Virus record (IMG/VR): IMGVR_UViG_2830687482_000006
Coordinates: 11,083 to 75,082 of that record
Direction: 5' to 3' (one strand)
Source of the DNA: a virus
Lineage: Duplodnaviria > Caudoviricetes
Length of the DNA stretch: 64,000 nt
Part shown: one piece after another, positions 1 to 64,000 of the stretch
Position numbering within the stretch: the first letter of the stretch is position 1
Layout of the letters: the number at the start of each line of letters is the position of its first letter
Translations under genes and position numbers: made by a program
Notes under the pieces: model-generated
Seen by the model: the letters and a program-made list of their open reading frames with translations, nothing else
Told to the model about the DNA's origin: nothing
Databases searched by the model: none

Positions 1-1171
1 CTCCCTCAGCTTTTCTTTTAGCAGCTTTATAGCCTTGAAGAAGGTCTGCCTTCCCAAGTTTGAGATTATCGGAACTGGCAATTTTCTGAATGAAACCAAG
101 CAAAGCTCTAAAGTCCATTTCTGAAAATTTATCATCTTTAGCTACTAGAGATAATAATTCTTGGACCCTAGCCATAGCCCAATCGTCATCTCCCGGTTGC
201 TCGGCCAATTTTCCCCGAAGCCAATCTCTAGCCTTTACTACTGTCCATCGTGACACCTGATTCTTTTCAGCAATCAGTTTAATTGATTCATTTGCAAGCC
301 AGTGTTCAGTGAGATTTGCATCCCACCCTTCGGGTAAAGACTTTCCTTTTTCCAAGTCTTTGATCAAAAACTCGAAAAGTTTTGCTATCCCTTTGCCGGG
401 GTCCATATTGTCCCCACTGGAAACAGTTGTGGTAAACTGGCGAACCCAATGAGTCATATGATCAATGGCTTCTTGTAGGGAGAATTGAGCGGCCTTATCC
501 ATGCCTAGAACAACTCTTGCAAGATAGCCTGCATGACGAATCATTTGAACATCACGTTCGCCCTCTGGAACGATATCTACGGGGCCGGAACGAGTTCCCT
601 TTGCCACCGAGAAACCTCTAGCGTTAAGTAAGTCTCGTAACTGACTATCGATATCATCTGCCAAAGGTAGTATCTGATCGATAACCTCATAAAGATTAGT
701 GTTTGCTTTATAAGGTTTCCCCGTATCTGGGTGAATAGAAGGTGGAACCACCATTTGGTTACCTAAGCCCAAAAATTCGCAAATCATTCCATCCTGATCA
801 CTGCGAAGTTTGAAGTTACGCTGACCAGACCAACGATAAATCAGACCCATACCCTTGGCACCAATACGAACCCAAGGGGACTTAGGAAGAATATCAAGAA
901 TGGCTTTTACCAACTCTTCATTCTCAGTATCAATATCTATAGCACACAGACCAGAAGCTGACCCGAAAGGTAATCCAATATTACAGTCAGGATAACTGTT
1001 AAGCCAAGCCTGCTTTTCGGTATCAGTCGGCATGACTGAGCCAAATTTCGGCCAATCATTTAGTATCGGAGCTTTACCCCGACCTTTTTGATCCACATTA
1101 TGTGGTTTCAAAGGAATCACTGGTAGGCCTGCTGCCCAATACAGTGGTGCGTGTTCTGCAAAAATTGTCAT
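1..1171 (-). CDS. Bifunctional primase-polymerase (Prim-Pol/AEP) N-terminal part; runs off the left window edge (not in ORF track)
   Basis: Manual translation from ATG at 1171: MTIFAEHAPLYWAAGLPVIPLKP...GKAP...NIGLPFGSASGLCAIDID...VVPPSIHPDTGKPY. These are typical Prim-Pol motifs; the frame is open to base 1. Confidence 0.85.
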   Translation of the reverse strand, partial: MTIFAEHAPLYWAAGLPVIPLKPHNVDQKGRGKAPILNDWPKFGSVMPTDTEKQAWLNSYPDCNIGLPFGSASGLCAIDIDTENEELVKAILDILPKSPWVRIGAKGMGLIYRWSGQRNFKLRSDQDGMICEFLGLGNQMVVPPSIHPDTGKPYKANTNLYEVIDQILPLADDIDSQLRDLLNARGFSVAKGTRSGPVDIVPEGERDVQMIRHAGYLARVVLGMDKAAQFSLQEAIDHMTHWVRQFTTTVSSGDNMDPGKGIAKLFEFLIKDLEKGKSLPEGWDANLTEHWLANESIKLIAEKNQVSRWTVVKARDWLRGKLAEQPGDDDWAMARVQELLSLVAKDDKFSEMDFRALLGFIQKIASSDNLKLGKADLLQGYKAAKRKAEG

Positions 1172-1172
1172 A

Positions 1173-1763
1173 TCATTCCTCTGCCGCGAAGGGTTCTAAT
1201 TTTTCAATTATTCTTAAACGTAAATCTTGAGGTAATTCATCTTCCATAAGCTGAATAACTATAGAGATAAAATCTTGCTGTTTTTTTATGCTTTCAATCC
1301 TCTCTTTCATTGAGAGGATTTTCTCTACTAGAGCCGCTCTGGTTTTAACAACTTGTATCCGCTCATGTGGTTCTAGGCCCTTCGCGTCAAGTTTAAGTTG
1401 CCTGATTTCTTCCCTCAGATCATTAAATTCTTTTTCAAGTTCTCCAATAGGAATACCTGAGTTTTTTAGAGGTCTTCCTGATTTTTTTCGCCCATCAGGT
1501 TTCTCCACCAAGGTGGCTTCCACAACCGGATCAAGAACAAAAGTTTTCAATAACTCTCTGGTAGTTTTGTCATATGGACAGACTCGACCATCTAGGTAGG
1601 TAGGATCATTCGAGACATTGGTCACTATCGTTTTGAATTTTTGTAATTCAGTTAGGCTGATTGTAGGGTATTTATCCATACCGATCTTTCTCCTTGCTAA
1701 AAGCCCCTTAGTTGTGCTATCTGAGGACATAATTGCTATACACAGCTCTCTCTCATAGTTCAA
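1173..1763 (-). CDS. Hypothetical coiled-coil protein, candidate terminase small subunit
   Basis: Divergent from terL; helical, charged 196 aa. Assignment from position only. Confidence 0.35.
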   Translation of the reverse strand: MNYERELCIAIMSSDSTTKGLLARRKIGMDKYPTISLTELQKFKTIVTNVSNDPTYLDGRVCPYDKTTRELLKTFVLDPVVEATLVEKPDGRKKSGRPLKNSGIPIGELEKEFNDLREEIRQLKLDAKGLEPHERIQVVKTRAALVEKILSMKERIESIKKQQDFISIVIQLMEDELPQDLRLRIIEKLEPFAAEE

Positions 1764-1824
1764 CCCCCTCGCGTGAAAAATTATGACAAGTTTGCAACCT
1801 GATAGAAAAAGGTAATAAAAACAA

Positions 1825-3558
1825 GTGTTTAAAGAACTTCATAAATTTGCTTCTCAGAAGTTTAAGGCTTCGGGAGATGATGTTCCCATCGCAGATTGGA
1901 TAACCGAGCATACTACTCTTGCTCGTAAGCCTTTCTCTTTTAAGAGATATCCTTTTCAAGAGCAAATCGCCAATGATATGCACCCAAATCTGAGCGTCAT
2001 CAAATGCAGCCAGATCGGCTTAACGGAAATTCAGGTTCGAAAATTTTTAGCATTTCTCCGACGAATGAATGGAGTTAGTGGCATTTTTACGCTGCCTACA
2101 GAAGATATGGCAAAAAGAGTTTATACGACCCGCATGTCCCCGATCCTTAGAGTCGATGATGTTTTTAATCCTCCGATGTTAGACAAACCTGTCAGGCGTC
2201 AAGATTTGATTCAAGTTCAAGACTCATGGGGCTATATAACTCCATGTATCGAAGGGCCAGCAACATCTATTCCAGCGGATATCCTTTTTCACGACGAATT
2301 AGATTTATCAGACGAAGCGATGGTGGGATTGTTTCAGTCTCGACTACAAAACTCAGAATTCAAAATTACTCAGGCATTTTCTACCCCGACTTATCTTGGA
2401 TATGGAGTAGATAAAAATTTCAATCTAACTGATCAATTTTATTATCTTGTAAGATGTTCTAAGTGTAACCATCATCAATTTCCCCGATTTGAGCACGACT
2501 TCATACACATAGCCGGTATGAGTTTTGAAGTCGATAAGCTTACTGACATGACTGCTGAACAAATAACTGGGCTTAATTTGAAAGATTCCTATGTTAAGTG
2601 TGCTAAATGCAGCAGTCGATTAGATTTATCGGATGTATCTTTACGAGAATGGGTAGCAAAATATCCAAGTAAGGATCAGTTTAGAGGGTATAAGGTAAAT
2701 CCTTTCTCTACTGATAGAATTTCACTCGAATATATTTTTCAACAGCTTGCTAAGTATAAGATGCAGGAGAATGAAAAGGGATTCCATAATACTGTTCTCG
2801 GAGAACCTTATAGTCCTGCTTCTGCCCAAATTCCTGAGGATTGTATTCGCTCGGCAATGACACCTCATGGCAGACCAATAACACCCGACTGGGATAGAGC
2901 TGTTTTTATGGGTATCGACATGGGAGCCATTTGCCACATAAGCTTGGTTGGTGAATATACTGATGGGAAAGACCCTTGGTTCTTATTCAAGACATGCCAC
3001 GTATCTCAACTTTCGGCAACTATTTCTGAACTTCAAAAAGAATATAACATCGTTCAGGCTTGTGCTGATCGCTACCCCTATACTCCGGAGGTTGATCAAC
3101 TTCGAGAAAACACAAATGGTATGTTAATGCCTATATCTTACAGGGGTAATGCTATTATCGCACCTCGTAAAGACGAGGCAGATAATCTCATATATTATGA
3201 TGCTAATAGAACCTTCGCACTAGACATGGTTAGAACATCAATCGTGAACAATATTGCGGTTCTTGGTGGTTACACTTCTAATAAAGATGTGTTGGTGGCA
3301 CACTTAAGAGATATGATCAGGGAGGAAAGTCCCGAAAAAGAGCCACGCTGGGTTAAATTAAATGGTAACGATCACTTTTTTCACTCTATGGCCTATGCCC
3401 TATTAGCTAGAAGAGTGTCCGAGCATTTATTTTTGCATAATCTCGGAGATAGTGCTATGACTCTATCTATCGTAGGTATGGATGTTGGTGAGCAAAAAAA
3501 TGATCCAACTAACAAATTCTTAGGTAAGGGTGTGAGAAAATATGGCTTCACTGGATAG
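1825..3558 (+). CDS. terL: Terminase large subunit (lambda GpA-like)
   Basis: Walker A-like KCSQIGLTE, Walker B ILFHDELD, CxxC zinc-ribbon pairs, nuclease motifs GIDMG and NDHFFHSMAY. Confidence 0.93.
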   Translation: MFKELHKFASQKFKASGDDVPIADWITEHTTLARKPFSFKRYPFQEQIANDMHPNLSVIKCSQIGLTEIQVRKFLAFLRRMNGVSGIFTLPTEDMAKRVYTTRMSPILRVDDVFNPPMLDKPVRRQDLIQVQDSWGYITPCIEGPATSIPADILFHDELDLSDEAMVGLFQSRLQNSEFKITQAFSTPTYLGYGVDKNFNLTDQFYYLVRCSKCNHHQFPRFEHDFIHIAGMSFEVDKLTDMTAEQITGLNLKDSYVKCAKCSSRLDLSDVSLREWVAKYPSKDQFRGYKVNPFSTDRISLEYIFQQLAKYKMQENEKGFHNTVLGEPYSPASAQIPEDCIRSAMTPHGRPITPDWDRAVFMGIDMGAICHISLVGEYTDGKDPWFLFKTCHVSQLSATISELQKEYNIVQACADRYPYTPEVDQLRENTNGMLMPISYRGNAIIAPRKDEADNLIYYDANRTFALDMVRTSIVNNIAVLGGYTSNKDVLVAHLRDMIREESPEKEPRWVKLNGNDHFFHSMAYALLARRVSEHLFLHNLGDSAMTLSIVGMDVGEQKNDPTNKFLGKGVRKYGFTG

Positions 3559-5005
3559 TATTCAATTCATCCTTCCGAAGAAAAAACAAAAAACAGGTGG
3601 TCAATCCGCCACACCGGGCTATAATGCCAACGATGAGGTCCGTTCTGTACCTCGATACGCAAATCATCGTAATGATATTTTCGATTCAAGACAATCTGGG
3701 GATAGTAGAACTCTGTTGGATGATCTGGTTCGTCACGATCCAGATGTTTCTTCTGCTATTTTTGCGTTTGGAACTATTTCTAGTTCTGCTCAAATGTACA
3801 TGGTTGCTTATGATACTAATAATGAAGTTGACGCTGATGGAATAAAGCTGGCTCAAGCTATTTCAAATAGACTTTTTACTGCCAATGATTATTCAATAGG
3901 CTTTAATGCAAAAATGTCCGAAAAGCAATTTCTTGATGATCTGAGATATAGCACTATACTGCATGGAGCATATGGATTTGAGCTAGTTTATGATAAGGCT
4001 CTAGAACCATATGAGTTACGTATAGTCGATATGAAATCTGTCGAGTGGCAAGAATCAAAACCCGGACTGTACAAGCCTTTCCAAAAAGTCACGGGTGTAA
4101 ATGATTCTGTTTCTTTGGATATTCCTACTTTCTTCACAGAAAAATTCCACCAGAATCCCAATGACATTTATGGGTATTCTTTGTTTGTTTCGGCTATAAA
4201 CACGATTGCTGCCCGTCAGCAGGTGATAAATGATTTATATAGAATCATGCAGTTCACTGGATATCCTCGATTGGATATAACAGTTCTCGAATCAGTGCTT
4301 ATGCAGAACGCACCTCCGGCTTTAAGAAACGATCCAAAGAAGCGACAACAATTTGTCGATCAGCAGCTTAGTGCTATTCGGGGTCAATTTACAACAATTA
4401 GACCCGATCAAGCTTTCGTGCATACAGATGCTGTTAAAACCGGTATGGTAAATGATAAGAATCCCGGAGCAAGTTTACAAATTAAAGAGGTCATAGAAAC
4501 TCTGAATGCCCAAAACCAAGCGGCCTTAAAAACAATGCCTTCTGTTGTGGGTAAAGGTCAGAATGGGGATACTGCTTCTACGGAAAGTAGACTTTTTGCT
4601 ATAAGCTGTGATAGCTTGAACAAAACTCTCGCCTCTGGACTTTCCGAAGCTTTAACCCTAGCTGCAAGAATAGCTGGTTTTCAAGGTAGGGTAGAAGTTT
4701 GTTTTACGCCTATTGAGCTTAGGCCTACTCTCGAACTTGAACCTCATTTCACTATGAAGGCTTCTCGATTGAAGCAAGACCTATCTCTCGGAGTCATAAC
4801 TGATCTTGAATATCACATGCAAATGTACAATCGTCCACCACCAGCCGGGTACAAAAAATTATCAGGAACCAATTTTCTTGATCAACAGACTGTAGATGTA
4901 CAGGCAGATAAGATTAGTCCTAATGACGACCCAAATGGTAGAGGTCAAGTTTCTGAGGGCGGAAAAAATGCAAAATCTAACCGAACAAAAAGTGGTGAGG
5001 TTTGA
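3542..5005 (+). CDS. Portal protein
   Basis: 487 aa directly after terL and before the protease; size and synteny. Confidence 0.8.
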   Translation: MASLDSIQFILPKKKQKTGGQSATPGYNANDEVRSVPRYANHRNDIFDSRQSGDSRTLLDDLVRHDPDVSSAIFAFGTISSSAQMYMVAYDTNNEVDADGIKLAQAISNRLFTANDYSIGFNAKMSEKQFLDDLRYSTILHGAYGFELVYDKALEPYELRIVDMKSVEWQESKPGLYKPFQKVTGVNDSVSLDIPTFFTEKFHQNPNDIYGYSLFVSAINTIAARQQVINDLYRIMQFTGYPRLDITVLESVLMQNAPPALRNDPKKRQQFVDQQLSAIRGQFTTIRPDQAFVHTDAVKTGMVNDKNPGASLQIKEVIETLNAQNQAALKTMPSVVGKGQNGDTASTESRLFAISCDSLNKTLASGLSEALTLAARIAGFQGRVEVCFTPIELRPTLELEPHFTMKASRLKQDLSLGVITDLEYHMQMYNRPPPAGYKKLSGTNFLDQQTVDVQADKISPNDDPNGRGQVSEGGKNAKSNRTKSGEV

Positions 5006-5053
5006 TATGGTTAACTTGAATGATTTTAAGAAAGATCGTAGAGGACTGTTGAT

Positions 5054-6235
5054 ATGAAAGAATTAGTAAAGACTCCTTTTATCACAGCTCTGCTGACGAA
5101 AGCGGCGGGACCTGATGTTGATTTGAATAAGCTTCATGTATTTGAAGTTAGAGCTACCAGTACTGTACCTCTTCGGGGTAAAAAAGGAACAATTTTTGAA
5201 AGGGCTACAATTAGTCCTCACACTATCTCTCTGTTAGCTAAGTCCGTTAATGAGGATGCTGTACCACTGATGATGGACCATGAGCTTGATGGTGCACCAT
5301 ATGGTAAATTTTTCTATGCTGAATCTGTTCCAATGGAATCGGGAGATATAGAGCTTAGAGGATACATCTATGTAGACGATAGTGAAGAAGTAATTCTTAC
5401 AAAGCTTGAGACTGGATCGATTGATGAAGTATCAATTCAGTTCCTTTCAAGTCATATGCTTTGTTCAGAATGTGGGTTTGATTATTTTGAAGCTGCGGCG
5501 AATGATAATTTTCTTCCCCTTATGAGTCATACTTGCGAACAAGGCCACGTAATTGGTAGAGAAGGTGTTCATGTTCGTCTTGTTGGCGTAGAAGAAATGA
5601 TAGAACTAAGTTTGGTTAGTCGTGGTGCAGCAAAAAATTCCAAGATTATAGGATCATCTGATGCTATGTTGGGCGAATCAGCACAAAGATTAGCCGCAAG
5701 CGGCGTCGATGTGCGAAATGATTATTATTGCACAGCGTCGATCAACGATGAAGGAGTTAATGACGTGGATTTCAAAGACCTAACGGCCAAGCTGACTGCT
5801 TTGACCGACGACAAGATCGACCTAGCAACCAAATTGGTAGCAGCCGAAGCTCAAGTGACAGCACTTACCTCAGATCGAGATTCTGAAAAAGCTCGTGCCG
5901 ATTCAGCAGAAGCTCAAGTAACTAAACTTACAGAAGCAGCTGCTACTGCCAGTCAGGAAGCCGAAGGTGTTCCAACAAGTGAAACAGTCACAGCCATGTC
6001 TGCCTTGATCGGTAAAAACTATGTGGCTTTGAAAGCTCTAGATGGTGAAGCAGACGCAAATGTTCCCGAGGATATTACCGAAGCTGTGAAGTTTATTGAG
6101 GACAATCAGGCTCGCCTCAGTGCTCTAATTCCGGCTGGTGGAGTAACTGTTCAGGCAGGTGGGAGCCAAGGTAATCTGACAGAAGGTCAGAAGAAACTGC
6201 AAATCGCACAAGTTAGTGCTTTCAAGTCGAACTAA
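5054..6235 (+). CDS. Prohead protease with C-terminal coiled-coil scaffold
   Basis: PLMMDH...G, EVSI and ELSLVSRGA herpes-type protease motifs; Ala-rich coiled-coil C-terminus. Confidence 0.8.
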   Translation: MKELVKTPFITALLTKAAGPDVDLNKLHVFEVRATSTVPLRGKKGTIFERATISPHTISLLAKSVNEDAVPLMMDHELDGAPYGKFFYAESVPMESGDIELRGYIYVDDSEEVILTKLETGSIDEVSIQFLSSHMLCSECGFDYFEAAANDNFLPLMSHTCEQGHVIGREGVHVRLVGVEEMIELSLVSRGAAKNSKIIGSSDAMLGESAQRLAASGVDVRNDYYCTASINDEGVNDVDFKDLTAKLTALTDDKIDLATKLVAAEAQVTALTSDRDSEKARADSAEAQVTKLTEAAATASQEAEGVPTSETVTAMSALIGKNYVALKALDGEADANVPEDITEAVKFIEDNQARLSALIPAGGVTVQAGGSQGNLTEGQKKLQIAQVSAFKSN

Positions 6236-6248
6236 GGAGTGAAGAAAA

Positions 6249-6635
6249 ATGACCTTTAATACAAGCCAAGTAATCCTTGACGGCTTCACAATGGATGATT
6301 TCATCTTCACGATGTTCATCAGTGGCACTGTAACTCAGGAAGATATCGGTAAAGCTGTTTCGCTAGATACCGCCGCTCCTGCTACTGTTAAGCTTGCCGC
6401 AGATAATGATGTAGTTTATGGACGTATTTTCCAAGTTGAAGATCGCTCACAGGAAGGCGTTACTACTGTTTCCGTAGAAACTAAATTCCGTAAACGCCTT
6501 CCGAAAACCGGTGCAGTAACTATTGGAGCAAGTGTTGTGGGTGCAGGAGCTGGTGTTGTTAAAGCAGCAGCTGCATCTTCTGCTAATGTCGTACTAGCAG
6601 TCGGCACTGATTATGTTATTGTGCAAAAGAACTAA
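6249..6635 (+). CDS. Head decoration/cement protein
   Basis: 128 aa beta-rich, Gly/Ala/Val-rich protein between protease and capsid. Confidence 0.65.
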   Translation: MTFNTSQVILDGFTMDDFIFTMFISGTVTQEDIGKAVSLDTAAPATVKLAADNDVVYGRIFQVEDRSQEGVTTVSVETKFRKRLPKTGAVTIGASVVGAGAGVVKAAAASSANVVLAVGTDYVIVQKN

Positions 6636-6653
6636 GAACAGGAGTAATTTTTA

Positions 6654-7868
6654 ATGCCTAACTTTAAGCCTCTAACGGATTTGACCACAGCTCGGGTTTC
6701 TGCCGAACAGCTTGTTGGTAAGCTGAAATCCAACAGCCAAACGGAGTCGTTGGAGGCAGGTATGAACCTGCTTTCTCAGGCGCGCGAATATGGTCTAAAT
6801 ATTGCTGACTACCTACGTCTAAAGGTGCAACCGGACGGTCTCGCTCTTGAGGCAGGCCTCGATGGTTATGAAGCTGTTAAGATGTATCTTGGCCTGCCTA
6901 CGAAGGATGATTACCGCAATGGTGTTGTGCTTCAAGCAGCTGCGGATGCGTTTTCCAGCTATCGTGGTGTTCGCGCCCTCTTCCCTGAGGTTGTAGACGA
7001 CGTAGTTCAGTGGAAATATCGTCAAACAGACTTTGAAAGTCCTGACGCCCTGATTTCGCAGAGCCGCACGATTAACGGAACTGAGTTGATCACCACTGTT
7101 GTCAACGACAACAAGGAAGACTACGAGCGTTATGGCATGATTGCCGAAGGTGCGCGTGTGCCAGTTTGGTCAATCAAAGCTTCGGAACATTCGGTTAAGA
7201 TTTTCAAGTTCGGTATCGGACTAGAGTGGACTTACGAATTTGGACGTCGTGCTAGCCTTGATCTTATTGCACCTTACGCCCTTCGTGCTGAAAAGCAAAC
7301 GAAGCGCGCCCAGACTGCAACGGCTTACGCTATGTTGAAGAACGGAGATGCTGTTGCTTCTCATGCTGCCGCCCCGGTGCGGAACGCCTCGGCAATTAAC
7401 ACTGACAACAATCTTGGTGTCACTGGGGTAGCCGCTGGCAAGTTGAACTGGGAAATTCTCCTTGCTTGGCTTGTCGAGCGAGCGAAAGCAGGTGCTCCTA
7501 TTGATACGGTAGCTGGTAACTGGGATACATTCCTACAATGGAAGCTGATGTTTGCCAAAAACACACTCAGCGACGGTTTGACTCAGATCGAAGCACTGCA
7601 ACGTGCAGGGGTTACAGTTGCGCAGGAAAATCCTCGTTTCGACCTCAACCTTAATTTCGCACTGGTTTCCAGCGCGAGTGCTAATGAGTTGCTTGGTTTC
7701 TCGAAGGCGGATACTCTTGAGGAACTTATTGAGAACGGTTCGGATATCGAGGAATCGGAGCGCGTTATGCAGAACCAGAAGGTTAATCTGTATAGCACAA
7801 AGAATGCAGGTTACCGCCTGATCTTTGGTGACACCCGCTCGGTCCTAAACCTTAACGCTATTGCTTAA
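6654..7868 (+). CDS. Major capsid protein (HK97 fold)
   Basis: 404 aa with strongly biased codon usage; IAEGARVP and KFGIGLEWTYE capsid-like motifs; followed by a hairpin. Confidence 0.85.
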   Translation: MPNFKPLTDLTTARVSAEQLVGKLKSNSQTESLEAGMNLLSQAREYGLNIADYLRLKVQPDGLALEAGLDGYEAVKMYLGLPTKDDYRNGVVLQAAADAFSSYRGVRALFPEVVDDVVQWKYRQTDFESPDALISQSRTINGTELITTVVNDNKEDYERYGMIAEGARVPVWSIKASEHSVKIFKFGIGLEWTYEFGRRASLDLIAPYALRAEKQTKRAQTATAYAMLKNGDAVASHAAAPVRNASAINTDNNLGVTGVAAGKLNWEILLAWLVERAKAGAPIDTVAGNWDTFLQWKLMFAKNTLSDGLTQIEALQRAGVTVAQENPRFDLNLNFALVSSASANELLGFSKADTLEELIENGSDIEESERVMQNQKVNLYSTKNAGYRLIFGDTRSVLNLNAIA

Positions 7869-7878
7869 GGTAAAATCT

Positions 7879-7906
7879 AGAGGGGCGGAGAATTCTCCGC
7901 CCCTCT
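7879..7906 (+). terminator. GC-rich hairpin after the capsid gene (terminator or mRNA-stabilising stem, no U-tract)
   Basis: AGAGGGGCGGAG-AATT-CTCCGCCCCTCT perfect 12-bp stem. Confidence 0.55.
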
Positions 7907-7930
7907 CAAAATCACAATAGGACAAGTAGT

Positions 7931-8149
7931 ATGGCTAACAAACCTGATAATCAAAATATTGAAAAAGTCGAGAAGGCTGAGAAAGTCGAATCAAAAAATG
8001 GCGATTTGATTCGAGTAGAAACTACAGGAAATTTTGGTCTTATTGATCCGGTAACCAATCTTGACATTTCTCATGAAGGTGTTACTGAAACTGTTAGAAC
8101 ACCTTTCATCGAACGCATGTTAAATATAAAGAGACTAAAAGAGGTATGA
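7931..8149 (+). CDS. Small hypothetical virion-associated protein
   Basis: 72 aa ORF with RBS, immediately after the capsid gene. Confidence 0.5.
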   Translation: MANKPDNQNIEKVEKAEKVESKNGDLIRVETTGNFGLIDPVTNLDISHEGVTETVRTPFIERMLNIKRLKEV

Positions 8150-8150
8150 C

Positions 8151-8852
8151 TTGGAAAGTGGAACTGACCTAAAGCATTTAGTGCTCTTCAACAAGGGTCA
8201 ACCGACCAGCAACCTCACTTATACATTATTTAATCAAGATGGAAATATAGTTGAGACCGATTCGGTCTCAACTAATCTTGGTCAAATGAGCTATCTTATC
8301 GAAATTGCTGGAAGCTCAAATACCTTATCTAAGCCTCTTTATGAACAGATGAAATTACAGTGGAGCTACACTACTGCCGATTCGGCCATCGTAGACTCTT
8401 TCAAATATTTGCTACACACCCCTATCCTCTTTGCTGTCTCAAAAGACTCAGTTCGTAGTCTTTTAGGAGTAAATGAGGACGAACTTACAGACCAAGAAAT
8501 TGATCTATTTGCTGGCTATCTTGCCTTTCTAGATAAATTACCGACTGGGGCTGACTTAAGTGCCTACGAGAACGCTGGCACCTTTAATAGCTATAGAATA
8601 TCTGGAGCGATTGAAGCCTCGACTGCTTTGTCCATTTTTCCAACAATGCAAATACGCTTACCAAAACGCTATGGTTCGGGAACCTCCGAATATGAGCGTT
8701 GGACTTCGATTGACTGGGAAGCTTTGGGAGCAGAATTGTCCTCTAAATTGATGACCGGCTTAAATGTTATTGACCCAGATTTACAGTTATTTGAACTAAC
8801 AGATATTTTTGGACTTTCTACGGCACCCGTAGATGTAATCACGGCGACTTGA
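8151..8852 (+). CDS. Putative head-tail adaptor
   Basis: TTG start, 233 aa; position and helical C-half resemble adaptor proteins. Confidence 0.45.
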   Translation: MESGTDLKHLVLFNKGQPTSNLTYTLFNQDGNIVETDSVSTNLGQMSYLIEIAGSSNTLSKPLYEQMKLQWSYTTADSAIVDSFKYLLHTPILFAVSKDSVRSLLGVNEDELTDQEIDLFAGYLAFLDKLPTGADLSAYENAGTFNSYRISGAIEASTALSIFPTMQIRLPKRYGSGTSEYERWTSIDWEALGAELSSKLMTGLNVIDPDLQLFELTDIFGLSTAPVDVITAT

Positions 8853-8853
8853 T

Positions 8854-9321
8854 ATGGCTAGTAGATTTGATATTCCAACAGTTTACGCAACTCTGGTTAC
8901 CAAAGTCAAAGAGATTATAGATGACTTAAAAACTCAAGGCATTTCTGAGAAAATAGAATATATGGCTTGGGATGCTAGACAAGATACAAATACTGAGCTA
9001 CCTAATGTTGACCTAATAGGGTTGGCTGATTGGACCTTTGATGAGGCAGATCACATGCCGGAAATAGAGTGCGTCATTCTACTTTCTGTTGTAAATGACG
9101 CTAATCTATTTCGAGAGGTTGAAATAGCTAATGTGATAAGAAATAAGTGTGTTCATCCAATTCGTCCTGAATACTTGACTTGGACTGTTAGAGATTCTGA
9201 GAATAATCCATTTTCACAACTTACAGTTACAAATTTTACCATGTTGCCCTCAGGGGAATCAGAAGCTCGAACAGTTCGGCAATTCGGTATCAGCTTGAAA
9301 CGAGCTGATTATGGGAAATGA
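8854..9321 (+). CDS. Putative tail terminator/completion protein
   Basis: 155 aa acidic alpha/beta protein in the neck region; synteny only. Confidence 0.4.
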   Translation: MASRFDIPTVYATLVTKVKEIIDDLKTQGISEKIEYMAWDARQDTNTELPNVDLIGLADWTFDEADHMPEIECVILLSVVNDANLFREVEIANVIRNKCVHPIRPEYLTWTVRDSENNPFSQLTVTNFTMLPSGESEARTVRQFGISLKRADYGK

Positions 9322-10117
9322 TCTGAATATTGTTCTTCAATTTCAGTTCAAACCTAGAACCAAATTTTCTGAAATTGAGGGTAAAGGCTTAGCCAATTAC
9401 GTCATTCAAGATATTGCCTTCAAAGCTGGCGAACGTCAAAGACTCAATCTTTCAAAGAATCTACGTAGAGATTTTGCTCCAATAGTTGAGCGAGAATTAA
9501 GCAAAATGGCTAGGCAGGTGGCTACATTAGCTTTAGGACTTTCTGGGTCAACCAACGCACCTACAGGATCATTAAAGATAGATGGACAAATTTCAAAAGC
9601 CATGAGGGCGAATTCAAGTCCGATGAATATTTCCAGTGTTACTGGAGCTTGGAAAGAGAGAAGTAAAGCTTACCTAAAATGGAAAACAAAAACCTATAAA
9701 ACCAGAAAATGGTTCAAAAATACTGGGCAATTACAATCTGAATTAAAAAATACTGCTGCATATCATCAGGCTTATGGTCCAATGGGTGTAAAATTTATTC
9801 CTGCTAGAGGAACCCAACCCACTCTTTCTAGTCTTGGACGCTCTAGAGGCCGCCTCTCTAATTTTATTGTAACTGGAAGATTGGAAGTTACCGTATTTCG
9901 GAGGCTTGGACTTAACGATCTTCCTAAAATTGGAGAACAAGCAACCTATTCAAAAAAAAGACTATCTGGTTTCGCTGATAGTATTGAAAAGAAGCTAACT
10001 GGTCCCGACCCTAAAAAAGCTTATAGACCTATAGTTGAGCCTTTCTTGACGTATTACATGAATAGGCGTATCCCTAATGCCATTTTTCGTAAGGTAGAAC
10101 AAAGCGTATTAGGCTAA
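9311..10117 (+). CDS. Putative neck/tail-completion protein (basic)
   Basis: 268 aa Lys/Arg-rich; PLxxxY/TGQL/RPIV-type motifs reminiscent of virion morphogenesis proteins. Confidence 0.35.
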   Translation: MGNDLNIVLQFQFKPRTKFSEIEGKGLANYVIQDIAFKAGERQRLNLSKNLRRDFAPIVERELSKMARQVATLALGLSGSTNAPTGSLKIDGQISKAMRANSSPMNISSVTGAWKERSKAYLKWKTKTYKTRKWFKNTGQLQSELKNTAAYHQAYGPMGVKFIPARGTQPTLSSLGRSRGRLSNFIVTGRLEVTVFRRLGLNDLPKIGEQATYSKKRLSGFADSIEKKLTGPDPKKAYRPIVEPFLTYYMNRRIPNAIFRKVEQSVLG

Positions 10118-10651
10118 AATTGCCCCGTAAAGTCCTAAAGCATCGTGGACCTCAATTACTGCTTCACCATCTATGATGTCACCTCTTTTAATTGGATGAT
10201 TCGTAATCATTCTAGTCTTTTCGTTAGGAATACGAAGCTGCCTATCGAAGGCTTCTTGTAGAGGCTCATAGCTCACATAGATACTGATAGGCTCGCTTTC
10301 AGGACCTTCTTTTTCTAGTCCTGTTCTAATATCAGTTATAGTACTTCTCTTAACCAGTTGAGCTACTGAATTAGTTTGATATAGTTTGAAAGCATTGAAG
10401 GGAGAACCTTGTGAGGTTTCACTTATCGCATGCTCTGCCACCATATATTTAACACCAGTGGGGGTTTGAATAACCATTCCTGCTTTCAGATGTAGCACAG
10501 AGGGGGCTTTCAAAATTCTTCTAGGTGCGACCCAAGTTATGGTAGCTCCTTCCGCCAATTGGATATCTTCTAATGCTCCAAAGAATTGTCCAGAGCCTCC
10601 TTCGATAACATCGAAGCGAATATCAAACTTAGACCGAGTGGCTTTCATCAT
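10109..10651 (-). CDS. Putative head-closure/head-tail joining protein on the opposite strand
   Basis: 180 aa beta-rich; translationally coupled (ATGA) to the chaperone -1 frame. Confidence 0.35.
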   Translation of the reverse strand: MMKATRSKFDIRFDVIEGGSGQFFGALEDIQLAEGATITWVAPRRILKAPSVLHLKAGMVIQTPTGVKYMVAEHAISETSQGSPFNAFKLYQTNSVAQLVKRSTITDIRTGLEKEGPESEPISIYVSYEPLQEAFDRQLRIPNEKTRMITNHPIKRGDIIDGEAVIEVHDALGLYGAILA

Positions 10652-11028
10652 ATCTTAAAAAACTCATTCAAGGCAGATACGGCCTGTTCTGGCTGCATAT
10701 CATTCACAAGTCTACCCTTATTACTTCCGCTTTTAGACCCTCCAAAAGCAGCGTCCAATACTTTTAGCATAGCGTAATGATGCTGTAAATGACCAATGGT
10801 GGCCTCACCGAGTCTCACCCTTATCTGATAATATACATCATACCAAATTTCTTTGGATGCTAAATCATAATATTGGCTTGGACGTATCCCGTAGGCCCAG
10901 CAAACTTGTTCAATATGGTCTAAACTGGAGTACCAGTCTCGGAACGGTCTGAGGACATCATCTTCTTTGCCTGCTCCGGATATTTTTTCATTCTTTTCTG
11001 GAGCTTCTCGGCCTGACTCATAAAAAAA
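10648..11028 (-). CDS. -1 frameshift extension of the tail chaperone (gpGT-like)
   Basis: Heptamer T TTT TTT at 11028-11022. The -1 frame is open for 127 codons (FFYESGREAPEKNEKISGAGKEDDVLRPFRDWYSSLDHIEQVCWAYG...NEFFKI*) and ends overlapping the next ATG. Confidence 0.75.
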   Translation of the reverse strand, partial: FFYESGREAPEKNEKISGAGKEDDVLRPFRDWYSSLDHIEQVCWAYGIRPSQYYDLASKEIWYDVYYQIRVRLGEATIGHLQHHYAMLKVLDAAFGGSKSGSNKGRLVNDMQPEQAVSALNEFFKI

Positions 11029-11324
11029 TAGGTAACGTGTTCAATCACCCAAGCAAGAACATCATCTATTTCGTAGATGCTGATACCCATCTCTTCTACG
11101 GGAATCAAATCTTTTGAATCCTCAATAGGCTTTTTATAATTACTCAAAAGCCTGCGTAGGATCAAATCTCTGGTATCTTGACTAGTCATAATAGAGGCAA
11201 TCGCTTCGTCGGGCGTACCCACAAAGCGAAGAATGTCGTTAAAAATAACATAAGTCATACGAATAGGTTCTTCCCGTCCGGTGACTTTAATCTCTTCTTC
11301 GGGTCTTTCAAGCTTATCGGCCAC
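10920..11324 (-). CDS. Tail assembly chaperone (gpG-like)
   Basis: 134 aa, GTG start, next to the major tail gene; contains TAT TTT TTT (YFF) slippery site. Confidence 0.7.
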   Translation of the reverse strand: MADKLERPEEEIKVTGREEPIRMTYVIFNDILRFVGTPDEAIASIMTSQDTRDLILRRLLSNYKKPIEDSKDLIPVEEMGISIYEIDDVLAWVIEHVTYFFMSQAEKLQKRMKKYPEQAKKMMSSDRSETGTPV

Positions 11325-11550
11325 TGATAATTTCCTTTAGTTTTTCAGGAGGAACAACTTCCAAAATAAATTGACTGAGAATTTTATCTCTTTCTGAGGT
11401 CACCTCAAGACCCGCACTAAGAAGAGCAATCACAGCTGAATTTAGAGATGGTAAGTCCTTATCAATTCCATGTTGGGAAACATTAAGATAAAGGTCCATA
11501 GGGATGCGAATAGAGAGGGTTCTAACCTCTTTTGGTTTACTTTGGTTCAT
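11314..11550 (-). CDS. Arc/Mnt-like ribbon-helix-helix DNA-binding protein
   Basis: C-terminal 78 aa of track ORF 11314..11895: EVRTLSIRIPMDLY...SLNSAVIALLSAGL fits the RHH pattern. Confidence 0.7.
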   Translation of the reverse strand: MNQSKPKEVRTLSIRIPMDLYLNVSQHGIDKDLPSLNSAVIALLSAGLEVTSERDKILSQFILEVVPPEKLKEIISGR

Positions 11551-11551
11551 A

Positions 11552-11580
11552 TTGCACCTACTAATCTTTTCTTCTATACA
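11552..11580 (+). promoter_or_regulatory. Putative sigma70-type promoter for the major tail gene
   Basis: TTGCAC-N17-TATACA in the divergent gap between the RHH gene and the major tail gene. Confidence 0.45.
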
Positions 11581-11622
11581 AGTCAAGCATAAATTGCTGA
11601 AACCCAGATATAGGAAATTCCA

Positions 11623-12453
11623 ATGGCTGACGTAAAAGACAACAAATTTGTAATCGGTAACGCTACGGTCATGCTTGCTCCGTTTAGTGCAGATGTGTTT
11701 GCCCTTAATCCCGATACCCATTCTGTTGGTATGGTTAAAGCGGTAACTATCACGCAAGAAGCTGACCAAATCATGCTGAAAAACGGTATTACCCAAAATA
11801 CTGTGGACACCCAGAAATCGAATGTCAACATGACTACGACATTTGAAGGTTATGAGTTTAGTGCCAAGAACTTGATGTATGCTTTGGGTCTTCAAGGTTC
11901 GGTAGTTAAGCGTCTGCGAGGTAAATTGACTGCTGCTGCTGCCGCCGCCGCGACCTCATTCTCGGTAGAATCTTATCCTATTCCGGGGGATGCCGCTTCT
12001 CTCATCGACGCAGTGGGAGACATCCCTAACGGAGCTACTTTGCTTTTGCAAAAAGCTGATCAACCAGATAACGTCTACCCCTGTAAAGCTGTAGCAGCCA
12101 CTACGGGAACAGGTCCCTACGTCGTGACTATTGATGCTCTTCCAGCAGGTGTTTCTTTTGCAGTTGGCGACACTGTCTGGGTGGTGAACGAGATTAACGC
12201 AGGTTCGACTGAGCAAGACCAGTATTTCTGTGCCAAGATTGTTGGTAAGCTTTCTTCGAACAATGAGCCGATTGTTGTCGTTATGCCTAAGGTTAAAGTG
12301 GCTAAAGGATTCAACCTGAGCTTTAGTGAGCAGGATCATTCGAACATGCCTTTCGAACTAACCCCCTTGGTCATGACTAAGACGGAAACAACTTCGACAC
12401 CGAAACTGGCCGGTTTCGAAAAAACTATTGCAAAGGCATACGTCGGCGGTTAA
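11623..12453 (+). CDS. Major tail tube protein with inserted accessory domain
   Basis: 276 aa before the tape measure; F-V-I-G-N-A-T-V start, LSFSEQDHSNMPFELT end. Confidence 0.75.
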   Translation: MADVKDNKFVIGNATVMLAPFSADVFALNPDTHSVGMVKAVTITQEADQIMLKNGITQNTVDTQKSNVNMTTTFEGYEFSAKNLMYALGLQGSVVKRLRGKLTAAAAAAATSFSVESYPIPGDAASLIDAVGDIPNGATLLLQKADQPDNVYPCKAVAATTGTGPYVVTIDALPAGVSFAVGDTVWVVNEINAGSTEQDQYFCAKIVGKLSSNNEPIVVVMPKVKVAKGFNLSFSEQDHSNMPFELTPLVMTKTETTSTPKLAGFEKTIAKAYVGG

Positions 12454-12479
12454 GGGGATTTATCCTTGCCAAACCTTTG

Positions 12480-12512
12480 AGGCCGCTGTATTTATGCAGC
12501 GGCCTTTTTTTT
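12480..12512 (+). terminator. Rho-independent terminator between major tail and tape measure genes
   Basis: AGGCCGCTGTA...TGCAGCGGCCT stem followed by T-run. Confidence 0.8.
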
Positions 12513-12525
12513 ATTCAGGTAAACA

Positions 12526-15500
12526 ATGACTGACGCTACGATTAAATCCACTGTCGGTATTCAAATGTCCCCGGAGGGCATGGCCTCCGCAGCAAAACAG
12601 CTCGATGGTATTCTTCAAAGAACTATTGCTAATCTAAACACAGCAGCTAAAACTGCGGAAAAAGCTATTGATAGTTCAGGAAAAGCTGGTCAAGTTGCCA
12701 CCAATCAAATAAATGGTCAATTAAAAGCTCTTGCTATTACATTAAGTCAAATTAAAACTCTTCAAAATACTCTTCAAAGTACGGGAGCTTCTGGAGGACT
12801 TAATGCAGCTAGACTTCTTGGGGATTTCTCTTCATCTGGAAGAGTTGGAAAGCAAGCTAGAGAATTAGCAGATTACACAAATAGTTTGCGTGGAGCCTCG
12901 TCAGCTATGACGACTCTAAAAGATCGCGCTCGTCAATTTGACGTCCAAGCTGGTAACCTTGCAAAAAATGGTCAGCTTCTTTCTAACAGCCAAATTATGA
13001 AGGCTGAGAAGATCGAAGCAACCGCGAAAGCCTATTCTAAAATAAGTAATGAAATTGGCAGCATTAGAGCAAGAGTAGCTTTACTCAGCACCGATGGTCA
13101 AAAAGCATTCAAGCCCCTTCTAGATAATCTGCAACAACTTGAAAAAGTGAATGCTAAAGCTTTTAGTAATCGGCGTCGTTCGGAGTACGGTCCAGAGTTA
13201 GCAACTACTAGAGATGCTGTGAGAGGTCTTCAAGAAAGGTTAATAGCAAGAGAAAAACTGGAAGCCAAAACTAGACTGAATGTTGAAGCTCTTCGTAAAG
13301 AGGGGATTGAACTTACCCGCCTAACGACTCTAGAGAGAGAAGCAGCACTTGCTGCTAAAGTGCGTTCAGCTAATAGTCGATTTAATAATGCACAGCTCAC
13401 CGGAACCATTATTTCTCGTAGGGATACCGATCAAGTTTCTAGATTCACTAGAGCTGCGGCGCTTGCAGCTACTACCCAAAATCAATTAGTTTCAGCCTTA
13501 AATAAACCCAATGTTTCTGCGGAGAGGCTGCAAACCCTTATCAATAGACACAAGACTTTACAAAGAGAGATTGCCGAGAGTATTGCTCAGCAAAATAGAA
13601 TGGGCGGCGATCCTAAGGGAGGATTCTTTGCCGGAATCAAAAGCAGTGCCAGCAATCTTCTGGGCGGGGGTGAAGGAGGTTTTGGTGCGGGTGCTCTGCT
13701 GGGAAGAGTGGGGGCCTACGCGGGAGCTGCTGCTGTAGTTTACGGTCTAATCAGTGCTCTTCAACAAGCTGTTTCATTCTCTATCCAGTTTGAAGATTCT
13801 TTAGCTCAACTACAAGCCATCTCTGGTTCGACCAATTATGAGATGCGTGATTTGAGTCAAAGCATTTTTGCTGTCGCCAAGAATAGTGCTGACAGTGTGT
13901 TAGAAATAACTAAATCAGCCACGGCTATCGCTCAAGCTGGCTATAAGGGAAAAGAGCTTTCTCAAGTTCTATCCGCTTCGGTTAATCTTTCGGCAGCAAG
14001 TGGCGCATCTCCTGCTGACTCCGTAGATATCCTTACCTCCGCGCTTGGTTCATTTCAATTGGCTGGCACTGAAGCCACCAGAGTTGCTGATGCTTTTGTT
14101 GCGGCACTCAACAATTCAAAACTGGGTGTGGCTCAGATTCAGGCCGGTATCCAGTATGTTGGTTCAACTGCTAATCAACTAGATATTTCTCTTAACGAGT
14201 TGGCGGGAACACTCGCAGTTATTGCAGACACTGGTATCAGGGGTACAACAGGACCGACCGGGCTTAGACAACTTCTTGTCGATTTAGTTGACCCGTCAGA
14301 AAAAGTAAAAGAAGAACTTAAGCAAGTAGGACTTACAGTAGCTGATATAGACGTAAAAGTCTTAGGATTTTCAGAGGTATTAAAAAGACTCAATAACGCA
14401 GGTTTTGATCCTTTTGCTGCGGGTATCGAAGTCCGAGCGGCCAACGTCTATAATGCTATTGCGGGTTCTACGGACGAAATATTAAAACAAACTCAAGCAA
14501 CTTTAGATCAGGGAGCAGCACAAGAAGCCGCTCAAGTTAGAACCGAAAGCGTTTCTGCAACTTGGCAGAAAATGATAAATACCGTTAGTGAATTAGCTGC
14601 AAGCATTGGTAATGATCTTGCTCCGGTCTTGAAATTTCTAATTGACCTTCTAGGTGTGGCAGCCACAGTAGGTTTGGGACTGATAAAAGTTTTATCTTCC
14701 ACTGTAAATTTTGTGGTAACTCTAGGTGGAACTTTTGATAAAACGGGGGTGTCTGGCGAGGCTCTTAATTCTAAATTGCAGGATTTAGGATACACAGCAG
14801 ATCAGGTAAATCTTAGTCATAAACAACTGACGGGGGGTTTAGAAGACGTCCAATCGGCTTTGAAAGCTAGTGAAGCGGAAACAGACTCTCTTAAAGCTCA
14901 GCAGCTTTCTTTAGCTCAAGAAACTGAAAAACTGATGGTTCGTCAAGATAGTTTAGTGGGAAAGAATGGAGATTTAACTGAAACCACTTCGGAGGTTAGG
15001 GTCGCTGTTGAAGAATTATCTCTACGTTTCCCGGGTCTCCGGGAGGAGTTTGATAAGACGGAAGGTGGAGTACAGGGACTACTTAAGGCTTTCGAAGCTT
15101 TGGATGAGCAAATTCAAAGAACTATGGTAAACGCTGCCCGGACTCAAAAAATTACCGCTGAAGCTGCCAGAGATGTGGCCTTAGAGAAATTAGAAGATGA
15201 TACTTCCTTCTACAAAAATTTAGGCCCAAATGGTTGGATATATCGGGATGTTGGGCTGAAAGAATATGGTGATCCTAGACGCCGAGGGGGTTTGGGTACT
15301 CCTCTTAATACCTCTCAACAAAAAGAAAGCTTTAATATTGAGAGTTTATTAAAAGCAGGAGACCCTGATAGTATCAGAAAAGCAAGAAACCTTATTCAAG
15401 ATAGTAAAGATACACTTATTAAAGCGATTTACGGGGAACTATTAGTAAAAATAAATACCTCAATAAGTGACTATGATAGTGCAATATTAAAATCCAAAGA

Positions 15501-17823
15501 AGCTGATGAGCTGCTTGGAGGCTATGCTGCTGCTCAATCTGAGGTAGGTAAAAAAATTAGAACTGCGAGGAGAGCTAATTCAACTGCCACCGTTACTGCT
15601 AGTTCTCAAGGTGCGGCGGGAGGTAGGTCTACTGCTCAAATTTTGCTCGAATTACAGCAAGAAGTTGGACAATTAAAAAGAAGACTGTCTGAAACAAAAG
15701 ACCCGGAAGAGATTAAGCTACTAGATAGAGCACTAATAGGAGCTAAAGCTGATATCGCTAAACTTAGTCGTAATCCAAATAATCCAAATAATCCAAATAA
15801 ACCAAAACGAGGGGAGCAACAATACACTGGACAAGCCCGTAAAGACGCTGAGTATTTAGAAAATTGGGTAAGAGCGCAAGGATTTAGAGTTGGCGAAAGA
15901 GGCTCTCAAGACCCAATACATAAAGGTGCGGGGCATAGGGAGTGGAGAGCTATAGATGTTAATTTAGCTTCAGGAGAAGGTGAAAGATTAGACCCTAAGC
16001 TTCGTTTGCGTATGAACGAACTTGCCAGAAGTATTCAAGCTAAAGGGGGCGTGGTGTTATGGAATGGAGAAAGGTATGATCCTAGTGGAGCCATAACTCG
16101 TATTAAAGGAAGTCGAAAAGCTAAGCATTACACCCACCTTCATGGAGAAGTTCCTTTAGGAGGCCTTTTTTCAGACGGTAAGCCTAATGATGCAGAATAT
16201 CAGTCCAGTGTTAATGAGGCCGAAAAAAAGGCACTTAAAGAACAAGAAGAAAGAATAAAAAAACAGTTAGCTGAGGCTGAAAGTCTAAGAAAGACTAGGG
16301 GTAAAATTGAGATTGAAGCTATAGAAGAAGAAATCTCAACGATTATGCGTAACGCAAAAACGGGTTCTTTTTCCCGAGAAGATTTGAATACTAAATTAGA
16401 AACAGCTATGGTTCTGAAATACATGGCTGTTATGAATCAATTTGATTTAGAGAACTCAAAGGAAGGCTTGGGACCTGAGGGCCTTAAAGAGTGGGAATTA
16501 AAAAGAAACGCTCAAATCAATCTTTTTGAAAAACAATCTTTAGATGAGTTTGCAAAACTTTATGGATATATCGCTGATTCTTTTTCAAAAAGCATGGAAT
16601 TATATGAGCAAGTAATCAAGAGTAATTTAGACAAAGCAGAGAGAGCAGCACAAGAAAAATTCAAGCGTTACGAGGAGAAAGAACGCTCTTACAACCTACC
16701 TAGTAATAGAGGCAGAGATTTCGGAGCTGGGGATGAATACCTCCTAGGAGAAAGAAGAAGACAAGCGGAAATACTTCGAGACCAAGAAATAGTAGCTGCT
16801 CAAGATGTCTCTAACGGCAGTTTGTATAATGCCAATGAGCGCAGAAAAGATAACTATAAAAACACCTTTGGTCGAGAATTCCAAGAATACAAACCCGGCT
16901 CCACAGAAATGGAAAAGTTTTTTTCCACAGCAGGGGAAGAAGAAGCAGCAGCATGGAAAGAAATTCAATCAGCTTTAGATGCCTATAATGTTACTTTGGC
17001 TGAGACCGCTGAACTACAACAACTTATAGATGAAAGAACAGGAAAAGTATCTGCAAGCCAGTTTACCTTTAAGCAAAGAATTGATGGGGCAGCAAAAGCT
17101 TGGCTTGATCAAAGTGGAGCTATGGACACTTGGGAGAAAACTGCTCAGAATAGCGTTGCACCGCTCTTGGACACTATAACTAATGGTCTTACGGACATGT
17201 TCAAAGGCCTCATCACTGGGCAACAAAGTCTTAAACAAAGCTTAAAGGCAATGCTATCTTCCATTGCTGATTTTGTTGCTCAGATGATCGCTAAAGCTCT
17301 GGCATTAGCTGCCGTCAAATGGTTCCTACAAATGATAGGTCTTGATGTTTCGGGCTTGGGAGGCGCAGGTGGCGGAGGCTTTGGGGGTGAAGGCGGAAGC
17401 GGAGCTGGTGGATTGTTGGGTCAAATCCTATCCCCCGGAGGTGGAATTGGTGGGGGACTATGGAGAGGTGGAGAAGTTAAAAGCTATGCCCGGGGAGGTC
17501 AGATTACCTCAGGTCTGGCAACCAGAGACAGCACCCTGATTCATGCTGCAAAAGGAGAGTATGTTCTTCGTAATTCAGCTGTTGATAGTATTGGTACAGA
17601 TATGCTCGATGCAATGAATAGTCGAGGCGCGGCAGCTATCGCTAGCGCCGGTAGTAATATAATTCCGCTTCCAACATCAGCTCCTGTTGAAACAAATGTT
17701 TATGTGATAGCTCCAGAAGAGAAACCTACTTTAGGGCCAAACGATGTTATTGCAATCATCAGTAAAGATGTGCTACAGGGAGGACAGACCAAGCGGTTAA
17801 TCAAAAAGGTGGCGAATGGCTGA
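12526..17823 (+). CDS. Tape measure protein with embedded M15-like peptidase domain
   Basis: 1765 aa, Ala/Leu/Gln-rich; TP901-type core (FEDSLAQLQAISGST...); lambda-like C-terminus (YARGG...GEYVL); HxxxxH...D and HxxHxH motifs near 15919-16143. Confidence 0.93.
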   Translation: MTDATIKSTVGIQMSPEGMASAAKQLDGILQRTIANLNTAAKTAEKAIDSSGKAGQVATNQINGQLKALAITLSQIKTLQNTLQSTGASGGLNAARLLGDFSSSGRVGKQARELADYTNSLRGASSAMTTLKDRARQFDVQAGNLAKNGQLLSNSQIMKAEKIEATAKAYSKISNEIGSIRARVALLSTDGQKAFKPLLDNLQQLEKVNAKAFSNRRRSEYGPELATTRDAVRGLQERLIAREKLEAKTRLNVEALRKEGIELTRLTTLEREAALAAKVRSANSRFNNAQLTGTIISRRDTDQVSRFTRAAALAATTQNQLVSALNKPNVSAERLQTLINRHKTLQREIAESIAQQNRMGGDPKGGFFAGIKSSASNLLGGGEGGFGAGALLGRVGAYAGAAAVVYGLISALQQAVSFSIQFEDSLAQLQAISGSTNYEMRDLSQSIFAVAKNSADSVLEITKSATAIAQAGYKGKELSQVLSASVNLSAASGASPADSVDILTSALGSFQLAGTEATRVADAFVAALNNSKLGVAQIQAGIQYVGSTANQLDISLNELAGTLAVIADTGIRGTTGPTGLRQLLVDLVDPSEKVKEELKQVGLTVADIDVKVLGFSEVLKRLNNAGFDPFAAGIEVRAANVYNAIAGSTDEILKQTQATLDQGAAQEAAQVRTESVSATWQKMINTVSELAASIGNDLAPVLKFLIDLLGVAATVGLGLIKVLSSTVNFVVTLGGTFDKTGVSGEALNSKLQDLGYTADQVNLSHKQLTGGLEDVQSALKASEAETDSLKAQQLSLAQETEKLMVRQDSLVGKNGDLTETTSEVRVAVEELSLRFPGLREEFDKTEGGVQGLLKAFEALDEQIQRTMVNAARTQKITAEAARDVALEKLEDDTSFYKNLGPNGWIYRDVGLKEYGDPRRRGGLGTPLNTSQQKESFNIESLLKAGDPDSIRKARNLIQDSKDTLIKAIYGELLVKINTSISDYDSAILKSKEADELLGGYAAAQSEVGKKIRTARRANSTATVTASSQGAAGGRSTAQILLELQQEVGQLKRRLSETKDPEEIKLLDRALIGAKADIAKLSRNPNNPNNPNKPKRGEQQYTGQARKDAEYLENWVRAQGFRVGERGSQDPIHKGAGHREWRAIDVNLASGEGERLDPKLRLRMNELARSIQAKGGVVLWNGERYDPSGAITRIKGSRKAKHYTHLHGEVPLGGLFSDGKPNDAEYQSSVNEAEKKALKEQEERIKKQLAEAESLRKTRGKIEIEAIEEEISTIMRNAKTGSFSREDLNTKLETAMVLKYMAVMNQFDLENSKEGLGPEGLKEWELKRNAQINLFEKQSLDEFAKLYGYIADSFSKSMELYEQVIKSNLDKAERAAQEKFKRYEEKERSYNLPSNRGRDFGAGDEYLLGERRRQAEILRDQEIVAAQDVSNGSLYNANERRKDNYKNTFGREFQEYKPGSTEMEKFFSTAGEEEAAAWKEIQSALDAYNVTLAETAELQQLIDERTGKVSASQFTFKQRIDGAAKAWLDQSGAMDTWEKTAQNSVAPLLDTITNGLTDMFKGLITGQQSLKQSLKAMLSSIADFVAQMIAKALALAAVKWFLQMIGLDVSGLGGAGGGGFGGEGGSGAGGLLGQILSPGGGIGGGLWRGGEVKSYARGGQITSGLATRDSTLIHAAKGEYVLRNSAVDSIGTDMLDAMNSRGAAAIASAGSNIIPLPTSAPVETNVYVIAPEEKPTLGPNDVIAIISKDVLQGGQTKRLIKKVANG

Positions 17824-18220
17824 GTTTGTTTTTAATTTTTGCCCCAACTCAAGAGTCGCTGAACTTCTGGCTCCAGAAGAGCCAGAAGTCAAAGACTTTA
17901 ATGGTTGGGTATATCATCCGGTCCCGGTGCTTCCTTTTCGCCCTAATTTTCGGGTTACTCTCGAAGGTCTAAAGTGGTATCTAAATGGTGCTGGAACTGG
18001 ATTGGATACTACCACTGATCCTACTATAAACGCGGGACGTCTGGAAGCTTTCTATAAAACTCATCGTCTTTTCAAACCTTTTAATTTTACCCATGAATAT
18101 CTTGGAACTTTGGAGTTACGTTTCAGTGCACCGTTAAGCATACCTAAGGGATTGGTTAATGGTGGAGGAGCTGTAGAACCCCTTCAAATTAACATGATCC
18201 AACATAATGCGACCTACTAA
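17816..18220 (+). CDS. Distal tail (Dit/gpM-like) protein
   Basis: Follows TMP; LEAFYKTHRLFKPFNF resembles gpM-like proteins. Confidence 0.6.
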   Translation: MAEFVFNFCPNSRVAELLAPEEPEVKDFNGWVYHPVPVLPFRPNFRVTLEGLKWYLNGAGTGLDTTTDPTINAGRLEAFYKTHRLFKPFNFTHEYLGTLELRFSAPLSIPKGLVNGGGAVEPLQINMIQHNATY

Positions 18221-18702
18221 TGACTGTAAACACCGAAAACGCTCAGAAATTATCTCCAGATGCGGAGATCATTCTTTATGAATTGACTACTCTATCGGGT
18301 TCAACTATCTTTTTTAAGCCCGGGCCAGATGTTATGTATCTAGGAGACCCATATAAGGGAGTTCCTTGTAGTCTATCTAATGAGGTTCGATCAGTAGAAG
18401 CCGACCGACAGAGACAAACCTTAACTATAGGTGGAGATAATGCTGATCTTGGGATTCTTAAGTCGGTATTATTTTCCGGTGAGGTAGATGGTGCCTCAAT
18501 ATTAAAGCACGTTGTTGAGCTTGAAGATTTGAAAAATAATGTCAACTCTAAAATGACATCAGCTTATACAGTGAAGCAAGTAGAGGGTTACTCTAGAAGT
18601 AAAATCAGTCTAGTTTTAGGAAGATTTTCCCCATCTAAACAAACGACTATCCCTTACCGGAAGTATAATCGACCAGCTTTTCCTTATGTGAGATTACAAT
18701 GA
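18220..18702 (+). CDS. Minor tail protein L-like
   Basis: IILYELT...YLGDPYKGVPC...IPYRKY, in the lambda L position. Confidence 0.65.
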   Translation: MTVNTENAQKLSPDAEIILYELTTLSGSTIFFKPGPDVMYLGDPYKGVPCSLSNEVRSVEADRQRQTLTIGGDNADLGILKSVLFSGEVDGASILKHVVELEDLKNNVNSKMTSAYTVKQVEGYSRSKISLVLGRFSPSKQTTIPYRKYNRPAFPYVRLQ

Positions 18703-19157
18703 TTCTTGTTTCAGAACCTTTTCAAGGTAAGGTTTTTAATTTAGGAGTTCAAGACTGTTTCAGTCTTTGTATTGACTTTTTCAAAGAGAATTTTGATATC
18801 AAAATTCCTAATATTTCCCGACCCCATGATTGGGATGCAAATAAGCTTGACCTTATCAATGATTTCTACCATCTGAGTGGTTTCAAAAAAATAGACGCCG
18901 AATCAGAATGGCCTCCTCGCCCCGCAGATGTTTTGGTCACGACAATTAGTGGAAGTAATCCAAACCACCTTGTGGTTTATTTAGGTTCAAATGAAATTTT
19001 ACATCACCCAACCGGGCAACTTTCTAAAAAAGAATTGATGAGACCTGTTTGGAAAAGATTCACCTCCTATATTTTAAGACACCCAGAGGTTCCTGACCTT
19101 ACCGCATCTAAACCATTGGTAACATTAGAGGATATTTTAGATGAAAGATTTATTTAG
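18699..19157 (+). CDS. NlpC/P60 tail-tip protein (gpK C-terminal-like)
   Basis: QDCFSLC nucleophile, PNHLVVYLG and ILHH motifs. Confidence 0.8.
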   Translation: MILVSEPFQGKVFNLGVQDCFSLCIDFFKENFDIKIPNISRPHDWDANKLDLINDFYHLSGFKKIDAESEWPPRPADVLVTTISGSNPNHLVVYLGSNEILHHPTGQLSKKELMRPVWKRFTSYILRHPEVPDLTASKPLVTLEDILDERFI

Positions 19158-19473
19158 TCGCTACTCAGACGAAATTTTAGAGGAGAGATGTGGCCTTATT
19201 TTAGGTTCGGGGGAAATGTTAGAAGTTCAAAATTCTCATCCCGAACCTACCAAAGGTTTTGAGATTGACCCTGAGACTATAATCCGCTATCTGGATGAGA
19301 TGAGCGGAACATGGCACACTCACCCGGGGCAAAGTTCTGTATTAAGTGGGGAAGATCATCTCTGCTTTACAGCTTGGCCAACCTTGGAACACTACGTCGT
19401 TGGAAAAGATGGTATTAGATTGTATAGAGTAGATAATGGAGCGGTTGTAGATGCAAATCATTTTCCACGGTAA
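19141..19473 (+). CDS. JAB/MPN domain protein (gpK N-terminal-like)
   Basis: EERCG and WHTHPGQSSVLSGED JAMM motif. Confidence 0.8.
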   Translation: MKDLFSRYSDEILEERCGLILGSGEMLEVQNSHPEPTKGFEIDPETIIRYLDEMSGTWHTHPGQSSVLSGEDHLCFTAWPTLEHYVVGKDGIRLYRVDNGAVVDANHFPR

Positions 19474-19990
19474 GCTCGCTCAGGAATATGGAGCAACACA
19501 TTTTATCGAGGCCAATTCGGTTCGTGAAGCTTTGGAAGCCATCTCCCGACAGTTGAAAATCTTCTCGGAAATAATGCTTGACAGGAGACCTCTTCTTCGA
19601 GTAGTAGGCCATCCCACACAAGAATCCTTAAAGGAAAAACCGGAGAAGATCGACGTTGTTCCGGCTATGATAGGTGGTGGAGGATTTGCTAAAATCGTAA
19701 TAGGAAGTCTCTTAATTGTAGCTGGTTTTGTCATTCCCGGCGCTCAGTTTCTTATCCCGATGGGTATCAGTTTAGTTATCGGAGGTATATCTCAGCTCTT
19801 TATCAAGGCACCATCCCTGTCCAAAGAACAGGACCCGGACGCCTCGAAATATCTCGGTCTTGGAAATAACACCACAAAGTTGGGCACTTTACGCTCATAT
19901 AGTATGGGACGTGTGAAAGTAACTTCACCACACGTTATTGCTGTAAACGTAGACTCAAGTGACTTAGTGAAAGGTGAGTTTCCAGTATGA
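19451..19990 (+). CDS. Tail assembly protein I-like
   Basis: IIFHGKL...SVREAL ubiquitin-like N-terminus, VPAMIGGGG, hydrophobic Gly-rich segment. Confidence 0.8.
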   Translation: MQIIFHGKLAQEYGATHFIEANSVREALEAISRQLKIFSEIMLDRRPLLRVVGHPTQESLKEKPEKIDVVPAMIGGGGFAKIVIGSLLIVAGFVIPGAQFLIPMGISLVIGGISQLFIKAPSLSKEQDPDASKYLGLGNNTTKLGTLRSYSMGRVKVTSPHVIAVNVDSSDLVKGEFPV

Positions 19991-21048
19991 CTTCTCAAAA
20001 ATTGATATTAGACGACATGCTCTTGGTGTCAGAGAAAGTTGGCCAGACTTTAATCACCCGGGATCAATACCGGTCCCATGGGAAATTTTCTGATTATGAC
20101 GTTCAGAAAAATTTCGGGAGTTTTAGGGCGGCACGAAGGGCTGCTGGTTTAGAGCCTACGAGAGGGAGCCAGCTACAGTTAAATGCAGTGGGACGGCATT
20201 CGGACCTTGATGCTTATCGCCAAATGAATATCGAAAAGGCTGATTACGCTCAAAAGTATGTTAAGCCAAAAGGAACTCGTTTCCAGACCATGCTTGTGGC
20301 CTCAGATATTCACGACGAACTTTGTGATCCGTTTTGGAGAAGAATTTTTATAGACACTGTGCTTAGAACACAGCCTGATACAGTAATTCTCGGAGGGGAT
20401 ATCTTCGATCTGGCTGAGTTCGGACGGTACAGTGTAGACCCAAGAGATTGGGATATTGTCTCTAAAATCCGTTGGGTTCATGCTTTTCTTTCGGATATTC
20501 GAAACGCAGCAGCAGATACCGAAATAGTTTTTATTGAAGGTAATCATGAGCACCGATTGCTTCGATATCTTACAGACAATGCTCCAACTTTGAAAGTTGT
20601 CCTCTCCGACCTCCATGGTTGGACAGTTCCAAAGCTTTTGGGCTTAGACAAATATGAGGTGCGGTATGTAGCCAGAGCCGATCTTGGTACTTTTAATCAG
20701 TCTAACGTGGTTAAAGAAATTTCCAAAAATTACGAAGTGTTTCATAACTGCTTCTTAGTAGATCACTTCCCCTCAGGAAAAGAAAAAGGGCTACCGGGTG
20801 TAAACGGTCACCACCACTCTCACCTCGTAAACACTCTTTATAGCCATAATTACGGAAGCTACGAATGGCATCAATTGGGATGTGGGCATCGTAGACAAGC
20901 AGAATATTGCGCAGGAGAAAAATGGAACATGGGGTTCGCCACGGTTCATGTGGACACGCACAATCAACTTCCATTGATCGACTATCACTTCATTGGAGAT
21001 TTTGCAAACATACACGGTAAATATTATCTCCGTGGTGAGAATGAGTAA
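19987..21048 (+). CDS. Calcineurin-like metallophosphoesterase with N-terminal homing-endonuclease-associated repeat
   Basis: ASDIH, GGDIFD, EGNHE, GHHH motifs; N-terminal QYRSHGKFS...FGSFRAARRAAGL. Confidence 0.8.
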   Translation: MTSQKLILDDMLLVSEKVGQTLITRDQYRSHGKFSDYDVQKNFGSFRAARRAAGLEPTRGSQLQLNAVGRHSDLDAYRQMNIEKADYAQKYVKPKGTRFQTMLVASDIHDELCDPFWRRIFIDTVLRTQPDTVILGGDIFDLAEFGRYSVDPRDWDIVSKIRWVHAFLSDIRNAAADTEIVFIEGNHEHRLLRYLTDNAPTLKVVLSDLHGWTVPKLLGLDKYEVRYVARADLGTFNQSNVVKEISKNYEVFHNCFLVDHFPSGKEKGLPGVNGHHHSHLVNTLYSHNYGSYEWHQLGCGHRRQAEYCAGEKWNMGFATVHVDTHNQLPLIDYHFIGDFANIHGKYYLRGENE

Positions 21049-21086
21049 CCCTTTACTTTTTCACCCTTTAGCAGTAATAGGATTGA

Positions 21087-24000
21087 ATGCCTCGCCAAAT
21101 TATTGGCTCTAAGGGCGGTGGGGGTGGTAGCAGTTTTGTTACCAAGCCAGATTCGCTGCGGAGCAATGATAGTTTTGAAATCCTTCTAGGCCTCGGTTCT
21201 GGCCGATGGAAGGGGATGGTCGATGGTTTAAAATCCCTAAAAATCAACGGAGTCCCATTGGAGAATACCGATGGGACTTCCAACTTTCAAGATGTGTATG
21301 CCGTTTTCGCAGACGGAAATCCCCTTGAGAACCAGATCGTAAATTTTAAGCTTGGTGGAGGCGGTAACTCCCAATCGGTAACTACTCAGCTAGTAAATAC
21401 TAACACAAATGGTCCCGGAGGTTGGGTAACTGGAGCGGTAAGTACTCCTAATGCGAATTTTATTGACCTCAGATTTATAGTTCAGCAGCTATTTTATCAA
21501 GATGATAAAAGTATTCGGGAAAATACTGCCACCATTGAGGTAGAAATGCGTCCTTCTGGAGGCAATTGGATAAACATTTTCTCGGCTCCAAGTTCTCAAG
21601 GAATTAGTTACGATCCGGACGGTTACGATTATTATGAAGATGACGGTAATTATAACGCTCGGCTCTACTTAGGTAGGGGGTTATTCAACTCTAATGGTAC
21701 AGGATTCAGAGCTTCCAGTAACCCTAACCTAAAAATAACGGGTAAAACCAGTTCGGCTTTTGCTAAAGAGCTTCGAATTGCAGTTCCCAATAAGGGAGCC
21801 TATGCTAATAAGACTTGGGAAGTTCGAGCACGACTTGTAGAGAAAGACACAATAGATAACGACCCCATCTCTGAGCGTCGCAACATTGTCTTTGAAACTG
21901 TCACCGCCATTATTACAGAGCCTCTCGGAGATCACCCAGATTGGGATGGACTTGTATGGTTACAAGTTCACGGAAAAGCCTCAGATCAATTTTCAGGTTT
22001 TCCCGAAATCACTTCTATTTGTGATACCAAAATTTGTCAGGTCCCGGGGCCTTCTGTTTTTAATCCAGAAACCAGAGCGTACTCGCCAGCTACGTGGGAT
22101 GGTTCATTTGTTGAGGCATTTACCACAGACCCCGCGTGGCAGATAAAGGAATTCGTTGAAGACCCTGTGCATGGTCTAGCTGGAATATACCCCGGCTCCA
22201 CTTTAGATAAATGGGATGCTCTAGAAGCCTCTAAATATTTTTCAGAGCAAGTTAGCGACGGCAACGGGGGAACACATCCTCGATTCAGTATGAATCTGAC
22301 TATCAACGAAGCTAAAGATATCGACGAGATGATGCAGTATCTCGCTGGTAGCGTAAATAGCTACACGGAGGATATTGGAAATGGGGTGTGGAGATTTAAG
22401 GTAGATAAGCCTGAGACTCCAGTTATGTTGTTTACCGAAGATAATGTCTTCGGGGAATTTCAATATAGTCACTCAGATATAGATACTAGATTCAATGATT
22501 GGCGAGGAACTTTCCTCGACGAAAGTCTTGACTATGAGACTAATACAGTTAGAGTTTTTGACCAAGCTGATATAGACCAGAATGGAACCAAATTTACTGA
22601 GATTGCTTTGATTGGATGTACCCATCCTCAAGAAGCTTTACGCCGGTTGGTGTTTCGTTTGCGGGTTTCTTTGAATGAATTCCGCTCAGTAATTTTTGAA
22701 ACCAATAGGGTCGGTCGTTATCTCAATCCCCTCGACACTATTTTGGTTGCTGATGGGGCATTGAATCCAGACCATTTAGTTAAAAGTACCAGTAGGGTTG
22801 CCTCCTACTCTGGGACAACTGTGAATCTGTTGAGAGAATTGAGACTCGAACTTGGAGTTAATTACACTGTTCATTTTACTACAACTGATGGTGAGGTTGT
22901 TTCAAGAAACATCACTAATAATTCATCTCAGAGAGGAGATGTTACCCAACTTATAATTAGTTCTCCACTCCCTACAAATATAATGCCTCAATCAGCAGTA
23001 GCTTTGAGTGCGGGGGGATTAGCTGCACTCCCAGTTGCTTATAGAGTAATTAGCGTAGAACGCTCAGAAAATAACGAAGATAACTACGTAATTAACGCTG
23101 TTCAGATCGACACCGGAAAATGGGCAGCGATGGATAACGTCTCTCAGACAGATATTCTTGCTCAAGAATCGGCTATAGCTATAGGCTCTCCAACTGCCCC
23201 CGCTGGTGGTCTTTTCCAACTTGTAGAGTATATTACTGATACTCAACACAAAAGAGTTCTTGAGATAAACTGGAACAGACCTGCAAGTAATTTCTTTGAC
23301 GGTTATAGAGTAGAATATCGGCTAAATAACGGCCCTTGGTTTCTCGCTAACGAGAACCAAAAAGATAGCTTCTTCGAGTTACAAAATCCAGAAGACGGAA
23401 CCTATGATTTCAAAATCACGGCTCTAGACCGTAGAGGTGTTCAATCAAATCCTCTAATTGGTCAGTATGTTCTTAATGGCAGTAGTTACGTAACTCCCCC
23501 AGCACATACCAGAGGACCTTTAACAACAAGACCTCCTCAAGGACCTTATGACGGTTTTCGTTTTACAGTTACGAATGCAAACCCGCCAGTCACACAAGTT
23601 TGGGAAGACGGTAACTGGAGAGATGAGGTAAATCTCGTCACAGAAGGAAGTCAGATTGGAGTAGAAAACGGAGCCACAGTTGGTATGACTCCTGCTGAGG
23701 AAGCCACCCTCTCTCAAATTCTTGTTGATGTGGACGATCTCTATACCACATATGGCAGCACGGCGTCCGCAGCGGCTTCTGCTAGTGCTGCTCAGGCCTA
23801 TTCAACTATCGCTCAGACAGCTGCTACTAATTCTCAAACAGCAAACACCAACGCACAAAGCGCCATGACAGCGGCTCAGACTGCTAGAAATGATGCCATT
23901 ACCCAAGCCACCAACGCGGCAGGTTCTGCATCAACGGCGGCTAGCAGTGCCACTACAGCTACCAATCAGGCTAATGCTGCCGCAGGTAGTGCTACTAGTG

Positions 24001-27000
24001 CTTCCGCTTCCGCAAATATAGCCACCACTCAGGCTGGGAATGCCGCTACCAGCGCCACAGCGGCATCAACATCAGCATCAAGTGCGACTATATCTGCAAC
24101 CAATGCGGGGACCTCAGCGGCAGCCGCTCAAGCCTCAGCAGTATCGGCTTCAACTAGTGCTTTACAAGCCGCTGCAAAAAATGGCCCAAGTTTGAATTAT
24201 AACCCACATTTTGATCAGGGCAAAGAATATTGGTTTATTGGACCATCCGGAACTACTCAAACACTGGGAACAGTAGTTTCAGCTTTTCAAGGAAGAGCAA
24301 ATGTTATTACGGGAAATTATCTATATGGATATAGTGAAAGTATTCCCGTAACTCCGGGAAATAAATATGAATTAAGTATAAGTTTTTATGTTGCGAATGC
24401 TTCTTCCAGACACTACTTAGGAGTAGTTCCCTTTGACGCCAATGGAGTTAGTCTTACACCAAGCAGTGGTTATTATTTTGCCTTTTCTTACTCACAATTT
24501 CCAATAGGTTGGAAAACAACCAGTGCTATCAATGATCTTTCTTCATATCCTACGGCAACTCATGTAAAGATAATTTACCTCGTTAATTATGAAGTACACT
24601 CAGGCACATACGGCGTTGATTATATTCATTTTAATGAGGTAACTGCCAGAGAGGCAGCATCTGGCTCGGCCTCCGCAGCGGCAACCTCAGCATCGAATGC
24701 CTCCATAAGTGCCACCAACGCTGGTAATAGTGCCTCTTCTGCTCTAACAAGTGCTACCAATGCTGCTAGCAGCGCCGGGGCTGCGAATACGTCAGCTGGA
24801 AATGCGGCTACCTCTGCCTCACAGGCAAGCACATCTGCAAGTAACGCAGCGGGTTCAGCCTCTACCGCAAGCACACAGGCGACTAACGCTGCAAACAGTG
24901 CGGGAGCGGCGGCAGGTTCTGCGTCAGCTGCTTCTGGTTCAGCCTCTACCGCAAGCACCCAGGCGACTAACGCTGCAAACAGTGCAACGGCAGCTCAAGG
25001 TTTTTCTGTGTCAGCATCATCAAGTGCTACTGATGCTATTCGCACTGTTGCCTCATCTATGCCCGGAGACTTTGGAGAGGACGGTAGGTTCTTTGCGTAT
25101 GTATACGGTAATGAAACAAATGCCTCTCGCATTGACCAAACTTATCCAAATGTAAGTTATCCAATTGATCCCGTTTATGGAAGAATCTTAAGGTTTGGTG
25201 CACCTAATTCAGGGTATCTAAACGCTACTATCCGTAAAAGGATTAGTACCGCAGTTGCCCGTAGATACCGACTCACTGCCTTTGTTCGTCAAAATAGCAG
25301 CTCCTATGGTGCTTTAAGTGTTTATGTTTTCATTTTCGGTTTAAGTTCTGATTATTCGACTTTGGTTTACGGAGGCCATTTGGCTGAAACATCCGTGCCT
25401 TCTGGGGAAGTCTCATTTGTAAGTAATTTGAATGGGGCAGGTGTTAAGAAGGTTGTCTTAGATTTTGTTCCTCAAGTCGGAGGTACAGCACCTTGGCTTG
25501 CTCCCGGAATTTATTTCTATAATAATACGCCCGGGGATAATTATAATGCGGGGCAACCCGATATTCTTTCGATGAAAGTAGAGGATGTTACAGATAGTTA
25601 CGCCGCTGCCGGTGCGGCTTCCGCAGCGGCAACGAGTGCTTCTCAGGCAAGTACATCTGCCTCAGCAGCAGGAGTGTCTGCAACTTCTGCTTCTAACTCC
25701 GCTAATATGGCGACTGCTCAAGCAGGAAACGCCTCAACCTCGGCGAGTGCAGCAGCAGGCTCTGCTGCTAATGCAAATACCTCAGCCGGTAATGCTGCCA
25801 ATAGTGCTTCAAGTGCTGCTACTTTTTCTAATCTTGCCGCTTCTTTCAAAAACGATGTGGCTGCACTTGAGGGAAATCTTGAATTTAATAGAGGCTTTGA
25901 AGCTTGGTCCCTCAACCAAGATGGTTCAAGCCCCGGGGTTCTCACCTCTGGCTGCTACGTTTCAAATAGTTGGGAGGGAGGTAATTATTTAGTAGCTCCC
26001 TCCAATCAATATTTAGAGGTTTATTCGGTAAAAACATGGGATATTGACCCTAACAGAACCTATAAAATAAGTGCAAATTATGGGGTATGGGCTAATGGCT
26101 CACCGTCTAACACAGCTAGATTCTATATAGGATTTGTAGGCCTCAATGCTTTGGGAGCTTACGTGGATCATGGCAGCTATGGTTCTCTTAGATACTGTAT
26201 TACTCACGGTGCGGGAGGAGGCCCAGCCGTCCTTACCGATGGACAGAGGGTAACTCCTTCTGTTTTAGTTACTGGTTCTGGTAATGATAGTTGGAATAAA
26301 TTTCCTCCCGGAACTGTTAAAATTCGTCTAGCTGCATTTATGAACTATAACGAAGGAGACACAAGTAGAGCAGTAAATACCTATTTAGGATATATGAAAG
26401 TAGAAGATGTTACTGAAAGTCTTTCTGCTGCATCTTCGGCCACCGCAGCGGCGGGTAGCTCAGTTACTGCTGCTCAACATGCAGCTTCTGCACTCTCATA
26501 CGCTGTGCTTTCTGCAAATGTTTCTCGTGGTGCGATAAATCCTAATCCGGGGTTCGATGCGTATCCGAACTCGACAGGATATCCGACAAATTGGGCAGTG
26601 TATTCTTTAGATTCTGGTTATTCCGCTGTAAGCCGCGTGGCTGACAGCAATGGCGGTTGGTCCATGCGTGTTGCTTCTAGTGCTGGAAGTTTTGATAGTA
26701 TTTTTCAGTATTACTCAGGAGGATTAGCTAATATAACCCCCTCCGGTTGGTATGTTGTAGAAGCAGACGTGACTTTAGAAAGTGGAACCCTCTCTGGCAC
26801 TGGTATTTGGTGCGATTGTTGGTCTGCTCCAGATATAGGTTATTCGCTTGGAGCTGGCCTTTCGTTCTTTTCTGATCCAGATGTCACGGGAGCAGCTCCG
26901 GGGAGCGGAACGGCAGGTAAACGCTATCGCTATGCTAAACTAATTCAAGTAACATCCACAACAAATGTTATGCGCATTTATGCCACGAATAACTATGTCG

Positions 27001-27476
27001 GAGGTCCTTTCGGCTCTACTGCTGGGGCCAAAACTTTGATCTGGCATTACGCAGCTATTCGTCCAGCTACTCAGGCAGAAATCAGAGATCGGACCGTCCT
27101 AGCTCCTCTACAAGCAACTGTTGCTGTACATTCTGGAGCTATTGCTACTCTGCAAGGTGAAAGCACAGCCTATTGGCAAGTTGAAGGTAATGCTGGCTCT
27201 GGTGCGGATTTCTTTATCAGTGCTAGAGCTAGGTCAGCCTATGGTAGTGCACCTTCAAGTAATGTAAGCTTCGGAGCTAGAGAAATTCACCTCTACAACC
27301 CGAGTGGAGCCAACTGGAAGAAAGCATTATCTATTGAAAATGGCAATGCAGTGTTCTATGGAGAATTGGCTGTAGGGGGAACTTCTGGGGCAAGAACAAC
27401 CATTAACAAAAACATCATTAAAGTATTTGACACTTCGAATGTGGTTCGAATAAAAATTGGAGACTTGAGTCTATAA
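21087..27476 (+). CDS. Central tail fibre/host-specificity protein J with Ala/Ser/Thr linkers and carbohydrate-binding-like modules
   Basis: 2129 aa; lambda J-like N-terminus (GSKGGGG, TTDPAW), FnIII-like region, SASAAATSA repeats alternating with NPxFD/N..F..W beta-sandwich modules. Confidence 0.88.
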   Translation: MPRQIIGSKGGGGGSSFVTKPDSLRSNDSFEILLGLGSGRWKGMVDGLKSLKINGVPLENTDGTSNFQDVYAVFADGNPLENQIVNFKLGGGGNSQSVTTQLVNTNTNGPGGWVTGAVSTPNANFIDLRFIVQQLFYQDDKSIRENTATIEVEMRPSGGNWINIFSAPSSQGISYDPDGYDYYEDDGNYNARLYLGRGLFNSNGTGFRASSNPNLKITGKTSSAFAKELRIAVPNKGAYANKTWEVRARLVEKDTIDNDPISERRNIVFETVTAIITEPLGDHPDWDGLVWLQVHGKASDQFSGFPEITSICDTKICQVPGPSVFNPETRAYSPATWDGSFVEAFTTDPAWQIKEFVEDPVHGLAGIYPGSTLDKWDALEASKYFSEQVSDGNGGTHPRFSMNLTINEAKDIDEMMQYLAGSVNSYTEDIGNGVWRFKVDKPETPVMLFTEDNVFGEFQYSHSDIDTRFNDWRGTFLDESLDYETNTVRVFDQADIDQNGTKFTEIALIGCTHPQEALRRLVFRLRVSLNEFRSVIFETNRVGRYLNPLDTILVADGALNPDHLVKSTSRVASYSGTTVNLLRELRLELGVNYTVHFTTTDGEVVSRNITNNSSQRGDVTQLIISSPLPTNIMPQSAVALSAGGLAALPVAYRVISVERSENNEDNYVINAVQIDTGKWAAMDNVSQTDILAQESAIAIGSPTAPAGGLFQLVEYITDTQHKRVLEINWNRPASNFFDGYRVEYRLNNGPWFLANENQKDSFFELQNPEDGTYDFKITALDRRGVQSNPLIGQYVLNGSSYVTPPAHTRGPLTTRPPQGPYDGFRFTVTNANPPVTQVWEDGNWRDEVNLVTEGSQIGVENGATVGMTPAEEATLSQILVDVDDLYTTYGSTASAAASASAAQAYSTIAQTAATNSQTANTNAQSAMTAAQTARNDAITQATNAAGSASTAASSATTATNQANAAAGSATSASASANIATTQAGNAATSATAASTSASSATISATNAGTSAAAAQASAVSASTSALQAAAKNGPSLNYNPHFDQGKEYWFIGPSGTTQTLGTVVSAFQGRANVITGNYLYGYSESIPVTPGNKYELSISFYVANASSRHYLGVVPFDANGVSLTPSSGYYFAFSYSQFPIGWKTTSAINDLSSYPTATHVKIIYLVNYEVHSGTYGVDYIHFNEVTAREAASGSASAAATSASNASISATNAGNSASSALTSATNAASSAGAANTSAGNAATSASQASTSASNAAGSASTASTQATNAANSAGAAAGSASAASGSASTASTQATNAANSATAAQGFSVSASSSATDAIRTVASSMPGDFGEDGRFFAYVYGNETNASRIDQTYPNVSYPIDPVYGRILRFGAPNSGYLNATIRKRISTAVARRYRLTAFVRQNSSSYGALSVYVFIFGLSSDYSTLVYGGHLAETSVPSGEVSFVSNLNGAGVKKVVLDFVPQVGGTAPWLAPGIYFYNNTPGDNYNAGQPDILSMKVEDVTDSYAAAGAASAAATSASQASTSASAAGVSATSASNSANMATAQAGNASTSASAAAGSAANANTSAGNAANSASSAATFSNLAASFKNDVAALEGNLEFNRGFEAWSLNQDGSSPGVLTSGCYVSNSWEGGNYLVAPSNQYLEVYSVKTWDIDPNRTYKISANYGVWANGSPSNTARFYIGFVGLNALGAYVDHGSYGSLRYCITHGAGGGPAVLTDGQRVTPSVLVTGSGNDSWNKFPPGTVKIRLAAFMNYNEGDTSRAVNTYLGYMKVEDVTESLSAASSATAAAGSSVTAAQHAASALSYAVLSANVSRGAINPNPGFDAYPNSTGYPTNWAVYSLDSGYSAVSRVADSNGGWSMRVASSAGSFDSIFQYYSGGLANITPSGWYVVEADVTLESGTLSGTGIWCDCWSAPDIGYSLGAGLSFFSDPDVTGAAPGSGTAGKRYRYAKLIQVTSTTNVMRIYATNNYVGGPFGSTAGAKTLIWHYAAIRPATQAEIRDRTVLAPLQATVAVHSGAIATLQGESTAYWQVEGNAGSGADFFISARARSAYGSAPSSNVSFGAREIHLYNPSGANWKKALSIENGNAVFYGELAVGGTSGARTTINKNIIKVFDTSNVVRIKIGDLSL
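24852..24985 (+). repeat. 50-bp direct repeat (two copies, 84-bp period, one mismatch) in the fibre linker
   Basis: GGTTCAGCCTCTACCGCAAGCAC(A/C)CAGGCGACTAACGCTGCAAACAGTGC at 24852-24901 and 24936-24985. Confidence 0.9.
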
Positions 27477-27760
27477 TGGCACACGGAATGCAAATTTTCG
27501 ATGCAGCAGGAAATCTCATGCTGGATACGACTGATAATACTTTGAAGGATATTCTGTCTTACGCCAACGCGGTGGTAACCTCTAATGGAGATATTACGGG
27601 GGTCACTAGTTTGACTCCTGATAGTATCGCTTTAGTTGCAGACAACACTGGGGGTACCATCGATGTCCCTATAGTAGAACCAGATTATCTCAACAACAAG
27701 ATAAAAGTCTATTATGGAAACTCTGGATTCGACGCAAGTATTCGAATGATGGAGTTCTAA
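27476..27760 (+). CDS. Small tail-tip accessory protein
   Basis: MAHGMQIFDAAGNL N-terminal motif typical of proteins following J. Confidence 0.55.
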   Translation: MAHGMQIFDAAGNLMLDTTDNTLKDILSYANAVVTSNGDITGVTSLTPDSIALVADNTGGTIDVPIVEPDYLNNKIKVYYGNSGFDASIRMMEF

Positions 27761-28443
27761 TGGCTTACGGAGCAGAATTTTACAACGACTCAGGGAAGGT
27801 TCAGCTTTCTTCGGAAGTCTCCAATTTTTATATGGCTGAAAAAGGAACTATAACTCTTTCAACTTCCACCAGCACGATCACAATAACACCAACAGTTTCT
27901 TACGATGCCATAGCTTTGGTAATCGAGGGAGGAACTATTATTCCCGGAGAGATGTATGCAACCACAGTAGCCGCTAATACTTCCAAGACCTTTACAGTTC
28001 GGGGTACTTCGGCAACTGGTAGCGGCCCCTCAGGAGCGGTAATTAAATGGTACGCCTTTAGAAGTTATCGACATCTTTCTCCCGCAACAACCGGACATGG
28101 CATGGAAATCTATACTAGCACGGGGCAAGTGGCTTTCTCTTCTCTTTATCCTCAAATAATGAAGGGGTTCAAGATTCCAATCTCAAGCGCAAGCACCTTG
28201 GACACACCTTTGGACTCTTCGAAAACTTATGCCTTTATCAGTTATGGTACTAGTAGAGGAATAGGAACCTATAGTGAGCCTATGGGAGGAGGAGCAACTC
28301 TCACTGGTAACAGAAATCTGATGACTATCAAAACCTCTTCTTCAAATATAAGAGTAATCTTTTCTTCCCCCAGAACGTCACCAGCAGCTTTTCCTGCCGC
28401 ATTTTCTGGAGGTTTGATAGCCCTTGATGTTACAAATTATTGA
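27760..28443 (+). CDS. Tail-tip accessory protein (two xYG...N..G repeats)
   Basis: MAYGAEFYNDSG and GHGMEIYTSTG internal repeat. Confidence 0.55.
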   Translation: MAYGAEFYNDSGKVQLSSEVSNFYMAEKGTITLSTSTSTITITPTVSYDAIALVIEGGTIIPGEMYATTVAANTSKTFTVRGTSATGSGPSGAVIKWYAFRSYRHLSPATTGHGMEIYTSTGQVAFSSLYPQIMKGFKIPISSASTLDTPLDSSKTYAFISYGTSRGIGTYSEPMGGGATLTGNRNLMTIKTSSSNIRVIFSSPRTSPAAFPAAFSGGLIALDVTNY

Positions 28444-28795
28444 AATCCTTGGTAAAGGTAGAGGAGTAATTTCAACAGAGGCTATTTCTCAAGACTCAGA
28501 AATTGCAAGGTATGAGCTACTGATCTTAAATGAAATGACCGAGCAATTAAGACTGTATTCTTACCCCTACCCCTTTGATCTAAATGGCTTTTTTGAAGAT
28601 GATTCTGGCCGATTTTGTTTAGCTTTAGGAGAAGCAACTCTCTTGAACACCTCGGCAGACCCAAACGTACAATGGGAAATAACTCCAGAGTTTCTGATAA
28701 TTCGAGCAAAAAAAGCAATTAAAGCTGGAAAAGAGTTGACAATCTCATATGGCTTCTCTAAGGAGGAAATTGATCAGAAAGGATGGATCACATGA
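28424..28795 (+). CDS. SET-domain protein (putative lysine methyltransferase)
   Basis: GKGRGV, ALGEATLLNTSADPN (NHSxxPN-like) and KELTISYG motifs in a 123-aa stand-alone domain. Confidence 0.8.
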   Translation: MMLQIIEILGKGRGVISTEAISQDSEIARYELLILNEMTEQLRLYSYPYPFDLNGFFEDDSGRFCLALGEATLLNTSADPNVQWEITPEFLIIRAKKAIKAGKELTISYGFSKEEIDQKGWIT

Positions 28796-29145
28796 AATAT
28801 TTTGCAATCTTACTAGCCTTATTGGCTACTTCTGCTTATGCCTCTCAAAGAGTAGCTAAAGATTATTTCCACTGGGGTAAACCCGAATTCACTAATTCAA
28901 AAGTTCAAGTAGAAGTCATTTATGTAGAATCTAGAAAAGAGCTTCTTGAACTCTTAATTGCTAAAGGTGGCTCCAATGAAAAGCGAGACGGAGAAAGTAA
29001 GCCTCCCAAATTGAACGCTTTCTCTATAGTTCGCAAGAATAAAGCCACATGCACAATTTACACTCTTAACCCTAAAGTAGAGTATAAGCCAGAGTTTTTG
29101 GGCCATGAAATGTTTCATTGTCTTCATGGACGTTGGCACGATTAA
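28783..29145 (+). CDS. Secreted protein with HExxH zinc-binding motif
   Basis: Signal peptide KYFAILLALLATSAYA; C-terminal GHEMFHCLHGRWH. Confidence 0.6.
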   Translation: MDHMKYFAILLALLATSAYASQRVAKDYFHWGKPEFTNSKVQVEVIYVESRKELLELLIAKGGSNEKRDGESKPPKLNAFSIVRKNKATCTIYTLNPKVEYKPEFLGHEMFHCLHGRWHD

Positions 29146-29156
29146 AGGAGAATAAG

Positions 29157-29639
29157 ATGCAGTTACCATTGATTAAACTACAACAATCTAATGAGCAGCC
29201 GCTTTATGTAAGTCCAGCCGATATTTTGGTGTTGGAGTCGGCTACCAAGCAGGAGAAAAAAGAAGATAAAGCTCACTCCAGTAGTGTTCTTTTTGGTTCG
29301 GAAAACAACTTGACTTACGCTCGCCTGAATATCCCATTCGCTAGACTGAAAAAAATGGCTGGTAATAGGCCAAGAATTTCTTTGACTGCTGTTCCTGCTG
29401 ATCAAGATTCAGGCCCAGAGAATGATCGAGAAATGTTAGTGCCAGTTGAGTGGGTGAGATCAATCGTGGGCATTACTGACCATAAGCGAGCAGCATCTCG
29501 GGTGTCGATTTCTTTCCCTCAAGGAATTCAATCTATTCCTGTAACCAACTCGGCGGAAGATATCTATGAGGCTATTTCTGCTGAAACCCCTCAACTTCCA
29601 GAAATCCCAGAAGGAGTAACAGAAGATGGCGAAGAATGA
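29157..29639 (+). CDS. Hypothetical protein (two similar small beta domains)
   Basis: Start moved to ATG 29157 behind RBS AAAGGAG. Confidence 0.5.
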   Translation: MQLPLIKLQQSNEQPLYVSPADILVLESATKQEKKEDKAHSSSVLFGSENNLTYARLNIPFARLKKMAGNRPRISLTAVPADQDSGPENDREMLVPVEWVRSIVGITDHKRAASRVSISFPQGIQSIPVTNSAEDIYEAISAETPQLPEIPEGVTEDGEE

Positions 29640-29922
29640 TACTGCAATTATTGAGGACCCACAAGAAGTAGAAGCCCTAAGGGTTAGGCTAACTGCTCAC
29701 GAAACAGCAGTGGCTATGAAAGCTAGAGAAGAAAGAGCTGCTCAGGTTGAGCCTCTGAATAAGTTTCTTGCAGCTGAATCTACAAAAGAGTTTTTTGACA
29801 CTATAGATAAGCTGCCAAAAGACTTAGATAATGATTCTGAGGTCGGGAGTTTGATTCAAGTTCTTCGAAGCACGAAAAGAGTTTTTGATAATTTGAGTTC
29901 TTATCCCTCACTACAAAAATAA
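29626..29922 (+). CDS. Hypothetical protein
   Basis: 98-aa ORF coupled to the previous gene. Confidence 0.5.
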   Translation: MAKNDTAIIEDPQEVEALRVRLTAHETAVAMKAREERAAQVEPLNKFLAAESTKEFFDTIDKLPKDLDNDSEVGSLIQVLRSTKRVFDNLSSYPSLQK

Positions 29923-29949
29923 AAAAGGCCCCTAACGGGGCCTTTTTTT
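29922..29949. terminator. Bidirectional rho-independent terminator at the convergence of the late and early blocks
   Basis: AAAAAAGGCCCC-TAAC-GGGGCCTTTTTTT. Confidence 0.9.
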
Positions 29950-30454
29950 ATTTATTGAATTTTCCTGTTTTCTGGAAGTTTGAAATCATTTCTCCCACCC
30001 TACCAGCTCGGGGCCGATCATCATGAAGCATTTGATTCTCCTCGGCATCTATAAGAATAGCGCAAGAAGCCATGATGTGTGCAAGGTGACTCATACCGGA
30101 TTCTGGGTCTACGCTCTCGCCATCCTGCCAAGATAATAGGTGACGACCTATGGCATCAACATAAGTTTCAGCCGGGACCGGTGTCTCCCTCCAATTGAAA
30201 GGTCCATATTTCTTAGCTCCAACTCGCATAACTTCTCCCAGATGAAGCAAGGCTGCGGTAGGAATAACACTGAACAGTGAAGGTTTTTTAGCGCCTGCCG
30301 CAGTTTTAGGATTCACAGCAGTCTGACCAGCTATAGAGGTCTCAGCAGGGAAAGTAACTGATAGATTTTGTTGAGTACTCTTATAAGCCGATACAGCGGC
30401 TCCAGTTGTGCTCGGGATTACTTCATCTCTATCCATGTTAATTTCTCCGTCCAA
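29948..30454 (-). CDS. dATP/dGTP diphosphohydrolase-domain protein (DUF5664-like)
   Basis: KPSLFSVIP...GAKKYGPFNW...DAIGRH...DPESGMSHLAH motif set. Confidence 0.85.
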   Translation of the reverse strand: MDGEINMDRDEVIPSTTGAAVSAYKSTQQNLSVTFPAETSIAGQTAVNPKTAAGAKKPSLFSVIPTAALLHLGEVMRVGAKKYGPFNWRETPVPAETYVDAIGRHLLSWQDGESVDPESGMSHLAHIMASCAILIDAEENQMLHDDRPRAGRVGEMISNFQKTGKFNK

Positions 30455-31235
30455 ATTCTTTCAATTCGCTAAGAAGCGAAGGATTACCGCTCAATATTTC
30501 CTCTAACTCATAATTATCCAACATTCTTTCAGCCAAAAATGTTGCTGCGTCTCTACTCAAAACCACTCGGTTCTGGATATGATTTTCGAACGCCGTAACT
30601 GCTATAGGAAAATGAGCTTTTAGCATCCTATGAATAGCCTCAGCATAAACTCGAATCTCATACTGAGCATGGCTATCTTCTCTTAAAAGAAGAAAGTGCA
30701 TCAGATTATGAAGATCAATTTTCCAGCGAACCTTAGTATAATAATTTACTGGAAGAACTGCTCTTGCCAGCTCTCGGGTCAATCCAAGGTCTAGTAGTTT
30801 TTTGTACTCACTGTAAGCTCCAATTGATTGATTATAAATTCGATGGCGAATTTCTTGAGCTACCATGATATCCAAAGATTCTGCCGAACCTTGTTTGTTA
30901 AAAGTACTCTGAGCTTGACATCTTTCAGGCTCTGGAACATAAAACACATCCATAGCTTCTGTATATCGCATGGAGAATTCGTTAAACGCTCCAGTTCTAT
31001 GTCTCATCCACTGACGAGCAACGAAAATAGGCATGGCTATTTCCATGACTACTCCACCGAATTCAATTGGACTTGTATGCCTATCCCTAACTAATCTAGT
31101 AACCAGATTAGCGTCTTTTTGGGGGTCTCCTGAGGATTGAGTAGAGGTTCTAGCAGTTTGAGCTAAGAACTCGTCGTCCCCATCAATTCGGACAAAATCC
31201 ACGTAACCATGATCTAATACCTTTATAGCCGTCAT
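30438..31235 (-). CDS. thyX: Flavin-dependent thymidylate synthase
   Basis: HTSPIEF, IFVARQWMRHR...NEFSMRY, ELARAVLP, HAQYEIR. Confidence 0.97.
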   Translation of the reverse strand: MTAIKVLDHGYVDFVRIDGDDEFLAQTARTSTQSSGDPQKDANLVTRLVRDRHTSPIEFGGVVMEIAMPIFVARQWMRHRTGAFNEFSMRYTEAMDVFYVPEPERCQAQSTFNKQGSAESLDIMVAQEIRHRIYNQSIGAYSEYKKLLDLGLTRELARAVLPVNYYTKVRWKIDLHNLMHFLLLREDSHAQYEIRVYAEAIHRMLKAHFPIAVTAFENHIQNRVVLSRDAATFLAERMLDNYELEEILSGNPSLLSELKEFGRRN

Positions 31236-31625
31236 TTATGCCTCCGTCTTTAGATCAAAATAACCCGGTCGTGGCTTTCTAACAATCCGGGGGAAAGAAT
31301 AAAGCAATATGTAGGGACCATCTCGGCCCGTACCGAGTTCATGTGTACCTGCTTCAAATGCTTTTCGAGCCGCCGCAACCTCGGGAATTTCATTATTCCA
31401 AGTTTCAGTAGATGGCATGCGTCCAACTAGGAATTTTCTCTTTTCTGGGTTTCCATAACCATCCCAACGACACTCACTAGTATCCAATTTTGGTGCAGTA
31501 GGGAGGTTGTCAATGACTTTTTTGACGTGGCTAACCTGCACTCCCAAGCTTTTGGCAGTCTTATACAGCGAGCCGTGTTTGGAATATTCTTCTAGAATAT
31601 CCTTATCTATTTCTAGGTCAGCCAT
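31236..31625 (-). CDS. Hypothetical protein with N-terminal HTH-like segment
   Basis: GSLYKTAKSLGVQVSHVKKVI resembles an HTH. Confidence 0.4.
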   Translation of the reverse strand: MADLEIDKDILEEYSKHGSLYKTAKSLGVQVSHVKKVIDNLPTAPKLDTSECRWDGYGNPEKRKFLVGRMPSTETWNNEIPEVAAARKAFEAGTHELGTGRDGPYILLYSFPRIVRKPRPGYFDLKTEA

Positions 31626-33448
31626 ATGACCTCATCTCCTTCAAATTCTTTATGGGTTATAACGATAATTTGTTTCAAGCGAGACTTGAGTTTTTGAAGA
31701 CTTTCATAAGTTGCCTTGGTTCTTTTCTCTGCCATGTTAGCGTCGATCTCATCAGCAAGAAAAAATGGTATCACTGATTGAGTTAGAACCTGACCCAGAG
31801 CAACCCTCAGAGCCAAGTTTACGACTGAAACACCTGAGCCTGATAGGGTACGAACGTGCTGCTTGTCAACATAAATTTCAAAATCATCGTCAATTATTAT
31901 ATTACGACGATTTCCATCAGTCATTTCTTCTAGTAAACCGCTAGATACCTTAGATAAGGCTGGAACAATATATTGCTTTATCTCACTGCGAATTTTTTTT
32001 AGGGCTTCGCTACCTCTTTTGTAACCATCCCGAGCTGCTTCTGCCTCAGCTATTTGTAGCTCTTGAGCCACATAAAATTCCAGAGTAGCTTCGTATTTTC
32101 CAAGTAGGGCTTCATATCGGATAGCCATGTCCAATTTCTCCCTAAGAAGGGGTTCTGGAGCAGGTAAGTTATCTATCTCGGCCTTCTTCTCTAGATAGTT
32201 TTCATATGGAATAAGTTGAGTTTCATAAACGATCAGACTTTCTTGATATTTTTGTAAGGCAGCAACATCCTCACTACAGTCGACCAATTCTGGTCCTAAA
32301 CTATTAAGCTGATTAAGAAGGACCTGCCTCTCAGAATCAGCCTCCAAAGCTGCTTTTGCTTCTTTTAGCTCTCTCAAACCTAAGGGAGATATAGGTAAAC
32401 TATCGTCATAGTTGTAGCCAGCCCAAGCTGCTTGGGCTTGTCTCTCGTCAGCGATTTCCTCTTTACTCAGCGGGGGAAGCTCGGGTAACTCTTCACCAAC
32501 AACTATGGACCCACAGTTGTCACACTTTATTATTTTGCCTGCTTTAGACAATTGAATATGGGCATGATACCAAGATTCCAATTCTTTTGGAGTGTATCCT
32601 CTAGGATAATTTCCTCGGGCTTTTTGAGCCAAAGAGAGGGCAAATAATTCTAGCTCTTTAAGTGAATATGGATGATGAATTTCAGGGAGATTACTCAATC
32701 TATTTTTCAAATCTTTCCTAATAGCTTGATCTATCTCAAAAAGGCGATTATCCCTTAATACGGACAAACTCACCTCAGGTTTGTCTGGGCAGATTGGAGG
32801 CTGTAGGGGTTTTAGAGAGGATCGTAAAGCCTCATTATGAATTTCTTTGTCTAATCTTGCTCGGAGAGTTTCCGAAGCCTCATAATCATCAGGTTTTTCA
32901 GGCTCATCAAGTTCGATAATTTGTGAACTTAAAGTTTCTGCGAGTTTTTTGAAGCTGTTTGATTCGCTTCGACACTCTTTTTCTACCTCTTCAAACTGGT
33001 CTAATCCTATAACCCTATCTACCATTTCTCTGCGTTGGGCAGGTTTCATGTCCTTAGTGAGTTTATCCAATTCTCCTTGTTGAGCGTTAGCGCAAATATC
33101 AAAGACTTCCAAATTAAATCCTAATAGACTAACAATGAAGTCATTAACCGAACTGGCACCTACGGCTTCGTTTATATTTACAGTAGCTTTGTTACCTTTT
33201 CTAATGATAGTGTAATCTCTACCCTTAATTTCAAGGATAAGTTTTACCTCAAGTGTATCATAATCGCTCCTGTTAGAGCGAAGGGCAGCACTACCAAATA
33301 ATGCGTATCTGATCATCTCGAAAACGAAGGATTTTCCTGCCTCATTTTCGCCTCTCAATACGGTTATGCCCGGTTTGAAATTTAGCTGGTTTTTCAAGGT
33401 TCGACCTGTGCTATTAAAGGTCGCAAGGTAAGTCAGTTTTTTTATCAT
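31613..33448 (-). CDS. SbcC/Rad50-like (T4 gp46-like) ATPase
   Basis: Walker A GENEAGKS, QQGE Q-loop, coiled coil with CDNC hook, LSGSG signature, LADEID, ITH. Likely start ATG 33448. Confidence 0.9.
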   Translation of the reverse strand: MIKKLTYLATFNSTGRTLKNQLNFKPGITVLRGENEAGKSFVFEMIRYALFGSAALRSNRSDYDTLEVKLILEIKGRDYTIIRKGNKATVNINEAVGASSVNDFIVSLLGFNLEVFDICANAQQGELDKLTKDMKPAQRREMVDRVIGLDQFEEVEKECRSESNSFKKLAETLSSQIIELDEPEKPDDYEASETLRARLDKEIHNEALRSSLKPLQPPICPDKPEVSLSVLRDNRLFEIDQAIRKDLKNRLSNLPEIHHPYSLKELELFALSLAQKARGNYPRGYTPKELESWYHAHIQLSKAGKIIKCDNCGSIVVGEELPELPPLSKEEIADERQAQAAWAGYNYDDSLPISPLGLRELKEAKAALEADSERQVLLNQLNSLGPELVDCSEDVAALQKYQESLIVYETQLIPYENYLEKKAEIDNLPAPEPLLREKLDMAIRYEALLGKYEATLEFYVAQELQIAEAEAARDGYKRGSEALKKIRSEIKQYIVPALSKVSSGLLEEMTDGNRRNIIIDDDFEIYVDKQHVRTLSGSGVSVVNLALRVALGQVLTQSVIPFFLADEIDANMAEKRTKATYESLQKLKSRLKQIIVITHKEFEGDEVIWLT

Positions 33449-33484
33449 CCTGACTTCATAATTAGACCGGGGGCGCATGTCAAT

Positions 33485-33784
33485 ATGGAAAAAAAGTATC
33501 CTAATTGGGTAGAATACTTCGTCAAACTGGCAAGACCCGGCTCAATGGTAGCTATGTTTGCTCTTCTGATTTTGGGTGGACTTCTATTCGCTGCGGTTGA
33601 ATTTTTTTCTCCCGGCTCAGGACAAAGAGCATCAGAAGTTTTTACCGGGACTTTGACAAGTTTTCCGATAGCCTACTATGAGACCCTACAGTGGATGTTC
33701 GGCGCTTATGTTCTCGGTCGTTCTGGCCAAGAGATTGCCAAATCCTTGGTGACGAATAAGAAAGAGACGAGTGAAGATGTCTGA
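33485..33784 (+). CDS. Putative holin
   Basis: Two TM segments and the GAYVLGRS motif seen in 3TM-type holins. Confidence 0.6.
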   Translation: MEKKYPNWVEYFVKLARPGSMVAMFALLILGGLLFAAVEFFSPGSGQRASEVFTGTLTSFPIAYYETLQWMFGAYVLGRSGQEIAKSLVTNKKETSEDV

Positions 33785-34142
33785 GTTTTTATTGATGGAC
33801 GTAAAAGGGAGCCTAATTGCTATCCTTCTGGCAGCGTTATTTACAGTCTTGGGAATTTGGATAAAGGGTTGGCTATCTAATAGTGGTAATATTGCTGTAG
33901 CCAAAATCAATGCCCATGTGTCACTTGGCGAGCAAGCTATGCAAGTCATGACAGCAGCTATGGAAGCTCTCAAAGATGAGAACCACAATCTGAAAAATAC
34001 TATTAGTCAGATGAATAGCCAGATGGAGCGCATCATCGAGTATATTTTAATGATGATGAAAGCCGAGACGCAGAGTGAAGCAGATGATGCCGTTAGAAGA
34101 TTGGAACAATATCTAAAATCAATTGGACGATGGGCATACTAG
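33771..34142 (+). CDS. Membrane-anchored coiled-coil protein (lysis accessory?)
   Basis: Single N-terminal TM followed by a coiled coil. Confidence 0.45.
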   Translation: MKMSEFLLMDVKGSLIAILLAALFTVLGIWIKGWLSNSGNIAVAKINAHVSLGEQAMQVMTAAMEALKDENHNLKNTISQMNSQMERIIEYILMMMKAETQSEADDAVRRLEQYLKSIGRWAY

Positions 34143-34190
34143 ACAAAGTAGTTTACATCTGCTACGAAGAATCATTGAAAGGAGTTCAAA

Positions 34191-34553
34191 ATGAAACGAT
34201 TTATTTTGCTTACACTACCTATCGCTTTGGTAGCTTGCACGCCCACTGGAATTACGAGTATTCCCCCTAGCCCTCAGGCTGTAGCTGAGACAACTATTCT
34301 TGATGAGCAGGCAGCTCTTGGTGTAGAGCTGGCATATCAAGCCGCAGCCCTAGCTGCTTTGACTGCTATGAAGAGTGGTCTGGTGGATGCAAAGACTAAA
34401 GTGGAAATTGCTAAAGCCGACACTTTTGCCTATGCACAAGTTCAGAAGGTTAGAGCAGCTTATGATGCTGGCAATTCTGCATCCTATGCTCAGACGCTAC
34501 CAGTTGCGCGTACTGCTGTGGGATCGCTACTAGCTCTAGTGAAAGGTAAGTAA
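34191..34553 (+). CDS. Lipoprotein (spanin-like candidate)
   Basis: Lipobox LVAC after a short signal peptide; Ala-rich helices. Confidence 0.6.
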   Translation: MKRFILLTLPIALVACTPTGITSIPPSPQAVAETTILDEQAALGVELAYQAAALAALTAMKSGLVDAKTKVEIAKADTFAYAQVQKVRAAYDAGNSASYAQTLPVARTAVGSLLALVKGK

Positions 34554-34554
34554 T

Positions 34555-34746
34555 ATGATTGATATTGGTAAAATCATCCACCTTGTGGAAACAGCAGTCA
34601 ACATCACTCCTGAATTCTTGAAGCTTGGTGATGAGGTTGTAAAAATGGTCAAAGGCAAAGATCAGAAAGCACTGCAAACTGCTTTGGCTGATGCTCGAAA
34701 GCGATCAGATTCGCTTCATAATCAAATTCAAAGCGAAGTCAAATAA
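34555..34746 (+). CDS. Small helical hypothetical protein
   Basis: 63-aa ORF coupled to the lipoprotein gene. Confidence 0.45.
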   Translation: MIDIGKIIHLVETAVNITPEFLKLGDEVVKMVKGKDQKALQTALADARKRSDSLHNQIQSEVK

Positions 34747-34749
34747 AAG

Positions 34750-34950
34750 TCACTCTGGTTTCTCGGGAGGATTAAACCACTTCAAGAGAAGGTGGTCGGA
34801 AGCTTGAATAAGAAAAAGAGCTACCATTCCCCCGAGAAACCATTTAGATATCAGGATAAATTGCTCTCTTAACATACTTTGATCAATGGTTGTAAATATC
34901 ATTACAACTAAGGCAATCATCAAAGCTCGAACTGCGTTAATCATCAACAT
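34750..34950 (-). CDS. Small two-TM membrane protein
   Basis: Two hydrophobic segments. Confidence 0.45.
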   Translation of the reverse strand: MLMINAVRALMIALVVMIFTTIDQSMLREQFILISKWFLGGMVALFLIQASDHLLLKWFNPPEKPE

Positions 34951-35902
34951 TTAATTTACCCTTAATTTCGGTAGCTATGTCCTCGGGGACGTTATGCTCT
35001 GCGAGATTTCTTTTCACTACATCCGAAACTTTGAAACCCTCAAAAGAGACTTGAGGCTCGTGGTCATCCATACTTTGTATTTTGGAAACTCTCTGAACTT
35101 TGAAGCCGAGACAGTCTGGAAGTTGTGTGACTTCCTCCCCTTTCTCGGCAAGAACTCTAACATATTTATTCTTAAGAATTTCTGGATTTGTTTCTAGATA
35201 TTCTTCTAGGCTTAGAGTGACATAAAGCTTCCCATTAGGGTCCTCAGCATGGCTCATAGGCTGCATAGACCCGGTGCAAGTCACTGCAATTCCTTCTATT
35301 ACGTATCTACCGGGTATGTGCCAGTGACCAGAGAAAATCTCTTCGGCCCCCATTTTGGTTAGCTCAAGAGCAGGACACATATGATCAGCATACATTTCAT
35401 CATATTTAACTAAATCCCAATGACCTACAGCGTATCGAAATTTTAGTCCTCTAACATCTTCCAGTTGCTCAAGAGCTGTTCTATCCCATTCCCAAGGAAA
35501 CAGAGCCACTTTGTTTATGACTGTAGGTTTCATGACAACGATCAAATTCTTAACTAAGCCATTGAATAGGTTTAGAATATCGAAACCACCCTTGGTTTCT
35601 TTCTGAGCAGAGATATCGTGGTTTCCAGCCATCATGACAAATGTTCGGTATGGTTGACTGTAGGCAGATTTAAGAATCATTTCCAATATGCTGTAGAGGT
35701 CTTGGAGACTACAAAGAGGCTTTTCTAAGAGGTCACCGACCATAATCACCATAGGTTCGTCCCCAGAGTTAAGCCGCTCATTCAAATCAACAAAAAGAGA
35801 GCGTTCCCTCTCACCCTTACGAGCAAGAGGGACTCCAAAATCAAATTTTCTGGTGATATGGGGATCACCAATCAGTTTGAAAGGTTGGGTTTGTTTATAC
35901 AT
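34937..35902 (-). CDS. SbcD/Mre11-like (T4 gp47-like) nuclease
   Basis: IGDPH, VGDL, AGNHD, GHW, SGHWH, TGS motifs. Confidence 0.9.
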   Translation of the reverse strand: MYKQTQPFKLIGDPHITRKFDFGVPLARKGERERSLFVDLNERLNSGDEPMVIMVGDLLEKPLCSLQDLYSILEMILKSAYSQPYRTFVMMAGNHDISAQKETKGGFDILNLFNGLVKNLIVVMKPTVINKVALFPWEWDRTALEQLEDVRGLKFRYAVGHWDLVKYDEMYADHMCPALELTKMGAEEIFSGHWHIPGRYVIEGIAVTCTGSMQPMSHAEDPNGKLYVTLSLEEYLETNPEILKNKYVRVLAEKGEEVTQLPDCLGFKVQRVSKIQSMDDHEPQVSFEGFKVSDVVKRNLAEHNVPEDIATEIKGKLNVDD

Positions 35903-36444
35903 GTCTCTTCCTTAACTTTGGCAAGTAGCCTCAATTGTGTCAGACAATCAGACAAGGCATCATGGTGACTACCCACTCGATCAACATCTGGCTCATAAGC
36001 TCCGGGTTTATCATAACGACCAGATATAAAGCTACGTAAGTCTTTAGCTTCTCGAAAATTGAAAGGCATTGCTAAATCGTGGTCGATAAAGTAGCTTTCT
36101 ATAAAATTCCAATCGAAATTTAGCCCCTTACACCAGAACCTCATATTCGGTTTTGCGACCGCCCAAGCATGAAATTCTAAGATCACTTCTCGATAATAGC
36201 GAGCCTCTCCCATTATTTTAAAATACACTTCCCGATTCTGACCCAACCAAAATTCTTGGGTGTTATCAGTCCAGAAGCGGTCTCTGGGCATTGTCAAACT
36301 TTGTTTGAACATAGATTTAGTATCTATAGCCATGTCGTCATAACGGAAGGGGACGGCACCTATCTGAATTATTGCAGCTTTATCTGGTTGTAGACCTGTG
36401 GTTTCAATATCTACCATGCAGTCAGTAAATTCATATCCTGCCAT
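35872..36444 (-). CDS. DEDDh 3'-5' exonuclease/exoribonuclease
   Basis: DIETTG, IIQIGAV, KGLNFD, HHDALSDC. Confidence 0.88.
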   Translation of the reverse strand: MAGYEFTDCMVDIETTGLQPDKAAIIQIGAVPFRYDDMAIDTKSMFKQSLTMPRDRFWTDNTQEFWLGQNREVYFKIMGEARYYREVILEFHAWAVAKPNMRFWCKGLNFDWNFIESYFIDHDLAMPFNFREAKDLRSFISGRYDKPGAYEPDVDRVGSHHDALSDCLTQLRLLAKVKEETCINKPNLSN

Positions 36445-36836
36445 TTAATTGATTTCCTTTTTTCGAGCACGACTGTGGTGTAAAATTGATCTGCATCCAA
36501 TAAATACCACTGGTCGCTACCAAGATTGTGGACATAAATACGGTATAAGCTACCAAACCCACCTTTATGAAATTTACTGATTGCAGATTTTTGAGCTGGT
36601 GTAAAGGAAGAAAGTGAAAAGCTCGTCATATTGGAGGAGCTTTTCACTTCTGCTAGATATAGTCCACCCCTTGTGGCGATAAGGTAATCACTAGGATTAC
36701 CAAATGCTGCTACATTCTTACCACCATTAAGGCCTACTAAGTCTGCCTTATCCCTTAACCTAAAAACTGTTCCCTCAATATTATTCTCGAAGGTCGCCTC
36801 ACTAGGTTTGCCAGTGTTACGTGACATATTGTTCAT
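36411..36836 (-). CDS. PD-(D/E)XK nuclease, probable Holliday junction resolvase
   Basis: EATFE...PSDY...AEVKSS...Q motif. Confidence 0.7.
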   Translation of the reverse strand: MNNMSRNTGKPSEATFENNIEGTVFRLRDKADLVGLNGGKNVAAFGNPSDYLIATRGGLYLAEVKSSSNMTSFSLSSFTPAQKSAISKFHKGGFGSLYRIYVHNLGSDQWYLLDADQFYTTVVLEKRKSIKWQDMNLLTAW

Positions 36837-37170
36837 CTTCTAGAACTTGACCTCTAATGAAATCTACCACCTCTTCTACAGCATCTTCATCAAAGTCCCA
36901 CTCCTCGATAATATGATATTCATAAGAATCTGAATCAAGTTTTTCCAAACTTAGCGATTGATTTCCCTCATCGAATTCAAGTAAAAAAGGAGAATCTTCG
37001 ATCGCAGCCCTTAGAATATCCCCATCAAAGCTGACCATAACTGTGTCATAATTGGTTTCTAATTCCAAATGGGTCATAAAGAGAGGAAAAAACTCTTTTA
37101 ATTCGCTGTCTCCATACAGCATCTGACTGAACTCACTCTGATCTGCATGAGACAAGAATTTAACCGACAT
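36817..37170 (-). CDS. Acidic hypothetical protein
   Basis: 117-aa ORF, very Asp/Glu-rich. Confidence 0.5.
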   Translation of the reverse strand: MSVKFLSHADQSEFSQMLYGDSELKEFFPLFMTHLELETNYDTVMVSFDGDILRAAIEDSPFLLEFDEGNQSLSLEKLDSDSYEYHIIEEWDFDEDAVEEVVDFIRGQVLEDEQYVT

Positions 37171-39737
37171 TACCTACTCTCCATAATATGGTCAATGACC
37201 CGTTGAATTATATGTTCTGAAAGAGGCTTCCCTTCGTACTCTTCCGGAATTACTCCCTCAATTGGAGATGCTTCATCCAATTCTATCTGATCCTTAACAC
37301 CAAATGTCTTACCAATTGCTACCGTGCAATGCAAGGGCAAAGTTTTTACGTAAGTAGGCTGCTGATTCATTGCGGCTTTAAGGATAGGAATGAACTCTAA
37401 TATGTAATCTTTGTGAACTGAAAACACTAGTTCATCATGAATCGGCATCATGAAACGAACATAGCGCATGTCCGCCGTTTCTCTTATTCGAAGAATAGCT
37501 TGCTTAGCCATTCCGGCGCAAGAACCTTGAATCATAGCATTCACTGCCTGATTTTTAGCTCTACTTTGCATCCCTTTCATAAAGAGTTCAGAGAAATTTT
37601 CCATCGCTCTGCCACCACCTTGGGCAGCAAACTTTCTCTGCATATGAAGCCACCATGCTGGTGTTGCTTCAAATCTCTCTCGACGTTGGCCGTCTGGTAG
37701 TTCAATGTAGCCATAGCGTGCTACTTGCTCACATAAGTTTACTCTCCACTCCTCGGCCACAGAGAAGCGATCACGATAACGATCCACACCCAACCACATT
37801 TCATCAGTGGACCACTTCAATCGGTCTCCTACGTTCCCTAAAGCACCGGAATACCAATAGTTGAAGTTGGCCCCCTTACCTATTTCTGTTCGAATGTACT
37901 TAAAATATTTCTGGGGAGTCATTTCTTCGCCACTCTGTAAGTGACGAAGATCATAATTCAAAGGATTGCGACCATAGCGGAAGTCAAGAAAATGACTCTC
38001 AGTCAAGCCTTCCAAAGTCTTAACTGCGAGACAATCTGCTGCTGAGCCGCTGTGAAGGTCATCATAAGGAATCTGACCAAAGCAGCGCGCAAACTCCGGG
38101 TCTCCACTGTAATCTCCAATGAGAACAAGCTCCACGCCAGACCAGTCAGCGGAAAGAACTACGTGATCTTTCGAATCAGACTCAAAATACGAGCGAACAT
38201 AGGCACTATCCCCATATTTTGCTAGTTGCATGGCGTTAGGATTTGACATAGCCATACGTCTAGTAGCTAGAAGGCTGCTAATTGTGGGATAAACCTTGCC
38301 TGTCTCTGGGTCAATGAGATGAGTATAAGGAGTAATGTAGAGTTTCATTGCCTGCTCTACTGAACTCAGCTTATTAAGAAGAGCCATGAGTTCTAATTTA
38401 TCTGTCTCCCCATTTTTTGAGAATGTGAGTGTGATTCTACCTCTTGCTTCTGCATCAGATGCAATTTTTCCTGCAACTCGAACAGGTTTATGTTTAAGTA
38501 GATCGTAAAAAATCACTCTAGCTGTTTGCCAGTAATTTATATTGAGACGACCGTTTCCCTGAGTATTAGCCCAAGCATTACCGATAGGGTTAGAGACCTG
38601 TGTGACCATTTCAAATGGATCGTCAGAATCTGGAGTTTTGACCCAATCAACAATTTGTTGACGTTTTTTGGCACCAGATTTAGCGTAATAAGATTGAGCT
38701 TTAGCCAGAGGTTCGTTGAGTTCTCTATCAAAAGGAAGAAGTTTGCGCAATGCAGCTTTAATCTCTCGCAAAAGTTGAGCTGTGTGAACTCTTTCCAACT
38801 CTTGTCGAGCATAGATTTCTTCTACATTTAGAGACAGACCTTCAACTTGAGCCTCTGCAAATACGTAGATCATAGGGTTTTCTTGCTTAAAGAAAGTAAC
38901 CAAAGCTTTTGGATTTTGGGCAAGCAATTTAGCTTTCAAAGCCTTGAAAACTTGAACACACCAGTAAGCATCCTCGGCACCATAGCTCTTAGTTTCTTCT
39001 CCAGTCAACTGACCCATATGTTCACGACCATTAAGGCACTGCTCATAGGTGGTCATATCATAATCAAAAAGACTTTTGGTCAGCTTCTTTAAGCCGTATC
39101 CATAAGCTATACGGTCCACGAACCCATTATAGCTGTGAGCTGCTTTAGAGGATTTACCTGCAAATTGACCGTAGACGAACGCCTGATCCGCAGTTAGATT
39201 TCTTCCATGCTTCTCGGGATCATATTGAGAAAATTCCTGTAGAATACTATCTATAATGGGTCGGATATTAGCTAGAGTACTCTTTGAAAAGACCTCGTGG
39301 TCATAGTTGTCAGGGCCATGCGCTGTCACAGCCAGCTGCATAGAGCACACAAGATTAGGCAACCAGAGGTTGTATCTTTGCTTGAAAGTCGTCAACTCAT
39401 AGGGGGCGTTATGAGCAATACCCATTGCACTCTTAGGAATGGCATTGAACCACCGAAAGACAAAACTATCTGGTAATCTATTCTCTATGTCGGCATGATT
39501 AAGATTAACATAGTAGGCCACATTTGACCTATCCACATACCAAGAGAAGCCTGTTACGACCGAACGCCGATGGTCAAAGATCAATTTCTTTGAGCCTAGT
39601 TTTTTGATTCCATCATGAGCTTGAGAGTTTTGAGTTTCACAGTCAACCCCATAAAGACTGCAAGCCGACAGTTCTTCCAGAGCCTGCATTATCACAGGCT
39701 CTGGAGTACGGGCATCAATTAAAATAGTTTCAATCAT
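37170..39737 (-). CDS. polA: Family A DNA polymerase with 3'-5' exonuclease domain
   Basis: Exo DCET, HNAPYE, YGAED; motif A ADWSGVEL, motif B KGANFNYWY, motif C IHDEL. Likely start ATG 39737. Confidence 0.95.
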   Translation of the reverse strand: MIETILIDARTPEPVIMQALEELSACSLYGVDCETQNSQAHDGIKKLGSKKLIFDHRRSVVTGFSWYVDRSNVAYYVNLNHADIENRLPDSFVFRWFNAIPKSAMGIAHNAPYELTTFKQRYNLWLPNLVCSMQLAVTAHGPDNYDHEVFSKSTLANIRPIIDSILQEFSQYDPEKHGRNLTADQAFVYGQFAGKSSKAAHSYNGFVDRIAYGYGLKKLTKSLFDYDMTTYEQCLNGREHMGQLTGEETKSYGAEDAYWCVQVFKALKAKLLAQNPKALVTFFKQENPMIYVFAEAQVEGLSLNVEEIYARQELERVHTAQLLREIKAALRKLLPFDRELNEPLAKAQSYYAKSGAKKRQQIVDWVKTPDSDDPFEMVTQVSNPIGNAWANTQGNGRLNINYWQTARVIFYDLLKHKPVRVAGKIASDAEARGRITLTFSKNGETDKLELMALLNKLSSVEQAMKLYITPYTHLIDPETGKVYPTISSLLATRRMAMSNPNAMQLAKYGDSAYVRSYFESDSKDHVVLSADWSGVELVLIGDYSGDPEFARCFGQIPYDDLHSGSAADCLAVKTLEGLTESHFLDFRYGRNPLNYDLRHLQSGEEMTPQKYFKYIRTEIGKGANFNYWYSGALGNVGDRLKWSTDEMWLGVDRYRDRFSVAEEWRVNLCEQVARYGYIELPDGQRRERFEATPAWWLHMQRKFAAQGGGRAMENFSELFMKGMQSRAKNQAVNAMIQGSCAGMAKQAILRIRETADMRYVRFMMPIHDELVFSVHKDYILEFIPILKAAMNQQPTYVKTLPLHCTVAIGKTFGVKDQIELDEASPIEGVIPEEYEGKPLSEHIIQRVIDHIMESR

Positions 39738-39936
39738 AGGTAATAGTGACCAGACGGACATTTTCTCTAGGAAAAAATGTGTCTCTATTTGTTGTTCCAT
39801 TTGGTTCTACACTGTTAAATATCAACATATCATCCTCTTCCGTAAAAGAGATAACAGCTATTAAAGTTACAATTGACTCCTCTGGATCGAGACCAAATTC
39901 AGGTTTCAAATAGATAGTAGCTTTGGAATTTGTCAT
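39730..39936 (-). CDS. Small hypothetical protein
   Basis: 68-aa ORF coupled on both sides. Confidence 0.45.
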   Translation of the reverse strand: MTNSKATIYLKPEFGLDPEESIVTLIAVISFTEEDDMLIFNSVEPNGTTNRDTFFPRENVRLVTITYD

Positions 39937-40700
39937 ATTAAAAATTTTCCCATAAATAGCTCAGCGGCTGTAAGATTGAAAGAACCAACTCTGGTTCCGG
40001 CTTTTATTTCCTCCTCAGGAACTGTCCAGTAACTGTTGAGATGGTAGTACAAGCACAGCTCATTAAAAAGGTCAACAGTTATTTTTACTCTTTTAGGCCA
40101 CTCCTCATAAGTGACTGTCTCGAATCTCTGGAAGTCTTTGCTTTCAATACATTCTATAATTCTATGGCGAGTCTCCTTTGTCATGGCTTTGAAAGAAATT
40201 TCTCCAAATCCAGTGATTCCCGGGATACCATCTTTAGTGTCCCCCACGGAGGCTTTATATAGTAAGCACTCTTTGGCACTCATCCACTTCCACTTAGTGG
40301 AAATCATAGGAAGAAAAGCTTTCTCTGAATGTTGCCAATAGTCTCCATCGTTAGATTCAACTTTAAGTTTATGCTTAGTATGTAATTGTTCTATAAGAGT
40401 TCCTATAACATCATCAGCTTCCCAATTAGGACACTCAACTTGAATAGTAGGAGTAAACCTTAGTACTCCCTTGGCCATATCAAAAAACTTGTATCTACTT
40501 TCCTCTTTAGGTCTGCGATTCTGCTTATACGGAGGGAAAAGTTTCTTTCTTTGAAAATTACCGAAAGGTCCGTCCCAGACAATTATGGTTGTCTCATTGG
40601 GAGCACAGTACTTCGTAAAGATATGTCGGACGGGGTGAATTCCCCATCCGACAATTTCAGCTTCCCTGTGAAGCATGTTATTACCATCTATGATTTTCAT
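39933..40700 (-). CDS. 5'-3' exonuclease/flap endonuclease
   Basis: IDGNN, YKQNR, EADDVI, SNDGD, GDTKDGIPGITGFG. Confidence 0.93.
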   Translation of the reverse strand: MKIIDGNNMLHREAEIVGWGIHPVRHIFTKYCAPNETTIIVWDGPFGNFQRKKLFPPYKQNRRPKEESRYKFFDMAKGVLRFTPTIQVECPNWEADDVIGTLIEQLHTKHKLKVESNDGDYWQHSEKAFLPMISTKWKWMSAKECLLYKASVGDTKDGIPGITGFGEISFKAMTKETRHRIIECIESKDFQRFETVTYEEWPKRVKITVDLFNELCLYYHLNSYWTVPEEEIKAGTRVGSFNLTAAELFMGKFLI

Positions 40701-40993
40701 GATGGGTCAACTTGATAAAAAGGTTTACCATTCTTTGCTTTTTGTCGATCAAGGCTTTCCACAGCCGCGACGGCTATAGCCGCAACTTTAATCATACACT
40801 CCCGGAAAAGGGAGACTGTATCAGAATTAAGCGTGTAATAGCCATTGGACCAATTTGTGCTGTATTTGGAAATGTAAGTCAACCACATCCACGGTGTGTT
40901 TATAGCATCGTCAGAATGGTCTCCCCATCTATGTTGTTGACGAACTCTCTCAAGCCTAATCTCGTTAAGCACTGTGTTAGTTAGATTTCTCAT
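40697..40993 (-). CDS. All-alpha protein, possible MazG-like NTP pyrophosphatase
   Basis: EIRLERVRQ...WG and ECMIKVAAIAVAAVE patterns. Confidence 0.4.
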   Translation of the reverse strand: MRNLTNTVLNEIRLERVRQQHRWGDHSDDAINTPWMWLTYISKYSTNWSNGYYTLNSDTVSLFRECMIKVAAIAVAAVESLDRQKAKNGKPFYQVDPS

Positions 40994-40995
40994 CT

Positions 40996-43482
40996 CTATT
41001 TTCCTCGGGTATTAAAATCGACGGGGCAAGCACCTCCCGCACAGTCAATATGTTCTTTACCTATATCTTCGACTTGAACATTATTTATTTCTCTCAAGAT
41101 TTCCTCAAAACGAACCTTGGTCACTGGCTCTTCCGGAAGATATTCATAAGATTGACCTTCTTCTTGAGGCATAACAGAAGCACATCTTATTGTAGATTGC
41201 TGCTTCCTTATAATCTCAGAGAACTTCGATAAAGAGACTTCCTCAGGTTTGTACTTCAAAGTATAGCTAATTTGATTTCCAAACCTTACTTCACCATGTC
41301 TTGGGTCTTCATTTTCCACATACTCAATGACGGTGCCACCTTCTATCCAAAAAAACTCTCCAAGTCTCAACCACTCATACTGTTCTTCGGGAGTAGCATC
41401 TCCCGCTAGAACCAACTTATCTCCAATATCAAGAGAGGAAATTGCCGGGGCGGTCGGAAAACCCACAATGCTAGTGCCTTGATAAGTTTTCAAATTATGC
41501 CGAACTGGATACCCATTCTGCTCATATTCTTGAATATTGGGATCATCGTGCCTAAATTGTACCCACCGAAGATAGTGAGCTAATGCTGGTAAATGCCATC
41601 CTTCTGACAGGCCAAAAAGTTTACTGGTGGTGCCTGCGGGTTTAATTGTCATCACCGTATGAGGAACATTCATACCAAGTTTTGCTGAGTAAAATGCGGC
41701 ATGTCGAATGGTACTGCGAGAGAACTGTCCCTGTACTTCCCAAAAAGCCGCAGCCCTTTCCCTGTCCGAGAGAATATCTTTCCGCAACATATCTTCTACA
41801 ACTTCTAAATAACCCTCACTAAGACCGTAGTTTTCCATTTTAGAGAGGAATCCTTTGAAATCTGGATTTACCAAGTCTCTAAATCCTACACGAAAATATT
41901 TCCATGCGAATTCATGCACTCCAGTTTGACCTACACCAATTCTATTGGTTCTCTTAACCTCCTTGTTATAGACGCTATCCATTGAGTTGACTCGAATCAA
42001 AGCACGAGCTGCAACCTTGAAAGCATCCTCAGCCTCAGAAAGATTTTGAGCATGGTAGGCCACCACGTCTGCAATAACGCAGAAAGCACCATTAAGATAA
42101 AGCACAATTTCTCCACAAGGATTTACAATCATACAGTAATCTTTTTTATTAGCCCGAGCCGCTAAGCCAGCGAGAAGGATTCTAGTCTCCAAATCTACAC
42201 TGTATCGTGCTGAGCCTACATAATTACCATTCTCGTGTTTCTCGACACCTTCCCGCTTTTCCACCAGTTTGTCAAGGTTAATAAAGCCGGGTTCACCAGT
42301 GCCGTCCCCGTAGGAGCAGCGGGTAACCGCCTCGAATACTGCTCGGGCATGTTGTGTAAGTTTAGAATTGTAGTGAGGGTCATCAGGAGTCAACTCTAGT
42401 CGATGCCAGAAGTCAGCATCTACTCCGATGCTATTATTAGAAGACCAAAGGAAAGACATAAAATTGGCTTTTTCTCTAAGATTTTCTACCTGTTTGGCGC
42501 TCTTATTATAAAACTCAATGGGTCTCTTAATCTCGATAAAATCGAGAACCGTCTTATCTTTCCAATATTTTACAGCCATACGAGCCGCACGACGAGCACC
42601 ACCGACGAGCACTGGTTCAGCAAGATAATGATCCACATACATTGCCTGCATCCATCTCGGTAGACCAGCACCTTTCAAGGTGACCAATTTATGAATGGCC
42701 ATCATAAGTGGCACTGGACCGGATGAGGGTCTGTTCTGCATTCCTCCGATTGCGGCTCCTTGAGGCCGAACTTTTGAAAAGTCCAAAATAAGAATGCTAT
42801 CCTTGAAAGCTTTCTGGTAGGTCATAGTTTCAAGTTTCTCTAAGGCTTTTGCCCATCCTTCTCTACTATCTTCTACTTCAAACCAAATTACATCCTGACC
42901 ACGCCCATATTTATGTCTAGCGTCACGCACCGATTCATGTTCCTGAAAATTAAAGTCAGCGTGAGACTCATCTAAAACACACCGAACATTAGGCATGTAA
43001 TTCCAATCAACAAGCATCATATCATCATCGTAAACTCTACCAACACCACTACCATTAAGCAGGAGATAAAAAAGCATAAAACTGGTTGAAGCAGTGGAAC
43101 AATTAGTAAACACCTCCATATTTCGCTTACTCTGATTTATATCTCCATGTTGGAGATGGCGTCCAGACATGAGAATATTGGCATTGGCAATATGTTTTGC
43201 CAATAGCTCTTCTTCACCTTCTTCGGGATAGAGGCTCACATTACCTTGTGCTACTCGTTTTGCAACTTCATCCCAACTTTCCCAACGAACTCCAACAGGC
43301 TCTGCCTGATTAGTCTCATCAACTACAAATTCTTTACCATGTGTTTCGCAGTAGAGCTTTATATGATCATGATTAGGGTCATTCTGACTTACTTTCAAAG
43401 TCGAAGGATTGATTGGAATTTTACGAAGAATTGTACGTTCTGCTACTGCCTGCCCCATGCCGGGGTGGAATTGTCGTGCCAT
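40996..43482 (-). CDS. nrdJ: Class II (adenosylcobalamin-dependent) ribonucleotide reductase
   Basis: FTNCS, GGARRAA, GEPGF, NPCGE, TIKPAGT, C-terminal CAGGACP; no NrdB or NrdG in the window. Confidence 0.9.
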   Translation of the reverse strand: MARQFHPGMGQAVAERTILRKIPINPSTLKVSQNDPNHDHIKLYCETHGKEFVVDETNQAEPVGVRWESWDEVAKRVAQGNVSLYPEEGEEELLAKHIANANILMSGRHLQHGDINQSKRNMEVFTNCSTASTSFMLFYLLLNGSGVGRVYDDDMMLVDWNYMPNVRCVLDESHADFNFQEHESVRDARHKYGRGQDVIWFEVEDSREGWAKALEKLETMTYQKAFKDSILILDFSKVRPQGAAIGGMQNRPSSGPVPLMMAIHKLVTLKGAGLPRWMQAMYVDHYLAEPVLVGGARRAARMAVKYWKDKTVLDFIEIKRPIEFYNKSAKQVENLREKANFMSFLWSSNNSIGVDADFWHRLELTPDDPHYNSKLTQHARAVFEAVTRCSYGDGTGEPGFINLDKLVEKREGVEKHENGNYVGSARYSVDLETRILLAGLAARANKKDYCMIVNPCGEIVLYLNGAFCVIADVVAYHAQNLSEAEDAFKVAARALIRVNSMDSVYNKEVKRTNRIGVGQTGVHEFAWKYFRVGFRDLVNPDFKGFLSKMENYGLSEGYLEVVEDMLRKDILSDRERAAAFWEVQGQFSRSTIRHAAFYSAKLGMNVPHTVMTIKPAGTTSKLFGLSEGWHLPALAHYLRWVQFRHDDPNIQEYEQNGYPVRHNLKTYQGTSIVGFPTAPAISSLDIGDKLVLAGDATPEEQYEWLRLGEFFWIEGGTVIEYVENEDPRHGEVRFGNQISYTLKYKPEEVSLSKFSEIIRKQQSTIRCASVMPQEEGQSYEYLPEEPVTKVRFEEILREINNVQVEDIGKEHIDCAGGACPVDFNTRGK

Positions 43483-43540
43483 TATGATGGGTCTCCGAAT
43501 TAGGGGTTGATCTATAGTCGTAGATCATTTTAGTCTAGGA

Positions 43541-43576
43541 AAAAAGAGAAAATGAGGGGTGATAAGCTCACCCCTC
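43541..43576 (-). terminator. Rho-independent terminator after the SSB-like gene
   Basis: GAGGGGTGA-loop-TCACCCCTC stem followed on the - strand by ATTTTCTCTTTTT. Confidence 0.7.
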
Positions 43577-43597
43577 GGAAGCTGTTGACAAATTGAA

Positions 43598-44278
43598 TTA
43601 AGCCTTAGCAAATCCAACTACGCCCCAAGTGTAACTTGCGTTACTCTTTTCAATGTGGGAGGCACGGACTTGCACATTACCACTGAGGGCATCATTAGCG
43701 CCGACAACAACATCACCACTTTGAATCACCTCAGCCAAGAAGCTCTGGAATGCTCCAAAGCCTGTGACAGCCGTGGTGTATCCAATTTTCTTACCCGCCT
43801 CAATAGTTTGAGCACCCTGCTTAACCGGCTCAGACAAGACCATAAGAATGTCAGCCCCACGATATTGTTCAGCTGGCTCAGCCGCCCGAGCGTTTGCTTC
43901 TTGAACAGCTGTAGCCCACGGCTTTCCTGTTTTAGCCTCAGTTCGTCCGTCATAAGACTTAATATACTCGAACTTATTGCCCGGCAGTTTAACTCGAAGG
44001 CCAACAAACAATTTAACCTGTGAAAAATCAAGATCGGCAATAAAATCATCAATAACCGCCTTCTCAGTCTTAATGAGTTTTAGTCCGGTGTCTTTGACAT
44101 CGAGCCAAATGTCTGGCTGTAGGCCTCCTGATTTCAGGAACGAGGTTACACCCATATCCACAGGTGTGTTAGCACTTGGAGCTGTCAAAGCAGTAGTCTG
44201 GGCAGGTGTCTTTACTTCTGGGGTAGCTGCTGCGGCTGCTTCTGCTTCTGCGATTGCATCTTCGATACCATTACTCAT
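43598..44278 (-). CDS. Highly expressed hypothetical protein, candidate ssDNA-binding/annealing protein
   Basis: Biased codons, own terminator, replication context; beta-rich core. Confidence 0.35.
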   Translation of the reverse strand: MSNGIEDAIAEAEAAAAATPEVKTPAQTTALTAPSANTPVDMGVTSFLKSGGLQPDIWLDVKDTGLKLIKTEKAVIDDFIADLDFSQVKLFVGLRVKLPGNKFEYIKSYDGRTEAKTGKPWATAVQEANARAAEPAEQYRGADILMVLSEPVKQGAQTIEAGKKIGYTTAVTGFGAFQSFLAEVIQSGDVVVGANDALSGNVQVRASHIEKSNASYTWGVVGFAKA

Positions 44279-44290
44279 AATTTCAATTCC

Positions 44291-44743
44291 TCATTTATGT
44301 GATTCTTGTGTAATAGAGACTGCCTCTAAAAACACAAGAGTTTTACAAGCTTCAATTCCTTGAAGCAAGATAGGAGCTGTTATAATCAAGCGAGACTCTC
44401 CCGCGCCAACTCCTTCCTTTGGCCAAGCTATGCTTCCTCCTGCTCTCAGGTGGTTGCGTAGAGTGGCAAAAGCTTTTATGATTTCTAAGATGATATGGCC
44501 ATATGGACCATCGTAGCCAAAGTCAACTTCTTTTATTGGGTGACCAATAAGGTCGTCAAAGATATGTTCTGTCGGGGAAATTTTTGTAGGTATACCAACG
44601 GCGTTCGGACATCCTCTGGCTGCTGCTGATTGACCTATGAATCCTACACGTTGTAAGTTATCTTCAAATGCAAAGAGCACATCGGGATTCGCTTGAATGA
44701 GGGCTTTAGAGTAGCCTTCTACGATGATCACTCTTCCATTCAT
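44291..44743 (-). CDS. Uncharacterised phage family protein, macrodomain-like motif (paralogue 1)
   Basis: FAFEDNLQRVGFIGQSAAARGCPNAVGIPT...WPKEGVGAG; near-identical motif in 63442..63828. Confidence 0.55.
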   Translation of the reverse strand: MNGRVIIVEGYSKALIQANPDVLFAFEDNLQRVGFIGQSAAARGCPNAVGIPTKISPTEHIFDDLIGHPIKEVDFGYDGPYGHIILEIIKAFATLRNHLRAGGSIAWPKEGVGAGESRLIITAPILLQGIEACKTLVFLEAVSITQESHK

Positions 44744-45300
44744 TCGAAATAACCTAATATTTGATCCTGATAGTAACCTAAGGCTTTCTCATACATAGCT
44801 TGCATATCATTGTCAACCTTAAATGTTCTAACTCGATCATTACCCAAAGCATTGGCCCCATCAAGATGTTTTTGCAGATCATCCCAGAAATCGAAACGAT
44901 GCTCCGGATAGAAACCAAGTAGTGTTCGGATTACTTCTGCTTTTGGAGTGTTGCCCAATGTGAACACTCTCATTGGCCTAAGATCATAGCAATCAAGAAA
45001 TTCAAACATTCTCTTAATCGCATAATAGTCTGAACGAGCAGTAAGAATCATATAATTACCTGTCGCTTCACCAAACATAGGCCCCTGAGAGATGTTATCT
45101 CCCATTCTGTGCATGATTCCTTGCATACACATGTATCTCAAAGAGTGCTTTCTTTCATATTCTCCTCGTAAGCCCAGAAGCTCTGTCGCTTTCTCAATGA
45201 AAGCAACGTCTTTATCAGACTCAGGAAGCTGAAAAAGAGCCTCTTCTAAAGGAGAGCCTAAAACTCCATCGAAATCGAATAATTTGATTCTCTCCAGCAT
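44740..45300 (-). CDS. HAD-superfamily phosphatase
   Basis: FDFDG motif I, LTARS motif II, FWDD motif IV. Confidence 0.75.
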   Translation of the reverse strand: MLERIKLFDFDGVLGSPLEEALFQLPESDKDVAFIEKATELLGLRGEYERKHSLRYMCMQGIMHRMGDNISQGPMFGEATGNYMILTARSDYYAIKRMFEFLDCYDLRPMRVFTLGNTPKAEVIRTLLGFYPEHRFDFWDDLQKHLDGANALGNDRVRTFKVDNDMQAMYEKALGYYQDQILGYFE

Positions 45301-45349
45301 GGGTCTTATCCTTTCAAACGCTAAATCTTATAAAAATACCCTAAGTTGC

Positions 45350-45450
45350 ATACTTGTATTATATATTATTGTTTTTATTATATTTTATTTAACGCACTAC
45401 GACTTAAAAAATAATAAATATATAACTTAAGGCAAAAAACGTGTTTTTAT
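45350..45450. other. Very AT-rich tract, candidate replication origin/unwinding element
   Basis: TATTATATATTATTGTTTTTATTATATTTTATTT and AAAAAATAATAAATATATAA stand out against flanking DNA. Confidence 0.35.
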
Positions 45451-46638
45451 ATGATCAAAAGTTTCGTTCAACATCCACTCCCTCAAACTGGCTCCCGACA
45501 CCGGGACATAGTAGTTTTCTAACTCCTCGAATTGTTCCCAATCTTCTCTAAGGAGTCTAGCCATATCTTTGAATTGTTTCCAATTAAGTTTGCTTAGCAG
45601 CGCTCTGTGGTCAAAACGACCTGATCGAGTTAGTGCGGAGTCCAACACCTCTGGACAGTTTGTCGTAGCAATAATGATCAGACCTTCCGGAGTAACTAAG
45701 CCATCTAGTAAATTCAACATGCTGCTCAACGCAATCGTTTTTGATTGATTTTTTCGATCAACCGCTATCCGACTAACATCAATATCCTCTAAAACTAAAA
45801 TCACATTGCTCCAATTGATTTGGTTTGATATCAGATTCGATAATTCCGCATCATTTTCTATCGCTGCTAAATTCAGAAAAGCTATTTCTCTACCAGATTC
45901 GGAAGCTAAAGCGTGTATCAAAGAAGTCTTTCCGGTTCCGGGTTCTCCTTCTAAAAGAATACCCATATGCCAAGGAATACCCTTGCGCTGATATTCTTCT
46001 TGTTTGTTAGAAAATTCTCTAATTTTTTCTAATAGATCATAACCCACATCATCAGTAGTAAAGACAGTATTCATTCCTCTCCTAGAGATTTTAGTTCCTA
46101 TTTTCCAGCTTGATCCCCAGTTTACTCTGATCGTAACTTTATCGGAAAATACTCTTTTCCGTAGAAGAATGGAAATTTCTTCTGAAAGTTTTTCTACTGG
46201 ACGCGCAGAACGTCCAAAGAATTGGACTGTTAATATTTCTTTGAAGTTATTTGTCTGTGTGTTTTCCTCAAGAGTTCTAGTTACAATTACTGGGTAACCT
46301 TCATACCATCCCCAATGACTACCATACCCAATACTAACTCCAGTGAATATTTCTTCATTTCTTTCCTCAACATTGTTCCATAAATATAGAGTATCATAAG
46401 AAAATCCCCTGGATAACTTAGGAAGAATTATTTTATCAAGTATTAACTTGTTTACAACGACATACTGATCCATATCTGATTTGAATGTTATAGTATAGGT
46501 GAACATATTTTTGATTGAGCTATAAACTTTTTCAGGAAGTTCTCTCAAAGCGTACATTAAGGCCGTGGTAGGAGCAGCTAAAATAACACCTTGAGCTACT
46601 TGATTTGTTTTAATTACCTCTATAAGCCAGTCTATCAT
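45427..46638 (-). CDS. BCS1-like membrane-anchored AAA+ ATPase
   Basis: N-terminal hydrophobic segment; GILLEGEPGTGKTS, LEDID, LNLLDGL, TTN, ALTRSGRFD. Confidence 0.85.
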   Translation of the reverse strand: MIDWLIEVIKTNQVAQGVILAAPTTALMYALRELPEKVYSSIKNMFTYTITFKSDMDQYVVVNKLILDKIILPKLSRGFSYDTLYLWNNVEERNEEIFTGVSIGYGSHWGWYEGYPVIVTRTLEENTQTNNFKEILTVQFFGRSARPVEKLSEEISILLRKRVFSDKVTIRVNWGSSWKIGTKISRRGMNTVFTTDDVGYDLLEKIREFSNKQEEYQRKGIPWHMGILLEGEPGTGKTSLIHALASESGREIAFLNLAAIENDAELSNLISNQINWSNVILVLEDIDVSRIAVDRKNQSKTIALSSMLNLLDGLVTPEGLIIIATTNCPEVLDSALTRSGRFDHRALLSKLNWKQFKDMARLLREDWEQFEELENYYVPVSGASLREWMLNETFDHIKTRFLP

Positions 46639-48017
46639 GTTAGGCCTTTCACATTCTGCATGACAGTATTAGAGAGATTTTCTTTCACAATCACAATTTT
46701 TCTGACTTTCTGGTCTACAGACCTCTCATATTCTAAGAAATAAATTGTTAGAGGAAACTGCCTCAATTCTCGTTCACCTCTACGTATAGATTGTTCAAGA
46801 TTTGAATCCAAATAATCCAAACTGGTGTAGACAATGATTTTAGTTCTTTGCCAGTTCCAGCCCGTTGAGGCTACCGCAGGGGTGGCACATATTGCATCAA
46901 GCTCTCCAGTCTGATAGGCTTCATCAACCGCTACTCGCTCCTTATGTGGGATTTTTCCGTGCATAACACCTACTTTGAGACCTAAATCTCTGAGGATTTG
47001 AGCATTAGCTTCAACCTCATCCGGCATTGACGAAAAGACAATCATACCTGACTCCGCAATTCCTTCCAAATATTCTTGTTTCGAAGTTTTCTCTTCGATT
47101 CCAAATATTTGTGGGCAATTGATAATTTGTCTAGCTCTCATAGTAGCAACACCGGGGTTAGTGCCGTCTAACATGAGTCCGTCTAGTTCTACACAAGCCA
47201 TTTGATCAAATTCGTCATATGCCTCACGCATTTTAGGTTTCATTTCAAGATCATCAATAATGATGATGTCTCTATCCTGATCGCCATGAATATCTTTCCA
47301 GAGACGACGAACTCCATGACGATTGAGAATTTCGGTCACTTTTTCCTCATTAACCCAATACAAGACTTTACCATAATCATCTACGAAACCGGCATGCTGT
47401 GCCAAGAACCCTTGGTAAGAGCCGTAATAGCTCGGCTCGATGATATGAGTCGCAGCAAAGCAACTGTCCAGACGTCCATCAATTGGAGTCCCGGTGCAGT
47501 AGTAGAATCCCTTACAGTAGTCCATCAGTTTATAAAGTTCAGCTGAGGCTTTGCTGTTATAGGTTTTGTAGCCTAAATGTCCTTCATCTACAATTACTAA
47601 ATCTATCTCTGGATGAAGATCAATTAAGTCAGTCCAATGATTTTTTAGAAACGTGAAACCTACGCAAAAAACCTTAGCATCTGGATCATCTATATAATTG
47701 ATGTAACCTGTCTCTTGACAAGCATTACTATATGCTCTTCGTTTGTGGGGTCCCAAAACCTCGTGAGCTTTTTCCAGAACCACCACTTCCTCAGGCTTAA
47801 ATCCTGTGAATCGTATAACCTCTAAGCGATTTTTGGAGCGAAGGTGATTGGGCTGCACAATAATTGTTTTTTTCGCTTTCTTTGTCCAATAATAATACGA
47901 CAAAGCACAAAAAATAGGTGTCTTACCTGTACCCGGTTCGGAGATGTTCAGCGAACGAGGATTACGAATAGCAACCGCAAGGTCTGCTATCTGGGTTGCT
48001 TTAAGAGTTGCTGTCAT
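46635..48017 (-). CDS. SF2 (SNF2-like) DNA helicase
   Basis: EPGTGKT, DEGH, TGTP, STGWN, QSIRRGER. Confidence 0.9.
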   Translation of the reverse strand: MTATLKATQIADLAVAIRNPRSLNISEPGTGKTPIFCALSYYYWTKKAKKTIIVQPNHLRSKNRLEVIRFTGFKPEEVVVLEKAHEVLGPHKRRAYSNACQETGYINYIDDPDAKVFCVGFTFLKNHWTDLIDLHPEIDLVIVDEGHLGYKTYNSKASAELYKLMDYCKGFYYCTGTPIDGRLDSCFAATHIIEPSYYGSYQGFLAQHAGFVDDYGKVLYWVNEEKVTEILNRHGVRRLWKDIHGDQDRDIIIIDDLEMKPKMREAYDEFDQMACVELDGLMLDGTNPGVATMRARQIINCPQIFGIEEKTSKQEYLEGIAESGMIVFSSMPDEVEANAQILRDLGLKVGVMHGKIPHKERVAVDEAYQTGELDAICATPAVASTGWNWQRTKIIVYTSLDYLDSNLEQSIRRGERELRQFPLTIYFLEYERSVDQKVRKIVIVKENLSNTVMQNVKGLT

Positions 48018-48205
48018 AAATATTTTGCAACAAGCTTACCAGCTTCTGTGAGAGTTCCAGAGCGATAGTTGGAAAAACCTTGCTCTGCTAAATACTCCCA
48101 GAGGGCGGCTGCTTCTGCTCCTTTCGGTTTATAGCTACCATTAAGTGTTTGGATTTCTATTTTGATCAGATTTCTAGCGTAATATCTTGCTTGAATTTCT
48201 TCCAT
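48014..48205 (-). CDS. Small hypothetical protein
   Basis: Start probably ATG 48205 (MEEIQARYY). Confidence 0.4.
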   Translation of the reverse strand: MEEIQARYYARNLIKIEIQTLNGSYKPKGAEAAALWEYLAEQGFSNYRSGTLTEAGKLVAKYL

Positions 48206-48322
48206 AAAAATTCTACAAAGCCTAGCGATGCTTTTGGACAGAAAGAATATTCCCACCGTCTAGTATATTGTTTTCCATTGAAAGTGTAACCGGTAAGAAG
48301 TTTTTGAGGTCTGGGGTAGCTA

Positions 48323-48499
48323 TTATCCACATAACTCCTCCTTAAAGGACTTACAGAAATCAGATAATTTAATTGAGCTTGATCTTCTCCATATTTTTGT
48401 GATCATTTTACCTTCAAAGTAAGTTGTCACAATAATTGGAGGATAAAGCTCTGGAGCCATTAGCGCGTAAAATTTGAAATCCTTAAAAGGATGAATCAT
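48323..48499 (-). CDS. Small hypothetical protein (58 aa, below track cutoff)
   Basis: MIHPFKDFKFYALMAPELYPP...CG* just downstream of tRNA-His. Confidence 0.35.
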   Translation of the reverse strand: MIHPFKDFKFYALMAPELYPPIIVTTYFEGKMITKIWRRSSSIKLSDFCKSFKEELCG

Positions 48500-48515
48500 G
48501 ATCTAATCCTTAGAT

Positions 48516-48591
48516 TGGGGTGAAGTTCGGGTAACGATCCCGATACTCAGGCTTCACAAACCCGCGTGTATCCCTCAACACTTACAACACC
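48516..48591 (-). tRNA. tRNA-His(GUG), G-1:C73 type, atypical
   Basis: Anticodon arm CGGGT-TTGTGAA-GCCTG, encoded CCA; two U-U mismatches in acceptor; T-loop ATCGTTA. Confidence 0.8.
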
Positions 48592-48597
48592 ATAAAT

Positions 48598-48673
48598 TGG
48601 CACAGGCACAAAGACTCGAACTTTGCTCTTCGGTTTTGGAGACCGATACATCACCTCTAAATGCTTTACCTGC
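48598..48673 (-). tRNA. tRNA-Trp(CCA)
   Basis: TCGGT-CTCCAAA-ACCGA arm, TTCGAGT T-loop, CCA. Confidence 0.9.
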
Positions 48674-48759
48674 TCTACAGGTACCTCCTAAACCATCCAC
48701 TCTAGTCATTTTACACTCACAAGGAGGACCATGAGGGCATCGTGCTGGGTAGATATACT

Positions 48760-48834
48760 TGGTAGTTCCGGAGAGATTCGAACTCTCACCCCGGCCCTTA
48801 TGAGGGGCTGGCTCTACCATTGAGCTACGGAACT
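48760..48834 (-). tRNA. tRNA-CAU (Met elongator or Ile2)
   Basis: AGTTCCG/CGGAACT acceptor, CTCATAA loop, CCA. Confidence 0.9.
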
Positions 48835-48930
48835 ACAGATTTTCATAGACCTAATGAGCCAGTCAAAATGGGAGAACCAGAGCAGCGGGGAAATCCTCGA
48901 AGAGATTGGACATTCTAATTCTCCTAAAAA

Positions 48931-49021
48931 TGGTCTGGAAGGTCAGATTCGAACTGACAAGGGATATTACTCCACCCGCTTCCAAAGCGGGACCGCTACC
49001 TGATTACGGGCCTACTCCCAG
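48931..49021 (-). tRNA. tRNA-Pro(UGG) with long variable arm (91 nt)
   Basis: C1-G72, A73, CCCGC-TTTGGAA-GCGGG arm, 16-nt variable region, GTCAG-TTCGAAT-CTGAC T-arm. Confidence 0.85.
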
Positions 49022-49028
49022 AGAAATT

Positions 49029-49105
49029 TGGCTGACCATGTAGGACTCGAACCTACCATATGCAGATTAACAGTCTGCCCCGTCCACCTTGTTCGGCTAT
49101 GGCCA
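49029..49105 (-). tRNA. tRNA-Asn(GUU)
   Basis: GCAGA-CTGTTAA-TCTGC arm, G73, CCA. Confidence 0.88.
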
Positions 49106-49122
49106 TCATTGCTTGAAAATTT

Positions 49123-49197
49123 TGGTAGCGGGAGAAGGACTCGAACCTTCGACCTTCAACTTATGAGGCTGACGAGCTGCCACTGCTCTATCCCGCT
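49123..49197 (-). tRNA. tRNA-Met(CAU) on an initiator-like scaffold
   Basis: AGCGGGA..GAGCAG..AGCTCGTCAGCCTCATAAGTTGAAGGTCG; A1-U72 paired; no GGG/CCC in anticodon stem. Confidence 0.88.
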
Positions 49198-49308
49198 ACA
49201 CCTAGTTTGATGCTTAAACCCCACAGGGGGTTATGCCATCGTATCTGCCTCAGAGATACTCTATGATTTTTCACGTTTCTCTCCTTTCCAGATTGAGTTG
49301 ATAACTTT

Positions 49309-49337
49309 CCTTTAGAGGAAATTTTTATATGTGTCAA
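49309..49337 (-). promoter_or_regulatory. Putative promoter for the distal tRNA block
   Basis: TTGACA-N17-TAAAGG on the - strand at the end of the RNA ligase gene. Confidence 0.5.
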
Positions 49338-49939
49338 CTCTTCATTTCAGCCCACTTACCTTGTTCATCATAATCGAAAGTTTTTTTGAATGCTACACCA
49401 GATTTACGGTGAAACATAACAATACCTTCTGGGTCCATGAAGCCGGGGGCGTGATAGCTTCCATTTTCCTTTAACATGGTCATTATGCCTTGAGCCGCAC
49501 CATCCGGATTATTCAGATACTCATCTTGAATAAAAGTGTGAACAACCTCACAACATTGAGGACGATCTGGATTATCTTTCCAACGCAAGCTGTTGAAAAG
49601 TGCAAATCTTTTTTCTCCGCCAGTCAGCCCATAACCTCGCTTGATTCCAGAACCATACCACTCTCCGAAGTGTCGGCCTTCCCCTAGTTTGAAAAGCTCA
49701 CTAACATTATGTGAAACAAATCGAGCAAAACCCATGTTATCCTTATCTAAGGATAACCAGCGGTTGCGCGAACCAGCAAATAGATAATAGCCCTCATGCT
49801 CTGTCAGAGCAGCTCCGGGTTCTGATTGATAATCAGCCTTAGGTCGCCAAGCAACCTGCGCATTAGTTCCATCAAGTTTTTCAGTTATCGTCCAACCCTG
49901 ACTAAAACGAGTCAAACTAGAAAAGCGTTCAAAGTCCAT
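49334..49939 (-). CDS. RNA ligase (Rnl2-like nucleotidyltransferase domain)
   Basis: TEKLDGTN motif I, GSRNRW, FGEWYG, FALF, EGIV, FK motifs; no OB domain. Confidence 0.88.
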   Translation of the reverse strand: MDFERFSSLTRFSQGWTITEKLDGTNAQVAWRPKADYQSEPGAALTEHEGYYLFAGSRNRWLSLDKDNMGFARFVSHNVSELFKLGEGRHFGEWYGSGIKRGYGLTGGEKRFALFNSLRWKDNPDRPQCCEVVHTFIQDEYLNNPDGAAQGIMTMLKENGSYHAPGFMDPEGIVMFHRKSGVAFKKTFDYDEQGKWAEMKS

Positions 49940-50160
49940 TGATAATCTCCATCAAGTCTATTGGGGTGTAATTGATTTGTTCCATGCTCACACAACGGTA
50001 GCGAGGGTCTGAATAATTTCCATAGAAGATTTCTCCTACTTTTGACTGTATCAATTTATCATGAGTATGCCCATGCACATTTAATTTCCATCTATTCATG
50101 GATTGAGGGTGAATAGGAATATGAGACATGATCAACCCATGCTCCGGCTTCACGAGCCAT
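49929..50160 (-). pseudogene. Internally deleted metallophosphoesterase (C-terminal half only)
   Basis: SHIPIH...NVHGHTH...CVSMEQINYTP is present but the DxH/GD/GNHD half is absent. The RBS-ATG at 50160 is out of frame with it. Confidence 0.65.
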
Positions 50161-50176
50161 ATGTATCTCCTAAAAC

Positions 50177-50253
50177 TGGTTCCCCGCTCAGGCCTCGAAC
50201 CTGTTTCTTGGGATTCAAAGTCCCAGATTTTAACCAAATTAAACTATCGGGGA
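50177..50253 (-). tRNA. tRNA-Gln(UUG)
   Basis: TGGGA-CTTTGAA-TCCCA arm, CCA. Confidence 0.88.
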
Positions 50254-50254
50254 A

Positions 50255-50328
50255 TGGAGCGGAATGCGGGACTCGAACCCGCTTCTTTAGCTTGGAAGGC
50301 TAAGGCACAACCCATATACCAAATCCGC
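50255..50328 (-). tRNA. tRNA-Gly(UCC)
   Basis: GCGGATT acceptor, TTAGC-CTTCCAA-GCTAA, U73, CCA. Confidence 0.92.
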
Positions 50329-50333
50329 AATGA

Positions 50334-50402
50334 TGGAGCATAACGGAGTTGAACCGTTCCTAGCTCCTTGCAGGGGAACCGTCGGCACCCCCTCGGATGA
50401 CC
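50334..50402 (-). pseudogene. Degenerate tRNA-Cys-like remnant
   Basis: Intact T-arm AACGG-TTCAACT-CCGTT and TCCA end, CTGCAA loop; acceptor shortened and D-arm unpaired. Confidence 0.55.
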
Positions 50403-50618
50403 TTAAACTTGTATGTAATCAAATCTTCCTTTTACATTCTCGTTAAAGAAAATTCCAACTGAATTTGCTATGATCATAGATTCATAAATTGTTTTTGGAA
50501 CCGCATCATATTCATAAACAAGTCCTGAGTTGAACTCCACTTCCAAAGTCTCTGTAGACTCATCATATCCCACAGCAGCAATATTTGAACTTGAGACCGA
50601 TATTCTATCCATTTTCAT
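50403..50618 (-). CDS. KTSC domain protein
   Basis: VSSSNIAAVGYD...LEVEF.SG..YEY..VP..IY..M..A.SVG.FF...VK; RBS AGGAGA before ATG 50618. Confidence 0.92.
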   Translation of the reverse strand: MKMDRISVSSSNIAAVGYDESTETLEVEFNSGLVYEYDAVPKTIYESMIIANSVGIFFNENVKGRFDYIQV

Positions 50619-50627
50619 TCTCCTAAA

Positions 50628-50702
50628 TGGTGCCGGATTGAGGACTCGAACCCCATTCTTTCGCTTACAAGGCGACTGCATCCCCACTATTGCTCATCCG
50701 GC
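50628..50702 (-). tRNA. tRNA-Thr(UGU)
   Basis: GCCGGAT/ATCCGGC acceptor, CTTGTAA loop. Confidence 0.92.
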
Positions 50703-50704
50703 GC

Positions 50705-50780
50705 TGGTGTAGAAGGTAGGACTCGAACCCACATCTGCGAGGCTTCAACTCGCCGCTAAGACCTCATCAGCTACTTCTAC
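50705..50780 (-). tRNA. tRNA-Phe(GAA)
   Basis: GTAGAAG/CTTCTAC acceptor, GCGAG-TTGAAGC-CTCGC. Confidence 0.9.
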
Positions 50781-50781
50781 A

Positions 50782-50862
50782 TGGACCCCCAGACAGGATT
50801 CGAACCTGCATTTTCATCCAGTTATCCGTTTCTTGGTTCGTAGCCAAGGGGAATACTGAGGG
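50782..50862 (-). tRNA. D-armless tRNA-Arg(ACG)-like RNA with enlarged variable region
   Basis: CCCTCAG-TATTCCC-CTTGG-CTACGAA-CCAAG-AAACGGATAACTGGATGAAAAT-GCAGG-TTCGAAT-CCTGT-CTGGGGG-T-CCA. Confidence 0.8.
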
Positions 50863-50863
50863 A

Positions 50864-50938
50864 TGGTAGTCCGTGAGAATTATGCTATCCCGACCTTCCC
50901 CTTGTAAGGGGGACGCTCTACTTCTGAGCTAACGGACC
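50864..50938 (-). tRNA. tRNA-Val(UAC) with non-canonical T-loop
   Basis: TCCCC-CTTACAA-GGGGA; T-loop AGCATAA. Confidence 0.88.
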
Positions 50939-50940
50939 AT

Positions 50941-51016
50941 TGGTTGTTCCAGTAGGACTCGAACCTACGACACAGCGATTATCAGTCGCTTGCTCTACCA
51001 ACTGAGCTATGGAACA
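50941..51016 (-). tRNA. tRNA-Ile(GAU)
   Basis: Canonical cloverleaf, CTGATAA loop. Confidence 0.95.
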
Positions 51017-51156
51017 TCATTCTTAACGTCAAAATATCCTTTCAACCAAATCCATTTATTTTTCCCTCGTTTGAAAGGACAATCTGAATGAGAAAGACCA
51101 TTATATGCCGCTGATCTTCCATTGTTTTCTACTGAACCTTCATTCCAATGTAGCAC
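51007..51156 (-). CDS. Rmf/CrpP-like small protein (49 aa, below track cutoff)
   Basis: RBS AAGGAG, GTG start: MLHWNEGSVENNGRSAAYNGLSHSDCPFKRGKNKWIWLKGYFDVKNDVP; G..A...G.....CP(Y/F)......WL.G(W/Y) pattern of RMF. Confidence 0.6.
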   Translation of the reverse strand: MLHWNEGSVENNGRSAAYNGLSHSDCPFKRGKNKWIWLKGYFDVKNDVP

Positions 51157-51169
51157 ATCATATCTCCTT

Positions 51170-51244
51170 TGGTCGGCCCGAGGGGAATCGAACCCCCATT
51201 TCCTGATTGAAAGTCAAGCGTCTTAGCCATTAGACGACGGGTCG
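51170..51244 (-). tRNA. tRNA-Glu(UUC)
   Basis: CTTGA-CTTTCAA-TCAGG, CCA. Confidence 0.92.
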
Positions 51245-51286
51245 TCTACCAGCTTAACTCAATTCTCAATGTAGGAGTTGGGTTTA

Positions 51287-51389
51287 GACTAGTAGAGAGG
51301 TTCAGCCGAAGCGAATCTCTCGTTCACGCACGACAGCGAACCCACCTTGGCGGGTCGCTGTCGTTCCAATAAAGGTTGCGTTACTAGTC
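51287..51389 (-). ncRNA. Unassigned structured ncRNA (multi-stem junction)
   Basis: Closing stem GACTAGTA/TACTAGTC, 35-nt hairpin ACGACAGCGACCCGCC-AA-GGTGGGTTCGCTGTCGT, UUCG-capped hairpin; no ORF. Confidence 0.6.
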
Positions 51390-51401
51390 ATAATGATCAA
51401 C

Positions 51402-51430
51402 CCATAGCAAGGTAAATGACCTATGTCAAG
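51402..51430 (-). promoter_or_regulatory. Alphaproteobacterial RpoD-type promoter upstream of the ncRNA
   Basis: CTTGAC-N17-CTATGG on the - strand. Confidence 0.6.
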
Positions 51431-51488
51431 TGGAGCGACGAACAGGACTCGAACCTGCATGTTCTTGAGCCATTTCCGCCACCGTCGC
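51431..51488 (-). ncRNA. 58-nt anticodon-less tRNA-like RNA
   Basis: GCGACGG-TG-GCGGAAATGGCTCAAGAACAT-GCAGG-TTCGAGT-CCTGT-TCGTCGC-T-CCA: full acceptor and T-arm, D-loop GG, no anticodon arm. Confidence 0.7.
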
Positions 51489-51500
51489 TAAAGAAAGAAG

Positions 51501-51577
51501 TGGTGAACGGCCCTAGACTTGAACTCGGAACCCCCGACTTAAAAGGACGGTGCTCTAACCTATTGAGCTAGCCGTTC
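51501..51577 (-). tRNA. tRNA-Lys(UUU)
   Basis: GAACGGC/GCCGTTC acceptor, CCGTC-CTTTTAA-GTCGG (U30-U40 mismatch). Confidence 0.9.
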
Positions 51578-51889
51578 ACGAATAAAAGCACCTTTGGTGC
51601 TGAAAAAACCATAACGATGCTTGGCTTGCTCTGCCCTAGCAAACGCACCGAGCAGAGTTTCTCTTGAATATGTTTCGGGACTCCATTGACCTTCTAGACC
51701 ATAACAGGAACAATGTCCACCTGAAACATAATAGTATGTGTCTCCATTTCTATACAGAACATCAGCACTACCATCGCAACCATAAGCTTCATGATCATAC
51801 TGAGCATATAGAACCTCATCTGGTTCTGGGTCGTTCATCGCAAATTCTCTTTGAACATCTCCCCAATTACTGAACAGATCATAATACAT
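51560..51889 (-). CDS. Conserved-looking phage hypothetical protein with HCSCYG motif
   Basis: RBS AGGAG; VLYAQY...G.A.V...GGHCSCYGLEGQW.PE. Confidence 0.6.
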   Translation of the reverse strand: MYYDLFSNWGDVQREFAMNDPEPDEVLYAQYDHEAYGCDGSADVLYRNGDTYYYVSGGHCSCYGLEGQWSPETYSRETLLGAFARAEQAKHRYGFFSTKGAFIRERLAQ

Positions 51890-51906
51890 ACTATTCTCCT
51901 TAAAAA

Positions 51907-51984
51907 TGGTGCGCCTAGTAGGACTCGAACCTACAACCTACCGATTAGAAGTCGGCAACTCTATTCCAGTTGAGCTATAGGCGC
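51907..51984 (-). tRNA. tRNA-Arg(UCU)
   Basis: Canonical cloverleaf, CTTCTAA loop. Confidence 0.95.
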
Positions 51985-51991
51985 AAAAACT

Positions 51992-52232
51992 ATGGCCCGT
52001 TCTGTTCCACGGTGGGCCAAGCCGGTGTCAAGAGCAGTTAAGCTGCGAGACGAAGTGCCATTTCTGGCTGGTTATCATTGACAGTTATCAATGTTGATCT
52101 TTTAAGGTAATCACACCTACAACCTCACACTAGCTTATCCCGTCAGTCGATACCCTTTCACCCCCATTATGGTGGAGGTGGGCGCACTCGAAGCGCCGTC
52201 CTGTCCGTATTCACTAGTGGTCAGCGATTGTT
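51992..52232 (-). ncRNA. ssrA: Circularly permuted (two-piece) tmRNA; tag (A)VNDNQPEMALRLAA*
   Basis: Acceptor piece ends CACCTCC-A-CCA (52170), 4-nt spacer TAAT, coding piece starts GGGGGTG (52165) with G3-U70. Tag ORF at 52082-52038; terminal GGCCCACCGTGGAACAGAACGGGCC hairpin. The 5' boundary is approximate. Confidence 0.92.
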
Positions 52233-52352
52233 CCTCAAAACTTCCTGCATAAACTTCTTAAAGTCGGCATCACTTCCGGTTCCTTTGCCTAAATTAGCAG
52301 CGGTGCAAACAAATTGCACATTTCCTTCTCCGCTGTCAACAGATAGTTTCAC
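52221..52352 (-). pseudogene. HNH/His-Me endonuclease remnant
   Basis: VKLSVDSGEGNVQFVCTAANLGK...: S.D...GNVQFV...N..K motif with the RIDSSKGY-type segment missing. Confidence 0.45.
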
Positions 52353-52911
52353 TCACCATATCCGTGAAGTTTAGATCAACCCCTAAAATCCACTTATGTG
52401 AAGGATACCTTGGAACCCAACGAGAAAACCTATGAACACTGCTAGCCAGCGCCAGTGGTGATTCTGATCTTATCAGGCGAAAAACCTTATCATCATGATC
52501 TTCCAAATAGCCCTTGCTTCTTTCCAAGTATTTTCCATTAAAAGAAATTTGACAAAGACCATAATCGAATCTCTGAGTTATATATTGAATACTCCAATTC
52601 ACAAAAATTAGTTGGATTGGGGGAAGTCCTTCAACATCCATATTAGTCACTAATATAATTTCTCTCATAGATTCAGGATACCAAGCATCGGTATCATTTT
52701 GCTCAGGTTCTTTTCCCCCTAATAATTTGTTAAGGGCTGTAGCTTCACTTTCTGAGCCACAAGCTACAAAGAAATCTAAATCTTTTACATCTAGGCCATG
52801 ATCTAAATCTCTTAAAGACCCTCCAGCAAGAACTACTTTAGAATGAATAGTTTGAAACTTAAGTAGAAGATCGACCCATTCTTTTGGAATGTCTTTTTCG
52901 GTAATCATCAC
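52336..52911 (-). CDS. tRNA nucleotidyltransferase/poly(A) polymerase head-domain protein
   Basis: LAGGSLRD...KDLDFF and RFDYGLCQI motifs; adjacent to the tRNA array. Confidence 0.8.
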   Translation of the reverse strand: MMITEKDIPKEWVDLLLKFQTIHSKVVLAGGSLRDLDHGLDVKDLDFFVACGSESEATALNKLLGGKEPEQNDTDAWYPESMREIILVTNMDVEGLPPIQLIFVNWSIQYITQRFDYGLCQISFNGKYLERSKGYLEDHDDKVFRLIRSESPLALASSVHRFSRWVPRYPSHKWILGVDLNFTDMVSETIC

Positions 52912-54014
52912 ACATCCCTTTCTCCGTCATACAAAGCAATAACAATACCAAATCGAGGAACACCGTCTGGTGTAAGTTCAAAATAACGAACGGTAGCAGT
53001 TTGAAAAGATTTTCCTATTAAACTTTCTGCATATTCCATTGTGCCTTTCAAGCCTGCACCAAATTCCTTACCATTTTTTGCTTTACAAACTACAGATTTA
53101 ACCTTTCCAGACCAGTTTCCTATACCTTCTTCTAAAGAGAGAACGGGGAACTCATCTTCAAGGAAATCCTTACGCTTAAGGAGATTTTTGCTTCTTTTTT
53201 GTTCATAGGGAGTATCCAGACGTAGCATTGAACCTTCATAACCTGCTGCCACACAGGCACCATGGAAGGTGTTGAAGCGTTCTGAATCTTCGGGCTTACC
53301 CTCAAAGGCGACGGTTTCAACTTTCCAAATACAGCTCTCTTCGGACAAATATTGAAGAGACTGGTTAGCATAAGCAATTCGTATCGAGAAACGTCGGTCG
53401 GCCTTAGAAGGACAATCATATACATGATATTGCACTAGTCGGCCAGATTCGGCCAGTTCTTCTTCCGAAGGGTCTTGCTTTTTGCAAAGAGACATAAGCT
53501 TAGGAAAATCATCTTTCAATTCATGATTGTAAAGTTCTCCATCAAGAATTAGGTTTGGGTCAGTTTCAAAAGCTGGTTTCAAGGCCTCATAAATGTGAGG
53601 ACACCCCAAAATAGCCTTACCCTGCCTAGAAAACAAACCTTGTCGAGTCGCAATACAGCGCATTCCATCGAGCTTTGGTTGAGCATAGACTGTCTGCCAA
53701 AGAGGAAAGCCGGAGTATTCTTTTGCCAGCATAGGTTTGAAGAAATGTGCTCCACTTTGAGCCGCCTCTGTTGATTTGTGATATTCTCTAGTCAACTTAT
53801 GTTCATATTTTGAGGCCACTTCTAATTTAGCTTGATCTTCTGGACTAGTTTCATTTGCTTTACCGATGTTTTTGGCTTTTGCTTGAGTCCATTCTGAAAA
53901 AACCTCTACCCCTCCGGCTACTCCTGCCGCAGTCCGGTAACGAGAACCATCAATCTCCATTCGCCAAGTTCTTAAACCACCTTTAGTGTCATATTTGTAA
54001 AGTGTATCAGTCAT
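52908..54014 (-). CDS. ATP-dependent DNA ligase
   Basis: QPKLDGMRC, LDGELY, YHVYD, EGSMLR, LLKRK, OB-domain PRF. Confidence 0.95.
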   Translation of the reverse strand: MTDTLYKYDTKGGLRTWRMEIDGSRYRTAAGVAGGVEVFSEWTQAKAKNIGKANETSPEDQAKLEVASKYEHKLTREYHKSTEAAQSGAHFFKPMLAKEYSGFPLWQTVYAQPKLDGMRCIATRQGLFSRQGKAILGCPHIYEALKPAFETDPNLILDGELYNHELKDDFPKLMSLCKKQDPSEEELAESGRLVQYHVYDCPSKADRRFSIRIAYANQSLQYLSEESCIWKVETVAFEGKPEDSERFNTFHGACVAAGYEGSMLRLDTPYEQKRSKNLLKRKDFLEDEFPVLSLEEGIGNWSGKVKSVVCKAKNGKEFGAGLKGTMEYAESLIGKSFQTATVRYFELTPDGVPRFGIVIALYDGERDV

Positions 54015-54194
54015 TTAACGACTCCCTCAATTGTTTCAGCCAACTATTACGATCAAAAACTCTTTTGATTTCTTTCTCATTTTCATCTGTGAAAAATACA
54101 ATATCTTTCTGAATTGAGATGATTTTATCTTCCAGCCACTCCGATGTATCTATTTTGGGAGCAACTCCCCAAAATTTGAAAGGCTCTCAGGCAT
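54007..54194 (-). pseudogene. Small ORF split by a -1 shift at C CCA AAA TAG
   Basis: 14-aa ORF from ATG 54194; the -1 frame continues 48 codons to overlap the ligase ATG. Confidence 0.35.
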
Positions 54195-55087
54195 TAGGTT
54201 TCCTTTCGAATATATGGGATAAGCATATGTTTGTTCTTATGAAAATTTTCTACAAAATTTGGGAGATTTCGAAACATATGAAGAACATTATCATAATTCT
54301 CCCAAGCAAATTCTCGAAAATGTCCGGAGGTTATGGAGGTGCAAACTTTCTCCAAAGCAATTTGAGCACTATGAAGATAGTGTGGAGCAAATCTATTAGG
54401 TATCTGGTGGCGTTCCAGAGCCAGAACAGCCGCTTCTTCGTAAACTCCTGCTAGTTGCAAGTGTTTTGGGCAAGTCTCAAACATTTTTCGAGAAGTCAGC
54501 ACCTCATTACCTTGCGTTTTATAACTTTCGTAGGCTGGTTGTCCGTAAAGGGCTACTGTTAAGTGGATAGAATCATGATCATAAACCATATAATTATCTT
54601 CGGGATTGAAAAACTCATCCTTACTACGATTAAGATTGGGATGCTCATAATACAAGGTTTCTTTTTGACGCCTCTTAAAGAAATCCATATGTGCTGGCTC
54701 AATTATTGCTCCAGCCTTGCGCATCAAGTGAATGTCATTCATAGTTTTTCGGAAATGAGGAGAGTTTTTCTTGAATCTGTGAGTCATTTTCAACATATAC
54801 AAAATGTTGAGATTTGGAATCCATGCTTTCAAATCTTGATCGAAACGTGTTTGGGAATGAGATAGTATTAGTCTAGCTAATTCCAGTCCAAGTCCTGAAT
54901 CCCATATTAACTCGCAATCAAAAATTTGATTGCCTTTTTTAGCAAAAACATGATCTTTATCAACTACTGTGGGGTTGACTCCGAGATAGTCTTGGAAGTC
55001 AGGAAGAGTAGCAAGGACGTCAATGTCCTTGCTCTCCCGGCCCAAAATATGTTGAATTGAGTGTGAGCCTAAAATGATCATTAGCAA
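54194..55087 (-). CDS. Putative Pol-beta-fold nucleotidyltransferase with helical C-terminal domain
   Basis: N-terminal LGS...KDIDV motif; YMLKMTH, HDSIH, YEEAAVLALER, LEKVCTSITSGHFR. Confidence 0.55.
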   Translation of the reverse strand: MLMIILGSHSIQHILGRESKDIDVLATLPDFQDYLGVNPTVVDKDHVFAKKGNQIFDCELIWDSGLGLELARLILSHSQTRFDQDLKAWIPNLNILYMLKMTHRFKKNSPHFRKTMNDIHLMRKAGAIIEPAHMDFFKRRQKETLYYEHPNLNRSKDEFFNPEDNYMVYDHDSIHLTVALYGQPAYESYKTQGNEVLTSRKMFETCPKHLQLAGVYEEAAVLALERHQIPNRFAPHYLHSAQIALEKVCTSITSGHFREFAWENYDNVLHMFRNLPNFVENFHKNKHMLIPYIRKET

Positions 55088-55338
55088 TAATCCGTTGCCG
55101 AGCTACGCCAACCTCCATAATCCTCGGGAGTAACGTAACTACCTTCCCCATCATAGCGGCCTTCGTTTCCCACCCCGTAATATTGAGAACCACCGCTGCC
55201 TCTAGCTTTGGTCCAAGGCATATCATAAAAGCCTATCCGGGTTTTCGTTTCATCCGCTAATTTAGTTGCTTCATCAAGCAGGAGTTTCACTTCCTGCTTG
55301 ATGGTAGCAATGCGAGCGAGCTTATCTTGGTCGAGCAT
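55081..55338 (-). CDS. Small protein with C-terminal WxSS...C motif (paralogue 1)
   Basis: Coiled N-terminus, Gly/Tyr-rich tail, ends GGWRSSATDYC. Confidence 0.55.
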   Translation of the reverse strand: MLDQDKLARIATIKQEVKLLLDEATKLADETKTRIGFYDMPWTKARGSGGSQYYGVGNEGRYDGEGSYVTPEDYGGWRSSATDYC

Positions 55339-55617
55339 TTAACAACCCATGCTCGAAGAGGACCAACCTTCATCGTCCCATTCGCTCTTTACAGGATTGT
55401 AACATAAACCTCCCGCCCCATAAGGCAAAAAGTTTAAGCCACTAAGATCAAACTGCAAACGACTGGTATCGGCTAAAGCCTGTCCCTCGGCGGCAAGTTG
55501 ATTGATTTCTTTAACGATTTCCGCCATTCGGTTGGTGACGTCAGGTGTCACCTGCTCACGCAATTTCTTTGCATGAGCTTCAACTTCTTGCAATTCTTCT
55601 AAAGCTGACTTATTCAT
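55339..55617 (-). CDS. Small protein with C-terminal WxSS...C motif (paralogue 2)
   Basis: Ends EGWSSSSMGC. Confidence 0.55.
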   Translation of the reverse strand: MNKSALEELQEVEAHAKKLREQVTPDVTNRMAEIVKEINQLAAEGQALADTSRLQFDLSGLNFLPYGAGGLCYNPVKSEWDDEGWSSSSMGC

Positions 55618-55627
55618 TTCATTCTCC

Positions 55628-55960
55628 TTAGCTAAGGGTTACTTTTACCACAGGTGCTTGTCCCCGAGTGATCTTCTCTTCTTTACGGACAACTCCCTGC
55701 TTAACCAAGTTTGCTTGGATGCTCTCATCTAGGCGGGCAAACACTGTGCTGTCAAGAGCAAAACTAAACATACCTGTAGGACGGTCAAAGGTTCTTTTTG
55801 TTACCGAGACCTTTCCAATACCAGTTGTGAAGGTTTCACCCTCGTCACCAACAAGTTCAATGAGACGAACCTTAGCCTCTACTAGAGAAGCTTCGGCTTT
55901 CTTTATACCTGCGGCAAGAGTTGCAATTTCAAGCGCAGTGCTTTGGGTCATTGTTGTCAT
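55628..55960 (-). CDS. Hypothetical protein
   Basis: 110 aa with RBS and host-like codons. Confidence 0.5.
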   Translation of the reverse strand: MTTMTQSTALEIATLAAGIKKAEASLVEAKVRLIELVGDEGETFTTGIGKVSVTKRTFDRPTGMFSFALDSTVFARLDESIQANLVKQGVVRKEEKITRGQAPVVKVTLS

Positions 55961-56126
55961 TTCCTAATTCCTTTGTGATACGAATTTTAATATGATTAAA
56001 GGGAGTCACGGCCCGTAGGGTCGGTAATTCAGTCTCCCTAGCGAATGTGACCGAAAGTGGTCGATTACTTTTGAGCTTCTGCATCGAAGTCCAAAAGCGT
56101 TTAGCATGATCTTCGAGTAATGTCAC
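55929..56126 (-). CDS. Small hypothetical protein
   Basis: Fills the gap between neighbours on the coding strand. Confidence 0.35.
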   Translation of the reverse strand: MTLLEDHAKRFWTSMQKLKSNRPLSVTFARETELPTLRAVTPFNHIKIRITKELGNDNNDPKHCA

Positions 56127-56520
56127 AAGTCTCCTTCCATTTCAAAGTGCGTTCAATTTGACTAATTGTCCAATCATGAGAAAAAGGACGACGTTCTGCC
56201 CGACAGCTCTCATGTTTATTTAATCCAGTTATTTTGGATATTTGTTGACGACTCAAGCCCCGCTCACCCATAGTAATGAGAATATCTGCTAAAAAAGCTC
56301 TAAAAGGAGCACTTTGATTAGTCATTCCATAAGGGATGGTTAATCGAGGTCCTCCCTGATAATTTTTAGGCAAAATCCTTCTAAGGGCCACAGGGTGCGT
56401 TCCCAATATTTGAGCTATATCCTCAGGATGGGTTTGGTTCTTTATCAAGATTCCAATATCCGGTGTCTCTGAGATTTCGAGCAATTTCACAAATTTTACC
56501 GAGGTTGTTTGTTCGTTCAT
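56101..56520 (-). CDS. Hypothetical protein with HTH-like segments (true start probably downstream)
   Basis: PEDIAQILGTHPVALRRIL and LSRQQISKITGLNK patterns; the 5' end overlaps the upstream ORF by about 100 bp. Confidence 0.4.
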   Translation of the reverse strand: MNEQTTSVKFVKLLEISETPDIGILIKNQTHPEDIAQILGTHPVALRRILPKNYQGGPRLTIPYGMTNQSAPFRAFLADILITMGERGLSRQQISKITGLNKHESCRAERRPFSHDWTISQIERTLKWKETCDITRRSC

Positions 56521-56734
56521 TTTTCAATGCCTGATCTAAAAGACTGTAGGTATCATTCTCGATAACTATCGAAATGTCCTTTATTGCCGACATATCTCCA
56601 ACTCTTCGAAGATACTCCATACCCCCATCCACAGCAACAGCACCACAATTACAATAAACAAAATCGTGACGGTTCCTAGAAAATGGACTTGAATGACATT
56701 TCAAACAGATGATTTGATTAGATAAAATCCTCAC
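56423..56734 (-). CDS. Small zinc-finger protein
   Basis: CLKC...HDFVYCNCGAVAVDGG..YLRRVG. Confidence 0.65.
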   Translation of the reverse strand: MRILSNQIICLKCHSSPFSRNRHDFVYCNCGAVAVDGGMEYLRRVGDMSAIKDISIVIENDTYSLLDQALKNERTNNLGKICEIARNLRDTGYWNLDKEPNPS

Positions 56735-57498
56735 AATTGAATCACAAAACCGGTGTCGTCCACCCGTCCCTTTCCTTTTGCTTTAAGCCCTACTACGATG
56801 CCTGAGGGGTCCGCAGGCCTATAATCATGTTCATCTCCATCAATAACTGAACGACCGAGATATGTTTCTGGCAATTTACCTGCAAACACTACAGCCACGT
56901 TCAGGGGCTGCTTTTCCGCAAACTTCTGATTGGTTTCATTCATAGAGAACGTCAAATGATAGTTTGAAGGGACTTTCTTCCGGTTATGGAGCTTAGTGTA
57001 GTCATAAAACTGACAATCCGGAAAAATATCAAATACTGTCACTTTTTGACAGTTTCCAGAATATTTAATCCGTTCTGCAACCCACTGATACAAATTAAAG
57101 CGAACTGATTCCCAACGAATATCCGATGTGCCATTTAGACGAATACTCGGGTCATAATTTTGACGCTTGCTCGACGCTACATGTCCTGCAAGTTCTAAGA
57201 CAAGCATGTTCATGAACGCCTCCCTATTTTCGAAAAAGGCCTTTGTTCTTTTGATGCGAGCTTCGGTTTTATTTTTAAGATATGCCGGGTTTCCGGCAGT
57301 CATTAAGCAGCTTGCTCGACAACCTGCGCTAGACATAGGACAGGTCTGATAGCCGGATAAAGTGTGAGGCGCTAAGTGAAGCACGGCTCCTAACACTCCA
57401 AGTTTCTCGTTCTTTGCTACTTTAGGGTTGGCACCCTCATTGGTTAGGAGAGAATTAACCCCTAAATTTTCCTTAATCTGTTTGAGATTTAGATACAT
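56731..57498 (-). CDS. GP88-family protein (radical-SAM-like Cys motif)
   Basis: TCPMSSAGCRASCL, IRLNGTSDI, FYDYTK, NYHLTFS, VIDGDEHD.R..D; likely start ATG 57498. Confidence 0.75.
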   Translation of the reverse strand: MYLNLKQIKENLGVNSLLTNEGANPKVAKNEKLGVLGAVLHLAPHTLSGYQTCPMSSAGCRASCLMTAGNPAYLKNKTEARIKRTKAFFENREAFMNMLVLELAGHVASSKRQNYDPSIRLNGTSDIRWESVRFNLYQWVAERIKYSGNCQKVTVFDIFPDCQFYDYTKLHNRKKVPSNYHLTFSMNETNQKFAEKQPLNVAVVFAGKLPETYLGRSVIDGDEHDYRPADPSGIVVGLKAKGKGRVDDTGFVIQL

Positions 57499-57655
57499 TA
57501 TTTTTCTCCTTAAAGTGCTCATTCATCCTTTCAAAGACAATGGCAGAGACTTTCATAGTTACTTCAAGCGGGGGCTTTCCAAATAGCTTCTTCCAAAGAT
57601 AATTGCCGGGAGTTTATTAAGAAATTCTTTTTGGAGGTGGGTTCTGGAGCAGTCG

Positions 57656-57674
57656 AAGGTTGACGGTCAACCTT
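57656..57674. repeat. Palindrome AAGGTTGAC-G-GTCAACCTT (copy 1)
   Basis: Perfect 9-bp arms. Confidence 0.9.
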
Positions 57675-57802
57675 TGGTGTTTGAAAGCCGTTCAAAAACT
57701 CATTCAACTCCTGTTGTGAGGTAGAAAGCTCAATCTTTGAATAAGATTGATCATCGCTAGTGGCTTCTATTTGAGTCCTAACATAGAACCCATTCCCCCC
57801 AT

Positions 57803-57988
57803 TTATGGGCTTTCATGATTATTGCCATATATAATTGTTTTTACAGGACGAGCTTTTACCTCATTCAAATATTTTTGGGCTAAAGCTCTTGCTGAAGTGA
57901 CTTGTTTCCAAAGCCAGATAAAGCTACCTCCGTTTATAGCATTAACGATCAAAGATAGCGCCAAGAGTTCGTGTATACAGAAGTGCAT
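57803..57988 (-). CDS. Small membrane protein
   Basis: One hydrophobic segment. Confidence 0.4.
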   Translation of the reverse strand: MHFCIHELLALSLIVNAINGGSFIWLWKQVTSARALAQKYLNEVKARPVKTIIYGNNHESP

Positions 57989-57989
57989 T

Positions 57990-58163
57990 TCATTTCCTTT
58001 TTGGTGAATAGATGCATAGAATTATGAAAAGAGTTCCAATAAGAATTGTTGCAAAAATAATTCTGTCTAATTCGTTCCTATTTAGTTGGAAGCATGAAGT
58101 TATGACTAAACCTCCAACCATGATAAATAATCCTAAGGCCGTGAGTTTTTCTCTCCAAGTCAA
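57990..58163 (-). CDS. Small two-TM membrane protein (57 aa, TTG start)
   Basis: RBS AGGAG; MTWREKLTALGLFIMVGGLVITSCF...IIFATILIGTLFIILCIY. Confidence 0.45.
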   Translation of the reverse strand: MTWREKLTALGLFIMVGGLVITSCFQLNRNELDRIIFATILIGTLFIILCIYSPKRK

Positions 58164-58225
58164 TTTTTATCTCCTAAAATTCAAGATCATCTTCTGACCG
58201 ACCAAAGTTGTCCCAAAGAAATTGT

Positions 58226-58576
58226 CTAAGGGGCATCTAATTTCTTCTTTAATTCTTCTGTCAAATTAAACTCTACAGAAATAATCTTGCCTAAATTTCT
58301 CTCAGAACCATAGTAAGTGCGAATGTAACTTTGATTCTTTTCTGACCAATCTACTATTCCACCAGAGTGGGACGAAATGCTTATTGTTCTATCTTTATTT
58401 ATAGACCAAAATTCATCACACCAAATTTTACCATTTGTGAAATTGAAAACTGGCATTCCAATGAAGTCACCATCCTCATCAAGAAATTTTTCTCTATTAT
58501 CTAGAAAATCTTCTGCACTTATAGTTACTTCATCCCATTCTCGATGAGAGACCTTATGTTCTACCGAATATTTCAT
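58226..58576 (-). CDS. Hypothetical protein
   Basis: Start moved to ATG 58576 behind GGAG; the track N-terminus merely translates the palindromes. Confidence 0.5.
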   Translation of the reverse strand: MKYSVEHKVSHREWDEVTISAEDFLDNREKFLDEDGDFIGMPVFNFTNGKIWCDEFWSINKDRTISISSHSGGIVDWSEKNQSYIRTYYGSERNLGKIISVEFNLTEELKKKLDAP

Positions 58577-58592
58577 AATCTGAACTCCAAAA

Positions 58593-58625
58593 AGGTTGAC
58601 CGTCAACCTAAGGTTGACGGTCAAC
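58593..58625. repeat. Tandem palindromes (copies 2 and 3) forming a 31-bp perfect inverted repeat
   Basis: GTTGACCGTCAACCT-A-AGGTTGACGGTCAAC at 58595-58625, intergenic downstream of rIIB. Confidence 0.9.
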
Positions 58626-58634
58626 AAGTCGCCC

Positions 58635-59585
58635 TTAAACAATAGTGATTTGACGTCCAGAAGGCTGGAGAGTCACGACAGCACCATTCTGGTCAAAACC
58701 TATGGTGTCCCCCAAACGATTTTTAGTCCGTTGCTTGGTCCCATCAGTGAAAACCAATATGATTTCTGCCCGATCTGTAACCGAGGTTTCAAGGTGAGCT
58801 ACAGTCTTACCTTTGCGGGTAGGAACTTTGTAAACCCCCGATTTAACGTCTTTGAAGACTGTCTCAGTCTCGGCAGCAGTAACTTCACCGATAACCTCAT
58901 AACGGCAGCAACGACCCTTGCTGATATTATAATCCTTCGGAAAAGCGCCCACATCACGAGGATTGACCTTGACCATCATAATTCGGCTACCACCGTGAAT
59001 GTTACCGTAATGAGGTAGATACTCGTTCGAGCAGAAATGTAGTCCATTCGAGCAAGTCTGATTTGGGTCCTCGTTGACTTGGTTGCGAGCAACCTCCACA
59101 ACCTGACCTACACTGTTATCAAATTTTCCAGTGTAGTGGTCTCGATAATCGTTACGGACAATCTTCCAAGCAATAAAACAACCATCGGGGGTGATTGGCA
59201 ACTTAGACCGCTCTAGCCACTCATACAGCCCTTCTACAGCACGGAAAGAAGGGTTCTGCATGACATTCTCCATGAATGCAATCAGGGGCTTAGCGAAGCC
59301 TTCACGACCCTCTTGAAGCAACTTGATGATACGTTTCGCCAAACCGTTGCTAACCGGACGGTCGCCATAAAAAAGCTGATCGCCTTCAACCCTAACAACA
59401 CCTCTCCCAATAGTATTGATGGTGTCACGAATGCTCATTAGGGTTACAACTGCCTCGATATCTCCCTCGGCATAGGCATCCTGAATAGCCTGATAGTTTG
59501 GGTGGTCGTTAGCGACGGTCGTAACCTTAGTGCCAATGACTACGGTGCATCCCGTCGAATTGGCAATCAATGCAATATTTTTCAT
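58635..59585 (-). CDS. rIIB: RIIB-like protein
   Basis: FMENVMQNPS...LYEWL...LPITPDGCFIAWK...GLH...VKVNPRDV. Confidence 0.9.
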   Translation of the reverse strand: MKNIALIANSTGCTVVIGTKVTTVANDHPNYQAIQDAYAEGDIEAVVTLMSIRDTINTIGRGVVRVEGDQLFYGDRPVSNGLAKRIIKLLQEGREGFAKPLIAFMENVMQNPSFRAVEGLYEWLERSKLPITPDGCFIAWKIVRNDYRDHYTGKFDNSVGQVVEVARNQVNEDPNQTCSNGLHFCSNEYLPHYGNIHGGSRIMMVKVNPRDVGAFPKDYNISKGRCCRYEVIGEVTAAETETVFKDVKSGVYKVPTRKGKTVAHLETSVTDRAEIILVFTDGTKQRTKNRLGDTIGFDQNGAVVTLQPSGRQITIV

Positions 59586-59725
59586 TTTGTGTTTCCTTTC
59601 TTGATACGTTCAACTTCTGCTCTTACTTCAATCAACGCAGCTTCGTAGCCTTGCTGATACTCACTATCTGCCGGGTCCTCATAAGTTTGGATACCCCGAT
59701 CTAGGTATGCTTCAATTTCATCCAT
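59582..59725 (-). CDS. Small acidic protein between rIIA and rIIB (47 aa)
   Basis: MDEIEAYLDRGIQTYEDPADSEYQQGYEAAL..., stop overlaps the rIIB ATG. Confidence 0.5.
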   Translation of the reverse strand: MDEIEAYLDRGIQTYEDPADSEYQQGYEAALIEVRAEVERIKKGNTK

Positions 59726-59736
59726 TCAGTTTCTGC

Positions 59737-61824
59737 TTAAAACAACATATTCCAGAAAGCTGTGGAGAGTTTTCTGGCGCTATAATCGCCAAGTGTAGAA
59801 AGTTCAAACAAAAACGGATGTTTTTTCCGTGCTTGGTCAGCTAACTGCTTAATTTTAGCCAATTGTTTTTCATAATTCACACCTAGCAAATCGTTACGAA
59901 CGATAGAATTTCCGCTATCCGTAACATCTTTGAACTCGGTCCGCAAGGCGTTTAATTGCGCCAAGGGGCCTCGCTTTGGAAATTTATTGAGCTTTGACCA
60001 TGTATCGAGTTGGTCACCGAAACTATTTTGGGCGCTATTCTCCCATTGATAATATGCTTCCGCCCAAGGTAATCGCGCATGTTTGGCTCGATATTCGGTT
60101 TTAACTTTTTCAACAGCCTCATCAACACTCACCCATAGAGGATTGTTTTCCACATCAGAATTTTCAAAGTCTGTCTTATTTAACCACGCAATGTTAGCCG
60201 GGTCGGCCAATAGGGCCGTCCGAATATTCTTGTCGGTGGACAAAGGACTAAAATTATCCATGCAGACATAAAGCCCACCATCCGTAGGTAGAGAAGAAGA
60301 CACAGTAGATGACCCACGATACGGCGCTCTAGTTCCAAGATATCTAGTTCCAAGATATACTTTGAAAGGCCGAGCGGTATAATTACCGGTGCTAGGCGCT
60401 CTAAGAACTTTAAGAGGCTCATAATTGGATAGTCGATCTACCATGTTTTGGGGAGGACACCCCAATTCCTTCAAAAATTCTACCCAATTAAGATTGCTTT
60501 TCTCACTCTCGTCTCGAAGGACCAAAATACGTTCTCCTGAGTGATCTTTAATACACTGACGCAACCTTAATATGGGTTTATCTTTTGCATCATCTATCAC
60601 AATTCGATCAATTGACCGAGGTTGGAAAGAGCCTGTAGGGTCCCACAGCCGAAATTTAGGATTTTCGGCTTGTGTGGTAGGCAAATTACGAACATTATCA
60701 CTGTAACCAAATGAACCGTAAAAAATTACAGAAATGGGATATTTTTCTGAATCTGGTTTACGAATTTCAGTCGAGAAACTCTCGCCCTGATATGTTGCAT
60801 ATTTCTTTATCATCTTATATCTGGTAGTATAGGATGCTTCCTTACTAAGTGCTTCTGCCAATTTTTTCTTAGCGTCCCAAAGACTATCGGCTTCTTCGAA
60901 AGATTTAGAAATTTGTTTTCCAAATTCTTCTCCGATGCTTTCCATAATCTTGTTCAGTTTCTCATACAGAGCATCATCATGTGTGACATGCTCACGAGAA
61001 AGAGCAATATTGGCCTCCCCAATCGGCAAGTAAATATCTATCCCAAAGCTAGCAAGATCAACTAACTTCTCATATTTGGATTTTTGATTATAACTCATTT
61101 CCTGAATATTAAGAGGATATGCTACGCCACCGATAATAATTTGGGAGCGTCCAGAACTAAGGTTCAGACCCCAATTTGGCCCACGACTATCATAGTGAAC
61201 CGGAGTGAGTTCCAGAACAGTGTTTTCTAAACGTGGTAAAGGGTCGAAATACTGAAAAGTATCTATGACAACATCGTTGAACGCTTCAATGTCGTCCTGA
61301 CGAACAGGAAAACTAACTTCAACACCATCTGGTTCGTGGGTGTTGTCCTCAGCCAAAAATGCGATTGCGGGACAACCAGTTTCGTCTTTGAAAACGGAAT
61401 AAATGCGAAGCACCCCACTTTGGTAGCATTTAATAGAATACTGCTCAGTGTAAGCAAGTGGAGCCTTCGACCCAATACCAAATCCGCCGATGAAATCGTT
61501 GGAATTTTCCTTGGTAGAGGCGTCTGTGAAAGCCATAAATTTATTCATCATAAATTCGTGACCCATTCCTGTTCCATAATCTCGCACCTTGGCAATCGGG
61601 TCTAACCTCGAGGGTAAGGTGATTAGGGGAGAAGTTGTATTCCCATTGATTTTCTGTGCATCAATCCCATTGCTAACGAGTTCCCGCCAAATAGCTACAT
61701 ATTTGTTAGCATAAATTTGATCAGCAAAAAAGTTAAACAGCTTTGCGGATGCTTTGATTGTAGCCTGTGCTACCTGTCCCACTCCGTCAGTGTGGACAGC
61801 AGTTGCTTCTGTAATAGTTTTCAT
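59737..61824 (-). CDS. rIIA: RIIA-like protein (GHKL ATPase N-terminus)
   Basis: RELVSNGIDA, VRDYGTG, STK...IGGFGIGSK, GVEVSF; 15-bp tandem duplication (YLGTR x2) at 60328-60357. Confidence 0.92.
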   Translation of the reverse strand: MKTITEATAVHTDGVGQVAQATIKASAKLFNFFADQIYANKYVAIWRELVSNGIDAQKINGNTTSPLITLPSRLDPIAKVRDYGTGMGHEFMMNKFMAFTDASTKENSNDFIGGFGIGSKAPLAYTEQYSIKCYQSGVLRIYSVFKDETGCPAIAFLAEDNTHEPDGVEVSFPVRQDDIEAFNDVVIDTFQYFDPLPRLENTVLELTPVHYDSRGPNWGLNLSSGRSQIIIGGVAYPLNIQEMSYNQKSKYEKLVDLASFGIDIYLPIGEANIALSREHVTHDDALYEKLNKIMESIGEEFGKQISKSFEEADSLWDAKKKLAEALSKEASYTTRYKMIKKYATYQGESFSTEIRKPDSEKYPISVIFYGSFGYSDNVRNLPTTQAENPKFRLWDPTGSFQPRSIDRIVIDDAKDKPILRLRQCIKDHSGERILVLRDESEKSNLNWVEFLKELGCPPQNMVDRLSNYEPLKVLRAPSTGNYTARPFKVYLGTRYLGTRAPYRGSSTVSSSLPTDGGLYVCMDNFSPLSTDKNIRTALLADPANIAWLNKTDFENSDVENNPLWVSVDEAVEKVKTEYRAKHARLPWAEAYYQWENSAQNSFGDQLDTWSKLNKFPKRGPLAQLNALRTEFKDVTDSGNSIVRNDLLGVNYEKQLAKIKQLADQARKKHPFLFELSTLGDYSARKLSTAFWNMLF

Positions 61825-61834
61825 TTTCTACTCC

Positions 61835-62464
61835 TTAAGGGGTTGACGTCAACCTTTTATTCACTCTGTTTCGGCCATAAATTCGATCTAAAAATTCTTC
61901 CTTACCAACAATTCCATTGTTCTTGACTGGGGTTAGAGAATTTCTTCCGGTAAATTTGAAATCGCAAATAGTGGTGGGTTTTAGACCGTATTCCGCTTCA
62001 ATTGAGCGTTGTGTTCGGCCCTGCTTAACCAATTCATTGAATATTGCTATGGCCCATGAGGGGTGAGTGTGTTGCTTATTGGGGTTACTTCTTTGATAAT
62101 AATAAAGCAATTCCTCGGGTCCAATAAATTGGAGGTTTCTAATTCCAAGTTCTCTCCAGTGAGGTGGATTTTTCGGGTTAAGAGCAATCTTCCTAAATCT
62201 TACCATATACTTATCAGAATTGAGTCCTCGCTTTGCGAACTGATAAGCTATCCAAGTTCTAGGCAGTTCTGGAGTGAAATAAATGGCTGTGGCGTGCATT
62301 CTCTCTTCTTCGGTATAAGCTCTAGTGCTACCTTTACCATCTCTCAGAAATTTTCTCAAAATTGAAGAACGCTCAGGATATTTGGAAAGAAGCCCAAACG
62401 ATAATAAACGAGGGCTAGGCACTTTCTTTAACTTTCTGTAGGAAAGTAATAATTCCTCTGGCAT
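61835..62464 (-). CDS. Hypothetical protein with C-terminal HTH-like motif
   Basis: QGRTQRSIEAEYGLKPTTICD. Confidence 0.45.
   Translation of the reverse strand: MPEELLLSYRKLKKVPSPRLLSFGLLSKYPERSSILRKFLRDGKGSTRAYTEEERMHATAIYFTPELPRTWIAYQFAKRGLNSDKYMVRFRKIALNPKNPPHWRELGIRNLQFIGPEELLYYYQRSNPNKQHTHPSWAIAIFNELVKQGRTQRSIEAEYGLKPTTICDFKFTGRNSLTPVKNNGIVGKEEFLDRIYGRNRVNKRLTSTP
61841..61854. repeat. Palindrome GGTTGACGTCAACC (copy 4), just upstream of the rIIA RBS
   Basis: Perfect 14-bp palindrome. Confidence 0.9.
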
Positions 62465-62606
62465 TCTTTTTCAAATTGAGGCTGATGTCAGCATCTGGTT
62501 CAGTTCCAGTTATCAAAAGTGTAGCAGCGTATATGGCTGCTTCTTCTTCACTATCAAAAAGTTTCTCTTGATACTTAAATTTTTCTACTTTCGAAATAGT
62601 TTGCAT
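62415..62606 (-). CDS. Small hypothetical protein
   Basis: 63 aa with RBS. Confidence 0.45.
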   Translation of the reverse strand: MQTISKVEKFKYQEKLFDSEEEAAIYAATLLITGTEPDADISLNLKKNARGIITFLQKVKESA

Positions 62607-62766
62607 TACTTTCTCCTATCTCAAAATCGGGACTATAATACATTTCATCCTCAACCTTTAATTGGCCTGTGCCGCGACAATTCTCACAATCGGTCAATAT
62701 GTCCCCTTGCATATGTCCAGCACCGTTGCATACAAAGCAGTTTTCAAATGAGACGCACATCGACAA
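62575..62766 (-). CDS. Small DnaJ-type zinc-finger protein
   Basis: CFVCNGAG...CENCRGTG. Confidence 0.6.
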   Translation of the reverse strand: MSMCVSFENCFVCNGAGHMQGDILTDCENCRGTGQLKVEDEMYYSPDFEIGESNANYFESRKI

Positions 62767-62974
62767 GTTCTCCTTTCACGAATACTGCCTCTACATTTTT
62801 ACGACCAGTGTGTTGATCTACAGAGGCTTGCACATTATAACGCAGAGCAATAATCTTGCCCTCAGGATAATCCGGCCTATAATTGTGAGCCTTTTCGGCA
62901 ACATTAGTTATCACTCTTTTAAGGCTTCGACCCTTACCGATTTCGATGAGGGCCTTTTCAATTATTTTTCTCAC
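62744..62974 (-). CDS. Small hypothetical protein
   Basis: 76 aa coupled ORF. Confidence 0.45.
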   Translation of the reverse strand: MRKIIEKALIEIGKGRSLKRVITNVAEKAHNYRPDYPEGKIIALRYNVQASVDQHTGRKNVEAVFVKGELVDVRLI

Positions 62975-63129
62975 AGAACCAATCCTCCAACTAATCCGCT
63001 GATCGCTATGATGCTCATATTCATTCCTACAATGTATGCAGCTTCGACCGCCAGATTGTTCCTTTTACGATTTTCGAAAGCCATTAAGGCCCCACAACTG
63101 AGCGCACCTAAAAGTAGTCCAGTCAACAT
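62971..63129 (-). CDS. Small two-TM membrane protein
   Basis: Start moved to ATG 63129 behind AGGAG. Confidence 0.5.
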   Translation of the reverse strand: MLTGLLLGALSCGALMAFENRKRNNLAVEAAYIVGMNMSIIAISGLVGGLVL

Positions 63130-63142
63130 TTCAATTCTCCTA

Positions 63143-63445
63143 TCAATAAGATTTATCAGTTTTCGGGCCGTGGTTGGTTCGCACTCCAATCGGAACAGGG
63201 GATAGAGTTTGGGCCACTACTCGCCACGCCTGACGTTCAGCTTCTACTACTGACATGTCTGGTTTTGCAATGACAAAGGTTGACGTCAACCCTTCAACTT
63301 TAGCCGAAATACGCTTGTTGCGGACTGCAATAAATCCTACAGTTCGGGCATTCTACCTTGCACGACGAGCAGCCAGTGCTTCTTTGTGAGGAACATCCCG
63401 GCGGCGGTCGGCGTAAATGTGTTGCTGGTTCTGGTTCTGGTTCAT
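63143..63445 (-). pseudogene. 100-codon ORF interrupted by one in-frame TAG (63355-63353)
   Basis: ATGA-coupled start; read-through frame ends next to the RBS of the following gene. Confidence 0.55.
63278..63291. repeat. Palindrome GGTTGACGTCAACC (copy 5)
   Basis: Perfect 14-bp palindrome. Confidence 0.9.
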
Positions 63446-63828
63446 TTTACTTCTCCATATTTATCAATAAGTTCACAGATTTGGTTTTGAATGTGGGACA
63501 ATAATCGAGGACAGTTATTTTTCAAATCAGCAATTCCTGTTCCTACCCCATCCTCTGGCCATACTACGGTTCCTCCGGCTTTTAGGTGCCGTTTAATTTT
63601 TACAAAAGCACAAAAGATAGAGGCTCGCAAGCGCCAATAACTTGCGTCAGAAGCGGGTTGTGATGGGGAAATAAGCGTTGGGATACCCACCGCATTCGGA
63701 CAACCTCGGGCAGAAAATGCCTGACCACCCATACCGACCCGGGCTAAATTATCTCCAAAAATATAGAGAGTTTCAAGATCGTCCATTATCTCTTCCCGAG
63801 AGTAGCGTTTAACGATTTTGATAGGCAT
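63442..63828 (-). CDS. Uncharacterised phage family protein, macrodomain-like motif (paralogue 2)
   Basis: YIFGDNLARVGMGGQAFSARGCPNAVGIPT...WPEDGVGTGIA. Confidence 0.6.
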   Translation of the reverse strand: MPIKIVKRYSREEIMDDLETLYIFGDNLARVGMGGQAFSARGCPNAVGIPTLISPSQPASDASYWRLRASIFCAFVKIKRHLKAGGTVVWPEDGVGTGIADLKNNCPRLLSHIQNQICELIDKYGEVK

Positions 63829-63894
63829 TATAAAATCTCCTTAAACGTAAGATAAAGCCTGAACCGCTAAATTGGCTAAGTCTAGAACCCCTGC

Positions 63895-64000
63895 GTTGTT
63901 GGCGTTGGCGGCGGCGATGGTGGCGAAGTTGGCGGCGGCCTCGGCGGCGGCCTTGGTGGCGAAGTTGGTGGCGGCGAAGTTGGTGGCGGCGAAGTTGGCG
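63895..64000. repeat. GC-rich low-complexity tandem repeat (15-bp unit GGCGGCGAAGTTGGT and variants), truncated by the window edge
   Basis: Directly visible; strongly GC-rich relative to the rest of the window. Confidence 0.85.

Follow-up and report, generated by a model that had tools for sequence, protein, structure and literature searches.

A partly decayed tRNA, tmRNA, and RNA-repair gene island in a Seuss-like siphophage

Within the region from position 48516 to position 52911 of the window (the whole 64,000-nucleotide stretch of viral DNA analyzed here), the island begins with an alpha-type two-piece tmRNA, which is followed by an array of tRNA genes. A rather likely interpretation is an accessory island for translation maintenance that is specific to the lineage, with RNA-repair and ribosome-associated genes recruited into the tRNA array. 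All of the island features described below are on the minus strand, in the same orientation as the surrounding replication genes, and the island is flanked by DNA ligase and nucleotidyltransferase (NTase) genes on one side and by an SNF2 helicase gene on the other. The parts that the first-pass annotation had listed here (tRNAs, a tmRNA, an RNA ligase, an NTase, a KTSC protein, an Rmf-like peptide, and a phosphoesterase remnant) were all found. Its description of the island as self-contained did not hold. The contig encodes neither SmpB nor an intact end-healing enzyme, and functional tRNAs for about six amino acids are lacking: there is none for Leu, Ser, Tyr, or Asp, and those for Ala and Cys have decayed.

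The source of the window is a tailed phage of ~80 kb. The contig encodes a terminase, a portal, a major capsid protein, a DNA polymerase, an RNR, and RIIA, and its major capsid protein shares 50% identity with the counterpart in Caulobacter phage Seuss; it is a Seuss-like siphophage contig. Its presence in a cyanobacterial MAG is probably due to mis-binning. The MAG is probably not the host, because its tmRNA is of the one-piece, cyanobacterial type whereas that of the phage is in two pieces, and because its GC content is 48.8% compared to 42.3% for the contig. The phage probably infects an alphaproteobacterium.

The circularly permuted tmRNA (positions 51985 to 52262) was identified both as ARAGORN tmRNA* and by the Rfam model RF04321 tmRNA_permuted (match at 52038 to 52232; 100.7 bits, cutoff 47). 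The acceptor piece ends with CACCTCC-A-CCA, and after a 4-nt spacer the coding piece begins with GGGGGTG. The G3-U70 pair, A73, and CCA can be read directly in the sequence, the encoded tag is (A)VNDNQPEMALRLAA, and the resume codon is GUC. In the orthologues of the sister genomes L017 and L018, the acceptor stem shows a compensatory change (the 2-71 pair in L017). Two-piece tmRNAs of phages have been described previously (PMC9004378), and published discussions have raised the ideas that such RNAs titrate SmpB or add a phage-specified degron (PMC9004378; PMC4131195). A takeover or decoy device of this kind, acting on host SmpB or through a phage degron during infection, would fit a phage that encodes no SmpB and must therefore compete for the host protein, as well as the resume codon, which is GUC (Val) here but GCA in L017 and L018. 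However, a full coding piece, a conserved ANDN...(L/I)AA-type tag, and the AlaRS identity elements were kept in all relatives examined. These are requirements of a working rescue tmRNA and go beyond the needs of an SmpB decoy, and we regard the decoy explanation as very unlikely.

Sixteen tRNA-like genes were counted, 12 canonical and 4 divergent (Val, His, Pro, and a D-arm-less Arg-ACG), in addition to 2 decayed ones (Cys and Ala); about 15 had been proposed. The canonical set was detected with ARAGORN and Rfam and comprises tRNA-Arg(UCU) (51907 to 51984; Rfam, 67.2 bits), tRNA-Lys(UUU) (51501 to 51577), tRNA-Glu(UUC) (51170 to 51244), tRNA-Ile(GAU) (50941 to 51016; Rfam, 71.7 bits), tRNA-Phe(GAA) (50705 to 50780), tRNA-Thr(UGU) (50628 to 50702), tRNA-Gly(UCC) (50255 to 50328), tRNA-Gln(UUG) (50177 to 50253), tRNA-Asn(GUU) (49029 to 49105), tRNA-Trp(CCA) (48598 to 48673), and two tRNAs with the anticodon CAU, called Met by ARAGORN, of which the one at 49123 to 49197 (Rfam, 68.3 bits) is an elongator Met or Ile2 tRNA and the other is located at 48760 to 48834. 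The 3' CCA is gene encoded in all 17 of the tRNA or tRNA-like genes checked. About half of the tRNAs in the array have U34 anticodons, which read A-ending codons. AGA, ATA, and GGA occur at 18.4, 14.2, and 24.5 per 1,000 codons in the phage ORFs and at 4.7, 4.0, and 11.7 per 1,000 in the MAG, a reference that is probably not the host, and these codons match tRNA-Arg(UCU), a possible Ile2 among the two CAU tRNAs, and tRNA-Gly(UCC), respectively.

Three of the divergent tRNAs were added by Rfam and one by relaxed ARAGORN. tRNA-Val(UAC) (50864 to 50938; Rfam match at 50867 to 50938, 47.3 bits) has the noncanonical T loop AGCAUAA, whereas the T loop of its L017 orthologue is canonical. tRNA-Pro(UGG) (48931 to 49021; Rfam match at 48936 to 49018, 30.7 bits) is 91 nt long and has A37, an enlarged D loop, and a variable arm formed by a 10-nt insertion; it aligns with the canonical tRNA-Pro(UGG) genes that occupy the corresponding position, following Asn, in L017 and L018, with C1-G72 and A73 conserved. 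In tRNA-His(GUG) (48516 to 48591; relaxed ARAGORN match at 48516 to 48590), a gene-encoded G-1 faces C73, the acceptor stem contains a tandem U-U mismatch, and the T loop is odd; the acceptor strands, including the U-U pairs, are common to the L017 and L018 orthologues. The D-arm-less tRNA-Arg(ACG)-like RNA (50782 to 50862; Rfam match at 50785 to 50862, 29.5 bits) contains a 7-bp acceptor stem and an anticodon hairpin enclosed by a short helix, followed by a conserved D-loop-like AAYUGGA..UGAAAAU segment, a T arm, U73, and CCA. Four pairs were altered on both sides in its L017 orthologue, and 100% of the cells pair. A covariance model of this RNA has five members in four genomes, with ACG or UCU as the anticodon.

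Three noncanonical structured RNAs had also been proposed. One of them, an RNA of ~126 nt with a three-way junction (about 51279 to 51404), was retained on the basis of its predicted fold (minimum free energy, −58 kcal/mol; z-score, −5.8). It had no match in Rfam, and the same slot in L017 contains a 78%-identical homologue with the same architecture and different arm sequences. The other two turned out to be decayed tRNA genes. The 58-nt gene at 51431 to 51488 is an orthologue of L017 tRNA-Cys(GCA) (aligned with L017 positions 14914 to 14990), in which a 13-nt deletion has taken out the anticodon stem-loop and U73 and CCA are retained. The tRNA-Ala(UGC) remnant (50334 to 50403), recognized by relaxed ARAGORN and by alignment with L017 and L018 tRNA-Ala, keeps the anticodon loop, the T arm, and the 3' acceptor strand, and its 5' part is gone where the KTSC gene ends. 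Canonical counterparts of most of the odd RNAs of the island exist in the sister phages.

The ORF at 49334 to 49939 encodes a 201-amino-acid (aa) ATP-dependent RNA ligase of the Rnl2/Rnl5 type, in agreement with the earlier Rnl2-like assignment. It matched phrog_548 (E value, 1e-21) and scored 26.6 bits against PF09414, just below the cutoff of 27. The AF2 model (pLDDT, 93.6) was most similar in fold to Naegleria Rnl5, Trypanosoma brucei REL1, and T4 Rnl2, and T4 Rnl2 was also the best match in a profile search of PDB sequences (E value, 0.025). The protein consists of the adenylyltransferase domain only, with the motif I sequence EKLDGTN, and differs from Rnl2 and Rnl5 in lacking their extra substrate-handling domains (C-terminal and N-terminal, respectively). 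More than 2,000 homologues of 180 to 230 aa were found, in which K21, D23, G24, N26, E93, E171, G172, K185, and K186 are invariant. Next to the ligase gene is the C-terminal stump, of ~75 aa, of a metallophosphoesterase (49929 to 50165, within the ORF at 49929 to 50237), which covers only profile positions 135 to 197 of the 245 positions of phrog_547. The stump retains HGHTH and has lost the N-terminal metal-binding motifs, and the break adjoins tRNA-Gln. It is 58% identical to residues 96 to 176 of the intact 177-aa enzyme of L017 (positions 17519 to 18052) and 56% identical to a copy in L100. Because this healing enzyme is truncated, the phage may be unable to repair breaks with 2',3'-cyclic-phosphate and 5'-OH ends.

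The first-pass annotation had suggested checking whether the gene set co-occurs in related phages. In six sister genomes (L017, L018/L099, L098, L100, L102, and L105/L106), which together with the window form a clade of seven, co-occurrence was found at the module level. A permuted tmRNA and a tRNA array are present in all six sisters, with arrays of 2 to about 22 tRNAs and a partly conserved gene order (e.g., Met-Asn-Pro-Trp-His). In five of them, the NTase gene is located just upstream of the tmRNA, and the tmRNA and array follow the DNA ligase and NTase genes and extend up to the SNF2 helicase gene where the contig reaches that far. The L100 island is rearranged, with the SNF2 gene inside it, and no NTase gene was found in L100. 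Intact phosphoesterases are present in sister arrays, and RtcB is encoded within the array or at its 3' edge in L017 (427.8 bits), L100, and L102. L100 also has an Rnl that is 67% identical to the window ligase, is located between tRNA-Gln and tRNA-Met as in the window, and is preceded by two intact phosphoesterases. No RNA ligase adjoins the tmRNA or tRNAs in L018, L098, or L105, the last of which is a short contig. The L017 island also contains HNH- and GIY-YIG-like ORFs, recognized from motifs and having no Pfam match, and a gene for an outer membrane beta-barrel protein. Seven other relatives (L023, L026, L030, Seuss, JWF, KB12-38, and Lumi) have no tRNA or one tRNA, and neither RtcB nor Rnl was found in the three that were searched (L023, L026, and L030; 92 to 100% complete). 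Our comparisons establish the identities of the island parts, their synteny and recurrence in relatives, and the structural conservation of the tmRNA and the D-arm-less tRNA-Arg.

Because the tmRNA, array, and ligases recur in the sisters and the three searched tRNA-poor relatives lack the ligases, these data support a translation-maintenance and RNA-repair module. The array could instead serve solely to fit an AT-richer phage to a GC-richer host, with a recombination hot spot gathering accessory genes that do not cooperate (the ligase, KTSC, Rmf/CrpP, and 109-aa protein genes here and the nuclease-like ORFs and beta-barrel protein gene in the sisters). The U34 anticodons for A-ending codons overused by the phage, the widely variable sister islands including that of L017, and the five nearest IMG/VR ligase homologues outside the clade, which have no tRNA within 10 kb, are consistent with that explanation, and the decayed Cys, Ala, and phosphoesterase genes indicate weak purifying selection on individual parts. 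However, ligases of two unrelated classes, Rnl and RtcB, accompanied by phosphoesterases, occur within the arrays or at their edges in four of the seven clade genomes, and both ligases are absent from the three searched tRNA-less relatives, which is more than random accretion would give. Moreover, the tmRNA is kept in all seven clade genomes, even in L098 with just two tRNAs. Codon supply with passive gene accumulation thus appears unlikely to us, and a translation-maintenance island remains our preferred reading.

Three further small proteins are encoded in the array. The KTSC domain protein (50403 to 50618; PF13619, 80.5 bits) probably starts at the ATG at 50618, which is preceded by a GGAGA motif, since the longer listed ORF (50403 to 50687) enters tRNA-Thr. 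A KTSC gene occurs at the same relative place in the L100 island and also in Seuss, which has no tRNAs. The 49-aa peptide at 51007 to 51156, with a GTG start and AGGAG 7 nt upstream, had been called RMF-like. This was borne out at the level of the Rmf/CrpP superfamily (NCBIfam NF041886; 28.6 bits, cutoff 28; E value, 7.5e-7) but not for RMF itself (17.7 against a cutoff of 40 for the RMF equivalog and 14.6 against 27.9 for Pfam RMF). The 109-aa protein at 51560 to 51889 belongs to a phage-only family (phrog_8792; E value, 1e-22) with homologues mostly in jumbo phages and only viral hypothetical clusters in the protein atlas; it was absent from the sister islands examined. Of the relatives examined, none shares the Rmf/CrpP peptide or the 109-aa protein with this island.

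The gene at 52336 to 52911 shares 4 nt with the upstream DNA ligase gene and encodes a stand-alone 191-aa NTase (phrog_1614; E value, 2e-15) that corresponds to the head-and-neck portion of the class II fold of CCA-adding enzymes and poly(A) polymerases. The earlier designation as a CCA-type enzyme was upheld for this fold. The AF2 model (pLDDT, 91) best matched CCA-adding enzymes and Escherichia coli poly(A) polymerase (3aql) in the PDB (TM scores, 0.55 to 0.63), the GGxxRD...DxD motif belongs to class II, and G29, G30, R33, D34, D43, D45, D115, and R160 are invariant among 658 family representatives (PF01743 was matched by 36 of 70 members). Other features speak against a part in the tRNA and tmRNA function: the tRNA-binding body and tail domains are missing, the EDxxR templating motif is not conserved, all of the island tRNAs already encode CCA, and T7-like and other small phages that have no tRNAs often encode homologues. 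The NTase appears to predate the tRNA array. In L023 (99% complete, no tRNA), it is located directly upstream of SNF2, and in L018/L099 the gene carries a frameshift even though the tmRNA and tRNAs are retained. The family also carries the precomputed Pfam label PF26128 "Gad2"; Gad2 itself is 400 aa long, counteracts Gabija, and contains a predicted NTase domain (bioRxiv 10.1101/2023.05.01.538930). Taken together, these features make it a serious possibility, if somewhat short of an even chance, that the NTase acts outside tRNA and tmRNA metabolism, as a Gad2-like antidefense protein or a poly(A)-polymerase-type RNA-tailing enzyme, and that the array was inserted beside a preexisting gene. On the other hand, the best PDB fold matches are CCA-adding enzymes, the motif is a class II one, the NTase-tmRNA adjacency is retained in six of the seven clade genomes at only 39 to 53% protein identity, and our local Pfam profile search did not report PF26128 for the 191-aa protein, so that the Gad2 link comes from precomputed hits only.

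For the translation-maintenance island, we infer expression, processing, the substrates of all its enzymes, and any antidefense role from gene content and context. The co-oriented array would probably be transcribed together, after which host RNase P and 3' processing enzymes would release the tRNAs and both pieces of the tmRNA. The tRNAs could serve codons heavily used by the AT-richer phage and substitute for host tRNAs lost in infection, the ligase could reseal nicked tRNA, and the tmRNA, charged by host AlaRS, could release stalled ribosomes together with host SmpB. Recruitment would have brought in RNA-repair and small RNA- or ribosome-associated genes, namely, the Rnl2/Rnl5-type ligase, KTSC, and the Rmf/CrpP peptide. 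The coordinated counter to abortive infection proposed in the first-pass annotation could be one outcome of such a gene set.

Island content is fluid, and the copy in this phage shows partial decay, as seen in the truncated phosphoesterase, the broken tRNA-Cys and tRNA-Ala genes, and several structurally divergent tRNAs. The repair genes recruited in the sister phages include RtcB and intact phosphoesterases; this phage has a stand-alone Rnl2/Rnl5-type ligase. In jumbo phages, tRNA sets have been described together with RNA ligases, phosphoesterases, Pol-beta NTases, CCA-adding enzymes, and KTSC proteins (PMC7824862), and the island described here is a partly decayed member of this known kind of phage translation-support module.

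The reading best supported by our analysis is that the island (window positions 48516 to 52911) is a clade-specific, fluid translation-maintenance unit, which combines tRNA supply and ribosome rescue with RNA repair in several members. All of the parts named in the first-pass annotation were found, every one of them on the minus strand. ARAGORN identified the permuted tmRNA and 12 tRNAs in the island, all of which Rfam confirmed, and three weaker tRNA matches (50867 to 50938, 50785 to 50862, and 48936 to 49018) were added by Rfam. An extra tRNA-His (48516 to 48590), detected with relaxed ARAGORN settings, has a start identical to the island start proposed in that annotation. Many of the anticodons have U34, and AGA, ATA, and GGA are overused by the phage compared with the metagenome-assembled genome (MAG) in which its contig was binned, which is probably not the host. 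A role in tRNA supply would fit these data.

Relatives were reached via DNA ligase, SNF2 helicase, and exact-protein look-ups only, and megablast with the island as query found nothing among 50,697 phage records. Six further genomes belonging to one clade were recovered: L017, L018 (the same phage as L099), L098, L100, L102, and L105/L106. All six contain a permuted tmRNA (68 to 100 bits) and a tRNA array. In L017, L018, and L098, where the contig includes the flanks, the array spans the region from the DNA ligase and nucleotidyltransferase (NTase) genes to the SNF2 helicase gene, and the NTase-tmRNA end is visible in L102 and L105. In six of the seven genomes, counting the window, the NTase gene immediately precedes the tmRNA; it was not found in L100. 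L100 is rearranged, having an SNF2 homologue inside the island across several frames (L100:5597-6962), which may reflect rearrangement with pseudogenization or an assembly error. The number of tRNAs per island ranges from 2 (L098) to about 22 (L017), and local gene order (e.g., Met-Asn-Pro-Trp-His and Thr/Phe-Ala) is kept across the sister islands.

The protein-coding content of the sister islands varies. L017 has an intact 177-amino-acid metallophosphoesterase between tRNA-Gln and tRNA-Met and an RtcB between tRNA-His and SNF2. In L100, KTSC follows tRNA-Ile, two phosphoesterases and the same RNA ligase as in the window (67% identity) are encoded between tRNA-Gln and tRNA-Met, and RtcB follows tRNA-Trp; in L102, RtcB is 3' of the array. 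GIY-YIG-like and HNH-like ORFs, recognized by their motifs and giving no Pfam hit, are interspersed between the tRNA genes of sister islands (L017:12360-12896, 14367-14771, and 16269-16634), and the window has none. A gene for a PF13505 outer-membrane beta-barrel protein directly follows the tmRNA in L017 (13165 to 13653), with homologues in L018, L098, L100, L102, and L105, and is absent from the window.

More distant relatives, namely L023, L026, and L030 (92 to 100% complete) and phages Seuss, JWF, KB12-38, and Lumi, have no tRNA or one. Neither RtcB nor the ligase was found in L023, L026, and L030. The NTase gene still adjoins SNF2 in L023, so the array was inserted next to an already existing NTase gene.

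The window comprises bases 11083 to 75082 of a 75,082-bp contig, which is the longest one in a MAG of 4.35 Mb and 580 contigs. The contig contains genes for a terminase, portal, major capsid protein, DNA polymerase, RNR, and RIIA. The capsid protein shares 50% identity with its counterpart in Caulobacter phage Seuss (85 kb) and also resembles the proteins of Achromobacter phage JWF, Pseudoalteromonas phage KB12-38, and Xylophilus phage Lumi. The GC content is 42.3% for the phage contig (G000:C559) and 48.8% for the MAG. The MAG's own tmRNA (contig G000:C37, L004:1503-1892) is a one-piece gene with a cyanobacterial-type tag, ANNIVPFARKTVLATA, unlike the phage tmRNA, which is permuted and of the alphaproteobacterial type. 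Because of the GC difference, the position of the contig as the longest in the MAG, and the two tmRNA types, the contig, which we take for a Seuss-like siphophage genome close to completion, was probably misbinned. The tmRNA type, the nearest protein relatives, and the PF13505 gene of the sister islands suggest that the host is likely an alphaproteobacterium. In the sequencing-run search, one freshwater metagenome run shared 0.12 of the words and is not counted as a sign of habitat or expression, and no RNA run containing the island stretch was listed. The promoter and terminator consensus scan gave nothing clearly beyond the shuffled background that would bound a transcription unit.

The tmRNA matched the full RF04321 tmRNA_permuted model (positions 1 to 213) with 100.7 bits (cut-off, 47). 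In the Rfam alignment, the acceptor piece (T arm, 3' acceptor strand, and CCA) comes first and is followed, after a spacer of 4 nt, by the 5' acceptor strand with the tag frame. The identity elements for AlaRS are present, as the GGGGGTG/CACCTCC pairing yields G3-U70, followed by A73 and CCA; in L017, G3-U70 is retained and there is a compensatory change at pair 2-71. The tag of the window, VNDNQPEMALRLAA*, ends in a hydrophobic degron, and tags are ANDN...(L/I)AA-like in three aligned phages. The resume codon is GUC in the window alone and GCA in the other aligned phages. A search for SmpB (PF01668) gave no match on the phage contig, only one on MAG contig C49, so the tmRNA relies on the host. 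Two-piece tmRNAs of phages are already known and account for 53 of 133 unique phage tmRNA structures (PMC9004378). OM43 phage Melnitz, a lytic phage, likewise has a permuted alpha-type ssrA (PMC9004378). However, in contrast to the Melnitz tmRNA, no match to a glutamine riboswitch was found here, the pieces are separated by just 4 nt, and the tmRNA heads the tRNA array, directly after the mini NTase gene in all of the related genomes but L100.

Several of the RNA genes deviate from the canonical tRNA form. The 58-nt anticodon-less tRNA-like RNA is a tRNA-Cys from which a 13-nt deletion has removed the anticodon stem-loop, as seen in the alignment with L017; its assignment as a tRNA-Gly was ruled out by this alignment and by U73, which fits Cys. 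The tRNA-Ala has lost its 5' part at the end of the KTSC gene. The long tRNA-Pro, tRNA-His, and tRNA-Val of the window have canonical orthologues at matching positions in the sister phages. The tRNA-Pro differs from its sisters by A37 and a 10-nt insertion in the variable arm, and the T loops of tRNA-Val and tRNA-His are altered. The tRNA-His of three phages (window 48516 to 48591, L017:19099-19172, and L018:15000-15073) has an encoded G-1 and C73, and its acceptor stem shows the same tandem mismatch, U4-U69/U5-U68, in each.

Two elements, an 81-nt Arg(ACG) element and a 126-nt RNA, look like more than decay, judging from their comparison with the sister genomes. The Arg(ACG) element (window 50782 to 50862) has an orthologue in L017 (15618 to 15704) in which four pairs are changed on both sides, with every position still paired. 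A covariance model identified three more members, with a UCU anticodon, in L017 (14162 to 14249), L018 (13346 to 13433), and L100 (4958 to 5046). All five members follow one design: the acceptor stem has 7 bp, a short helix with covarying pairs surrounds the anticodon hairpin, and 3' of this are a conserved D-loop-like AAYUGGA..UGAAAAU segment, a T arm, U73, and CCA. These D-arm-less tRNA-Arg-like RNAs of four phage genomes were all missed by ARAGORN, and our literature search for phage tRNAs lacking a D arm turned up nothing. The family is the most unusual by-product of the island analysis. The 126-nt RNA (window 51279 to 51404) has a homologue with 78% identity in L017 (about 15190 to 15320), located in both phages between the tRNA-Cys and tRNA-Glu positions. 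The L017 homologue, folded alone, adopts the three-way junction of the window RNA, but the arms differ in sequence. The 126-nt RNA matched no Rfam family, an exact-pattern scan of IMG/VR returned L017 only, and RNAalifold on the two sequences fixed no consensus structure. It resembles the stable RNAs other than tRNAs that come from the tRNA cluster of T4. Both the D-arm-less tRNA-Arg family and the 126-nt RNA are conserved and provide concrete new RNA targets.

A further reading, which we consider improbable, is that the odd tRNAs have been re-engineered and, either still translating or as decoys, evade host tRNA-targeting nucleases; together with the tmRNA, the mini NTase, and either the ligase or RtcB, they would make up an integrated toolkit against abortive infection. 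It would take in the D-arm-less tRNA-Arg family (in which the D-loop-like segment has shifted to the 3' side of the anticodon arm), the type-II-like, A37-containing tRNA-Pro, the tRNA-His with the U-U mismatches, and the tRNA-Val and tRNA-His with altered T loops. If this were true, the tRNA-Arg family would represent a new tRNA architecture that arose by natural rearrangement in a bacterial virus.

The 201-amino-acid RNA ligase (49334 to 49939) scored 26.6 bits with PF09414 (cut-off, 27) and matched phrog_548 (1e-21); precomputed PF09414 hits exist for the ligase and nearly all of its homologues. Residues K21, D23, G24, and N26, as well as E93, E171, G172, K185, and K186, are invariant in 50 homologues. 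The first four belong to motif I (KxDG), and the others are assigned, from our reading of the alignment, to motifs III to V. A truncated protein was ruled out, since more than 2,000 homologues span 180 to 230 amino acids. The structural model (pLDDT, 93.6) has one adenylyltransferase domain, which aligns over ~200 columns of the 335- to 340-amino-acid NgrRnl and T4 Rnl2, and the nearest solved folds are those of the nick-sealing NgrRnl (Rnl5), TbREL1, and T4 Rnl2. T4 Rnl2 was also the best, though weak, profile hit among PDB sequences; phmmer against PDB sequences returned no hits for the ligase, the NTase, or the 297-amino-acid protein encoded beside the island. Of the known accessory domains, neither the C-terminal one of Rnl2 nor the N-terminal OB domain of Rnl5 is present. 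The five nearest IMG/VR loci with the ligase (L008 to L012) contain no tRNAs and no other island genes, which speaks against the ligase and tRNAs being linked generally beyond the clade.

The phosphoesterase remnant covers positions 135 to 197 of the 245-position phrog_547 profile and was aligned to residues 96 to 176 of the intact L017 enzyme. The homology begins beside tRNA-Gln and spans just the last ~80 residues; the N-terminal metal-binding motifs are gone, and HGHTH is the sole metal motif kept. The remnant and the ligase are, as read from these alignments, a damaged copy of a phosphoesterase-plus-ligase cassette. In T4, Pnk and Rnl1 heal and seal the tRNA-Lys cleaved by PrrC. The island resembles this system in having a phage ATP-dependent RNA ligase near phage tRNA genes. 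However, a kinase domain was not detected in any of the island ORFs, leaving a T4-type healing-and-sealing set incomplete, and there is no healing phosphatase because the sole candidate healing enzyme is truncated. In addition, the ligase consists of a minimal adenylyltransferase domain and is of the nick-sealing Rnl2/Rnl5 type, not the Rnl1 type.

The 191-amino-acid NTase (52336 to 52911) matches phrog_1614; its family counts at least 658 representatives, ~190 amino acids in length, that share an invariant GG..RD...D.D motif (G29, G30, R33, D34, D43, and D45), D115, and R160. The description of this protein as a CCA-type enzyme holds for the fold and is putative for the function. The structural model (pLDDT, 91) corresponds to the head and neck regions of Escherichia coli poly(A) polymerase and class II CCA-adding enzymes (Foldseek hits 3h39, 5hc9, 1miv, and others; E values, 1e-5 to 4e-7; TM scores, 0.53 to 0.63). 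Likeness to the class II CCA-adding enzymes and poly(A) polymerase I (3h39, 5hc9, 1miv, and 3aql) covers the head and neck fold and GGxxRD...DxD. However, at 191 versus about 400 amino acids (350 to 460 in the fold targets), the NTase lacks the body and tail domains. The EDxxR templating motif is not conserved, as only D137 is near-invariant in the region where it would be placed, without EDxxR spacing. PF01743 matches are weak and occur in half of the family members (12.8 bits for the window NTase; cut-off, 23), and mini NTases of the same family are frequent in T7-like phages without tRNAs.

A serious alternative is a Gad2-like or poly(A)-type enzyme rather than a CCA repair enzyme. The precomputed annotation gives the family the Pfam label Gad2 (PF26128), which a local Pfam scan at an E value of ≤10 did not return. 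Gad2, an anti-Gabija protein of Bacillus phages, has about 400 amino acids and is predicted to contain an NTase domain (Yirmiya et al., bioRxiv 10.1101/2023.05.01.538930). Both are phage-borne NTase-domain proteins linked by this precomputed label, but the window NTase is about half as long. An IMG/VR peptide-pattern scan with the NTase returned nothing. A frameshift divides the NTase gene in both L018 (11676 to 12301) and L099 (6164 to 6735), where the neighbouring tmRNA and tRNAs look intact. A 297-amino-acid DUF7275/DUF7277 protein (54194 to 55087, minus strand) is encoded just upstream of the DNA ligase and NTase genes in the window, L017, L098, L102, and L105. It has an N-terminal GS...DIDV motif, and its Atlas model weakly resembles AbiEii/DUF2204-type nucleotidyltransferases (TM score, about 0.4); possibly, the island is flanked by this protein as a second NTase. 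The CcrSC "nucleotidyltransferase" encoded beside an RNA ligase is unrelated to both candidates.

The KTSC protein matched all of PF13619 (positions 1 to 58 of 58; 80.5 bits; cut-off, 25), and its gene is inherited at its position. The 49-amino-acid peptide annotated as RMF-like passed the NCBIfam NF041886 Rmf/CrpP model marginally (28.6 bits; cut-off, 28; E value, 7.5e-7) and failed both RMF-specific models (PF04957, 14.6 versus 27.9; PRK14563, 17.7 versus 40). Membership in the Rmf/CrpP superfamily is thus marginally retained, and identity as RMF proper is not.

The island had been proposed to be self-contained, which is not borne out: SmpB is missing from the contig, no kinase turned up among the island ORFs, and the phosphoesterase is truncated. 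A coordinated, self-contained system against abortive infection goes beyond the evidence. The translation-maintenance toolkit of this clade has been gained, swapped (Rnl versus RtcB), and lost over short evolutionary scales. The seven related genomes and their tRNA-less relatives form a natural series for the question of codon supply versus defence evasion, and the same series could show what the widespread mini class II NTases of phages do.

Gene sets for RNA repair and translation support are already on record for jumbo phages (Iyer et al. 2021, PMC7824862), and sets of tRNAs and tmRNA occur in Bxz1 and other mycobacteriophages of cluster C (PMC4131195). Like the island, these sets combine many tRNAs with ATP-grasp-type and RtcB ligases, phosphoesterases, Pol-beta-type NTases, KTSC, and sometimes tmRNA, and the role proposed in common is to sustain translation in the face of RNase effectors. 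However, no polynucleotide kinase or RlaP-family NTase was among the genes identified here, the set is partly decayed, and the tmRNA is of the permuted alpha type. Furthermore, the genes form one co-oriented island of 4.4 kb in a fixed genomic slot of an ~80-kb siphophage. A mid-sized siphophage lineage has assembled, at this one slot, a toolkit hitherto discussed mainly for jumbo phages.

What the first reader, a model, noticed from the sequence alone, without database searches (positions are those of the whole stretch)
50782..50862. D-armless tRNA-Arg(ACG)-like RNA whose D-loop motif appears relocated into the variable region
Acceptor (7 bp), anticodon arm (CTTGG/CCAAG, loop CTACGAA), T-arm and CCA are all intact, but the D-arm is replaced by 7 nt (TATTCCC). 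The 22-nt variable region contains AACTGGAT, which matches the AGCTGGAT D-loop of ordinary tRNA-Arg, including G18G19 and the ArgRS identity base A20. TATTCC could also pair with GGATA in that region. This looks like a rewired tRNA fold that rebuilds the elbow from the 3' side rather than random decay; N73 is U, atypical for Arg. D-armless tRNAs are best known from mitochondria.
Basis: partly seen in the sequence, partly recalled or inferred. Interest (0 to 1): 0.75.

Follow-up and report, generated by a model that had tools for sequence, protein, structure and literature searches.

The report
Rewired phage arginine tRNA
This 81-base phage gene is very probably a working arginine tRNA whose D-arm parts lie in a different order from the universal cloverleaf; it belongs to a large phage family that gene finders mostly miss and that I found in no paper.

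Summary
On the minus strand, 50862..50782 encodes an 81-nt RNA with a 7-bp acceptor stem, a 5-bp anticodon stem with loop CUACGAA, a canonical T-arm, U73 and CCA. It has no D-hairpin, and a 22-nt segment after the anticodon arm carries UAACUGGA.

It is not decay. One pattern scan of viral contigs gave 93 distinct relatives, all with arginine anticodons (ACG, UCU, UCG, CCU, GCG). All have the same layout and sit in phage tRNA arrays.

Covariation shows that the bases after U8-A9 pair with the two bases just 5' of the D-loop-like motif; in the window these are U11-A38 and C12-G37. In a sister subtype they also pair with three bases just 3' of the motif. The D-stem therefore exists but encloses the anticodon arm, and the D-loop is a bulge in its 3' strand.

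Best reading (about 0.7): a functional tRNA-Arg(ACG) that fills the arginine slot of the phage's tRNA set. Charging, expression and the 3D fold remain untested.

I found no paper describing this. GenBank mostly leaves members unannotated. This scan has noted the same family many times on other DNA.

The parts
50856..50862 (-). Acceptor stem, 5' strand (RNA nt 1-7)
   Evidence: Pairs with nt 71-77. All 7 pairs show changes on both sides across relatives and 98.7% of cells are paired.
50853..50855 (-). U8, A9, U10. U8 and A9 are invariant in the family. A9-U10 could pair with A46-U47 as a short helix P2.
   Evidence: Invariant columns. The corresponding pair in this subtype is formed in only 25 of 45 sequences. 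The sister subtype has a 3-bp covarying P2.
50850..50852 (-). Helix P1, 5' strand (U11 C12 C13), the D-stem-like strand
   Evidence: U11-A38 and C12-G37 lie in columns that are 98.9% paired with four pair types each. C13-G36 is special to this window; that column pair is formed in only 4 of 40 sequences.
50832..50848 (-). Anticodon arm: stem 15-19 with 27-31, loop CUACGAA, anticodon ACG at 50839-50841
   Evidence: All five stem pairs covary and 98.2% of cells are paired. The same loop occurs in 33 of 93 relatives.
50825..50831 (-). Internal-loop bases A32-C35, then P1 3' strand G36 G37 A38
50817..50824 (-). D-loop-like motif UAACUGGA (nt 39-46), with invariant U, AA and GG, followed by an invariant A
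   Evidence: Invariant or at least 90% conserved columns. AACUGGA is also the start of the D-loop of the window's own ordinary tRNA-Arg(UCU).
50810..50816 (-). U47 and the GAAAAU connector (nt 48-53) leading into the T-stem; plays the part of a variable loop
   Evidence: GAARAU is conserved, but it was part of the search pattern, so its invariance is partly built in.
50793..50809 (-). T-arm: stem 54-58 with 66-70, loop UUCGAAU
   Evidence: 99.1% of cells paired.
50782..50792 (-). Acceptor stem 3' strand (nt 71-77), discriminator U78, encoded CCA
   Evidence: CCA is encoded in 61 of 93 relatives. N73 is U in 36, G in 32, A in 24 and C in 1.

Best explanation
The gene encodes a functional elongator tRNA-Arg(ACG) with non-cloverleaf connectivity. 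After U8 the chain runs straight down a short D-stem-like helix into the anticodon stem. It returns up the other side of that helix (G36 G37 A38 pairing with C13 C12 U11). Only then does it present the D-loop sequence with its GG, and it reaches the T-stem through GAAAAU. Seen another way, the anticodon arm has been moved from its usual place after the D-arm to the 5' edge of the D-loop, which turns the four-way junction into a three-way junction. I infer four further steps. The GG still docks on the intact T-loop to make the elbow. The host ArgRS charges the RNA, using C35, G36 and the A after GG. Host TadA can edit A34, because the loop is the standard CUACGAA. The tRNA then reads CGU, CGC and CGA for the phage. 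Shown here: the layout, its conservation, the covarying helix, the restriction to Arg anticodons, and the placement in phage tRNA arrays. Inferred: expression, processing, charging, decoding and the 3D fold.
For: 1. Family size.
2. Covariation of the new helices. In the window's subtype P1 is 98.9% paired against 60.8% in shuffles and 10-59% when slid. In the sister subtype P1 plus P2 are 91.1% paired against 69.2% in shuffles and 21-36% when slid. The acceptor, anticodon and T stems are 95-99% paired, with many changes on both sides.
3. Nearest relative. The phage of L002 (DNA ligase 69% identical) has the gene at the same place between the Val gene and the Thr/Phe genes. The two genes match at 60 of 81 bases. 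Compensatory changes occur at pairs 1-77, 3-75 and 6-72, at one anticodon-stem pair, and in P1 (U-A becomes C-G).
4. The arginine slot. ARAGORN finds no ordinary Arg tRNA in 60 of the 93 held loci. Only 11 loci hold one with the same anticodon. In the 18 arrays with at least 18 ordinary tRNAs, Arg is the rarest isotype, present in 8 of 18. L002 has 19 ordinary tRNAs, none for Arg, and two rewired ones, ACG and UCU.
5. Codon use. AGA plus CGU, CGC and CGA make up 82% of Arg codons on the phage contig. They are covered by its ordinary tRNA-Arg(UCU) and by this gene if A34 is edited.
6. tRNA hallmarks are kept: the UUCGA T-loop, U33, an encoded CCA, and tight spacing between neighbouring tRNA genes.
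7. It is not a host gene. It was found in none of 120 related cellular genomes searched. In the genome collection only 12 of 120 pattern hits are family members, and the 8 loci checked all hold further tRNA genes, mostly long arrays.
8. Feasibility. E. coli EF-Tu, ribosome and HisRS accept an engineered D-armless tRNA without adaptation (PMC11551756).
Against: There is no expression or charging evidence. U73 is not the A or G usual for bacterial tRNA-Arg (from my own knowledge), although N73 varies freely in the family. Nearest-neighbour folding predicts neither P1 nor P2, and the single-sequence fold is no more stable than shuffles (z = -0.33). P1 in this subtype has only two conserved pairs, and P2 is formed in only about half the sequences. 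Chain-length reasoning leaves it unclear how the GG can reach the T-loop when only one base returns it to the helix. The invariant U8, A9, U39, A40 and A41 cannot be assigned partners by covariation. The family was collected with a pattern that fixes part of the D-loop-like motif, the GAARAU connector and the T-loop, so the invariance of those parts is partly built in.
Confidence: 0.7

Rival explanations
1. A tRNA mimic that does not decode. It would be processed like a tRNA, and perhaps charged, but would act as a decoy or sponge. Possible targets are a host nuclease aimed at tRNA-Arg, ArgRS, or a tRNA-sensing defence. The altered core would keep it from being used or cleaved.
For: It lies in a tRNA array that also holds an RNA ligase, a nucleotidyltransferase-like ORF and a tmRNA, a setting suited to tRNA damage and repair. 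The same array holds a 58-nt tRNA-like RNA with no anticodon arm at all, which cannot decode. Phage tRNAs are known to counter tRNA-targeting defences (PMC10264068 and PMC11464382, both listed). How the relocated GG could reach the T-loop is unresolved.
Against: A decoy would not need five different Arg anticodons, each in a loop context normal for that anticodon. It also would not be expected to stand in for the missing ordinary Arg tRNA in otherwise nearly complete sets. The anticodon stem covaries as strictly as in true tRNAs.
Confidence: 0.17
2. A decaying tRNA-Arg pseudogene that lost its D-arm and gained an insertion.
For: The Rfam score is borderline at 29.5 bits and ARAGORN misses it. 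One relative, in L003, has mismatches in the acceptor and T stems.
Against: The layout recurs in 93 distinct sequences, with compensatory changes in every helix including the new one. It is kept at the same site in the nearest relative despite 26% sequence divergence.
Confidence: 0.03
3. An ordinary tRNA gene interrupted by an insertion or intron, or circularly permuted, that is processed into a normal cloverleaf.
For: Permuted and intron-bearing tRNA genes exist elsewhere (from my own knowledge).
Against: No deletion of a single segment can place the D-loop and a D-stem strand in front of the anticodon arm. The 5' and 3' ends of the gene pair as a normal acceptor stem ending in CCA, so it is not a circular permutation. 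Member lengths are tightly fixed at 76-81 nt up to N73.
Confidence: 0.02

Closest known systems
Ordinary class I bacterial and phage tRNA-Arg (Rfam RF00005), for example the window's own tRNA-Arg(UCU) at 51907-51984
   Same: 7-bp acceptor stem, 5-bp anticodon stem with a 7-nt loop and U33, an Arg anticodon with C35, the UUCGA T-loop, CCA, and a D-loop sequence of the AACUGGA type with GG followed by A.
   Different: There is no D-hairpin between nt 10 and 25. The 5' D-stem strand runs directly into the anticodon stem, its partners lie after the anticodon arm, and the D-loop follows them. The result is a three-way rather than a four-way junction.
Metazoan mitochondrial D-armless tRNA-Ser(AGY/N) (PMC4013460, PMC9427863, PMC7609411)
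   Same: No D-hairpin. A short connector follows the acceptor stem, and the anticodon helix can be lengthened by pairs between that connector and the region after the anticodon arm.
   Different: As I recall the literature, the mitochondrial forms have lost the GG and T-loop elbow motifs and are flexible, and they work with co-evolved organellar factors. Here GG, UUCGA, U8 and other core bases are invariant, and the RNA must work with ordinary bacterial factors. It is viral, not organellar.
Engineered D-armless 'mini HisT' used by E. coli (PMC11551756)
   Same: It shows that bacterial EF-Tu, ribosome and a synthetase tolerate a tRNA without a normal D-arm.
   Different: It is artificial, with the D-arm simply deleted. 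The paper's abstract states that all known bacterial tRNAs are cloverleaves.
allo-tRNAs with 8/4 or 9/3 acceptor/T geometry (PMC5389517)
   Same: Natural non-standard tRNAs found in bacteria and phages through metagenome searches.
   Different: They keep the cloverleaf order of arms and change only the stem lengths. Here the stem lengths are standard (7/5) and the order of the parts is changed.

Membership tests
tRNA (Rfam RF00005, cloverleaf) | Score at or above the family's gathering threshold | tested here: met
   29.5 bits against a threshold of 29. This was reached only by skipping the D-arm positions and inserting 19 nt.
tRNA (Rfam RF00005, cloverleaf) | D-arm hairpin (stem 10-13 with 22-25) between the acceptor stem and the anticodon arm | tested here: not met
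   Only 7 nt separate the two stems, and the model's D-arm is deleted in the alignment.
tRNA (Rfam RF00005, cloverleaf) | Acceptor stem of 7 bp, anticodon arm of 5 bp with a 7-nt loop and U33, T-arm with UUCRA, and a 3' CCA | tested here: met
   The pairs covary across relatives.
tRNA-Arg identity (bacterial ArgRS; elements recalled from the literature) | C35 and G36 or U36 | tested here: met
   The anticodon is ACG. All 93 relatives have C35 and G36 or U36.
tRNA-Arg identity (bacterial ArgRS; elements recalled from the literature) | A20 in the D-loop | tested here: inconclusive
   An invariant A follows GG. It could correspond to A20 or to A21, and its position in space is unknown.
tRNA-Arg identity (bacterial ArgRS; elements recalled from the literature) | A73 or G73 (a minor element) | tested here: not met
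   The window has U73. Across the family N73 is U in 36, G in 32, A in 24 and C in 1.
tRNA-Arg identity (bacterial ArgRS; elements recalled from the literature) | Charging with arginine | not testable with these tools
   This needs an aminoacylation assay.
Rewired phage tRNA-Arg family (defined here) | 7- or 8-nt connector starting UA, whose bases pair with the two bases just 5' of a UAAYUGGA motif placed after the anticodon arm | tested here: met
   U11-A38 and C12-G37. Family columns are 98.9% paired. The model scores the window at 89.3 bits.
Rewired phage tRNA-Arg family (defined here) | Arg anticodon and location in a phage tRNA array | tested here: met
Mitochondrial-type D-armless tRNA | Loss of the D-loop/T-loop elbow motifs together with the D-arm | tested here: not met
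   GG and UUCGA are both kept and are invariant.
Circularly permuted tRNA gene | Gene ends fall inside the mature tRNA, and the true ends are joined in the middle of the gene | tested here: not met
   The gene's ends pair as the acceptor stem and are followed by CCA.

The most novel reading that the evidence does not exclude
Bacterial ribosomes, EF-Tu, RNase P and ArgRS routinely use a natural class of tRNAs whose chain does not follow the cloverleaf. In these tRNAs the anticodon arm is moved into the D-loop while the L-shape is kept. Phages would have evolved and spread this design for arginine tRNAs, possibly because the altered core escapes host nucleases or quality control that act on ordinary tRNA-Arg. 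This would be the first natural non-cloverleaf elongator tRNA family outside organelles.
Probability: 0.55. Interest if true: 0.9.

Novelty: new variant of a known kind. Interest (0 to 1): 0.8.

Why it matters
The cloverleaf is among the most conserved shapes in biology, and a 2024 paper still states that all known bacterial tRNAs adopt it (PMC11551756). A widespread, covariation-supported phage tRNA family with a different chain order would matter in several ways.

- It would show that the tRNA core can be built with another topology and still serve the normal bacterial translation machinery.
- It would explain why many phage tRNA sets appear to lack arginine tRNAs, and it would improve phage annotation. 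ARAGORN finds 5 of the 93 members, mostly mis-delimited or mistyped, and GenBank labels the examples I checked as nothing, as 'tRNA-OTHER' or as 'tRNA-Ser'.
- It would give a natural scaffold for orthogonal tRNAs.
- It would raise a testable question about arginine-specific conflict between phages and tRNA-targeting defences.

Tried and rejected
- An exact 31-base scan of viral contigs found nothing. Short blastn against 80 ligase-related loci gave only a partial hit in L002. Relatives were found by synteny and then by a degenerate pattern.
- Among the 80 ligase-related loci, only L002 and L003 carry members.
- C13-G36 is not conserved: 4 of 40 sequences.
- Pair 10-48 in the window's subtype is weak: 25 of 45 sequences.
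- RNAalifold and single-sequence MFE folding recover only the three classical stems.
- No RNA holder was listed among public runs for 49300-52300. Only small-share freshwater metagenome DNA contigs appeared, so no reads were laid.
- One 8-nt-type query found no cultured phage, while other queries did.
- Reading the gene as intron-bearing or permuted was rejected on topology.
- I could not build or test a 3D model. My layer-counting argument is reasoning only. The continuous 5' strand from A9 to the end of the anticodon stem is 11-12 nt, against about 12 stacked layers in an ordinary D/anticodon arm.
- I did not test the earlier notes' claims of Ile or Tyr members or of Felix O1 as a carrier.

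Full report
**What is there**

On the minus strand, 50862..50782 reads as an 81-nt RNA. Its parts, in order:

- acceptor stem, nt 1-7 with 71-77
- U8, A9 and five more bases
- anticodon stem, nt 15-19 with 27-31
- anticodon loop CUACGAA, anticodon ACG
- a 22-nt segment
- T-stem, nt 54-58 with 66-70, and loop UUCGAAU
- discriminator U78
- CCA

The 22-nt segment contains UAACUGGA. AACUGGA also opens the D-loop of the window's own ordinary tRNA-Arg(UCU). The Rfam tRNA model just reaches its threshold, 29.5 against 29 bits. It does so by deleting the D-arm and inserting 19 nt. ARAGORN does not call the gene.

**Setting**

The gene is one of a tight run of minus-strand tRNA genes at 48.6-52.3 kb. 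The order around it is Ile, an odd Val gene, this gene, Phe, Thr. The same run holds a permuted tmRNA, an RNA ligase-like ORF, a KTSC-domain ORF, a nucleotidyltransferase-like ORF and a DNA ligase. RIIA and RIIB, ribonucleotide reductase and a helicase lie nearby.

The contig is 75 kb with 42.3% G+C, binned into a fragmented genome assembly whose other contigs average 48.9% G+C. It is therefore a lytic-type phage contig. Whether that assembly represents the host is not shown.

**Relatives**

The two phage contigs with the closest DNA ligase (69% identity) have tRNA arrays in the same position.

- L002 carries a gene of the same layout at the same place, after Ile and Val and before Thr. It matches the window's gene at 60 of 81 bases. 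The differences include compensatory changes at acceptor pairs 1-77, 3-75 and 6-72, at one anticodon-stem pair, and in the new helix.
- L002 and L003 also carry a second gene of the same layout with anticodon UCU.

Parsing gave 93 distinct sequences with the same architecture, 76-81 nt up to N73. The anticodons are ACG 35, UCU 49, UCG 7, CCU 1 and GCG 1, so only arginine is represented. The eight other parsed hits lacked the layout: most were ordinary tRNAs, one was a chance match, and one (L158) was an ACG gene with broken T and acceptor stems.

**The fold**

The family splits into two types, with a 7-nt connector (45 sequences, including the window) or an 8-nt connector (48 sequences).

| Type | Pairing | Paired | Shuffled | Slid 1-3 columns |
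|---|---|---|---|---|
| 7-nt | Connector bases 11 and 12 with the two bases just before the U-A-A of the D-loop-like motif | 98.9% (CG, UA, AU, GC; CG, GC, AU, UA) | 60.8% | 10-59% |
| 8-nt | Same helix (P1, 2-3 bp), plus bases 9-11 with the three bases right after the motif (P2: GC 26, AU 17 at one pair; CG 27, UA 11, AU 3 at the next; A9-U invariant) | 91.1% | 69.2% | 21-36% |

In the window, P1 is U11-A38 and C12-G37, plus a window-specific C13-G36. A9-U10 could pair with A46-U47, but that helix is poorly supported in this subtype: the corresponding pair is formed in 25 of 45 sequences.

Its only constant pairs, U8-A40 and A9-U39, are invariant and so cannot be tested.

Energy-based folding finds only the three classical stems. 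The new helices therefore rest on covariation alone.

**What this means for the shape (inference)**

A D-stem exists, but its closed end opens into the anticodon arm. The D-loop sequence is a bulge in, or an extension of, its 3' strand. Put differently, the RNA is an acceptor / D-hairpin / variable loop / T-arm core with the anticodon arm inserted at the 5' edge of the D-loop.

A 58-nt RNA in the same array (51431-51488) looks like exactly that core without the insertion.

The continuous 5' strand from A9 to the end of the anticodon stem is 11 nt here and 12 nt in the 8-nt type. That is close to the roughly 12 stacked layers of an ordinary D/anticodon arm, so the distance from elbow to anticodon could be preserved.

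How the GG reaches the T-loop is unresolved. Also open is whether U8 pairs with the first A of the motif, as U8-A14 does in ordinary tRNAs.

**Is it a working arginine tRNA?**

Evidence for:

- Only Arg anticodons occur, each in a normal loop context.
- The anticodon stem covaries strictly.
- The T-loop is intact, and CCA is encoded in 61 of 93 members.
- The family fills the arginine slot. In 60 of the 93 held loci ARAGORN finds no ordinary Arg tRNA, and only 11 hold one with the same anticodon. In the 18 arrays with at least 18 ordinary tRNAs, Arg is the rarest isotype, present in 8 of 18.
- The contig's Arg codons are AGA 36%, CGU 19%, CGA 16%, CGC 11%, AGG 10% and CGG 8%. Its ordinary tRNA-Arg(UCU) plus this gene, if A34 is edited, would cover 82% of them.
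- A published experiment shows that E. coli factors accept a D-armless tRNA (PMC11551756).

Evidence against or missing:

- No RNA data could be found.
- U73 is unusual for tRNA-Arg.
- The 3D fold is not settled.

**Distribution**

- The model finds the gene in none of 120 related cellular genomes, only on this phage contig.
- In the collection of species-representative genomes, the same pattern gave mostly chance hits in coding DNA. Twelve of the 120 hits have the family layout. The 8 loci checked with ARAGORN all hold further tRNA genes, mostly long arrays. Three lie on chromosome-sized contigs and so may be prophages.
- Cultured phages carry members. These include Xanthomonas phage XacN1, many Streptomyces phages (Braelyn, Mildred21 and relatives) and an Alishewanella phage, whose genes I read. 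BLAST also shows similar stretches that I did not inspect in Rhodococcus, Microbacterium, Stenotrophomonas, Pseudomonas, Maribacter and Vibrio phages.
- In the records I opened, the gene is unannotated (Braelyn, XacN1), labelled 'tRNA-OTHER' (Mildred21) or mistyped as tRNA-Ser (Alishewanella).

**Literature**

Six full-text searches found nothing on phage or bacterial tRNAs with this layout. A 2020 review of non-canonical natural tRNAs does not mention phages. A 2024 paper states that all known bacterial tRNAs are cloverleaves. The library lacks most subscription journals, so a description elsewhere cannot be excluded.

**Earlier notes of this scan**

The notebook of this scan holds 162 notes matching the search words, from at least 144 genomes. 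The eight shown describe the same design, so this is a repeat discovery within the scan. I rebuilt the evidence independently here. My result agrees with the notes that call it a rearranged rather than a lost D-arm. I did not test their claims of Ile or Tyr members or of Felix O1 as a carrier.

**Verdict**

The most likely reading is a functional tRNA-Arg(ACG) of non-cloverleaf topology (about 0.7). The alternatives are a non-decoding tRNA mimic (about 0.17) and a pseudogene or processing artefact (about 0.05 together).

Noticed in passing
window 50867-50938 (-): The tRNA-Val(UAC)-like gene just upstream scores 47.3 bits against Rfam, but ARAGORN misses it. Its T-loop reads AGCAUAA instead of UUCRA, and its D-loop (AGAAGUA) lacks GG, so both elbow partners are gone. 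The gene at the same place in L002 is an ordinary tRNA-Val.
   Followed up: partly
window 51431-51488 (-): A 58-nt tRNA-like RNA with a 7-bp acceptor stem, a small D-hairpin-like element (GGC / 7-nt loop with GG / GCU), an 8-9-nt connector, a T-arm whose stem is identical to the rewired gene's and whose loop differs at one base, U73 and CCA. It has no anticodon arm. It scores 30.9 bits with the rewired-tRNA model and looks like the rewired core without the inserted anticodon arm.
   Followed up: partly
window 52038-52232 (-); also L002 12892-13088 and L003 12281-12651: A phage-encoded permuted tmRNA (100.7 bits) at the head of the tRNA array. The L003 copy also matches the alphaproteobacterial tmRNA model, which hints at an alphaproteobacterial host.
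   Followed up: no
L003 13350-13428: The UCU-type rewired gene of this relative has a mismatch in the acceptor stem, a G-G mismatch in the T-stem and a weak anticodon stem. It may be decaying.
   Followed up: no
window 49334-49939 (-), 50403-50687 (-), 52336-52911 (-): Three ORFs are interleaved with the tRNA genes: an RNA ligase-like ORF (Pfam score just below its cut-off), a KTSC-domain ORF and a nucleotidyltransferase-like ORF. This looks like a possible tRNA repair and re-tailing module.
   Followed up: partly
window 51279-51404 (-): About 126 nt between tRNA genes with several strong stems, including a GAGAG/CUCUC hairpin. It matches no Rfam family at gathering score.
   Followed up: no
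L320 298-372 (Streptomyces phage Mildred21) and L321 296-374 (Alishewanella phage Slicko01): Public records label family members as 'tRNA-OTHER' and as 'tRNA-Ser'. Both sequences have the anticodon loop CUUCUAA (Arg, UCU).
   Followed up: yes

Follow-up and report, generated by a model that had tools for sequence, protein, structure and literature searches.

In the Caulobacter crescentus type of ssrA (Rfam RF01849 and RF04321), the gene is arranged as an acceptor piece, its CCA end, a spacer and the coding piece, an order that recurs at the locus described here. Such genes are also carried by phages. In the genomes of cultured phages, Buchholz et al. found 53 distinct two-piece forms (PMC9004378), and tmRNA genes have also been reported in Bradyrhizobium phages (PMC12656738) and in Sphingobium phage Lacusarx (PMC5648845), whose gene is annotated as ssrA. 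A resume codon for valine has likewise been described: the SsrA of Helicobacter pylori natively uses GUA, and E. coli SsrA carrying GUA or GUC at this position was reported to be functional at some cost (PMC2862035). The same paper also cites breakage of the tag after the GUA-encoded valine and poor competitive fitness.

We analysed a 64,000-nucleotide stretch of viral DNA (Caudoviricetes), positions 11,083 to 75,082 of IMG/VR record IMGVR_UViG_2830687482_000006, hereafter the window. An initial annotation, made from the letters alone, had described a phage-encoded two-piece tmRNA in it, with a valine resume codon and a spacer of four nucleotides.

Identification, subtype and anatomy of the tmRNA gene

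By Rfam covariance model, RF04321 (tmRNA_permuted) matched positions 52038-52232 on the minus strand with 100.7 bits (E 2e-18). The alignment spans the full model (1-213), and its score exceeds the gathering score of 47 bits and is as high as those of two other phage tmRNAs, which reach 107 bits in Roseobacter phage DSS3P8 and 94.4 bits in a related uncultured phage. ARAGORN called a permuted tmRNA at the same locus, with the tag VNDNQPEMALRLAA; its span, 51947-52262, is wider than that of Rfam and overlaps a tRNA-Arg gene (51907-51984), an overlap that is a boundary artefact. The limits given in the initial annotation, 51992-52232, agree with where the Rfam model begins and the 3' hairpin stops. 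Direct reading of the minus strand bore out the permuted order, the encoded CCA, the 4-nt spacer and the G3-U70 pair that had been noted, with CCA at 52172-52170, UAAU at 52169-52166, G1 at 52165 and the tag frame at 52082-52038. The features of the locus, all on the minus strand, are as follows.

52336-52911, minus: nucleotidyltransferase-like ORF of 191 aa, upstream of the tmRNA (PHROG 1614, E 2e-15; no Pfam match)
52170-52232, minus: acceptor piece (Rfam RF04321 alignment and helix check; ARAGORN extends the 5' end to 52262)
52232-52201, minus: helix P2, 5' strands (Rfam alignment)
52197-52181, minus: T-arm, with a 5-bp stem GGCGC/GCGCC (5/5 pairs) and a 7-nt loop UUCGAGU
52180-52174, minus: 3' acceptor strand CACCUCC (direct reading)
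52173 and 52172-52170, minus: A73 and CCA (direct reading)
52166-52169, minus: intervening spacer UAAU, with U at -1 (direct reading)
51985-52165, minus: coding piece, D-loop analogue included (Rfam, ARAGORN and sequence; 3' limit from the tRNA-Arg start at 51984)
52165-52159, minus: 5' acceptor strand G1-G7, GGGGGUG (direct reading)
52146-52118, minus: helix P2, 3' strands (Rfam alignment)
52095-52118, minus: candidate pseudoknot PK1, with stem AGGU/ACCU and a loop UGAUU that pairs with downstream GAUCA
52038-52082, minus: tag frame, with GUC at 52082-52080, fourteen sense codons encoding VNDNQPEMALRLAA, and the stop codon UAA at 52040-52038
51993-52019, minus: 3'-terminal hairpin, with a 6-bp stem UGGCCC/GGGCCA and loop ACCGUGGAACAGAAC, followed by AUAG and five U
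51907-51984, minus: tRNA-Arg(UCU), starting 53 nt past the tag stop codon (ARAGORN; Rfam tRNA model 67.2 bits)

The acceptor stem forms all seven of its pairs, with G3 (52163) opposite U70 (52176), and is followed by A73 and CCA. The alanine identity elements are thus complete, and charging with alanine is predicted. Helix P2 comprises 13 canonical pairs out of 15 in the Rfam alignment, the other two being non-canonical; a minimum-energy cofold of both pieces recovered the T-arm and a precursor acceptor hairpin and not P2, and is uninformative. The candidate PK1 ends 12 nt upstream of the resume codon; its first stem is aligned by Rfam and its second (UGAUU/GAUCA) was drawn by eye. The T-loop, UUCGAGU, is unlike the GGCNGNA type found in most members of the viral clade described below. 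The 3' hairpin, by comparison, is present in 9/9 members of that clade, where its stem covaries and AACAG is conserved in its loop. The same hairpin occurs in the bacterial alpha tmRNAs examined and in the Rfam alpha_tmRNA consensus at its 3' end, where the model treats it as unpaired.

The subtype is ambiguous by the older Rfam models. Both programs detect the two-piece tmRNA that had been proposed, with RF04321 as the Rfam match, whereas RF01849 (alpha_tmRNA) is not among the Rfam matches listed for the window and does not place the gene in the alpha subtype. The best clan model was beta_tmRNA (RF01850), at 61.3 bits, below the family cut-off of 84 and hence short of a beta assignment. When this model was run on sampled Pseudomonadota genomes, 36/151 gave sub-threshold matches scoring 40-72 bits, and in no genome was the cut-off attained; Amylibacter, a named alphaproteobacterium, scored 40.1 bits. 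Because sub-threshold beta scores are this widespread, Amylibacter included, we take the match in the window to be a cross-hit. The xNDN start of the tag, the loop of the 3' hairpin and the tree point to the alpha type, and the T-loop is of the general type. The gene is a genuine and intact permuted tmRNA encoded by the phage, probably functional and of alpha type. A blastn search of 50,697 phage records with the tmRNA gave no match, and an exact 28-mer from the T-arm and acceptor had 0 matches in IMG/VR.

Valine resume codon, tag and viral relatives

The resume codon GUC is preceded by AUAACU, and the frame closes with CUC GCA GCU UAA, that is, with LAA and a stop codon. Rfam aligns GUC to the codon that reads GCA in its consensus, and the next three codons are AAU GAU AAC in the window and AAC GAU AAC in the consensus. 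Because of this alignment, the valine assignment has homology behind it as well as the ARAGORN heuristic, and the GUC codon and LAA end reported at the outset held up. We rejected a sequencing error at the resume codon, as the same GUC occurs in independent contigs and in two cultured phages.

Valine is uncommon at this position. Among 62 ARAGORN-called tags from viral contigs sharing the acceptor stem, the first residue was Ala in 59, Gly in 2, Thr in 1 and Val in 0. A GUC resume codon in a permuted tmRNA was found in 1 genome of 301 sampled from the Alphaproteobacteria, with the tag VNDNKTFANSNVAPVALAA; this tmRNA (L238; G155:C24, about 70.2-70.6 kb) is chromosomal and belongs to a genome of ~1.6 Mb. 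Its valine codon probably had an independent origin, since it falls outside the viral group in our tree. No tag of the form VNDN...RLAA was found in the genomes searched. The coding pattern V-N-D-N-Q-P returned 15 loci from species-representative genomes and 26 from JGI metagenomes, none of them a tmRNA; we rejected all of these as protein-coding chance matches. The valine resume codon is best described as rare but not new.

A degenerate search with the tag identified one other viral contig (L160), carrying a permuted tmRNA with GUC and the tag VNDNQPVMALRLAA. Its virion RNA polymerase identifies this contig as a genome fragment from an N4-like podovirus, unrelated to the phage of the window. 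A broader pattern search added further viral contigs with a GUC resume codon, with the tags VNDNDEVLRLAA, VNDNDEGTALRLAA, VNDNEVVEMRLAA and VNDNDVVVASEEIRLAA. One GUC-bearing viral contig led to the cultured phages vB_EliS-L02, XM05 and Lacusarx, and the tmRNA of L234 gave no match when compared with cultured phages.

Between the window and L160, the tag coding sequences are identical at 38/45 nt (84%), with five synonymous codon differences and one replacement, while the RNA outside the tag is 57-62% identical. The tag is probably translated, since its differences are mostly synonymous whereas the remaining RNA has diverged more. This pattern bears on the proposal that the RNA is a decoy, binding host SmpB and mainly inhibiting or competing with host trans-translation, on the model of the tRNA-like-domain-only RNA of mycobacteriophage DS6A. 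The tRNA-like domain is indeed the best-conserved part of the window gene. A six-frame search found no smpB on the 75-kb phage contig, in agreement with the initial annotation, so the RNA must use the host pool; the assembly as a whole holds one SmpB copy, on another contig (C49). A phage tmRNA reduced to its tRNA-like domain has been reported to inhibit E. coli tmRNA (PMC4131195, PMC11915505), and the authors of the Lacusarx study suggested that the tmRNA of their phage counteracts host tagging (PMC5648845). However, the complete tag frame, the resume-codon context and the stop codon are all retained here, and a tag that differs from that of L160 by five synonymous changes and one replacement would be unneeded by a pure decoy. 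We consider a decoy role very improbable and favour a tmRNA that tags.

We built a maximum-likelihood tree from 23 coding pieces. The window groups with L160 (support 95/93), and both fall in a nine-member group (support 94/92) that is entirely viral, includes XM05, vB_EliS-L02 and Lacusarx, and adjoins bacterial alphaproteobacterial tmRNAs. The terminal branch of the window is long (0.64). Every member of the group forms the full acceptor stem (7/7), the full T-stem (5/5) and the 3' hairpin, and the stems of the T-arm and the 3' hairpin show compensatory changes. The tags of the clade have the form VNDN...RLAA, and it has been seen to date in a Seuss-like siphovirus, in an N4-like podovirus and in CbK-like siphoviruses. 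We tentatively suggest, as a possibility that we would not yet put at even odds, that the valine-resume tmRNAs of this form are a lineage kept and exchanged among unrelated alphaproteobacterial phages, not recaptured from hosts, with a phage-specific tag distinct from that of the host. If so, rescued proteins would receive a phage-specific tag, possibly with altered adaptor recognition or product fate, and the gene in the window would be a member of that lineage that was also reduced to a near-minimal spacer of 4 nt.

Spacer, neighbourhood and predicted maturation

Spacers across the window's own clade measure 59-131 nt, which makes that of the window an outlier. Beyond the clade, we examined 92 distinct viral permuted tmRNA sequences from IMG/VR that share the acceptor stem. 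The spacer is 3-8 nt long in 19 of these and 3-5 nt in 5, so 4 nt is the short extreme of a known range. RNase P prefers U at -1, and the window's spacer ends in U; nearly all of the 19 short spacers end in AU, and 37/92 spacers end in T.

These counts weigh on whether the gene might be an inactive passenger, formerly functional and now decaying in an AT-richer phage, with the 4-nt spacer as a deletion that blocks processing. Its terminal branch of 0.64, the far longer spacers elsewhere in the clade, the two non-canonical P2 pairs and a T-loop unlike that of most clade members could all be read in this way. Yet every identity and structural element is intact, the Rfam score is as high as those of the DSS3P8 and related uncultured phage tmRNAs, and short spacers recur independently in viral tmRNAs that otherwise look intact and, in many cases, share the terminal U. 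Decay is thus very unlikely, and the favoured reading remains a working gene with a very short spacer.

Two further observations concern viral spacers. One family of viral permuted tmRNAs (IMG/VR L026, L052, L068, L075 and others) has 8-nt spacers of the sequence AAAUAUAU and, ~55-60 nt upstream of the CCA end, the motif TATAAATA, reminiscent of a late promoter of T4 type; the region upstream of the window's tmRNA lacks it. In an uncultured IMG/VR relative of the phage (G002), the spacer is 88 nt long and contains a T-arm-like segment (L158 1540-1650; stem GCAGG/CCUGC, loop UUCAAUU), which may be a remnant of a tRNA-like element.

This relative shares 74% identity in the capsid protein and 69% in the ligase, and carries a tmRNA at the same locus. 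The order of ligase, nucleotidyltransferase-like ORF, tmRNA and tRNAs is common to the window (52336-54014 locus) and G002 (L159 6554-9157); in the latter, the nucleotidyltransferase match is split in two pieces. Its tmRNA allele, by comparison, has an alpha-type T-loop, the 88-nt spacer, the tag ANDNDMPVMKMAIAA and a GCA resume codon. The locus is therefore conserved between the two phages, with the tmRNA allele itself replaced or strongly diverged.

Searches around the gene found no sigma-70-like promoter directly upstream of the tmRNA, the sole minus-strand candidate being weak (9/12) and inside the upstream ORF, and no riboswitch near it at Rfam thresholds. Just past the stop codon of the nucleotidyltransferase-like ORF and ~65 nt ahead of the tmRNA, positions 52295-52332 (minus strand) can form a nested hairpin with an outer stem CAGCGG/CCGCUG and an inner stem GUGCAA/UUGCAC, which might act in termination, in attenuation or as a signal for processing. 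Farther along, Rfam reports two tRNA-like genes missed by ARAGORN, at 50785-50862 (29.5 bits, barely at the cut-off) and 50867-50938 (47.3 bits). A word search of sequencing runs listed no RNA run and two DNA runs, the latter with small shares of 0.11 and 0.09 that have no bearing on habitat or expression.

By analogy with the established bacterial two-piece tmRNA, we infer the following course for transcription, cleavage, charging, tagging and phage benefit. The gene would be transcribed leftward, along with the tRNA array and the adjoining genes for the ligase and the nucleotidyltransferase. Host RNase P would cut 5' of G1 (52165) and 5' of the tRNA-Arg, the second cut setting the limit of the tmRNA precursor, and would so release an acceptor piece of at least ~63 nt and a coding piece of ~170-180 nt. 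The UAAU trailer would be trimmed to CCA by 3' exonucleases, as with tRNA trailers, and the two pieces would be held together by the 7-bp acceptor stem and helix P2. Host AlaRS would charge the RNA by way of G3-U70 and A73, and host SmpB and EF-Tu would bring it to ribosomes stalled on broken mRNAs. Translation would then resume at GUC, adding A-VNDNQPEMALRLAA, and the LAA end would mark the product for ClpXP-type proteolysis. From the sequence and structural anatomy, the place in a virus-only clade and the codon-level conservation of the tag, we hold it to be probable that the locus is a functional phage-encoded permuted alpha-type ssrA, matured and used with host factors. Most likely, the phage would gain extra ribosome-rescue capacity in infection, beside its own tRNAs and RNA-repair enzymes; a role in replacing a cleaved or cell-cycle-degraded host tmRNA, or in retuning tagging, is speculation.

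Phage, host and relation to known tmRNAs

The window belongs to a contig of 75,082 bp (G000:C559), the longest of 580 contigs in a 4.35-Mb assembly. Its terminase and major capsid protein are 40.5% and 49.7% identical, respectively, to those of Caulobacter phage Seuss, which is the nearest cultured phage by capsid protein. More distant capsid and terminase relatives infect Achromobacter, Xylophilus, Pseudoalteromonas and Acinetobacter (beta- and gammaproteobacteria), and the nearest matches of its rIIA/rIIB are in roseophages. The contig also encodes a DNA ligase, an RNA-ligase-like gene, helicases and ~15 tRNA genes. The phage context claimed in the initial annotation is confirmed by the terminase, the capsid protein, rIIA/rIIB and the tRNA array, and the contig is that of a Seuss-like siphophage.

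For a temperate phage, the gene could be an attP copy of a host tmRNA gene. Temperate phages and genomic islands often integrate at tmRNA genes (PMC4383910, PMC9004378), and a small ORF at 51560-51889 has a PHROG match labelled integrase (E 2e-16). This ORF, however, is just 109 aa long, lacks a Pfam match and has a best PHROG of unknown function, and the gene is more than a 3' fragment, with both halves and the tag frame complete. We judged rIIA/rIIB, the large tRNA array and the nearest cultured relatives, Seuss and JWF, more typical of a lytic phage. A six-frame search found no tyrosine integrase on the contig, on which ground we rejected the attP reading as exceedingly improbable.

The assembly that holds the contig is cyanobacterial, with 11 phycobilisome matches. 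Its own tmRNA, on another contig, is one-piece, with the tag ANNIVPFARKTVLATA; the tag start ANNIVPFARK of this one-piece RNA is what we take to be the cyanobacterial type. The phage contig has a G+C content of 42.3% where the bin averages 48.8%, which places it under the bin's 1st percentile. In tetranucleotide composition it correlates with the bin mean at 0.559, and the lowest value among 53 other large contigs is 0.725. Because it is an outlier in both G+C and tetranucleotide composition, the contig was probably mis-binned with the cyanobacterium, and the analysis flags it as such.

It could nevertheless be that the phage infects the binned cyanobacterium, the alpha-type two-piece gene then being foreign to a host with a one-piece tmRNA. 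The contig does sit in that assembly, with its phycobilisome matches and one-piece tmRNA, and a mismatch of tmRNA type between phage and host has been published for the OM43 phage Melnitz (PMC9004378). We regard a cyanobacterial host as unlikely: it is opposed by the contig's G+C and tetranucleotide outlier status, by the lack of any short spacer-like match of the phage contig elsewhere in the assembly, and by capsid, terminase and rIIA relatives that infect Proteobacteria. An alphaproteobacterial host, as the initial annotation had suggested, is our best guess, at somewhat better than even chances, because the tmRNA groups with alpha-type tmRNAs and those of Erythrobacter and Sphingobium phages, and because Seuss is a cultured relative. 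The suggestion is thus plausible on the tmRNA grouping and the Seuss capsid match, with the cyanobacterial bin and the beta- and gammaproteobacterial relatives against it.

Among cultured phages, the Erythrobacter phages vB_EliS-L02 (tag VNDNDVVVARDEVRLAA) and XM05 (tag VNDNDVVETPMALAA) share the GUC resume codon with the window. Lacusarx, with the tag ANDNDVVTAEVRLAA, shares the RLAA end and a nearly identical 3' hairpin, and its resume codon is GCC (Ala). Unlike the window's phage, all three are CbK-like siphoviruses of 130-152 kb and ~60% G+C, and their tmRNAs differ from that of the window in their spacers of 74-94 nt and alpha-type T-loops. The two-piece tmRNAs of vB_EliS-L02 (L242, OL955261.1, about 75.7-76.2 kb) and XM05 (L241, PV416404.1, about 149.8-150.2 kb) are unannotated; in XM05, a 'hypothetical protein' is annotated over the gene on the opposite strand, and the vB_EliS-L02 paper makes no mention of a tmRNA. 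The permuted tmRNA of DSS3P8 (L015, KT870145.1 9093-9391; ARAGORN tag ANINNAPMEMAIAA; the RF04321 match of 107 bits cited above) is likewise unannotated in GenBank.

Phages Melnitz (Methylophilales), HTVC008M and Mosig (Pelagibacter) also carry, like the window, a permuted ssrA of alphaproteobacterial type (PMC9004378). These are T4-like myophages, and in some of them the gene is linked to a glutamine riboswitch; near the window's gene, no riboswitch scored above the Rfam thresholds. The SsrA of H. pylori resembles the window's in its valine resume codon, although that codon is GUA, and differs in being one-piece, chromosomal, of an unrelated lineage and with another tag end. Relative to the bacterial alpha two-piece tmRNA, the likeness extends to the G3-U70/A73 stem, P2, the xNDN...LAA tag and the 3' hairpin with its AACAGAA-type loop. 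The window's gene differs in being phage-carried, in having the general T-loop UUCGAGU and not the alpha-specific GGCNGUA, in a spacer of 4 nt against tens of bases in the consensus, and in using GUC, not GCN.

None of the flagged features is unprecedented. The rarity implied by the initial annotation did not hold, as precedents exist for two-piece tmRNAs in phages, for valine at the resume codon and for spacers this short (PMC9004378, PMC2862035 and this survey). The valine resume codon emerges as a stable, recurrent trait of a clade seen solely in viruses, two cultured Erythrobacter phages included, and the pattern of synonymous change offers comparative evidence that phage tmRNA tags are translated. 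The tolerance of phage tmRNAs for spacers of 3-5 nt sets bounds on what RNase P and 3' trimming need, and the window gene could serve as a compact natural template for studies of two-piece tmRNA maturation. Set against the known systems, the gene adds one well-preserved example to the phage-borne two-piece tmRNAs already described, its small added value being a virus-only valine-resume clade common to unrelated phage types and an extremely short spacer.
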